From: a virus
Lineage: Duplodnaviria; Caudoviricetes
Virus record (IMG/VR): IMGVR_UViG_3300042363_001649
Location: 1-26,006 of that record
DNA: 26,006 nucleotides
Reading direction: 5' to 3' (one strand)
Positions 1 through 26,006 of this stretch are shown here, one piece after another. How positions within the stretch are numbered: the first letter of the stretch is position 1; every line of letters starts with the position of its first letter. The notes below the pieces were generated by a model. The model ran no database searches, was not told the DNA's origin, and was given only the letters and a program-made list of their open reading frames with translations. The translations under genes and the position numbers were made by a program.

Positions 1-1
1 C

Positions 2-64
2 TCCGATCGCGGCGTAGCGAGCGTAGTTAGCGGCTGGGATAGTATCGGCGATCCTCCCTACTAA
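2..64 (+). CDS. 3' end of an upstream small early ORF (partial)
   Basis: Open frame ...SDRGVASVVSGWDSIGDPPY* ends with TAA at 62-64, just before the first GGAAC motif copy, as the other cassettes do. Confidence 0.4.
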   Translation, partial: SDRGVASVVSGWDSIGDPPY

Positions 65-87
65 AGGAACACTGATACAATACACAT

Positions 88-243
88 ATGGAAACGATCT
101 ACAATGTTAAAGTACGTACAAACGATGACGATGCATTCACTGTCTATCATTTCGATGAAGAAGGTGCCAGGGAGTGCGTTTTTGATTACTTATCGCAAGG
201 CTTTACGGTCACTATAGTAACTGAAACTTCAGAGGAACTCTAA
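88..243 (+). CDS. Small acidic hypothetical early protein (51 aa, METIYNVKVRTNDDDAF...TSEEL)
   Basis: Translated by hand; ATG 5 nt after motif copy 1; stop TAA lies inside motif copy 2. Confidence 0.75.
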   Translation: METIYNVKVRTNDDDAFTVYHFDEEGARECVFDYLSQGFTVTIVTETSEEL

Positions 244-255
244 TATACTAATAGT

Positions 256-510
256 ATGACCAACAGATTCGACAAACTAGAATGGCTCCATGATAACTGC
301 ACAGAGAAGCACATGAAGGAAATGTTCCTTACTGAGCTGGTAGGCTGGCTAGAGGAAGATGACTTCAACAAGTTCTTCGAGCATCACTGTAGAGTATGGA
401 ACATCGAGACACCCTTTGATGAGGATGAGGATGATTGTCCAAATGAGTTTATCGTCAATGATGATGAAATGGTTCCAGTGTCTACGCAATCGGAATGGAA
501 GGAACTCTGA
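256..510 (+). CDS. Acidic hypothetical early protein (84 aa)
   Basis: ORF track; ATG 5 nt after motif copy 2; stop TGA inside copy 3; very D/E-rich C-terminus. Confidence 0.85.
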   Translation: MTNRFDKLEWLHDNCTEKHMKEMFLTELVGWLEEDDFNKFFEHHCRVWNIETPFDEDEDDCPNEFIVNDDEMVPVSTQSEWKEL

Positions 511-522
511 TATACTAACGAC

Positions 523-690
523 ATGACCAACACCGCCGATAAGCTGAATGCTCTGATGAAGCGAGTCTACGATCTCGAGGACCTCTTCGAGACTGCCAAA
601 GCCGAAGACGATCGCTGGACAGCAAACATGTGCTTGCTTGAGCTCGATGAGATCAACGCTACGCTAGATAAACTCGAAACGGAACACTGA
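523..690 (+). CDS. Small helical hypothetical early protein (55 aa, MTNTADKLNALMKRVYDLEDLF...LETEH)
   Basis: Translated by hand; ATG 5 nt after motif copy 3; stop TGA inside copy 4. Confidence 0.8.
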   Translation: MTNTADKLNALMKRVYDLEDLFETAKAEDDRWTANMCLLELDEINATLDKLETEH

Positions 691-766
691 TACAATAAGG
701 CATCGCAAGAAGCGATAACAAAACAACAAACAATCCACCAAAGGAACACCAATAGAATAAGACATC

Positions 767-1144
767 ATGACAAAATACACATTCAAGACCATCGTTGCAC
801 CAGAAGCAGTCCGCGCTGAATTCACCGCTCTTCGCGATCAGCTCAACTCATCAGATAAGGAACTTATGCAAGCGTTCTGGAACATCGCCATTGATCGTCT
901 CGATGACATCAAGAAGGAAGTAGAGATGCTTCAAGCCTCTACCGCACGAGCGCGCGCTGAGAAGCAAGAGATCAAAGCTGCTGCTAAGCTGAAGAAGGCT
1001 CCTAAAGCTAAGAAAGAGAAGAAGGTCACTAAGGTAGCCGCCAAGAAGGCTCCAAAGAAGAAAGCTGTGAAAGCTAGTAAGGTTACTAAGGTTGTCGATG
1101 ATGAGGATGGTCTCGAGTGCGTAGTGGTGGACGCCACTCGATAA
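767..1144 (+). CDS. Hypothetical protein with a Lys/Ala-rich, histone H1-like C-terminal region (possible DNA-binding protein)
   Basis: KAAAKLKKAPKAKKEKKVTKVAAKKAPKKKAVKASK tract; preceded by two tandem motif copies (681, 743). Confidence 0.75.
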   Translation: MTKYTFKTIVAPEAVRAEFTALRDQLNSSDKELMQAFWNIAIDRLDDIKKEVEMLQASTARARAEKQEIKAAAKLKKAPKAKKEKKVTKVAAKKAPKKKAVKASKVTKVVDDEDGLECVVVDATR

Positions 1145-1147
1145 GTG

Positions 1148-1185
1148 AAGGAGCTGAGCATCTCTCAAAACTGCTCAATCCTTTT
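1148..1185 (+). terminator. Stem-loop after the H1-like gene (terminator or small pseudoknot)
   Basis: TGAGCA 1155-1160 pairs with TGCTCA 1172-1177; AAGGA 1148-1152 pairs with TCCTT 1179-1183, followed by TT. Confidence 0.45.
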
Positions 1186-1207
1186 AGTAACACCGATACA
1201 ATAAGGT

Positions 1208-1366
1208 ATGGCACACAAAGTAACCGTTTACTCTAACTGGGAGAAGACCTCAGTGCATGAGTTTGAAACACTAGAGGAAGCTGAGCGGTTCGCTCAAGAG
1301 ATGAAAGACCATCAATACTCTGTATTCATCGATGTGATCGATATCGAGACTGGAGAGGAACTCTGA
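1208..1366 (+). CDS. Small acidic hypothetical early protein (52 aa, MAHKVTVYSNWEK...IETGEEL)
   Basis: Translated by hand; ATG 4 nt after motif copy 6; stop TGA inside copy 7. Confidence 0.8.
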   Translation: MAHKVTVYSNWEKTSVHEFETLEEAERFAQEMKDHQYSVFIDVIDIETGEEL

Positions 1367-1378
1367 TACAATAACCAT

Positions 1379-1546
1379 ATGACCAACACAATCATCGCAT
1401 ACATCGCCGTTATCATCCTCTGCATCATCGCCTGGGCTGGAGCCTCAGCCATCGAAGCCTCTACCTACTCACGCTTGACCGGTAAGCAGGTAACTGTCTT
1501 CGACGCTATGTTTATCGACCTCCGAGTCGTTGACGGAGTCAAGTAA
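1379..1546 (+). CDS. Small membrane protein (55 aa, MTNTIIAYIAVIILCIIAWAGASA...)
   Basis: Translated by hand; N-terminal hydrophobic helix; ATG 5 nt after copy 7; TAA abuts copy 8. Confidence 0.8.
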   Translation: MTNTIIAYIAVIILCIIAWAGASAIEASTYSRLTGKQVTVFDAMFIDLRVVDGVK

Positions 1547-1567
1547 GGAGCCATCATACGATAAGGT

Positions 1568-1654
1568 ATGAAAGAGATCCTCGGAGTCCTTATCGATATC
1601 ATCATTTGCATCGGACTAGTTATCTTCATCCGGACGATGAACGGTAGCTGGTAA
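1568..1654 (+). CDS. Membrane micropeptide (28 aa, MKEILGVLIDIIICIGLVIFIRTMNGSW)
   Basis: Translated by hand; single transmembrane-like helix; ATG 4 nt after copy 8; TAA abuts copy 9. Confidence 0.65.
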   Translation: MKEILGVLIDIIICIGLVIFIRTMNGSW

Positions 1655-1678
1655 GGAACACCAATACAATAAGACATC

Positions 1679-1882
1679 ATGCACGACCAACCAATCAACA
1701 ACAACTACCTCGCCGGCTATCTCGAACAAGCATTCAAGACCTTTCATCATGTACTCGAACGAGAGGCTATCATCAAGTGGAACAGTCCAGAGTATAAGAA
1801 GGTAATGGACTTGATCGCTAGAGAGCTTAAAAGAGCTCATGAAGCTGAAAGAGGATTTACTAAGGACGTTTTCAATCGGTAG
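1679..1882 (+). CDS. Hypothetical early protein (67 aa)
   Basis: ORF track; ATG 7 nt after motif copy 9. Confidence 0.8.
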   Translation: MHDQPINNNYLAGYLEQAFKTFHHVLEREAIIKWNSPEYKKVMDLIARELKRAHEAERGFTKDVFNR

Positions 1883-1889
1883 TGGTCAT

Positions 1890-2125
1890 GAGAGAGATCC
1901 GGGCACTAGGAGAGCGTGGGGGCTCCTTAGAGAGCCCGGGTCTCTGAGACAACGCCGCGTCTAGAGACACCCAGCGCTCCTAAATGCCTCCTATAGAGAG
2001 AGGTTTAGAAACAAAAGAGTAGCCATGTCTCCAAAAATTTTTTGCTATATCCTCGGAGTCTCCAATAAGCGCAGTTCCTCGGAAATTTTTTTTGCGCGGA
2101 TTCTGAGACTTCTATATAGGGGTCT
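1890..2125. other. GC-rich structured non-coding region with inverted and direct repeats and A/T tracts
   Basis: 12-bp stem 1893-1904/1934-1945; alternative stem 1902-1920/1970-1988; direct repeats GTCTCCAA (2027, 2058), TCCTCGGA (2050, 2076) and AAAT(n)GC (2035, 2083). Confidence 0.6.
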
Positions 2126-2140
2126 GACTAAATAAGATGA

Positions 2141-2485
2141 GTGAGATATAAGAAATATAATGTAGATTTAGGAGACATTACTAAGTCTAATGTTCTTCCT
2201 GATCTTTCAAGCATTCATAATAATCTTTTAGAAGATAGCGAGTACCTTAGAAAAGAAGCAATGCTTGATGGTATTGTCGTATACAGAGCTAGAAATCCGT
2301 TTAGTAAACTTATTAGTATGCACTTACCAGAAGATCATCCTGCGTTTAATTTTGATATAGGTGTATCGTCTTGCTTTAAGCGTTATTTTCAGCCATCTAC
2401 AAGAGATATAGAGAGACACGGAGATATAAGAGATCTTTTATTTAGATACATAGTACATCCTTTATTCAATAGCCTTAAAAAATGA
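2141..2485 (+). CDS. Hypothetical protein, MRYK/HPLFN paralog family member 1
   Basis: GTG start 6 nt after GACTAAATA (2126-2134); LPEDHPAFN and IVHPLFN motifs. Confidence 0.75.
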   Translation: MRYKKYNVDLGDITKSNVLPDLSSIHNNLLEDSEYLRKEAMLDGIVVYRARNPFSKLISMHLPEDHPAFNFDIGVSSCFKRYFQPSTRDIERHGDIRDLLFRYIVHPLFNSLKK

Positions 2486-2518
2486 GGCATCCATATAAGG
2501 CGACTAAATATAGAGGTA

Positions 2519-2980
2519 GTGAGGTATAAGCAATCATATATCGACTTTGATAACAGAACCATAACATCTGCAAATGTATTGCCGGTTGCTCTAGATGATA
2601 CATCAGGAGTTATAGTAGTTCAAGAAGATGGTAGGGTTATTCTTCCTAGAGATACTAGGAATATGGCTAATACTAGGCCATTCTGCTTAATTAGAATGCC
2701 AGAGAGTACTGATAAGCCTATAGAAACAGAATATAGGTATTTAAACCATAAACACTATGCTACTAGTTTTAAGATAGAAGACGGTTTATACTTCGATTAT
2801 CTAGAAGGAATGCTTCAGGATGAGAATGATGGATGGCTCTATGCAGCTGAATATCATCCTCTCTTTAATGTAGATATGTTAGAGAGGCTTATAAACGGAG
2901 CTCGTAATTTATATACATCTGTACGTCCTCTGATAAATAAGATAGATAAGATCAAAAGTAGTATAGACAATGAGATATAA
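2519..2980 (+). CDS. Hypothetical protein, MRYK/HPLFN paralog family member 2
   Basis: GTG start 8 nt after GACTAAATA (2502-2510); RPFCL, IEDGLYFD and AEYHPLFN motifs. Confidence 0.8.
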   Translation: MRYKQSYIDFDNRTITSANVLPVALDDTSGVIVVQEDGRVILPRDTRNMANTRPFCLIRMPESTDKPIETEYRYLNHKHYATSFKIEDGLYFDYLEGMLQDENDGWLYAAEYHPLFNVDMLERLINGARNLYTSVRPLINKIDKIKSSIDNEI

Positions 2981-3443
2981 AGCTTATATAATTGGAGAAG
3001 ATTTCGGTCCGGATTGGTTAGTATATTATGAGACTGAGATTGCTGTTCCAAGCCGTGGTGGTGGTGTTTATACAGTAGATGGAAGCGGTCATGTAATAAA
3101 TTATAGAGATGATGGTTTTAGGCCTTATCCTTATTGTCTGGATAATATGTTCAAGAGAAAGTATCCAGATAAAATAAGAGCTAGAAATGGTTATGGAATG
3201 AAGGTTGATTGTTATAGATTAGATGATGGTATATTTTTCGATAATAATACTGAAGAGTTTAATGACTATACCGTCTATATACCAGAGACGCATCCTCTCT
3301 TTAATTTATCGTTCTTCGATCTTCCACACACAATAGATAACTTAGTACCTGATTATACAACAGCTAAGATAGCCGGTAAGTTGTGGCATAGTGTATCTGA
3401 TCCTCTGCTGAATAAGATAAGCGATACTGTACAACCTTCCTAA
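2970..3443 (+). CDS. Hypothetical protein, MRYK/HPLFN paralog family member 3
   Basis: YPYCL, LDDGIFFD, IPETHPLFN and PLLNKI motifs shared with member 2. Confidence 0.8.
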   Translation: MRYKAYIIGEDFGPDWLVYYETEIAVPSRGGGVYTVDGSGHVINYRDDGFRPYPYCLDNMFKRKYPDKIRARNGYGMKVDCYRLDDGIFFDNNTEEFNDYTVYIPETHPLFNLSFFDLPHTIDNLVPDYTTAKIAGKLWHSVSDPLLNKISDTVQPS

Positions 3444-3452
3444 TCTAAGACT

Positions 3453-4118
3453 ATGATTAACACTCTTGTAATATCTGATATTCACTTAGGATCATCGGTA
3501 TGTGATAGAGATAAGGTTCTTCAGATATTATCAACTCCCTTTAAGACTCTAATTATAAACGGAGATCTCTTTGACAATCACTCATTTAAGAGATACAATA
3601 AGAAGGATTGGAAGATCTTATCTAAGATACGTAAGCTATCAAAGACACACAGTGTGATATTAGTTGAGGGTAATCACGATGGATGTGCTGATTTCTTAGC
3701 AGCTATCACTGGTATGGAGTTCGTATCAGAGTATTCTTTTACTATCGATAATATGAAGTATCACTGCGAGCACGGTGACGCTTACGATCACTGGATCAAA
3801 TATAAACCAATCTCCACATTTATCTTTACAGGCATCTATTATTGGATACAGAAATTCGATAAGAGACATATTATTACACGGAGGTTAAAAGCATGGTCTA
3901 AGTCATGGGTAAAGGCTAAAGATCTAGTATCTCGAAGATTCCTAGACAAGAGAGGCGGTTCGTACGATGTGCTCATAGCTGGACACACCCACTACCCGGA
4001 GACTATTTATTCACGAGCGGCATGCTGCTATTATGTGAATACCGGATCGTTCTGCGATGAGCGGTGCTCTTATGTAGTAATAAATGACGATGGTTCTTTT
4101 GATTTGAAATATATCTGA
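3453..4118 (+). CDS. Calcineurin-like metallophosphoesterase, LpxH/COG2908-like
   Basis: SDIHLG, NGDLFD, GNHD, HGD, GHTH and NTGSF motifs in canonical order. Confidence 0.85.
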   Translation: MINTLVISDIHLGSSVCDRDKVLQILSTPFKTLIINGDLFDNHSFKRYNKKDWKILSKIRKLSKTHSVILVEGNHDGCADFLAAITGMEFVSEYSFTIDNMKYHCEHGDAYDHWIKYKPISTFIFTGIYYWIQKFDKRHIITRRLKAWSKSWVKAKDLVSRRFLDKRGGSYDVLIAGHTHYPETIYSRAACCYYVNTGSFCDERCSYVVINDDGSFDLKYI

Positions 4119-4131
4119 CTAAATATAGAAA

Positions 4132-4533
4132 GTGAGATACAAAATATACGGTGATGATATATTTGCTTATGAGCCACCTTTTGTTAGATCTTTAGATATA
4201 ACAGATGAGATGGATGAGTATGATATTATCAATTATATAAATAAGTTTTGGAAAGTGCGTCATTACTATGATACAGCAAAAGGTGAGGAAAAAAATCCTA
4301 AGCTTATTATTGGTAGTGATAAGGATGGCTGTTTAACTCTCTTCTTAAAAACTGATGCATCTTTAAGAAGGTTAGGAATATTATTACCTGAAACACACCC
4401 TCTCTTTAACCACTACACTCTATGGAGTGCAAGATTTAAATTTGACGTGTCAAGACGACGTAATTTATTTACTGATTCTCCGATAAAATATTTTACTGAT
4501 CAAATACAACAATTCGTATATGATAACATTTAA
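4132..4533 (+). CDS. Hypothetical protein, MRYK/HPLFN paralog family member 4
   Basis: GTG start 6 nt after GACTAAATA (4117-4125); LPETHPLFN motif. Confidence 0.8.
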   Translation: MRYKIYGDDIFAYEPPFVRSLDITDEMDEYDIINYINKFWKVRHYYDTAKGEEKNPKLIIGSDKDGCLTLFLKTDASLRRLGILLPETHPLFNHYTLWSARFKFDVSRRRNLFTDSPIKYFTDQIQQFVYDNI

Positions 4534-5008
4534 GCAATATATTCTATTTAAGGAGAGCCTTATAACTATGGCTCAAGGTAAGTTTATACCCGCAAAAGAT
4601 CTGCTGTTAAATAACAATTTAAATGAACTTCCTGAAACTAAGCCTTATGGTTTTTGGACAGATAGGTCAGGCAATTTTAAAGATGTTTACATGACGGGAC
4701 CAAAAAACAATGGTGGACATGCTGGTGTAGCAAGAGAGATTATCGAGGCAGCTATAAACTATAAAGATGATCACGGAGGAATGACTCCTGAAGAAGAGGA
4801 TAAACTTGTAAGTGCACTAGCTCCTGGAAAATTCGGAGGAGTTTATAATGTGCTACTTAGCTCAGGCTTTATGCATGTAGTATTGGCTGGTAATACATAT
4901 TACTATAAAACAAATTCAGGTGCTCCCACGCCAGGTCAAAAGAAGTTCCTAAACACTCTAACTGAACAATACGCAACGCCAATCGAATACGCTTCAGAGA
5001 TATTTTAA
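4520..5008 (+). CDS. Hypothetical protein
   Basis: 162-aa ORF; the N-terminus MITFKQYILFKE resembles the 'MxxFKxY/F..E' leaders common in T4-like phage proteins. Confidence 0.75.
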   Translation: MITFKQYILFKESLITMAQGKFIPAKDLLLNNNLNELPETKPYGFWTDRSGNFKDVYMTGPKNNGGHAGVAREIIEAAINYKDDHGGMTPEEEDKLVSALAPGKFGGVYNVLLSSGFMHVVLAGNTYYYKTNSGAPTPGQKKFLNTLTEQYATPIEYASEIF

Positions 5009-5049
5009 AGTCCCTCCGCTCTTTAGCGGGGACTACCTTAGGACAAACT

Positions 5050-5090
5050 AAACGTGCTAGTGAGAGTCGTGCCTCCTAGCACGTTTTTTT
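5050..5090 (+). terminator. Rho-independent terminator, probably bidirectional between convergent genes
   Basis: AAACGTGCTAG 5050-5060 pairs with CTAGCACGTTT 5076-5086, followed by a T-run. Confidence 0.75.
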
Positions 5091-5274
5091 ATTCAGTCTT
5101 AAGTTTAGCTTCCTCTAGCTCTGCTTTAGTAACATGCAACTTACACTTACCGTACTGAAAGAATACTTTATCTCCTTCTTTACGTGTAATAGTAATATAA
5201 TCCTCCCCAAACCCGCAATTTAAATTTGCTAGCTCTGCTTTAAATTCAGCATTAATATAAACCTTTTCGTTCAT
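5089..5274 (-). CDS. Hypothetical protein (61 aa)
   Basis: ORF track; TATAAT 7 nt upstream of the ATG on the - strand. Confidence 0.65.
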   Translation of the reverse strand: MNEKVYINAEFKAELANLNCGFGEDYITITRKEGDKVFFQYGKCKLHVTKAELEEAKLKTE

Positions 5275-5354
5275 CTGTACTATTATATATTCAGTAATTT
5301 AATTTTAAACTCTAATATTATTGATTTTTTTGAAAAATATATTAATCTTTTTTT

Positions 5355-5477
5355 ATGAAGATTCCTAAAAAAGAAGTTAAGTCTATTAAAAGACCTGGTA
5401 TCCATGCCAAAGCTAAAACCTCTCATCTCAAGCAATCAAAGAACTATAAAAAGAAGTATAGAGGTCAAGGCAAGTAA
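5355..5477 (+). CDS. Small basic protein (40 aa) ending in YKKKYRGQGK
   Basis: Translated by hand: MKIPKKEVKSIKRPGIHAKAKTSHLKQSKNYKKKYRGQGK*; C-terminal YRGQG recalls a small conserved T4-like phage protein; stop lies 1 nt before the thyX ATG. Confidence 0.75.
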   Translation: MKIPKKEVKSIKRPGIHAKAKTSHLKQSKNYKKKYRGQGK

Positions 5478-5478
5478 T

Positions 5479-6129
5479 ATGATGGTAAAATTCATCGATA
5501 AGATGGGGTCGGACCTATCAGTAGTTAATGCTGCAAGAGTATCTTTCGATAAGGTATCAGAGCTTAGCGAAGATGGATCTCTCAAGTCTGGTGACGAGAG
5601 GCTTATTGCTTTTCTAGCTAGAGAGAATCACTGGACTCCATTCGGTCACGCCTCTCTTTCGTTTCACATTAAAGCTCCTATATTTGTAGCGAGACAGTTA
5701 GTTAAGCATACCGTAGGGTTGGTTTGGAATGAAGTAAGTCGTAGGTATGTAGATTCAGCTCCCGAGTTTTACATGCCTACGAGGTGGCGTAGAAAGAACG
5801 AAGATAAAAAGCAGGGTTCTCATGAAGATCAATTTGTAGATTTGAGTTATTCTGAAGAGCAAGAATTTCATAATATTATGAACAAATGTCAAGATCTATA
5901 TGAAAATTTCCTCGATATTGGCATTTGTGCTGAACAAGCTAGAATGATTCTTCCTCAGAATACCATGACTGAGTGGTACTGGTCAGGCTCACTTCATGCT
6001 TTTGCTCGTGTTTGTAATCTTAGATGTAAGAAAGATACACAAAAGGAAACGAGGGATGTAGCTAATCAAATTGATAAAATAGCGCAAGAACATTTCCCTA
6101 TTAGCTGGAAGTATCTTAGATCTCATTAA
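5479..6129 (+). CDS. thyX: FAD-dependent thymidylate synthase ThyX
   Basis: MGSDLSVVNAARVSF, HWTPFGH, APIFVARQLVKH, WNEVSRRY, EQARMILPQ and TQKETR motifs; start reassigned from 5404 to 5479 because the extension overlaps the 5355 ORF. Confidence 0.95.
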   Translation: MMVKFIDKMGSDLSVVNAARVSFDKVSELSEDGSLKSGDERLIAFLARENHWTPFGHASLSFHIKAPIFVARQLVKHTVGLVWNEVSRRYVDSAPEFYMPTRWRRKNEDKKQGSHEDQFVDLSYSEEQEFHNIMNKCQDLYENFLDIGICAEQARMILPQNTMTEWYWSGSLHAFARVCNLRCKKDTQKETRDVANQIDKIAQEHFPISWKYLRSH

Positions 6130-6201
6130 GTTATTTAGAAAAAAATATATTTTTTTCAATTATATAAATAGAATTAATTTATTACTATAATAAATAATCT
6201 T

Positions 6202-6411
6202 ATGTTAAAAAGACTATCTGAAAATGAAGTACAGCTTTGTGGTCGTGGTAAGTGCTGCCCTATTATTACTAAACTAGATGACGGTAATTATGAAGTACTT
6301 GATGACTATGGTAATAAGATCAAGGTAAAGAAAGAGGAACTAGAAATGGTATCAGACGCAGTCAAGACTCTCGATACTCCCGTGATTGAGGAAAAGCTTA
6401 TCTGTGGCTGA
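6202..6411 (+). CDS. Small Cys-containing hypothetical protein
   Basis: CGRGKCCP motif; TAAATA 5 nt before the ATG. Confidence 0.75.
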   Translation: MLKRLSENEVQLCGRGKCCPIITKLDDGNYEVLDDYGNKIKVKKEELEMVSDAVKTLDTPVIEEKLICG

Positions 6412-6673
6412 TTTAATTCTATATTCTGTTTCCTGTATAGGCCTATGCTTTATTTTAAAGTATGGGTCTATACTATCTTACTTTAGAAACAAATTAACTA
6501 GCTATAGCGAATACTTGAAAGAACTCTTTTCTTGTTCGTTATGTTTAGGTTTTTGGTCTGGTTTAATAATAGGTATGCTAAGCCCGTATAGTCCTATTAT
6601 TTTTTGTACTTACGGCGCTGCAATCTGTTGGTATGCAGACTTTTTGTTAGATTGGGTTGATAAAAAAAATTAA
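6404..6673 (+). CDS. Small membrane protein with a CxxC motif (DUF1360-like)
   Basis: Hydrophobic helices and ELFSCSLCLGFW; GTG start at 6404 overlaps the upstream stop. Confidence 0.65.
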   Translation: MADLILYSVSCIGLCFILKYGSILSYFRNKLTSYSEYLKELFSCSLCLGFWSGLIIGMLSPYSPIIFCTYGAAICWYADFLLDWVDKKN

Positions 6674-6987
6674 TTCTTCTTAATAAAAATTAATAGGTCT
6701 ATTAATGCTTCCATAGCGGTTTGATGACCTTTTGTTTCAAGCATATCAGCAATATAATTCGTTAGAAGCGACTTAGATATAGTAGATTCTTCTTCTGCTT
6801 CATAAGGAATATCCACTGTAGGCATAGAGGGATTACCTTGACCAGGTTGCGTACCAGGTAGACCGTAATATGAAGTATCGCTTCTTACAGGTACCTTTTG
6901 ACCTCTAGCCATGATAGGAGGGTAAGTTATATCACCACCATACCCCTCAACATAGACATCTTGCAATTCTCTTAGAAAGCCACTCAT
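6670..6987 (-). CDS. Hypothetical protein
   Basis: 105-aa ORF; TAAATA 6 nt upstream on the - strand. Confidence 0.7.
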   Translation of the reverse strand: MSGFLRELQDVYVEGYGGDITYPPIMARGQKVPVRSDTSYYGLPGTQPGQGNPSMPTVDIPYEAEEESTISKSLLTNYIADMLETKGHQTAMEALIDLLIFIKKN

Positions 6988-7019
6988 TGATTATATTTAT
7001 TACTAGTATATAGTTAATT

Positions 7020-7454
7020 ATGGAAAAGAAGCAGGTTAGTTATGAATATATTTCGTTTATAGTGGATCTCTTAGAGCAGCGAGTATGTAAAGATTATGAC
7101 TTTATTGTAGGTGTAGGTCGTGGTGGGCTTATTCCTGCTACTATGCTAGCATATAAACTTAAAAAGAAAGTTATATCTTTCGGTATTAATACCTATAATG
7201 ATATGGTTCAAACCGACAAATATGTAATATATCAACCGATTCCAATTCCCACCAAACAATCAAAAATTCTAGTAGTAGACGATATCTGCGATACAGGGAA
7301 CACCTTTAATATTATTAGAGATATTTACTGTAAAGAAGAACACTTAGATATTGAGTTTGCTTCTTTATTTGTAAAAGATAGTAAGTCTCATCTTGTTGAT
7401 TATTACGGGCTCTCTGTTTCGGATGGTATCTGGTTGGATTTTCCGTGGGATTAA
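7020..7454 (+). CDS. Type I phosphoribosyltransferase (Gpt/xanthine-guanine PRTase-like)
   Basis: GVGRGGLIPA, PRPP-binding loop ILVVDDICDTGNT, C-terminal WLDFPWD; upstream TTGATT-16-TATAGT. Confidence 0.88.
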   Translation: MEKKQVSYEYISFIVDLLEQRVCKDYDFIVGVGRGGLIPATMLAYKLKKKVISFGINTYNDMVQTDKYVIYQPIPIPTKQSKILVVDDICDTGNTFNIIRDIYCKEEHLDIEFASLFVKDSKSHLVDYYGLSVSDGIWLDFPWD

Positions 7455-7469
7455 TTTACAATTTTAATT

Positions 7470-7823
7470 ATGGATCGAACTTTAATTTGTCTTATTTCTG
7501 GTAATAAGTATACATTTACTAAAGATTATTTTAGTAAAAAAATAGAAGAATATGGCAGTGCTGATGATCTTAAGAAATATTTTGTAACAAAAAAGGTAAG
7601 ATCGTTAATTGAACGTGGATATAGCGTTCAAGAAATCCGTAATATTTTAACTATTGTTGAAGATAATTTACCAGGGCCTGATTCGCAAGATATAAAAGAC
7701 ATAATGAACTACTACAGTATTCGAAAAGACGCTACAAAAAAAGCTGTATTAAACTTTGCTACTCATAAATCCGACCCAGACGTAGCTGTTTTGATAAATA
7801 ATATTAGAGATTTAAAACTATGA
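7470..7823 (+). CDS. Hypothetical protein
   Basis: 117-aa ORF in an operon context. Confidence 0.75.
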   Translation: MDRTLICLISGNKYTFTKDYFSKKIEEYGSADDLKKYFVTKKVRSLIERGYSVQEIRNILTIVEDNLPGPDSQDIKDIMNYYSIRKDATKKAVLNFATHKSDPDVAVLINNIRDLKL

Positions 7824-8047
7824 CAACAAAGAAATTTATACCACAAATCGGAAGTAATAATACTATTAAACTATATGACGCATCAACAGGTCAGCTTTAT
7901 AGAGTTATAAGTGTTGAAGGCCAGGTTATCTCTCAGCCTGTATGCTTAGAAAATGAGATGTATGTTACGGTAAAGCGTGGCGATCATACATCTGTTAAGT
8001 TTTATTCTCTACCTAATGGTGGACTCAAAAAAACTCAACCTCTTTAA
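7820..8047 (+). CDS. Hypothetical protein (75 aa, beta-rich)
   Basis: ATGA overlap with the previous gene. Confidence 0.7.
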   Translation: MTTKKFIPQIGSNNTIKLYDASTGQLYRVISVEGQVISQPVCLENEMYVTVKRGDHTSVKFYSLPNGGLKKTQPL

Positions 8048-8080
8048 TAGACATTCCAACCTATTAAATTAAATATCTCT

Positions 8081-9067
8081 ATGTCGAGGGAGTATAGTAT
8101 TTTTGAGGAACAGGTAAGTCGTAAACCAAATAGATACCCGTGGACTGAGAAGTTCATTGAGGCTATGCATAATGGTTTTTGGACAGATAAAGAGTTTAGC
8201 TTTAAATCTGATATACAGCAATTTAAGGTTGATCTTACAGATCAAGAGCGTGAGATCATCGTGCGCACTCTCTCTGCAATTGGTCAAATTGAAGTTGCGG
8301 TAAAGACATTCTGGGCTAAGTTAGGCGAGAATCTCCCTCACCCTAGTCTTCAAGATCTTGGTTATGTTATGGCTAATATTGAAGTAATTCATAATAGTGC
8401 ATATGAAAGGCTTCTTAGTATCTTAGATCTTGAAGATGTGTTTGAAGAGAATCTCAAGCTTGAGTGGATTCAAGGTAGGGTAAAATATCTCCGTAAGTAT
8501 ACTCATAAGTTTTATAAGGATTCAAAAAAGCAGTATCTTTACGCTTTAATTCTGTTTACATTATTTGTAGAAAACGTTTCACTCTTTTCGCAATTTTATA
8601 TTATTAACTGGTTTGCACGGTTTAAGAATGTTCTTAAAGATACAGATCAACAAGTAAAATATACTCGTAATGAGGAAAATATTCATGGACTTGTTGGTAT
8701 TCAAATCATTAATACTATTCGTGAAGAGCATCCTGAGCTATTTGATACGGAACTAGAAGAGCGAATAGCTCATGAAGCAGAAGAGGCATTTAAATCAGAA
8801 GCTAAAATTGTTGATTGGATGATTAACGGTATTAACGAGCCTGGTTTATCAGCACCTATTCTTAAAGAATTTATTAAAAATAGAATTAATGAATCTTTAG
8901 TTCAAATTAACTTTAAACCAGTTTTTGAAGTAGATAAAGATCTGTTAGAGTCTACCATATGGTTCGAGGAAGAGTTACTCGGTAATAATATGGCAGATTT
9001 CTTCCATACAAGACCCACTGAGTACTCTAAGAAGAATCAATCATTTGACGAAGACGATCTATTTTAA
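8081..9067 (+). CDS. nrdB: Ribonucleotide reductase beta subunit, class Id (NrdBi)-like
   Basis: Ferritin-like ligands E71, E101, H104, E164, E199, H202, plus Y108 and K75 (QIEVAVKTFW); C-terminal DFFHTRPTEYSK. Confidence 0.95.
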   Translation: MSREYSIFEEQVSRKPNRYPWTEKFIEAMHNGFWTDKEFSFKSDIQQFKVDLTDQEREIIVRTLSAIGQIEVAVKTFWAKLGENLPHPSLQDLGYVMANIEVIHNSAYERLLSILDLEDVFEENLKLEWIQGRVKYLRKYTHKFYKDSKKQYLYALILFTLFVENVSLFSQFYIINWFARFKNVLKDTDQQVKYTRNEENIHGLVGIQIINTIREEHPELFDTELEERIAHEAEEAFKSEAKIVDWMINGINEPGLSAPILKEFIKNRINESLVQINFKPVFEVDKDLLESTIWFEEELLGNNMADFFHTRPTEYSKKNQSFDEDDLF

Positions 9068-9072
9068 ATTTT

Positions 9073-10728
9073 ATGCGTGAATATAAGTGGCTTAATAAAG
9101 ACTCAAGAAAGTTCCTCGAAAGAGGTTATTTAGAAGAAGGTGAAACACCAGAACAGCGAATTCAAGATATTGCTGATAGAGCTCAGGCTCTATTAGACGA
9201 TATGCCAGGGTTTGCAGATAAATTTGTAGACTATATGTCTAAGGGATTTTATTCACTCTCTTCTCCTATTTGGTCAAACTTTGGTCGTAAAAGAGGCCTT
9301 CCTATCTCTTGCTTTGGTAGTTATATACCAGATGATATGGAACAAATCCTATATAAAATAGGTGAGGTAGGTACTATGTCAAAGGTTGGTGGAGGTACAT
9401 CAGCTTACTTCGGAGATGTCCGAGGACGTGGAGCTCCTATATCGTCAGGAGGAGCTGCTACAGGCGTGCATCACCAGCTTACAGTATTTGATTCACTCGT
9501 AAACTATGTATCTCAAGGTAATGTTCGCCGCGGCTCATTTGCGGCCTACTTACCCATCGATCATCCTGATATTGAAGAGTTTCTTAAGATTCGCTCAGAA
9601 GGTAATTCTATACAAGACCTCTCCATTGGTGTTTGTGTTCCAGACGAGTGGATGAAGAGCATGATTGAAGGAGATAAGGATAAGCGTAAGATTTGGAGCT
9701 CTGTTATTAAAAAGCGTTTCGAATCAGGCTACCCATACATCTTCTTTTCTGATAACGCTAATAATCAAGCTCCTCAAATGTATAAGGATAAAGGTCTTAA
9801 AATTCACGCCTCTAACCTTTGCACTGAAATCTTTCTTTCAAGTGGAGAGGATGAATCTTTTGTATGTGATTTGTCATCACTTAACCTTGAAAAATGGGAT
9901 GAAATTGCAGAAACAGACGCTGTAGAGACTCTTATATATTTTCTCGATGCAGTTATGTCGGAGTTCATTCTCAAGACAGGATCAGATGGTGATAGATTTA
10001 TGAGAGCACCTCGTAAGTTTGCAATTAATCAGCGCGCGCTCGGCGTGGGTGTTCTTGGCTGGCACTCGTTGCTACAATCAAAGATGGTACCGTTCGAGTC
10101 GATGGAAGCAAAGATGATGAACAATCAAATTTGGAGTGTTATTCGCGAGAAGGCAGACACTGCTACTGCAGACCTTGCAAAGATTTTTGGTGAACCGTTT
10201 ATGTTAGAGGGGTATGGTCGACGTAACTCAACTACGCTTGCAATTGCCCCTACTACAAGCAGCTCGTTTATTCTAGGTCAAGTATCGCCTAGTATAGAAC
10301 CTCTTAATAGTAATTACTTTGTAAAGGATCTCGCTAAGGGTAAGTTTACATATCGCAATCCATACTTAGAAAAGTTGCTTAAAGATAAAGGTAAAAACGA
10401 CCAGGAGACCTGGAAAGATATTCTCACCCATGGGGGATCTGTACAACATCTTGATTTTCTCTCACAAGAAGAAAAAGATACCTTTAAAACGTTCGGTGAG
10501 ATTTCTCAGAAGGAAATTGTTATTCAGGCAGCCCAGCGTCAAAAATATATTGATCAAGGCCAATCTCTTAACTTAATGATACCGCCTACTGCAAAGCCTA
10601 AAGATGTAAATGAGCTTCTTATTTTTGCGTGGGAGCAAGGTATTAAATCTCTTTACTATCAACGTAGTGCGAATCCTGCACAGGAGCTAGCACGCTCGAT
10701 TCTTACTTGCTCATCCTGTGAAGCATAA
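9073..10728 (+). CDS. nrdA: Ribonucleotide reductase alpha subunit (short, no ATP cone)
   Basis: PISCF, SQGNVRRG, SNLCTEI, LGVGVLG, AIAPTTSSS, KSLYYQRS and C-terminal CSSC. Confidence 0.95.
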   Translation: MREYKWLNKDSRKFLERGYLEEGETPEQRIQDIADRAQALLDDMPGFADKFVDYMSKGFYSLSSPIWSNFGRKRGLPISCFGSYIPDDMEQILYKIGEVGTMSKVGGGTSAYFGDVRGRGAPISSGGAATGVHHQLTVFDSLVNYVSQGNVRRGSFAAYLPIDHPDIEEFLKIRSEGNSIQDLSIGVCVPDEWMKSMIEGDKDKRKIWSSVIKKRFESGYPYIFFSDNANNQAPQMYKDKGLKIHASNLCTEIFLSSGEDESFVCDLSSLNLEKWDEIAETDAVETLIYFLDAVMSEFILKTGSDGDRFMRAPRKFAINQRALGVGVLGWHSLLQSKMVPFESMEAKMMNNQIWSVIREKADTATADLAKIFGEPFMLEGYGRRNSTTLAIAPTTSSSFILGQVSPSIEPLNSNYFVKDLAKGKFTYRNPYLEKLLKDKGKNDQETWKDILTHGGSVQHLDFLSQEEKDTFKTFGEISQKEIVIQAAQRQKYIDQGQSLNLMIPPTAKPKDVNELLIFAWEQGIKSLYYQRSANPAQELARSILTCSSCEA

Positions 10729-10738
10729 TTTTAATTTT

Positions 10739-11377
10739 ATGAAATGGAAATACACACTAAACGAAGAAGAAAAGGAAGAGAAGCAGCAACCACCTCAACA
10801 GATTTTCATAACGCCAAGTGCTAGTGGATCTTCCGGATCTGGTAATGTAAGGGTTGTTGAAAATACTATTTTCTTTTATGCTGATGTAACCGAAACAAGC
10901 GCTTTGGATCTTAATCAGGCGCTTTACGAAGTAGATGCAAAGTTAAAAAATACTAGTAACTTTCTCGGACCAGATTTCAGACCTCATATTAAGTTGCGTA
11001 TTAACTCTTATGGTGGATCTCTATTTGCTGGTCTCGCTATTCTCGATACTATTAGAAACCTTAAATCTGAAGTTCATACATATGTTGATGGTTCGGCAGC
11101 ATCTGCTGCTACTATTATTTCTATTGCAGGGGCAAAGAGATTCATAGGTAAAAACTCCATGATGCTTATTCATCAGCTATCTACCGGTACTTATGGTAAG
11201 TATTCAGAGCTAGAAGATGATATGGAAAACAATAAGCGTTTAATGAAGATGATCAAAGATATTTACAAACAGTATACTAAGGTACCAATGAAAAATATCG
11301 ATGAAATACTCAAGCATGATCTGTGGTTTGACTCAGCTAAATGTTTAGAGTTTGGTTTAGTAGATCAAGTTTTGTAA
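10739..11377 (+). CDS. clpP: ClpP-like serine protease
   Basis: INSYGGSLFAG, AASAAT (Ser), MLIHQ (His), HDLWF (Asp) and FGLVDQV; ATG at 10739 preferred over GTG at 10718. Confidence 0.88.
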   Translation: MKWKYTLNEEEKEEKQQPPQQIFITPSASGSSGSGNVRVVENTIFFYADVTETSALDLNQALYEVDAKLKNTSNFLGPDFRPHIKLRINSYGGSLFAGLAILDTIRNLKSEVHTYVDGSAASAATIISIAGAKRFIGKNSMMLIHQLSTGTYGKYSELEDDMENNKRLMKMIKDIYKQYTKVPMKNIDEILKHDLWFDSAKCLEFGLVDQVL

Positions 11378-12565
11378 TTATTCTGGCTTAGCTGTCTTAC
11401 TACTACCGCCCTGTACACCACCATGTACGTGGTTAACTAAAGATATACCAGCAGCAATAACATCTACATCAGCTGTTATTGTACCCTTACAGTATATATC
11501 TCCATATACTGTAAGGTCACCTCCTATTTCTACATTACCGCCTATAATAGTATTTTGATTGATATGCACATTTCCAGAAAACAACGATTCAGGACTATTT
11601 ACGTTAAAGTTGTTAGTAGTTGCTATTAAGGCTGCAGAGTTCATAAAAGTGGTACCAGATGAAACTAAATTAACCTGTGCACCACCTAGCCAAGATAAGC
11701 CTGATCCAACTAGCTTTACAGATCCTGCTCCCTCTACATTAAATCCTCCTGCTCCAGTTTTAATCATTACTCTATTTGAGCCACCTAGCGTTAACGAGCC
11801 AAATGGTATAGTAGAAGTAGTATCCTTTTCTTGATAGCTAGGAGCAGATGTATATTGAGGAATTGCCCTTTTACCCTTATCCTGCTCTCCGTCAATTTTA
11901 TAACCTTTAACAATTTTAGCTCCTACAGGGTTTATATAACCTGAATCCACAGTTACAGCCTTTGTACCAGCACTTAAGCTTAAATCCTTACCAGCAGCAA
12001 AAACAATATCTCCACCTTCGCCCATTTGTTTTTCTAATTGCGCTAATTTACTAGTTTTACTAGCCATTAGCTCTTTATAGTTCTGTCTACCTGGATTAAC
12101 AGGAAAGGACTTTCCTTCCGTAGATCCAGAATCAGGATCGGCACTCCCTCTCATTTCAAACTCCGTTTTTGAGTTATTTGTTTTACCGCCTTGGAAAGTA
12201 TACGGCGAACACCTGGCTGTAGCTAACTCACTTCTCTCTTTAACATAGTCAGTAAGTAGAGGATCATCTTTATCAAATAGCTTAGGAGAGCCAGAGGTTA
12301 TAGTAAGTGTACCTCCAGTTACAAGATAGTGATCACGTTTAGTATATGTGGTTCTATGACCTTGAGTATCATCAAAGTTATTTCCGTGAGTTTTGACCTG
12401 TAGATTGTTCGGATTAAACCAAGATGCTGCTTGCCCAGAGAAAGTTATATCATGCCCGTGCGATGAAGACATAGACATTGTTTCCTGTCCAAATGTATTA
12501 TTATACACTACAGATCCTGCTGAGTGTACATCTCCTGCTGAGCTTCTATATATATTTGCTGCCAT
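11378..12565 (-). CDS. Baseplate central spike, beta-helix and apex part
   Basis: Beta-helix-like repeats (GNVHINQNTIIGGNVEIGGDLTVYGDI) and C-terminal GISLVNHVHGGVQGGSSKT, the HxH metal-binding apex of P2 gpV-type spikes. Confidence 0.8.
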   Translation of the reverse strand: MAANIYRSSAGDVHSAGSVVYNNTFGQETMSMSSSHGHDITFSGQAASWFNPNNLQVKTHGNNFDDTQGHRTTYTKRDHYLVTGGTLTITSGSPKLFDKDDPLLTDYVKERSELATARCSPYTFQGGKTNNSKTEFEMRGSADPDSGSTEGKSFPVNPGRQNYKELMASKTSKLAQLEKQMGEGGDIVFAAGKDLSLSAGTKAVTVDSGYINPVGAKIVKGYKIDGEQDKGKRAIPQYTSAPSYQEKDTTSTIPFGSLTLGGSNRVMIKTGAGGFNVEGAGSVKLVGSGLSWLGGAQVNLVSSGTTFMNSAALIATTNNFNVNSPESLFSGNVHINQNTIIGGNVEIGGDLTVYGDIYCKGTITADVDVIAAGISLVNHVHGGVQGGSSKTAKPE

Positions 12566-12568
12566 ATT

Positions 12569-13423
12569 TTAAAATTTGAAAATTCGCTTACTTTCATAGT
12601 ATGCTGAAGGGTCTCCTGATGCTGCAGCTGCAGCATCAACTGCATTTGTATCAAATCTTGAAACACCATCATTATTAACCCTGCTAGAACCCATAGGAGC
12701 TCTTATAATACCCATCTCTTCTTTTGTAGCGTATTTCGGATCTATTGCTACTAGCTCACCTGCTGTAGGATCCTTTGTTGTTCCTGCTGTACCTGGACCT
12801 GTTCCAGGCTTACCGCCTGTAGTGTAGTTTTGTTCACTACCGGGAGCGCTTCCATACACTCTGCCGCGATTATAGAAGGACTCCTGCTCATCAGGAGTAT
12901 TTAGTTTTCCTAAAACTATAGGAAACGATCTATAACCTTTTAGAAACCCTATAATTACTCTAGAATTAATTTCAGGTATTCCATAACTACCTAAGCCGGT
13001 GTTCCAAGGATAATTAGGAAAGTAATTATTTCCGTAAGGGTTGTTTATAGGTGTGAGATGTTTCTTAGGTCCATCGCAATGAGAGTCTCTTAGCTTTTTA
13101 TGCATTAGTGTAAACTGCTTGGAAGCACAAGCTCTAGTAGCTGAGGTTTCGTTTTTAGATGCATTATATATACCTTGTGAACTTTCACCGGTTATAGGAG
13201 CCATTACATAAGCAAGTACCTCGCTCTTCATAGCTAGATCCATATCCAAAGCTCCATCAACGTTTGATGATGGTACAGCCTTGTAACTCTCATTTATTCT
13301 AGTTGGCGTTACACCATTGATTTTTACCAACACCTGACCAATAAAGCGATCATCACCACCGGTTCTTGGTTTACCAGTGTTGTCTATTACTATACCTGTA
13401 TATATTCCGTTTAAATTATCCAT
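12569..13423 (-). CDS. Baseplate hub/spike N-terminal OB-fold protein (gp5/Vgr N-terminal-like)
   Basis: GIYTGIVIDN, GQVLVKI and IPEINSRVIIGFLKG..FPIVLG match the gp5/gpV OB-fold pattern. Confidence 0.75.
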   Translation of the reverse strand: MDNLNGIYTGIVIDNTGKPRTGGDDRFIGQVLVKINGVTPTRINESYKAVPSSNVDGALDMDLAMKSEVLAYVMAPITGESSQGIYNASKNETSATRACASKQFTLMHKKLRDSHCDGPKKHLTPINNPYGNNYFPNYPWNTGLGSYGIPEINSRVIIGFLKGYRSFPIVLGKLNTPDEQESFYNRGRVYGSAPGSEQNYTTGGKPGTGPGTAGTTKDPTAGELVAIDPKYATKEEMGIIRAPMGSSRVNNDGVSRFDTNAVDAAAAASGDPSAYYESKRIFKF

Positions 13424-13424
13424 A

Positions 13425-14033
13425 CTACCAAAGGCTAACTGAGTTTACTTTAGCTGTTATATTATCGATTTTACTGGTTTCTTTACCTATCCATTTATCT
13501 ATTTGTTCGTCAAAAGAAAGAGTTTCTTCTACATTTACAAGAAGCTCATCTAACTTACCTCCGAAGCTTAATGCACCGTCAAGTTTACTAGATATCTGCG
13601 ACGATAAACCTTCAAGTAGCTTGCCAGCTACACACTTTAGTAATTCTGAAGCAGCAAATTTACAATTTTCTTCGTTTTTGAGCCACTCTACTAAATCTTT
13701 AGCTTCCTTTTCAACGTCATCTACAAAAGCTTTAGCTTCACCGAAAGCGCATAGTAGATCGGCCTGAAGCTGCAGAACCTTATTGACAACAGATGTAACA
13801 GCATTTTTTATGGTGCCTATTACAGAATCAACTAGCCCCATTAAGGCACCGCCTGCACCTGACATTAAGCCTGCAATACTATTAGCTGCAGACCCTCCAA
13901 TTGCGCCTAATACTCCAGGTATAGATGTAAGAAAAGACGGTAAACAAGCTATAATTTTTATAGCCGATGTTACCTGAGAGAGTTTCTCTTTTGCTGCGTC
14001 TATTAATCCGCCTACACTACCACATAAGCTCAT
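13425..14033 (-). CDS. Hypothetical alpha-helical protein, probably baseplate-associated
   Basis: 202 aa, co-oriented with and abutting the spike genes; TAAATA 7 nt upstream. Confidence 0.7.
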   Translation of the reverse strand: MSLCGSVGGLIDAAKEKLSQVTSAIKIIACLPSFLTSIPGVLGAIGGSAANSIAGLMSGAGGALMGLVDSVIGTIKNAVTSVVNKVLQLQADLLCAFGEAKAFVDDVEKEAKDLVEWLKNEENCKFAASELLKCVAGKLLEGLSSQISSKLDGALSFGGKLDELLVNVEETLSFDEQIDKWIGKETSKIDNITAKVNSVSLW

Positions 14034-14050
14034 ACACCTATATTTATCTC

Positions 14051-14080
14051 TTGAATTACCTATGGAACTACTATATAATA
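14051..14080 (+). promoter_or_regulatory. Promoter of the modification cluster: TTGAAT-17-TATAAT containing the GGAAC early motif
   Basis: TTGAAT 14051-14056; GGAACTACTATATAATA 14064-14080; ATG at 14086 with the same spacing as the early cassettes. Confidence 0.75.
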
Positions 14081-14085
14081 ACTTT

Positions 14086-14889
14086 ATGTTAGTATCGCAC
14101 GAAACTCCAATTAGCTTCTTAGATCAATCTAGAGCGTATAATGATTTTGACTATGCCTTAGTTCATCTTTTTGAAACACACCCTGAATATTACTCCTTCT
14201 TTAAGAGTAGCTTACTTCTAGGTCGCGAGGTTCTTCTTGATAATTCTATTTTCGAGCTGAAAGAAGCGTTCGACCCAGACCGGTATGCAAAGTATATTGA
14301 AGAGTTAAAGCCGACGTATTTCATTGTACCGGATGTCCTTGAAGATGCTGCTGCGACAGTTAATTCATATCTTAGTTTTAGAGAAAAATATTCACATCTA
14401 CCAGGTATGTGGATTGGTGCTGTGCAAGGTAAGAATTATGATCAAATCGTAGAGTGTTATAGAGTCATGTCTGGATTTGCAGACTATATTGCTATTTCGT
14501 TTGACTTTTCCTGGTATCAGGAAATTGGCTTATCGCAGAGTGCAGATCCTAATCTAAGAAAGCTTGAGCGTATGTGTGATGGTAGGCAGAAGCTTATTCA
14601 AATGCTTATTAAGGATGGTATTTGGAATCACAAGAAGCCTCACCACTTGCTTGGATGCTCCTTAGCTAAGGAATTCGCAGCTTATAAAGACATTCCAAGT
14701 ATTAGATCTTGCGATACTTCTAACCCTGTTGTTGCAGGCATTGTAGGTAAAACGTATATTAAGGATGTAGGTCTTAGAGAAAAGCCAAGTGTTCTTCTAG
14801 CTGATCTTATTGATCAACAACTCGATAGCCGACAGCAGCATGATATTTGGTACAACGTTAATGAATTTAAAGCTATCGTTGGGCGATGA
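14086..14889 (+). CDS. dpdA: TGT-fold 7-deazaguanine transglycosylase-like protein (DpdA family, probably DpdA3-like)
   Basis: TGT-like motifs in order: LLDNSIFEL, IVPDV, GAVQG, YIAIS, PHHLLG, SCDTSNP; no CxCxxC zinc motif; next to queF. Confidence 0.75.
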   Translation: MLVSHETPISFLDQSRAYNDFDYALVHLFETHPEYYSFFKSSLLLGREVLLDNSIFELKEAFDPDRYAKYIEELKPTYFIVPDVLEDAAATVNSYLSFREKYSHLPGMWIGAVQGKNYDQIVECYRVMSGFADYIAISFDFSWYQEIGLSQSADPNLRKLERMCDGRQKLIQMLIKDGIWNHKKPHHLLGCSLAKEFAAYKDIPSIRSCDTSNPVVAGIVGKTYIKDVGLREKPSVLLADLIDQQLDSRQQHDIWYNVNEFKAIVGR

Positions 14890-15449
14890 AGTGGGCAGCA
14901 TTATTCTCACAAACAGGTTCGGAGATTTGTAACCTATCAGAAAAGCTGGACTACTATCCAGATCTAGTTATATCTGATAATACCAACGAAGCAAATAAAG
15001 TTGATTCAAGAATCGAGCTTAATTGTAAAAAGCTTCTTTGGAGAAAATATAAGGGATTAACGAAAGAAGAAAAGATTGATTATTATAGAATACATTTACA
15101 AGGATATGATATCGTAACTCTTCATGGCTGGCTTAATATTGTACCAGCAGAAATATGTAACGAGTTTAAAATCTATAACGGTCACCCTGGTCTTATCAAC
15201 TATTACCCAGACTTAAAAGGTAAAGACCCACAAATTAGAGCATGGGAAAATATTTCGAATTATCAATTCGTAGGCAGTGTTATTCATAAAGTGACACCTG
15301 GTGTAGATGAGGGTCCTATTATTTGTTATAAGAAGGTAAGTTCGAATTGTTGTATTGGTTTAGATTCTACTTTCGGTATTTTAAAACACACATCGCTTGA
15401 TTCTTGGGTTGATTTCTTTAACAATAAACGATATAATATTATATGCTAA
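14886..15449 (+). CDS. dpdN: PurN-like formyltransferase (DpdN-like, putative preQ1 formyltransferase)
   Basis: ALFSQTGSEI, LHGWLNIVP, IYNGHPGL..YP.LKG and GSVIHKVTPGVDEGPII; ATGA-coupled to the dpdA-like gene. Confidence 0.75.
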   Translation: MKWAALFSQTGSEICNLSEKLDYYPDLVISDNTNEANKVDSRIELNCKKLLWRKYKGLTKEEKIDYYRIHLQGYDIVTLHGWLNIVPAEICNEFKIYNGHPGLINYYPDLKGKDPQIRAWENISNYQFVGSVIHKVTPGVDEGPIICYKKVSSNCCIGLDSTFGILKHTSLDSWVDFFNNKRYNIIC

Positions 15450-16048
15450 TTAGTTTTTCTGGCGCACAGTCAACAGGTAAGAGCACATTACTAAAGGTAT
15501 GGCAAGAGGCTTTACCTGAGTGGGATTATATTCCTGAGGTTACTAGACTGGTTAAACGTGAATACGATCTACCAATTAATGAGGATGGAAATGATCTAAC
15601 ACAAACTATGATAATGGGTGAGCATCTACGTAATGCTTTCGCAAAGAGAGAGAAGCATGCTATTTTAGATAGATGCTCTCTTGATGGGCTTGTATATACG
15701 CACTGGCTTTGTGATAATAAAAAGGTATCAATGGGAGCATATTCTCATGCTAGGTATGTTTTTGATAGTACAATTGAAAAATATGATCTTATCATTTATA
15801 CATCACCAGAAGATGTGCCTGTAGTAGATGATGGTGAGAGAAGCATTAATGTAAAATTTAGAGAAGAAATTATTGAATTATTCGAACAATATCTAACTAC
15901 TATACCTGAACGAAAACTTCTCAGGGTTAGAGGTGATGTAAGACAGCGTATTGATCAGATAGGTATTGCATTTGAACAGCTTGGTATGGGTAACTACAGC
16001 CCTTTTACCTTCAATAGATCTTTTTTTCGTCCTATCTCTTGTAATTAA
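15443..16048 (+). CDS. P-loop nucleotide kinase (AAA_28/NadR-kinase/dNMP-kinase-like)
   Basis: Walker A GAQSTGKST at the N-terminus, ILDRCSLD and DDGER; own promoter TTGATT(15409)-17-TATAAT(15432). Confidence 0.8.
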   Translation: MLISFSGAQSTGKSTLLKVWQEALPEWDYIPEVTRLVKREYDLPINEDGNDLTQTMIMGEHLRNAFAKREKHAILDRCSLDGLVYTHWLCDNKKVSMGAYSHARYVFDSTIEKYDLIIYTSPEDVPVVDDGERSINVKFREEIIELFEQYLTTIPERKLLRVRGDVRQRIDQIGIAFEQLGMGNYSPFTFNRSFFRPISCN

Positions 16049-16082
16049 CTTGCAGAACTAACAATAGAATATAAAATAAATT

Positions 16083-17018
16083 ATGGCATCAAAAAAGAAA
16101 CTAGATAATTCAGCAATAGGTAGGCATTTAGGTAAATCATCTGCGTATGTTTCAAGCTACGATCCTACTCTATTGGTAAAAGAACCAAGACAGTCAAATA
16201 GAACCCATCTCAACATCATTGAAGCAAATCTACCTTTTAGAGGATTTGATGCATGGAATGGTTATGAGGTAACTGGACTTACTAATAACGGGCTACCGGT
16301 CACTGGTATTTGTAAGTTTGTGTATCCATGTTCAAGCAAGTATATAGTAGAATCTAAATCGGTAAAACTTTACTTTAATTCTTTTAGTATGAGTAAGCTC
16401 GGCGATACGGCAGAAGAAGTACTAAATGAGATTAAGGTCCGTGCTATTAAAGATCTTTCTGATCTGGTTGAAGCTCAAGTTGAGGTTAGTGTTTTGTCAA
16501 ATTATGAAGCTCTCTCCAACGATGTGATTCCACTTGTAGAATGGGGTCACTTACGTGAAGTAGAAGACTCATATATTACTCTGGAAGATGAGTATCCTGT
16601 ATCGGGAGTAATTTTTGATAAATATACGGAATCTCCTGAGGTTTTAGAAGTTATAGACTCTGTAGTAGGTAAAGAAAAATATCATAGCTCGCTGCTAAGA
16701 TCACTATGCAGAATTACATCACAGCCAGATACCGGGGACGTATATATATATATTGAAGGAAGTAAGACAGTTGATCCTATATCTCTTCTTAAATATATTA
16801 TTTCGTTTAGAGACGAGAATCATTTTCATGAAGAGATCTGCGAGGCAATTTACACTCGGTTGTGGGAATTATTACAGCCTGAAAAACTAGCTGTAAAGTG
16901 TTTGTATGCTCGTAGAGGAGGTTGGGATATTAATCCCGAACGCGTCTCAGAAGAGAGTCTTTTGCATTATAGTTTAAGTAGTTCTAATATGATACATGTA
17001 AAAAATCCAAGACAGTAA
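16083..17018 (+). CDS. queF: NADPH-dependent 7-cyano-7-deazaguanine (preQ0) reductase QueF, bimodular type
   Basis: DAWNGYE, QueF motif IVESKSVKLYFNSF, catalytic LRSLCRITSQPDTG, FHEEICE and YARRGGWDINP. Confidence 0.93.
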   Translation: MASKKKLDNSAIGRHLGKSSAYVSSYDPTLLVKEPRQSNRTHLNIIEANLPFRGFDAWNGYEVTGLTNNGLPVTGICKFVYPCSSKYIVESKSVKLYFNSFSMSKLGDTAEEVLNEIKVRAIKDLSDLVEAQVEVSVLSNYEALSNDVIPLVEWGHLREVEDSYITLEDEYPVSGVIFDKYTESPEVLEVIDSVVGKEKYHSSLLRSLCRITSQPDTGDVYIYIEGSKTVDPISLLKYIISFRDENHFHEEICEAIYTRLWELLQPEKLAVKCLYARRGGWDINPERVSEESLLHYSLSSSNMIHVKNPRQ

Positions 17019-17033
17019 ATAACAGCTTTTTTG

Positions 17034-17783
17034 TCACAATGAATCCTCACACGGTAGTGTCCAGCCGTGTGAGGATTTTTGTAGGTTCTGTTTAAGATGA
17101 AAAACATCAACCTTATAAAGTTTTTTCCATTGAGTGAATGTTAGTGATAGATTCTCTCCAGTTTCTTTTTTTTGTAGGGTTATTTTATCTTTGCTTAGAG
17201 TTTTACTTATTTTATCGTTTATATTCTTTTTAAATTCTTCGGTTCTATTAAGATGAATATTTTTAACTCTAATAGAATTTTTTTTACTTCTTTCTTTTAA
17301 TTCTTCACTAGTCATTTTTTCCCTTTTAATTTTTTTTGCTATTATAGATTTTTTGATCCTATTTTCTTTAATTAACATCTGTTCTTCAATAGTTTTTTTG
17401 AGAAAAGTCTGTCTTCCTTTAGCTGCAGCGTCTTTCATAATATCTGGATTTAATTTCTTTGTCTCTAACTCTCTAGACTTAATTTTTCTACGCTCTTCAT
17501 CAGAGTATTTACCCAGAGTAAACCCGCCCGTTCCTCCTTTAGTAAAGTTAAAGCAATCATTTTGATGAAAGGTTTTATACATTTCAATGTAGTGTACTTC
17601 TCTCTCATCTAAAATAGTATTATTGTCTATATTTTCTAAAATTACATATTCATAACGTTCTGGATTATTTTTAAATAGTTTTAAAATATGCTTGCCGTGA
17701 GGTAAGTAGTCCTTATCGTTTTTAGTTTTACCTATATAAACAATTTTTTGCTTTAGTTTATCTTTTATACCGTAAATTCTCAT
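17034..17783 (-). CDS. GIY-YIG homing endonuclease (Seg-like, free-standing)
   Basis: N-terminal IYGI...VYIGKT, LDEREVHYI and FNFTKGGTGG; basic C-terminal half; very AT-rich. Confidence 0.85.
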   Translation of the reverse strand: MRIYGIKDKLKQKIVYIGKTKNDKDYLPHGKHILKLFKNNPERYEYVILENIDNNTILDEREVHYIEMYKTFHQNDCFNFTKGGTGGFTLGKYSDEERRKIKSRELETKKLNPDIMKDAAAKGRQTFLKKTIEEQMLIKENRIKKSIIAKKIKREKMTSEELKERSKKNSIRVKNIHLNRTEEFKKNINDKISKTLSKDKITLQKKETGENLSLTFTQWKKLYKVDVFHLKQNLQKSSHGWTLPCEDSL

Positions 17784-17868
17784 AATAATAATATTTATGT
17801 GTTACGTCGCAACTTTATTGGATTTTTTGAAAGATAGCGGTTTTTTTATTTGTAGAATAAATAATAGT

Positions 17869-18189
17869 ATGCCAGTTCCATCTACAAATAACGGTTCTAC
17901 TTATTACAATATCAATCAATGCAGATCTTTTAATCAAATTGCTGGAACCTCTTTAACTAAGTTATCTTCTCAGCCATGTTCTGAGATAGAGCTCTATAAT
18001 AGAACTGGCGGCGCTCTTAGCGCTTATGATTGCGGGTTTAGCTCTGAAGCTTTTGCTATGCTTATTAATAATAATGAAAGCGTTGTATTGAGAGGCCTTA
18101 CTAATTCAGATCAAGTCTCAGCTAAAGCAGCTGCAGCAGGTCCTATTTTTTATAGAACTCAATTTTTTAGTAGCAATCCTATAAGGTAA
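17869..18189 (+). CDS. Hypothetical protein, probably a virion component
   Basis: Start reassigned to ATG 17869 (MPVPSTNN), 5 nt after TAAATA; S/T/N-rich. Confidence 0.7.
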   Translation: MPVPSTNNGSTYYNINQCRSFNQIAGTSLTKLSSQPCSEIELYNRTGGALSAYDCGFSSEAFAMLINNNESVVLRGLTNSDQVSAKAAAAGPIFYRTQFFSSNPIR

Positions 18190-18230
18190 TAAACAGTAGT
18201 AATATACCTAAGAAGGAATAAATATACACG

Positions 18231-19808
18231 ATGAGACTGTTTAGCGAAAAGGTAGTACCTACCTTTACTAGCTCAAACCTAAACATCCTAACAGTTGAAG
18301 ATTTTCAAGAGATCTTTTTCGATGTTTTTGAGTTTGAGATAAACGGGAAAAAATTTATAGCAGAAAAAGTTTCCGAATATAAAGGATCTCCTGTTGTAGA
18401 TATTCCGCTAGTATTGGAAGGTAAGGAATATAGTGCAATGTTTGTAGTTCAACAGGGCGCTTTTGAAGTTCTTTTTAATAAAGATAGCGCAGTATATAAA
18501 AGAGATATAGATATTGAACCTAGTACTTTTGTGAAAGAAGCACAAAATGAACTTGAAGAAATTATTTTTGAGAAAAAAGAAGATATACTTAATGAAATTA
18601 CCGAAGCTAGGCAGTCTGCAGAGAGATATGCTAAGAAATTAAAGCAGCAAAAAATTCATGAAGCGGATCAATATTTAAATAAAAGAAAAGAAATTTTAGA
18701 TGCTGAAATTAATGAGTCTAAAAAAGATCTTTTAAATGAATTTTTATCTCTAGTTGAGAATGTTAAGGGTGAGTTCTTCGAGTTTAATGAAAAGGAAAGG
18801 GAAAAACTCTCTATCTTTATCGAGGATTCTATTTCTGAACTAGCCAATCAGCTGGTTGAGTCTATTGAAGAGAAGCAAGAAGTGGCAGAGAAGAGGTTTA
18901 ATGAGCAGTTAAATGAATTAGCTACAAATATTCTATCTGGTGTTCTACTTAAAGAGATTAGCTCTAATAACGATAAGTGCGTTAAAGATATTAATGAGCG
19001 CTTTGCGTTTATAACTAGCAATCTCAAAACATTATTAAGATCTGAAAGAGATCAGATCGATGAGAATGTAAATAATAAACTTACTGAATTTAACGATGCT
19101 ATCGTTAGTCTAGAAAAGACCAATATAGAGTTAAATGATCAGATCAACAAGGGAGACAATAGAGCTCTCAGCAGGATCGGTAATGTTAAGTCTCAGTTAG
19201 AGGAAGCTATTGACCTTAGTACTAATACTCTAGTAGCCCGGGTGGATGAGGCTGAGAATAAAATAAGAACCTTTTACGACAATAAGATATCACTAATTGA
19301 AGAGAAAGTAGTTGACCTTACTACAGAAAATAAGCAATACTTTATAGATTTAGTAAATGAATCTAAACAATCTCTACTAAACGAAATAGCTAATATTAAA
19401 GTTGATGTACCTAATATAGTTATAGAAAAATCTAATGGTAAGCAGGAAGTAGATCTCAAGGGAATTAAATCTGAGTTAGAAAAGATTATAGGTACAAGAT
19501 TTTCAAATGAGCTACAATCATTAAAAAGACTGATAGAGATGTCCTCTGGAGGTGGTTCAGTAGCAAAGCAATTTGCAGCTGGTGGTACGATGGATGGTAC
19601 ACTCAATGTTACTGGTCAGATTCTTTCTGCAGGTGTAGATCTGCTTACTATATTTGCAGGCGGTGATGATATAGCAGTTAACACTGTGGTGCGTTCTAGC
19701 AGTGCTAACTGGAATAGTACTTATAGTACGGTAAACGCTTTAAGTGCTACATGGAGTTTAGGTCCTGATGACTCAAATACAATTATAGGTCTTTCAATCT
19801 TTTTATAA
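18231..19808 (+). CDS. Long coiled-coil protein with a tail-fibre-like C-terminus
   Basis: E/K/L/N heptad-rich body; C-terminal GGGSVAKQFAAGGTMDGTLNVTG...SSANWNSTYSTV; TAAATA 6 nt upstream. Confidence 0.75.
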   Translation: MRLFSEKVVPTFTSSNLNILTVEDFQEIFFDVFEFEINGKKFIAEKVSEYKGSPVVDIPLVLEGKEYSAMFVVQQGAFEVLFNKDSAVYKRDIDIEPSTFVKEAQNELEEIIFEKKEDILNEITEARQSAERYAKKLKQQKIHEADQYLNKRKEILDAEINESKKDLLNEFLSLVENVKGEFFEFNEKEREKLSIFIEDSISELANQLVESIEEKQEVAEKRFNEQLNELATNILSGVLLKEISSNNDKCVKDINERFAFITSNLKTLLRSERDQIDENVNNKLTEFNDAIVSLEKTNIELNDQINKGDNRALSRIGNVKSQLEEAIDLSTNTLVARVDEAENKIRTFYDNKISLIEEKVVDLTTENKQYFIDLVNESKQSLLNEIANIKVDVPNIVIEKSNGKQEVDLKGIKSELEKIIGTRFSNELQSLKRLIEMSSGGGSVAKQFAAGGTMDGTLNVTGQILSAGVDLLTIFAGGDDIAVNTVVRSSSANWNSTYSTVNALSATWSLGPDDSNTIIGLSIFL

Positions 19809-19823
19809 AAAATAAATAAAATC

Positions 19824-20189
19824 ATGGCAACATATACAAAGCAATTATTATCACAAAGCACGAATGGCAAGTCTATTGTTATAGCTGCCAGTGGTGCTAA
19901 CACTACAACAATACACACAACACAAGCATCATCAAGTGTAGTTGATGAGGTGTGGTTATACGCCACAAACTCTACAACATCAGATATAATGTTTAATTTA
20001 TTATATGGTGGTACAAATTTTTCAACTGATATTTTATTTGAAGGTGTTATTGAGGCTTATGCTGGAAATACATTAATCTGCCCTGGTTTAATTTTACAAG
20101 GAGATGGAACTACGGGATCTTCTATATATGGAAATGCTAGTGTATTGAGTGGCATTAATGTTTTTGGCTATGTAAATAGGATAAGTTAA
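19824..20189 (+). CDS. Putative tail-associated structural protein
   Basis: Beta-rich 121-aa protein (DEVWLYATN, INVFGYVNRI) in the tail module; TAAATA 5 nt upstream. Confidence 0.7.
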   Translation: MATYTKQLLSQSTNGKSIVIAASGANTTTIHTTQASSSVVDEVWLYATNSTTSDIMFNLLYGGTNFSTDILFEGVIEAYAGNTLICPGLILQGDGTTGSSIYGNASVLSGINVFGYVNRIS

Positions 20190-20190
20190 T

Positions 20191-22872
20191 ATGAGTATTC
20201 GTTACGGAAATAAAGTTGGACCGTTAGTCTCACGTAAGTCTTCTTTTTTTAAAAAGGATAGATTTGATCGACTGCGTATTAAACAACCAACAGCAGCAGC
20301 AGCAACTCCAGCCACACCGTCTCCATGGGTTCGTCCAGCTGATTGGCTAACAATGCCGACTATAACATCATCTGATGAAAAAATAGCTTTGTTGATGCCT
20401 GTATATCCTCAAGGATCTAACTTTCTTGCTTTTACAATATCTGGAGCATATACAGTTGATTGGGGTGATGGTGTAACAGAAAATGTTGCATCTGGTGTTA
20501 AAGCTCAACATGAATATTCATATACCGACCCAGATTTAAATGCCACCGTTACAAGTGATGGTTATAAAATGGCAGTTGTAGTCATTACTCCTCAAGCTGG
20601 TCAAAATATAACAAGTGTAGACTTTAACCAAAAGTATGCACAAGCAGGATCTACATTTCCTGATTCTTCTCCTATATTAGAGATAGTTTTATCTTGTCCA
20701 AATTTAACAAGTGGAACGATAGGAGGACTTTTTGAAACTGGTACATTTTGCGAAAATTTGCTTAGCGTAAAACTTGTTAATGGTGGGTTATTGACTAATT
20801 TTACTAGATTTTTTGCTTATTTAACAAGTTTAACAAATGTTGAAATAGGAGTCATTTCTAATATTACGAATTCATCAAGCATGTTTCATAGTTGCCGTTC
20901 TTTAACTACTGTACCATTATTTGATACCGCCTCTGTTACAGATATGACTACTATGTTTAGCAATTGTATTGCTCTTACAACCGTACCACTATTTAATACT
21001 GCAGTCGTTACTAATATGAGTAATATGTTTAATGGTTGCACTTCTCTTACAACTGTACCGCTTTTTAATACCGCCAGCGTTACTAATATGAGTAGTATGT
21101 TTAGTGGTTGCACTTCTCTTACAACTGTACCGCTTTTTAATACCGCCAGCGTTACTAATATGAGTAGTATGTTTTTTGGTTGCAGCGCTCTTGCAACTGT
21201 ACCGCTTTTTAATACCGCCAGCGTTACTAATATGAGTAGTATGTTTCAGAATTGTAGCGCTCTTACAACCGTACCGTTATTCAATACATCAGCTGTTACT
21301 AATATGAGTAATATGTTTAATGGTTGCACTTCTCTTACAACTGTACCGCTTTTTAATACCGCCAGCGTTACTAATATGACTGGTATGTTTCAGAATTGTA
21401 GCGCTCTTACAACCGTACCGTTATTCAATACAGTTGCTGTTACGATCATGGGAGCGTTCGGTAATGGCATGTTTCAGGGTTGTACAGCTCTCACAAGCGT
21501 ACCACTATTTAATACTGCTGCTGTTACTAATATGACTGCCATGTTTAGTGGTTGTACGGCTCTCACAAGTGTACCGCTATTCAATACTGCCGCTGTAACT
21601 AATATGTCTAGTATGTTTAGTAACTGCCGTTCCATCACAAGCGTACCACTTTTTAATACTGAAAATGTTACTAATATGGGATTACCTGTAAGCAATGGCA
21701 TGTTTAGCAATTGTTCAGCTCTCAAAAGTGTACCACTGTTTAATACTATAAAGGTTACAGATATGACTGCCATGTTTCTTGGTTGTACGGCTCTCACAAG
21801 TGTACCGCTATTCAATACTGCCGCTGTAACTAATATGTCTAGTATGTTTAGTAACTGCCGTTCCATCACAAGTGTACCGCTATTCAATACTGCCGCTGTA
21901 ACTAATATGTCTAGTATGTTTCAGAGTTGTGTATCTCTCACAAGTGTACCACTATTCAATACTGTCGCTGTAACTAATATGAGTAGTATGTTTAATGCCT
22001 GTACTACGCTTAAAACTGTACCATTATTTAATACTGCCTCTGTTACAGATATGACTAGTATGTTTAGCAATTGTACTACTCTATATACTATACCATTTTT
22101 TAATACTGCTGCTGTTACTAATATGAATAGTATGTTTAATAATTGTATAAATCTTATTAATATCCCATTATTAATTTCAGGAGCAGGTACAACTACTAGT
22201 AAATTTGCCACTACGTTTAGTAACTGTATGAATCTTACAAGAGCAGCATTAAATGGTTCTGAATATTCAATAAGTTATAGTGGTTGTAAATTATCAAAAG
22301 AAGAATTAGAATCTATCTTCAATTATCTAGATACAATAGGTGCTGCTTCTCAAACAATAACAGTAACAAACAATTGGGGAGCGCCGACACCTGTAACTCT
22401 TACAGGAACTACAACAGCTGGAAGCACAACAATAAGCATGGCAAACACCACTGGTATTGCTGTAGGTATGCAAATTACAGGAACAGGATCGCCACTTACT
22501 ACAGCAAGAGCTGTAACATTCACAGACGCTGGAGATCTAGTCAACTTAGCATCACATGGTTTAAGTAATGGAGATGAAGTTTCTTTTGCAACTAGAGTAA
22601 CAACGACTGGTATTGTTATTAATACGATTTATTATGTAGTTAATGCTACGGCAGGTACATTTCAAGTAGCAGCAACTCTAGGTGGTCCAGCATTAGCATT
22701 AACGACAAACGGTTCTGGAACTTTACGCTATCGTACAGAAGTTGTATCAATTAATCCCAACGTAAGCATCACAGTATCACGACAAATGGCTGCGGGAGGT
22801 GCAAATAGTTTAACATTTAGACAATTAAGAACTGGAACAGCCCTATTAAAAGGCTGGGCAGTAACAGCATAA
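20191..22872 (+). CDS. Putative receptor-binding/tail protein with BspA/DUF285-type leucine-rich repeats
   Basis: N-terminal WVRPADW and YTVDWGDG (PKD-like); about 18 x 24-aa repeats VTNMSSMFxxCxxLTTVPLFNTAx; Thr/Gly-rich beta-barrel-like C-terminus. Confidence 0.85.
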   Translation: MSIRYGNKVGPLVSRKSSFFKKDRFDRLRIKQPTAAAATPATPSPWVRPADWLTMPTITSSDEKIALLMPVYPQGSNFLAFTISGAYTVDWGDGVTENVASGVKAQHEYSYTDPDLNATVTSDGYKMAVVVITPQAGQNITSVDFNQKYAQAGSTFPDSSPILEIVLSCPNLTSGTIGGLFETGTFCENLLSVKLVNGGLLTNFTRFFAYLTSLTNVEIGVISNITNSSSMFHSCRSLTTVPLFDTASVTDMTTMFSNCIALTTVPLFNTAVVTNMSNMFNGCTSLTTVPLFNTASVTNMSSMFSGCTSLTTVPLFNTASVTNMSSMFFGCSALATVPLFNTASVTNMSSMFQNCSALTTVPLFNTSAVTNMSNMFNGCTSLTTVPLFNTASVTNMTGMFQNCSALTTVPLFNTVAVTIMGAFGNGMFQGCTALTSVPLFNTAAVTNMTAMFSGCTALTSVPLFNTAAVTNMSSMFSNCRSITSVPLFNTENVTNMGLPVSNGMFSNCSALKSVPLFNTIKVTDMTAMFLGCTALTSVPLFNTAAVTNMSSMFSNCRSITSVPLFNTAAVTNMSSMFQSCVSLTSVPLFNTVAVTNMSSMFNACTTLKTVPLFNTASVTDMTSMFSNCTTLYTIPFFNTAAVTNMNSMFNNCINLINIPLLISGAGTTTSKFATTFSNCMNLTRAALNGSEYSISYSGCKLSKEELESIFNYLDTIGAASQTITVTNNWGAPTPVTLTGTTTAGSTTISMANTTGIAVGMQITGTGSPLTTARAVTFTDAGDLVNLASHGLSNGDEVSFATRVTTTGIVINTIYYVVNATAGTFQVAATLGGPALALTTNGSGTLRYRTEVVSINPNVSITVSRQMAAGGANSLTFRQLRTGTALLKGWAVTA
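20863..22170 (+). repeat. Intragenic 72-nt (24-aa) tandem repeat array, about 18 units
   Basis: 21007-21091 is identical to 21295-21379 (offset 4 x 72); 21532-21641 and 21763-21872 differ at 2 nt. Confidence 0.9.
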
Positions 22873-22876
22873 TTTT

Positions 22877-23044
22877 ATGACAGAAGGATTCTATAAAAAA
22901 GATAATGAGGAACTTTTCTATGCTCCAAACATAGTAGAAGGAAATGGGTTTGTGTTAGTAGCTCAAGACAAAGATCAATATGAATATCCAGTAGATGGAT
23001 GGGTTTGGTTTGATAGTGAAGAAGAAGCTATTACGACACTATAA
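22877..23044 (+). CDS. Small acidic protein (55 aa, ...YEYPVDGWVWFDSEEEA...), possible fibre-associated chaperone
   Basis: Translated by hand; starts 4 nt after the fibre gene stop and ends at a terminator. Confidence 0.75.
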   Translation: MTEGFYKKDNEELFYAPNIVEGNGFVLVAQDKDQYEYPVDGWVWFDSEEEAITTL

Positions 23045-23045
23045 T

Positions 23046-23078
23046 AAAAAAAGAGCCGATCTTTCGATCGGCTCTCTT
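23046..23078 (-). terminator. Rho-independent terminator (GAAA tetraloop on the - strand), likely bidirectional
   Basis: Perfect 10-bp stem AGAGCCGATC 23052-23061 / GATCGGCTCT 23066-23075; the A-run 23046-23052 gives a U-tail on the - strand. Confidence 0.85.
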
Positions 23079-23097
23079 AGTATATGAAGAAGAAGTA

Positions 23098-23511
23098 TTA
23101 ACGATAACCTAGATATACTTCCTTTTGAATTTGTGGAAATGATGTATCAAATCCGTTAGCTGTAAGAGTCTGCTCTGTAGTTGTAGCACCAGTTACAACA
23201 GTAAAGAGTGATGAGGAATCATCTGTAAATACAACCGCCATTGTTTGGCCGTTATAAGCTCTATCAACTCTAAATGTTGTACCGGCAAATGCTGAAAGAG
23301 TAGCAAACGAACCAGTACCAGAAGCAGGAGATACTGCTGATGAAAGAAGAGTATTGAAAGCTACTCCACGGACTGCTTTTGAGTCTGTTGTACCGGTGGT
23401 GAGAAGTTCGACTGTCTTAAATTGACCTGTACTGGAAAGAGACCAGCTCAAATTTAATGGACCTAAACCGAATGCTGAGAGAACCTGATTGTTAAAACTA
23501 ATGACTGGCAT
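23098..23511 (-). CDS. Hypothetical virion protein, possibly capsid-associated
   Basis: S/T/G/A-rich 137 aa; downstream of and co-oriented with the capsid gene; TAAATA 5 nt upstream. Confidence 0.7.
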   Translation of the reverse strand: MPVISFNNQVLSAFGLGPLNLSWSLSSTGQFKTVELLTTGTTDSKAVRGVAFNTLLSSAVSPASGTGSFATLSAFAGTTFRVDRAYNGQTMAVVFTDDSSSLFTVVTGATTTEQTLTANGFDTSFPQIQKEVYLGYR

Positions 23512-23588
23512 ATTATTATTTATTCATCTCCATATCTTTTTATATAAAAAAATAACAGAGCGTTACCCCGGCTTGACTAAATATTTAC

Positions 23589-24368
23589 ATGAGGAATAAA
23601 ACTTACGAGCTTTATATAACAAAAAATAACGTTACGGGATGTGTGTATGGTGGAAAACATAGTTATACAAATAAAAGAGGAGTATATTTAGGATCGGGAT
23701 TTAGACTTAAAAGAGCGTTTAAAAAATACGGAAAGGAAAATTTCTCTGTACGTGTACTTCGCCTACAATTAACCAATGCAGAAGATATGAATGTTAAGGA
23801 AATTAGACTTATACGCTTATTAAAATATGTATTTAAAGATAAATGCTATAATATTCATAGAGGTGGTAGCGGAGGCGATTATTATAAGTATCTCACTCCT
23901 GAAGAAAGACTAAAAGTAAATTTACGTATTAGTGAGAGTAAGAAGCTACAGTATAGTAGAGGAGAGACAGATGCGCAAAAATTAGGCCATAAAAAGCAAT
24001 CTACAACTTTAAAGGAAAAAAATAAAAATGATTTAGAATACCGTAAACGGATGCTAGATATATGGCGTAGAAAAGGTAGAGTGTTATCTGATAGAGTAAC
24101 GGCTCATGGATTAACAGCTAAGGAGTTGGAGCGTAATTTAAATAACGGCATAAAACAGACACGACTCTATAATATATTAATATCATACCCATCAGGTAAT
24201 AGCGAAACTATTACTATAAATTCAAAGAAATTTAAAACAATTTACAAAACAGACGATAGTATGTTTTCTACCTTACGTAAAACTGGAATATACACAGTAA
24301 ACATACGACGATCAACAACTAAACATCCTTTCCCTATAGGCACACAACTTACAATTAAATACACATAA
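23589..24368 (+). CDS. GIY-YIG homing endonuclease (Seg-like)
   Basis: YELYITKN..TG.VYGGKH, YLGSG..LKRAFKKYGKENF and CYNIHRGGSGG; GACTAAATA at 23575-23583. Confidence 0.88.
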   Translation: MRNKTYELYITKNNVTGCVYGGKHSYTNKRGVYLGSGFRLKRAFKKYGKENFSVRVLRLQLTNAEDMNVKEIRLIRLLKYVFKDKCYNIHRGGSGGDYYKYLTPEERLKVNLRISESKKLQYSRGETDAQKLGHKKQSTTLKEKNKNDLEYRKRMLDIWRRKGRVLSDRVTAHGLTAKELERNLNNGIKQTRLYNILISYPSGNSETITINSKKFKTIYKTDDSMFSTLRKTGIYTVNIRRSTTKHPFPIGTQLTIKYT

Positions 24369-24377
24369 TAAAAGAGG

Positions 24378-24409
24378 AGCCCTAAGAGCTCTTCGGCGCT
24401 CTTAGGGCT
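24378..24409. terminator. Strong hairpin between the convergent seg-like and capsid genes
   Basis: AGCCCTAAGAGC 24378-24389 pairs with GCTCTTAGGGCT 24398-24409 around CTTCGG. Confidence 0.75.
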
Positions 24410-24438
24410 AGATTTGTCGTTCTTAATACTAATTAGTA

Positions 24439-25914
24439 CTAAAAATATACGTTCTGAGCTGCTGGCGAGAACGCGGTACCTAATCCCTGAACAATAACAA
24501 CGTGGTAGTAGAGGTTAGCACCGAAGATGTTATCAACGACACCATAACGTGTAAGCAAGCCTACGCGTGGTGCGAAGTCGTTCGGACCAATTGTTCTCTG
24601 TACCATGATAGGAATGTAAGGGCAGTAGATGATACCTGTATCGTAGAACTCTGAACCCTTGTAACCAAGGAGAGCGTACTCGATACCAGTTGTAGGTACT
24701 AGGCCAGAATAGTTCTGATTACCATAAACGCCGGTATTTTGTACTTCAGTACGAGTATCACGGTATACCGAGAATCTTCCACCAACGGAGCCTACCTTAG
24801 CAACACCAACTGGTTGTGTTGAAACGTCACCTTGTACAGGTACCCACTGGAATTCAGGGAGCATCTCAAGGATCGCGCAAACACGTGGTGTAGCAACGAT
24901 GAAGTTAGCAGCACCGCGTCTGTTACGAACTGCGATTCTGTTTGCTTCAATGATAAGCTTTTGATAGAAGTCTCTGTTTCTCTCAACGAGCCATCTGCCG
25001 TCTGCAGAAGCAGGGGACCAGAATGAGTAACCAGCACCTGGACCACCGTTAAGTGCGGACTGGATCATTCTTACGATCATTTCACGGTCGATTTCTGCTT
25101 GGATCTCATACGACATAGCGTTTGTGATCTCAGCATCGATATCGATACCGTTCATGTTCTTAAGGTCTTGCTCTAATTCAACGGACCAGCGAGCGCCAAG
25201 TCTGCGAGTACCAGCTTCAACAGCGGTCTTCTCAAACTTAACCTCTACTTGTGGGATGTTTCCGGTAATTTCAAACGCTGACAAGATTTGAGCAACGCCC
25301 TGATCTTGTTGTGCGAATGACCAGACACCAGTAGCACCCGAAAGTCTTTGTGAAGACGAACCAGTGAAACGTGTGTCGAGGAATTGGTAGCCAAGCTCTG
25401 TATTACCATTATAATTGGTACTACCTGCACCAATAGGATTACCTGGACCACCAACAGTTGCACCTGAGGTGTATGAGGTACCATCAACTCCCTGACCTAA
25501 GCCAGTTGAGTTGTACTGATAACGAAGAGCGAAAGCAAGACCAACCGGACCGGACATAGGCTGAACGCCTACGATCTCGTTGGAGATAAGCTCAGGAAAG
25601 GTACGACGGATCATCGGAATGAGGATCTTAGGAAGACGAGCGTCACCAGGAGCATAGTTGTCACCGGAGTTTACAACACCATTAACTGGGCTGTATTGAC
25701 CACCTGCGTTACCACCGAATGCGCTGCTTTGGCTGGACTCTTGAATGCACCATTGTTCTTGGTTCTCAAGAAGAATAGCGGTATTCAAGCGGCTGTTTTC
25801 GTCTTTGATTTCCTTAACCGAATCAGAAGAATAGTTAAGAACTGGAGCCCACTTTTCAAGTAGTGCTTCTGCTCTTGATCTATCTACAAATGATTGTGTC
25901 GGACGAATTTTCAT
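24439..25914 (-). CDS. gp23: T4 gp23-type major capsid protein
   Basis: LLEKWAPVL, TAILLENQE, LIPMIRRTFP.LI..EIVGVQPMSGPVGLAFALR, WSVELEQDLK..NGID, EIQAEIDRE, YCPYIP and PRVGLLTRYG; ATG 25914 preferred over TTG 25935. Confidence 0.97.
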   Translation of the reverse strand: MKIRPTQSFVDRSRAEALLEKWAPVLNYSSDSVKEIKDENSRLNTAILLENQEQWCIQESSQSSAFGGNAGGQYSPVNGVVNSGDNYAPGDARLPKILIPMIRRTFPELISNEIVGVQPMSGPVGLAFALRYQYNSTGLGQGVDGTSYTSGATVGGPGNPIGAGSTNYNGNTELGYQFLDTRFTGSSSQRLSGATGVWSFAQQDQGVAQILSAFEITGNIPQVEVKFEKTAVEAGTRRLGARWSVELEQDLKNMNGIDIDAEITNAMSYEIQAEIDREMIVRMIQSALNGGPGAGYSFWSPASADGRWLVERNRDFYQKLIIEANRIAVRNRRGAANFIVATPRVCAILEMLPEFQWVPVQGDVSTQPVGVAKVGSVGGRFSVYRDTRTEVQNTGVYGNQNYSGLVPTTGIEYALLGYKGSEFYDTGIIYCPYIPIMVQRTIGPNDFAPRVGLLTRYGVVDNIFGANLYYHVVIVQGLGTAFSPAAQNVYF

Positions 25915-25977
25915 ATTGCTTTTATTTCCTTTCAAAAAAACTCAGGTCACTGAGACCTCATTGTTCAGGGTGAAAAT

Positions 25978-25985
25978 TATTTATA
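25978..25985 (-). promoter_or_regulatory. T4-type late promoter TATAAATA upstream of the capsid gene
   Basis: + strand TATTTATA at 25978-25985; followed on the - strand by a hairpin (AGGTC/GACCT, 25944-25958) and AAGGA before the ATG. Confidence 0.7.
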
Positions 25986-26006
25986 TCGTTGTAATTCTGA
26001 GATATA

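Follow-up and report, generated by a model that had tools for sequence, protein, structure and literature searches.

The cassette and its surroundings

The window (the whole stretch of DNA analysed here, 26,006 nucleotides) is an entire contig from a T4-like phage. Surrounded by baseplate and T4-like capsid genes, four co-oriented ORFs on the + strand (14062/14086-14889, 14886-15449, 15443-16048, and 16083-17018) form a cassette. The first two overlap by 4 nt (ATGA), the second and third by 7 nt, and the kinase gene is separated from queF by 34 nt, consistent with the first-pass annotation, which had described four adjacent co-oriented genes with two overlapping pairs.

7020..7454, + strand: type I phosphoribosyltransferase (PRTase; PF00156), 7 kb upstream of the cassette
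14051..14079, + strand: sigma-70-like site TTGAAT-17-TATAAT just 5' of the 14086 start; weak, 10/12 match, from a scan at chance level (12 sites found in a region where chance alone would give 11.9)
14086..14889, + strand: dpdA3, 267 aa, minimal TGT-fold guanine transglycosylase (homology to the DpdA3 set, fold, invariant residues)
14886..15449, + strand: dpdN, 187 aa, PurN-like formyltransferase (DpdN homology, PF00551, motifs)
15443..16048, + strand: kinase, 201 aa, P-loop nucleoside/nucleotide kinase with NadR/dNK/TMPK fold; dpdA3-linked paralogue
16083..17018, + strand: queF, 311 aa, bimodular preQ0 nitrile reductase (Pfam and homology)

A further in-frame ATG of dpdA3 is located at 14062, and the 14086 start suits the 267-aa length of most homologues. 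Upstream of the cassette, at a distance of 3-9 kb, are genes for the PRTase, a ribonucleotide reductase, and ThyX. The PRTase, 30% identical to the one adjoining folE in phage immuto_2-6A, is possibly an accessory protein (purine salvage) of the cassette. The window contains no DNA polymerase gene.

DpdA3 is 47% identical (E 4e-75) to YP_010114477 of immuto_2-6A and 43% identical to YP_009169190 of CP220, both given as DpdA3 in DS1 of Cui 2023 (PMC10516641), and 25% identical (E 6e-11) to DpdA3 of phiST. A PDB sequence search with the protein and its profile returned chance matches only. The AlphaFold model (pLDDT 95.4) was compared, like that of the kinase, with a 40%-cluster VIA library. The top match is the archaeal TGT 1iq8 (Z 17.8, rmsd 2.9, 232 aligned), followed by DpdA 7ui4 (Z 17.2, rmsd 3.0, 227 aligned) and bacterial TGT 3unt (Z 16.0, rmsd 3.1, 225 aligned); the top non-TGT structure scores Z 15.3. 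The protein is a TIM barrel of the TGT superfamily, which bears out the fold assigned to 14086-14889 at first pass. Residues D52, D83, Q114, and D210 are invariant across 122 aligned sequences. In particular, D52, D83, and D210 occupy barrel positions that match Asp95, Asp130, and Asp256 of DpdA when mapped by motif order.

A structural zinc site (CxCxxC...H) is conserved in TGT and bacterial DpdA. CxCxxC occurs in none of 89 distinct DpdA3 proteins, the window protein included. The first-pass annotation had taken the missing zinc domain as a sign of a free-nucleotide substrate. This argument fails and was dropped, because CxCxxC is likewise absent from all 23 phage DpdA1/2 control proteins, among them 9g DpdA1, which is reported to insert preQ0 into DNA; the absent motif is therefore not evidence of route. 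Net charge and pI were also dropped as a proxy for DNA binding, the medians of DpdA3 (-10 and 5.34) and the DpdA1/2 controls (-8 and 5.64) being alike.

DpdN matches Pfam Formyl_trans_N (PF00551) above cut-off (E 1.2e-7), is 44% identical over 179 aa to immuto DpdN (YP_010114479), and carries the motifs SQTGS, NGHPG, and VDEG. As is characteristic of DpdN, it is a short PF00551 protein whose gene has dpdA3 and queF as neighbours in the same cassette. The formylation role of DpdN is a prediction in Cui 2023 (PMC10516641), where a DNA-binding groove was also modelled on the protein.

QueF contains both modules (Pfam QueF_N, 6e-30, and QueF, 1.8e-21, both above cut-off) and is 44% identical to immuto QueF; against TIGR03138 it scores 230 bits, below the 293 cut-off. 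The catalytic residues C209 and D216 are present, as are FHEE at 248 and, at 90, the NADPH motif ESKSVKLY, which follows the pattern E(S/L)K(S/A)hK(L/Y)(Y/F/W). Reduction of preQ0 to preQ1 has been shown for other phage QueFs. As noted at first pass, genes for preQ0 synthesis are missing from the window: Pfam finds no FolE, QueD, QueE, or QueC family among its 38 ORFs, and none of immuto FolE, QueD, and QueE has a tblastn match in it. In close relatives, folE, queD, queE, and queC are present.

Relation to known 7-deazaguanine systems

In Flavobacterium phage immuto_2-6A, dG is fully replaced by fdPreQ1, with no dG peak left; complete dG replacement has also been shown for phiST and CP220 (Cui 2023, PMC10516641). 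The immuto genome carries dpdA3, dpdN, a 'thymidylate kinase' gene, and queF in the same order and strand as the window (47, 44, 36, and 44% identity, respectively). Orthology and gene order therefore make the cassette a new member of this known system, which upholds the first-pass annotation both in what it called the genes and in tying them to the DpdA3/DpdN fdPreQ1 system. The DNA of the window phage very probably carries fdPreQ1 in place of guanine. In contrast to immuto, the window cassette stands apart from folE/queD/queE/queC and has no adjacent MazG-type gene; immuto has one kinase paralogue, whereas relatives of the window phage have a second; and fdPreQ1 was measured in immuto but is a prediction for the window phage.

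The cassette itself is not new, since all of it, the kinase included, is already in a characterised phage. This qualifies the first-pass reading, as does a modified-dGTP route proposed earlier for Campylobacter phages. Cui 2023 (PMC10516641) calls the insertion post-replicative and makes no mention of the kinase.

In the Firehammervirus CP220, a Campylobacter phage, dpdA3 (43%) is directly followed by a kinase gene of the same family (32%), and a second kinase paralogue adjoins the dUTPase. CP220 differs in that QueF and DpdN are not listed, the product is dADG, and an HD-domain/P-loop gene lies upstream. The dDG system of Cellulophaga phage phiST (DpdA3, DpdL) shares a distant DpdA3 (25%), an adjacent P-loop kinase, and a MazG gene, but its kinase belongs to the AAA_18 family and its product is 7-deazaguanine. 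The DpdA1, DpdA2, and bacterial DpdA insertases (9g, phiSM, VH7D, S. Montevideo 7UI4) share the TGT fold and catalytic Asp layout, and the phage forms the absence of CxCxxC; they differ in their partial substitution and in their gene neighbourhood, where sliding clamp or ParB-like genes occur but kinase genes do not. A likeness in logic is found in two pre-replicative systems, T4 hydroxymethyl-dC (gp42, gp1 kinase, gp56 dCTPase) and Z-DNA (PurZ, dATPase), in which a modifying enzyme, a kinase, and a pool-cleaning hydrolase lead to full replacement. In both, however, the base is modified or built on the nucleotide, with no base exchange by a TGT fold.

The cassette kinase and its linkage to dpdA3

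The kinase matches Pfam AAA_28 (E 7e-14) and PHROG 2107 'thymidylate kinase' (E 1.3e-24), has no match to Pfam Thymidylate_kin, and is 36 and 32% identical to immuto gp203 and CP220 gp057, respectively. Its model (pLDDT 88.3) ranks NadR 6gye first (Z 18.5), followed by dGK 2ocp (Z 16.4) and TMPK 2v54 (Z 15.6). The P-loop kinase called at first pass stands, whereas the base exchange on free dGMP/GMP proposed there needs correcting: the kinase fold is nearest nucleoside kinases, so that the substrate of DpdA3 exchange may be the nucleoside dG rather than dGMP/GMP.

The top fold matches, tRNA transglycosylases for the first gene and NadR for the kinase, are also what would be expected if the cassette served to raise tRNA modification of the queuosine type, or to salvage nicotinamide, and left DNA unmodified. 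We consider this barely credible. The orthologous immuto cassette yields fully substituted DNA, and the protein is a stand-alone kinase domain of 201 aa without the NMN adenylyltransferase domain; against the NadR model it scores 24.9 bits (cut-off 341), matching model residues 166-309 only.

The co-occurrence of kinase and dpdA3, which the first-pass annotation had named as a check, holds strongly. In 118 of 121 scorable loci (2.5 kb or more of downstream sequence), most of them near-copies, a kinase-type gene is no more than 3.5 kb away from dpdA3; when the loci are clustered at 60% identity, this holds for 14 of 16 clusters. DpdN was found in 100 loci and QueF in 106. None of 23 DpdA1/2 control loci, 17 of which are 9g-like, has such a gene within that distance. 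Three of the four kinase profiles were built from the same dpdA3 neighbours that were scored, and sampling may be thin among the relatives most distant from DpdA3. In the three phages with measured full substitution, the kinase (immuto gp203, CP220 gp057, and phiST CGPG_00066, the last an AAA_18 protein with E 9.4e-7, above cut-off) adjoins dpdA3 or is two genes away. Among the best 80 kinase loci, 71 contain dpdA3 and the remaining 9 end within 1.8 kb upstream; 26 are without DpdN. A set of 28 contigs chosen for their capsid gene includes 9 with dpdA3, each of which has the short kinase within 7 kb.

Four unrelated kinase families occupy the slot beside dpdA3: AAA_28; AAA_18 (phiST and MA9V-3; fused to DpdL in loci L128-L131); TMPK-like (Bacillus phage BSP7, PHROG 761, E 9.5e-16); and DUF3310 (fused to DpdA3 in RHph_I1_18, adjoining dpdA3 in L139). 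DUF3310 has been linked to the T7 gp1.7 kinase (PMC10700055).

Some loci count against the linkage. No kinase was found near dpdA3 in L138, L140, and Brevundimonas phage StAshley, and AAA_28 matches nothing in the StAshley genome. Conversely, two partial contigs carry the short kinase without dpdA3: G036 and, in the syntenic position, G025. PA5oct, listed with a DpdA3 in DS1 of Cui 2023 (PMC10516641) but with no kinase nearby, was counted as a control because it matches the DpdA3 profile with E 0.04 only. A P-loop pattern in control L259 precedes the annotated start and was discounted. By eye, 9g gp07, encoded 2.7 kb from dpdA1, has a DUF3310-like C-terminus, which we take to be a possible hole in the control; PHROGs returned unknown and ATPase families only for this protein.

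Three complete relatives with dpdA3 (G004, G008, G024) have two kinase paralogues each, whereas three without it (G009, G010, G038) have the core paralogue only. The core paralogues form a 100/100 clade; the dpdA3-linked kinases are not resolved as one clade, and support for splitting the two groups is 67/80.

A proposed pre-replicative route to guanine replacement

Because the kinase travels with the base-swapping DpdA3, a pre-replicative route is suggested. FolE, QueD, QueE, and QueC, presumably encoded elsewhere in the genome, judging by relatives, would make preQ0, which QueF would reduce to free preQ1. With dG or dGMP as substrate, DpdA3 would put preQ1 in the place of guanine by way of a covalent intermediate between the sugar and Asp210, and this exchange would itself drain the dG pool. 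DpdN is predicted to formylate the aminomethyl group, at this or another point in the order. The kinase would carry out a phosphorylation for which host kinases would be poorly suited, and the polymerase would incorporate the modified triphosphate. From the gene content, guanine replacement probably takes place before replication, on free deoxyguanosine or dGMP. We lean slightly towards the fuller proposal that DpdA3 is a base-exchange enzyme for free dG/dGMP rather than a DNA editor and that, together with kinases recruited independently from no fewer than four families, it supplies 7-deazaguanine dNTPs in full replacement of dGTP. The support is co-occurrence throughout, and the activities of DpdA3, DpdN, and the kinase are predicted; against the route, the catalytic residues of DpdA3 are laid out as in enzymes that act on DNA and tRNA.

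In the published model, proposed in the discussion of Cui 2023 (PMC10516641), the exchange by DpdA3 takes place in DNA that has just been replicated, and either the base or the DNA is formylated by DpdN. The kinase, which that paper does not mention, would then be an accessory that recycles or supplies nucleotides. DpdA1, DpdA2, and bacterial DpdA, whose fold and catalytic Asp layout DpdA3 has, do act on DNA, a DNA polymerase gene often adjoins dpdA3 as it does 9g dpdA1, and the three dpdA3 loci lacking a nearby kinase are consistent with this model. However, the DNA-acting DpdA1/2/4 reach 0.1-30% of G versus 100% for DpdA3, and DpdA3 was inactive upon expression in E. coli, in a plasmid assay in which DpdA2 worked (Cui 2023, PMC10516641). 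The model also leaves unexplained the presence of four kinase families at dpdA3 loci against none at the 23 DpdA1/2 loci, and the restriction of the extra kinase paralogue, among complete genomes, to those with dpdA3. We therefore regard it as rather unlikely.

Alternatively, replacement could precede replication at the ribonucleotide level, with the PRTase joining preQ1 to PRPP, or DpdA3 acting on GMP, and the kinase and phage ribonucleotide reductase leading to the deoxy triphosphate. The PRTase, ribonucleotide reductase, and ThyX genes of the window and the PRTase gene next to folE in immuto-like loci would fit. But the clusters of DpdA2-type phages, for example BUCT-ZZ01, contain PRTase genes too, a ribo-triphosphate would risk entry into RNA, and DpdA3 would have nothing to do in the PRTase version; this alternative is improbable.

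For the way in which DpdA3 phages replace 100% of guanine, the kinase link names a missing component and candidate substrates. If the deoxy route is correct, these phages rewrite the G letter completely before replication, and an acyl slot that can be filled in different ways hints at more bases yet to be described. The TGT fold would gain a small-molecule substrate, an enzymatic route to 7-deazaguanine dNTPs would become available, and the view that 7-deazaguanine marks in DNA are without exception post-replicative would have to be corrected.

MazG-type pyrophosphatase genes, present in the immuto and phiST lineages, flank dpdA3 in phiST, in L139, and in 67 of the 121 loci, which favours the pre-replicative route. 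Against it, no dGTP-removing enzyme was found in the window, and no MazG or HD dGTPase in 141 of the 211 mid-sized ORFs of the complete relative G004. Cassettes of relatives contain DUF1599-like and GMP reductase-like genes; a Pfam DUF1599 search of five relatives gave 0/5 matches above cut-off and one weak match (E 0.009), and we found no paper connecting DUF1599 to a dNTPase. In the Atlas, the gene between dpdN and the kinase falls in clusters that are 34-59% DUF1599, a lead only. The proposed acyl slot would hold the formyltransferase here and, in relatives, genes of GNAT, FkbH, and amidoligase type.

Gene content of the window and identity of the cassette

The 26-kb window is an entire virus contig and comes from a T4-like myophage. 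In addition to the cassette and the capsid gene, it encodes baseplate-like, ribonucleotide reductase, ThyX, ClpP, and phosphoribosyltransferase proteins. Since close relatives have genomes of about 200–240 kb, most of the phage genome is absent from the window. Re-examination of the sequence finds the four-ORF cassette, with its overlaps and motifs, as the first-pass annotation described it.

Features of the window
14086–14889 (+), dpdA3 (gene 1), TGT-fold protein
14886–15449 (+), dpdN (gene 2), formyltransferase
15443–16048 (+), kinase (gene 3)
16083–17018 (+), queF (gene 4)
17034–17783 (−), homing endonuclease-like gene on the other strand, immediately following queF
20191–22872, protein of 893 aa containing eight stretches of DUF285 repeats, likely structural or adhesive
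23589–24368 (+), homing endonuclease-like gene adjoining the capsid gene
24439–25935, Gp23 capsid gene

The GC content is 45–47% at positions 1–2000 and 25000–26006 versus about 35% elsewhere, and the left end combines a strong skew in AT with short ORFs that are unknown.

Sequence searches of Pfam, NCBIfam, and PDB give no useful match for gene 1. Its structure model (pLDDT 95.4) best matches the TGT superfamily (archaeal TGT, Z 17.8; DpdA, Z 17.2; bacterial TGT, Z 16.0). The alignment covers just 227 of the 413 residues of DpdA, indicating that gene 1 encodes a minimal barrel. Residues D52, D83, Q114, and D210 are invariant across 122 aligned sequences and, judged by their order, would correspond to Asp95, Asp130, His181, and Asp256 reported for DpdA (PMC10164549). 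The absence of the zinc motif had been read as a sign of action on free nucleotides; this argument fails in a control comparison with DpdA1/2, in which charge was also rejected as an argument.

Gene 2 exceeds the Pfam cut-off for formyltransferase, and gene 4 those for both QueF modules. Gene 3 encodes an AAA_28 P-loop protein, the model of which is closest to NadR ribosylnicotinamide kinase (Z 18.5, rmsd 3.0, 179 aligned), followed by human deoxyguanosine kinase (Z 16.4, rmsd 3.0, 179 aligned) and thymidylate kinases (Z 15.6, rmsd 3.1, 173 aligned). The product of gene 3 may therefore phosphorylate either nucleosides or their monophosphates.

Gene 1 matches 18 of 50,697 phage records, all from Flavobacterium immuto phages or Campylobacter phages. 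In immuto_2-6A, the order is dpdA3, a 50-aa ORF, dpdN, 'thymidylate kinase', and queF, as in the window (identities: dpdA3 47%, dpdN 44%, kinase 36%, queF 44%). The immuto_2-6A proteins have been classed as DpdA3 and DpdN, and its DNA is reported to contain fdPreQ1 only and no dG (Cui et al. 2023, PMC10516641). We consider a non-DNA role for the cassette very improbable. The cassette thus belongs to the already known DpdA3/DpdN system and is not new in itself. The present analysis contributes the evidence from four kinase families and from fusions, the control with paralogues, the exceptions to linkage, and the finding that loss of the zinc motif is no argument.

Linkage of kinase genes to dpdA3

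We collected 143 dpdA3 loci from DpdA3 queries and GenBank records. A kinase-type gene lies within 3.5 kb of dpdA3 in 127, and 13 of the 16 kinase-less loci end within 1.5 kb downstream of dpdA3. Where at least 2.5 kb of downstream sequence is available (121 loci), a kinase-type gene is present in 118 (117 if DUF3310 is left out), DpdN in 100, and QueF in 106. A caveat is that three of the four kinase profiles used were derived from the neighbours they detect. Clustering at 60 and 50% identity leaves a kinase in 14/16 and 6/8 clusters, respectively. In contrast, none of 23 DpdA1/DpdA2-type control loci, 17 of them 9g-like, has a kinase. The proposed co-occurrence across phage genomes is thus borne out.

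In the reverse search, dpdA3 is present at 71 of the best 80 of 469 kinase loci, and the other nine end within 1.8 kb upstream. DpdN is missing from 26 of the same best 80, indicating that the kinase tracks dpdA3, not dpdN. In Campylobacter phages, the kinase tracks dpdA3 without queF, too.

Kinases of four unrelated families occur at dpdA3, suggesting independent recruitment. In phiST, CGPG_00066, an AAA_18 kinase, lies directly upstream of dpdA3; it was set aside as not shared by Cui et al. 2023 (PMC10516641). An AAA_18 kinase also precedes dpdA3 in MA9V-3 and is fused to DpdL at four loci (L128–L131). DS8 of that paper gives two homologues; by their accession numbers, which lie inside the spans of two phages entered in DS1 with DpdA3 and DpdL, they appear to come from these phages. 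In Bacillus phage BSP7, a TMPK-like gene overlaps dpdA3, and the DNA polymerase gene is next. DpdA3 of Rhizobium phage RHph_I1_18 carries a C-terminal DUF3310 domain, and DUF3310 and MazG genes lie directly upstream of dpdA3 at locus L139. DUF3310 has been linked to the T7 gp1.7 nucleotide kinase (PMC10700055), yet it is the weakest of the four families because the domain is common in phages.

The phage family of the window also has a longer, core AAA_28 paralogue. Complete dpdA3-positive genomes (G004, G008, and G024) have both copies, and complete dpdA3-negative genomes (G009, G010, and G038) have the core kinase only. From 80 capsid-gene loci, 30 of the longest contigs were chosen, and the search covered 28 of them. 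Nine contain dpdA3, each with the short kinase within 7 kb; the 19 without dpdA3 contain the core paralogue (6), no kinase (11), or a short divergent kinase (2).

Proposed route and its alternatives

We consider it fairly probable that the modified nucleotide is made before replication. Base exchange would take place on free dG or dGMP, formylation would follow, the dpdA3-linked kinase would phosphorylate the product, and the polymerase would incorporate it; gene identities, folds, synteny, and linkage are shown here, and we infer each substrate and the order of steps. This route fits the full substitution, also reported for CP220 and phiST, and the failure to make DpdA3 work in E. coli (Cui et al. 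2023, PMC10516641), there without its kinase. It also fits the recruitment of kinases to dpdA3 more than once and the distribution of the paralogues. Use of a modified dGTP by the polymerase is an earlier proposal for Campylobacter phages, according to Hutinet 2019 (PMC6884629).

Cui et al. 2023 (PMC10516641) proposed that all such marks are post-replicative, in a main text where a term search finds no occurrence of 'kinase'. We regard this model as possible but doubtful. The exceptions to linkage count against the free-nucleotide route: dpdA3 has no nearby kinase at L138, L140, and in StAshley (no AAA_28 match in its genome), nor in PA5oct (DpdA3 in DS1), which barely scores with the DpdA3 profile used, and the kinase stands alone on contig G025, with no dpdA3 in 42 kb:

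L390:12223–12777 (G025), divergent orphan kinase at the cassette's syntenic site; contig without dpdA3, dpdN, and queF

A dGTP-removing enzyme, the lack of which also speaks against the free-nucleotide route, was found neither in the window nor in 141 of the 211 mid-sized ORFs of relative G004. A ribonucleotide/phosphoribosyltransferase route is improbable. Candidates for dGTP removal or pool cleaning are MazG-type genes of other lineages, a DUF1599-like gene that separates dpdN from the kinase in 34/140 loci, and a GMP reductase-like gene that could drain guanine nucleotides:

L236:11899–12246, DUF1599-like gene of about 116 aa, between dpdN and kinase (cluster 13, 34 loci); not in the window
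L393:4108–5070 (G024), GMP reductase-like gene, under cut-off, within the cassette
L243:7882–8835 (G004), GMP reductase-like gene, under cut-off, adjoining queC

The preQ0 precursor genes likely lie elsewhere in the phage genome: QueC and FolE are each present in 4/5 related contigs (the contig that lacks them is 41% complete), and QueD and QueE in G001, G003, and G004.

A search with subscription journals and bioRxiv supplements mostly outside its reach found no publication tying DpdA3 to a kinase; the CP220 kinase may already have been named by Crippen 2019.

Variant cassettes in relatives

Several relatives replace or lack dpdN.

L084:5528–7419, L088, L090: FkbH (HAD plus GNAT) and glyoxalase-fold genes between dpdA3 and kinase, replacing dpdN
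L107:10331–11284, L108: kinase–GNAT acetyltransferase fusion after dpdA3, then queF; no dpdN
L137:8980–10923: dpdN replaced by a GNAT gene and a weakly matched amidoligase-like gene (Pfam E 0.002), which flank the kinase
L140:10192–10865: amidoligase-like pieces near dpdA3

The FkbH-containing cassettes possibly place a different acyl group on preQ1, and the fusion cassettes predict, from gene content, acetyl-preQ1. Cultured phages with DpdA3-like genes are BSP7, MA9V-3, StAshley (L247–L248, L257), and Youna2 (hit H107); no DNA analysis of these four was found in the literature cited. DpdL phages with long DpdA2-like proteins (L253, L255, L256, L259, and L260; PA5oct, ACP17, BUDD, and BUCT-ZZ01) have a common adjacent gene of 340–390 aa, weakly glycosyltransferase-like in two, and a glycosylated deazaguanine is possible there.
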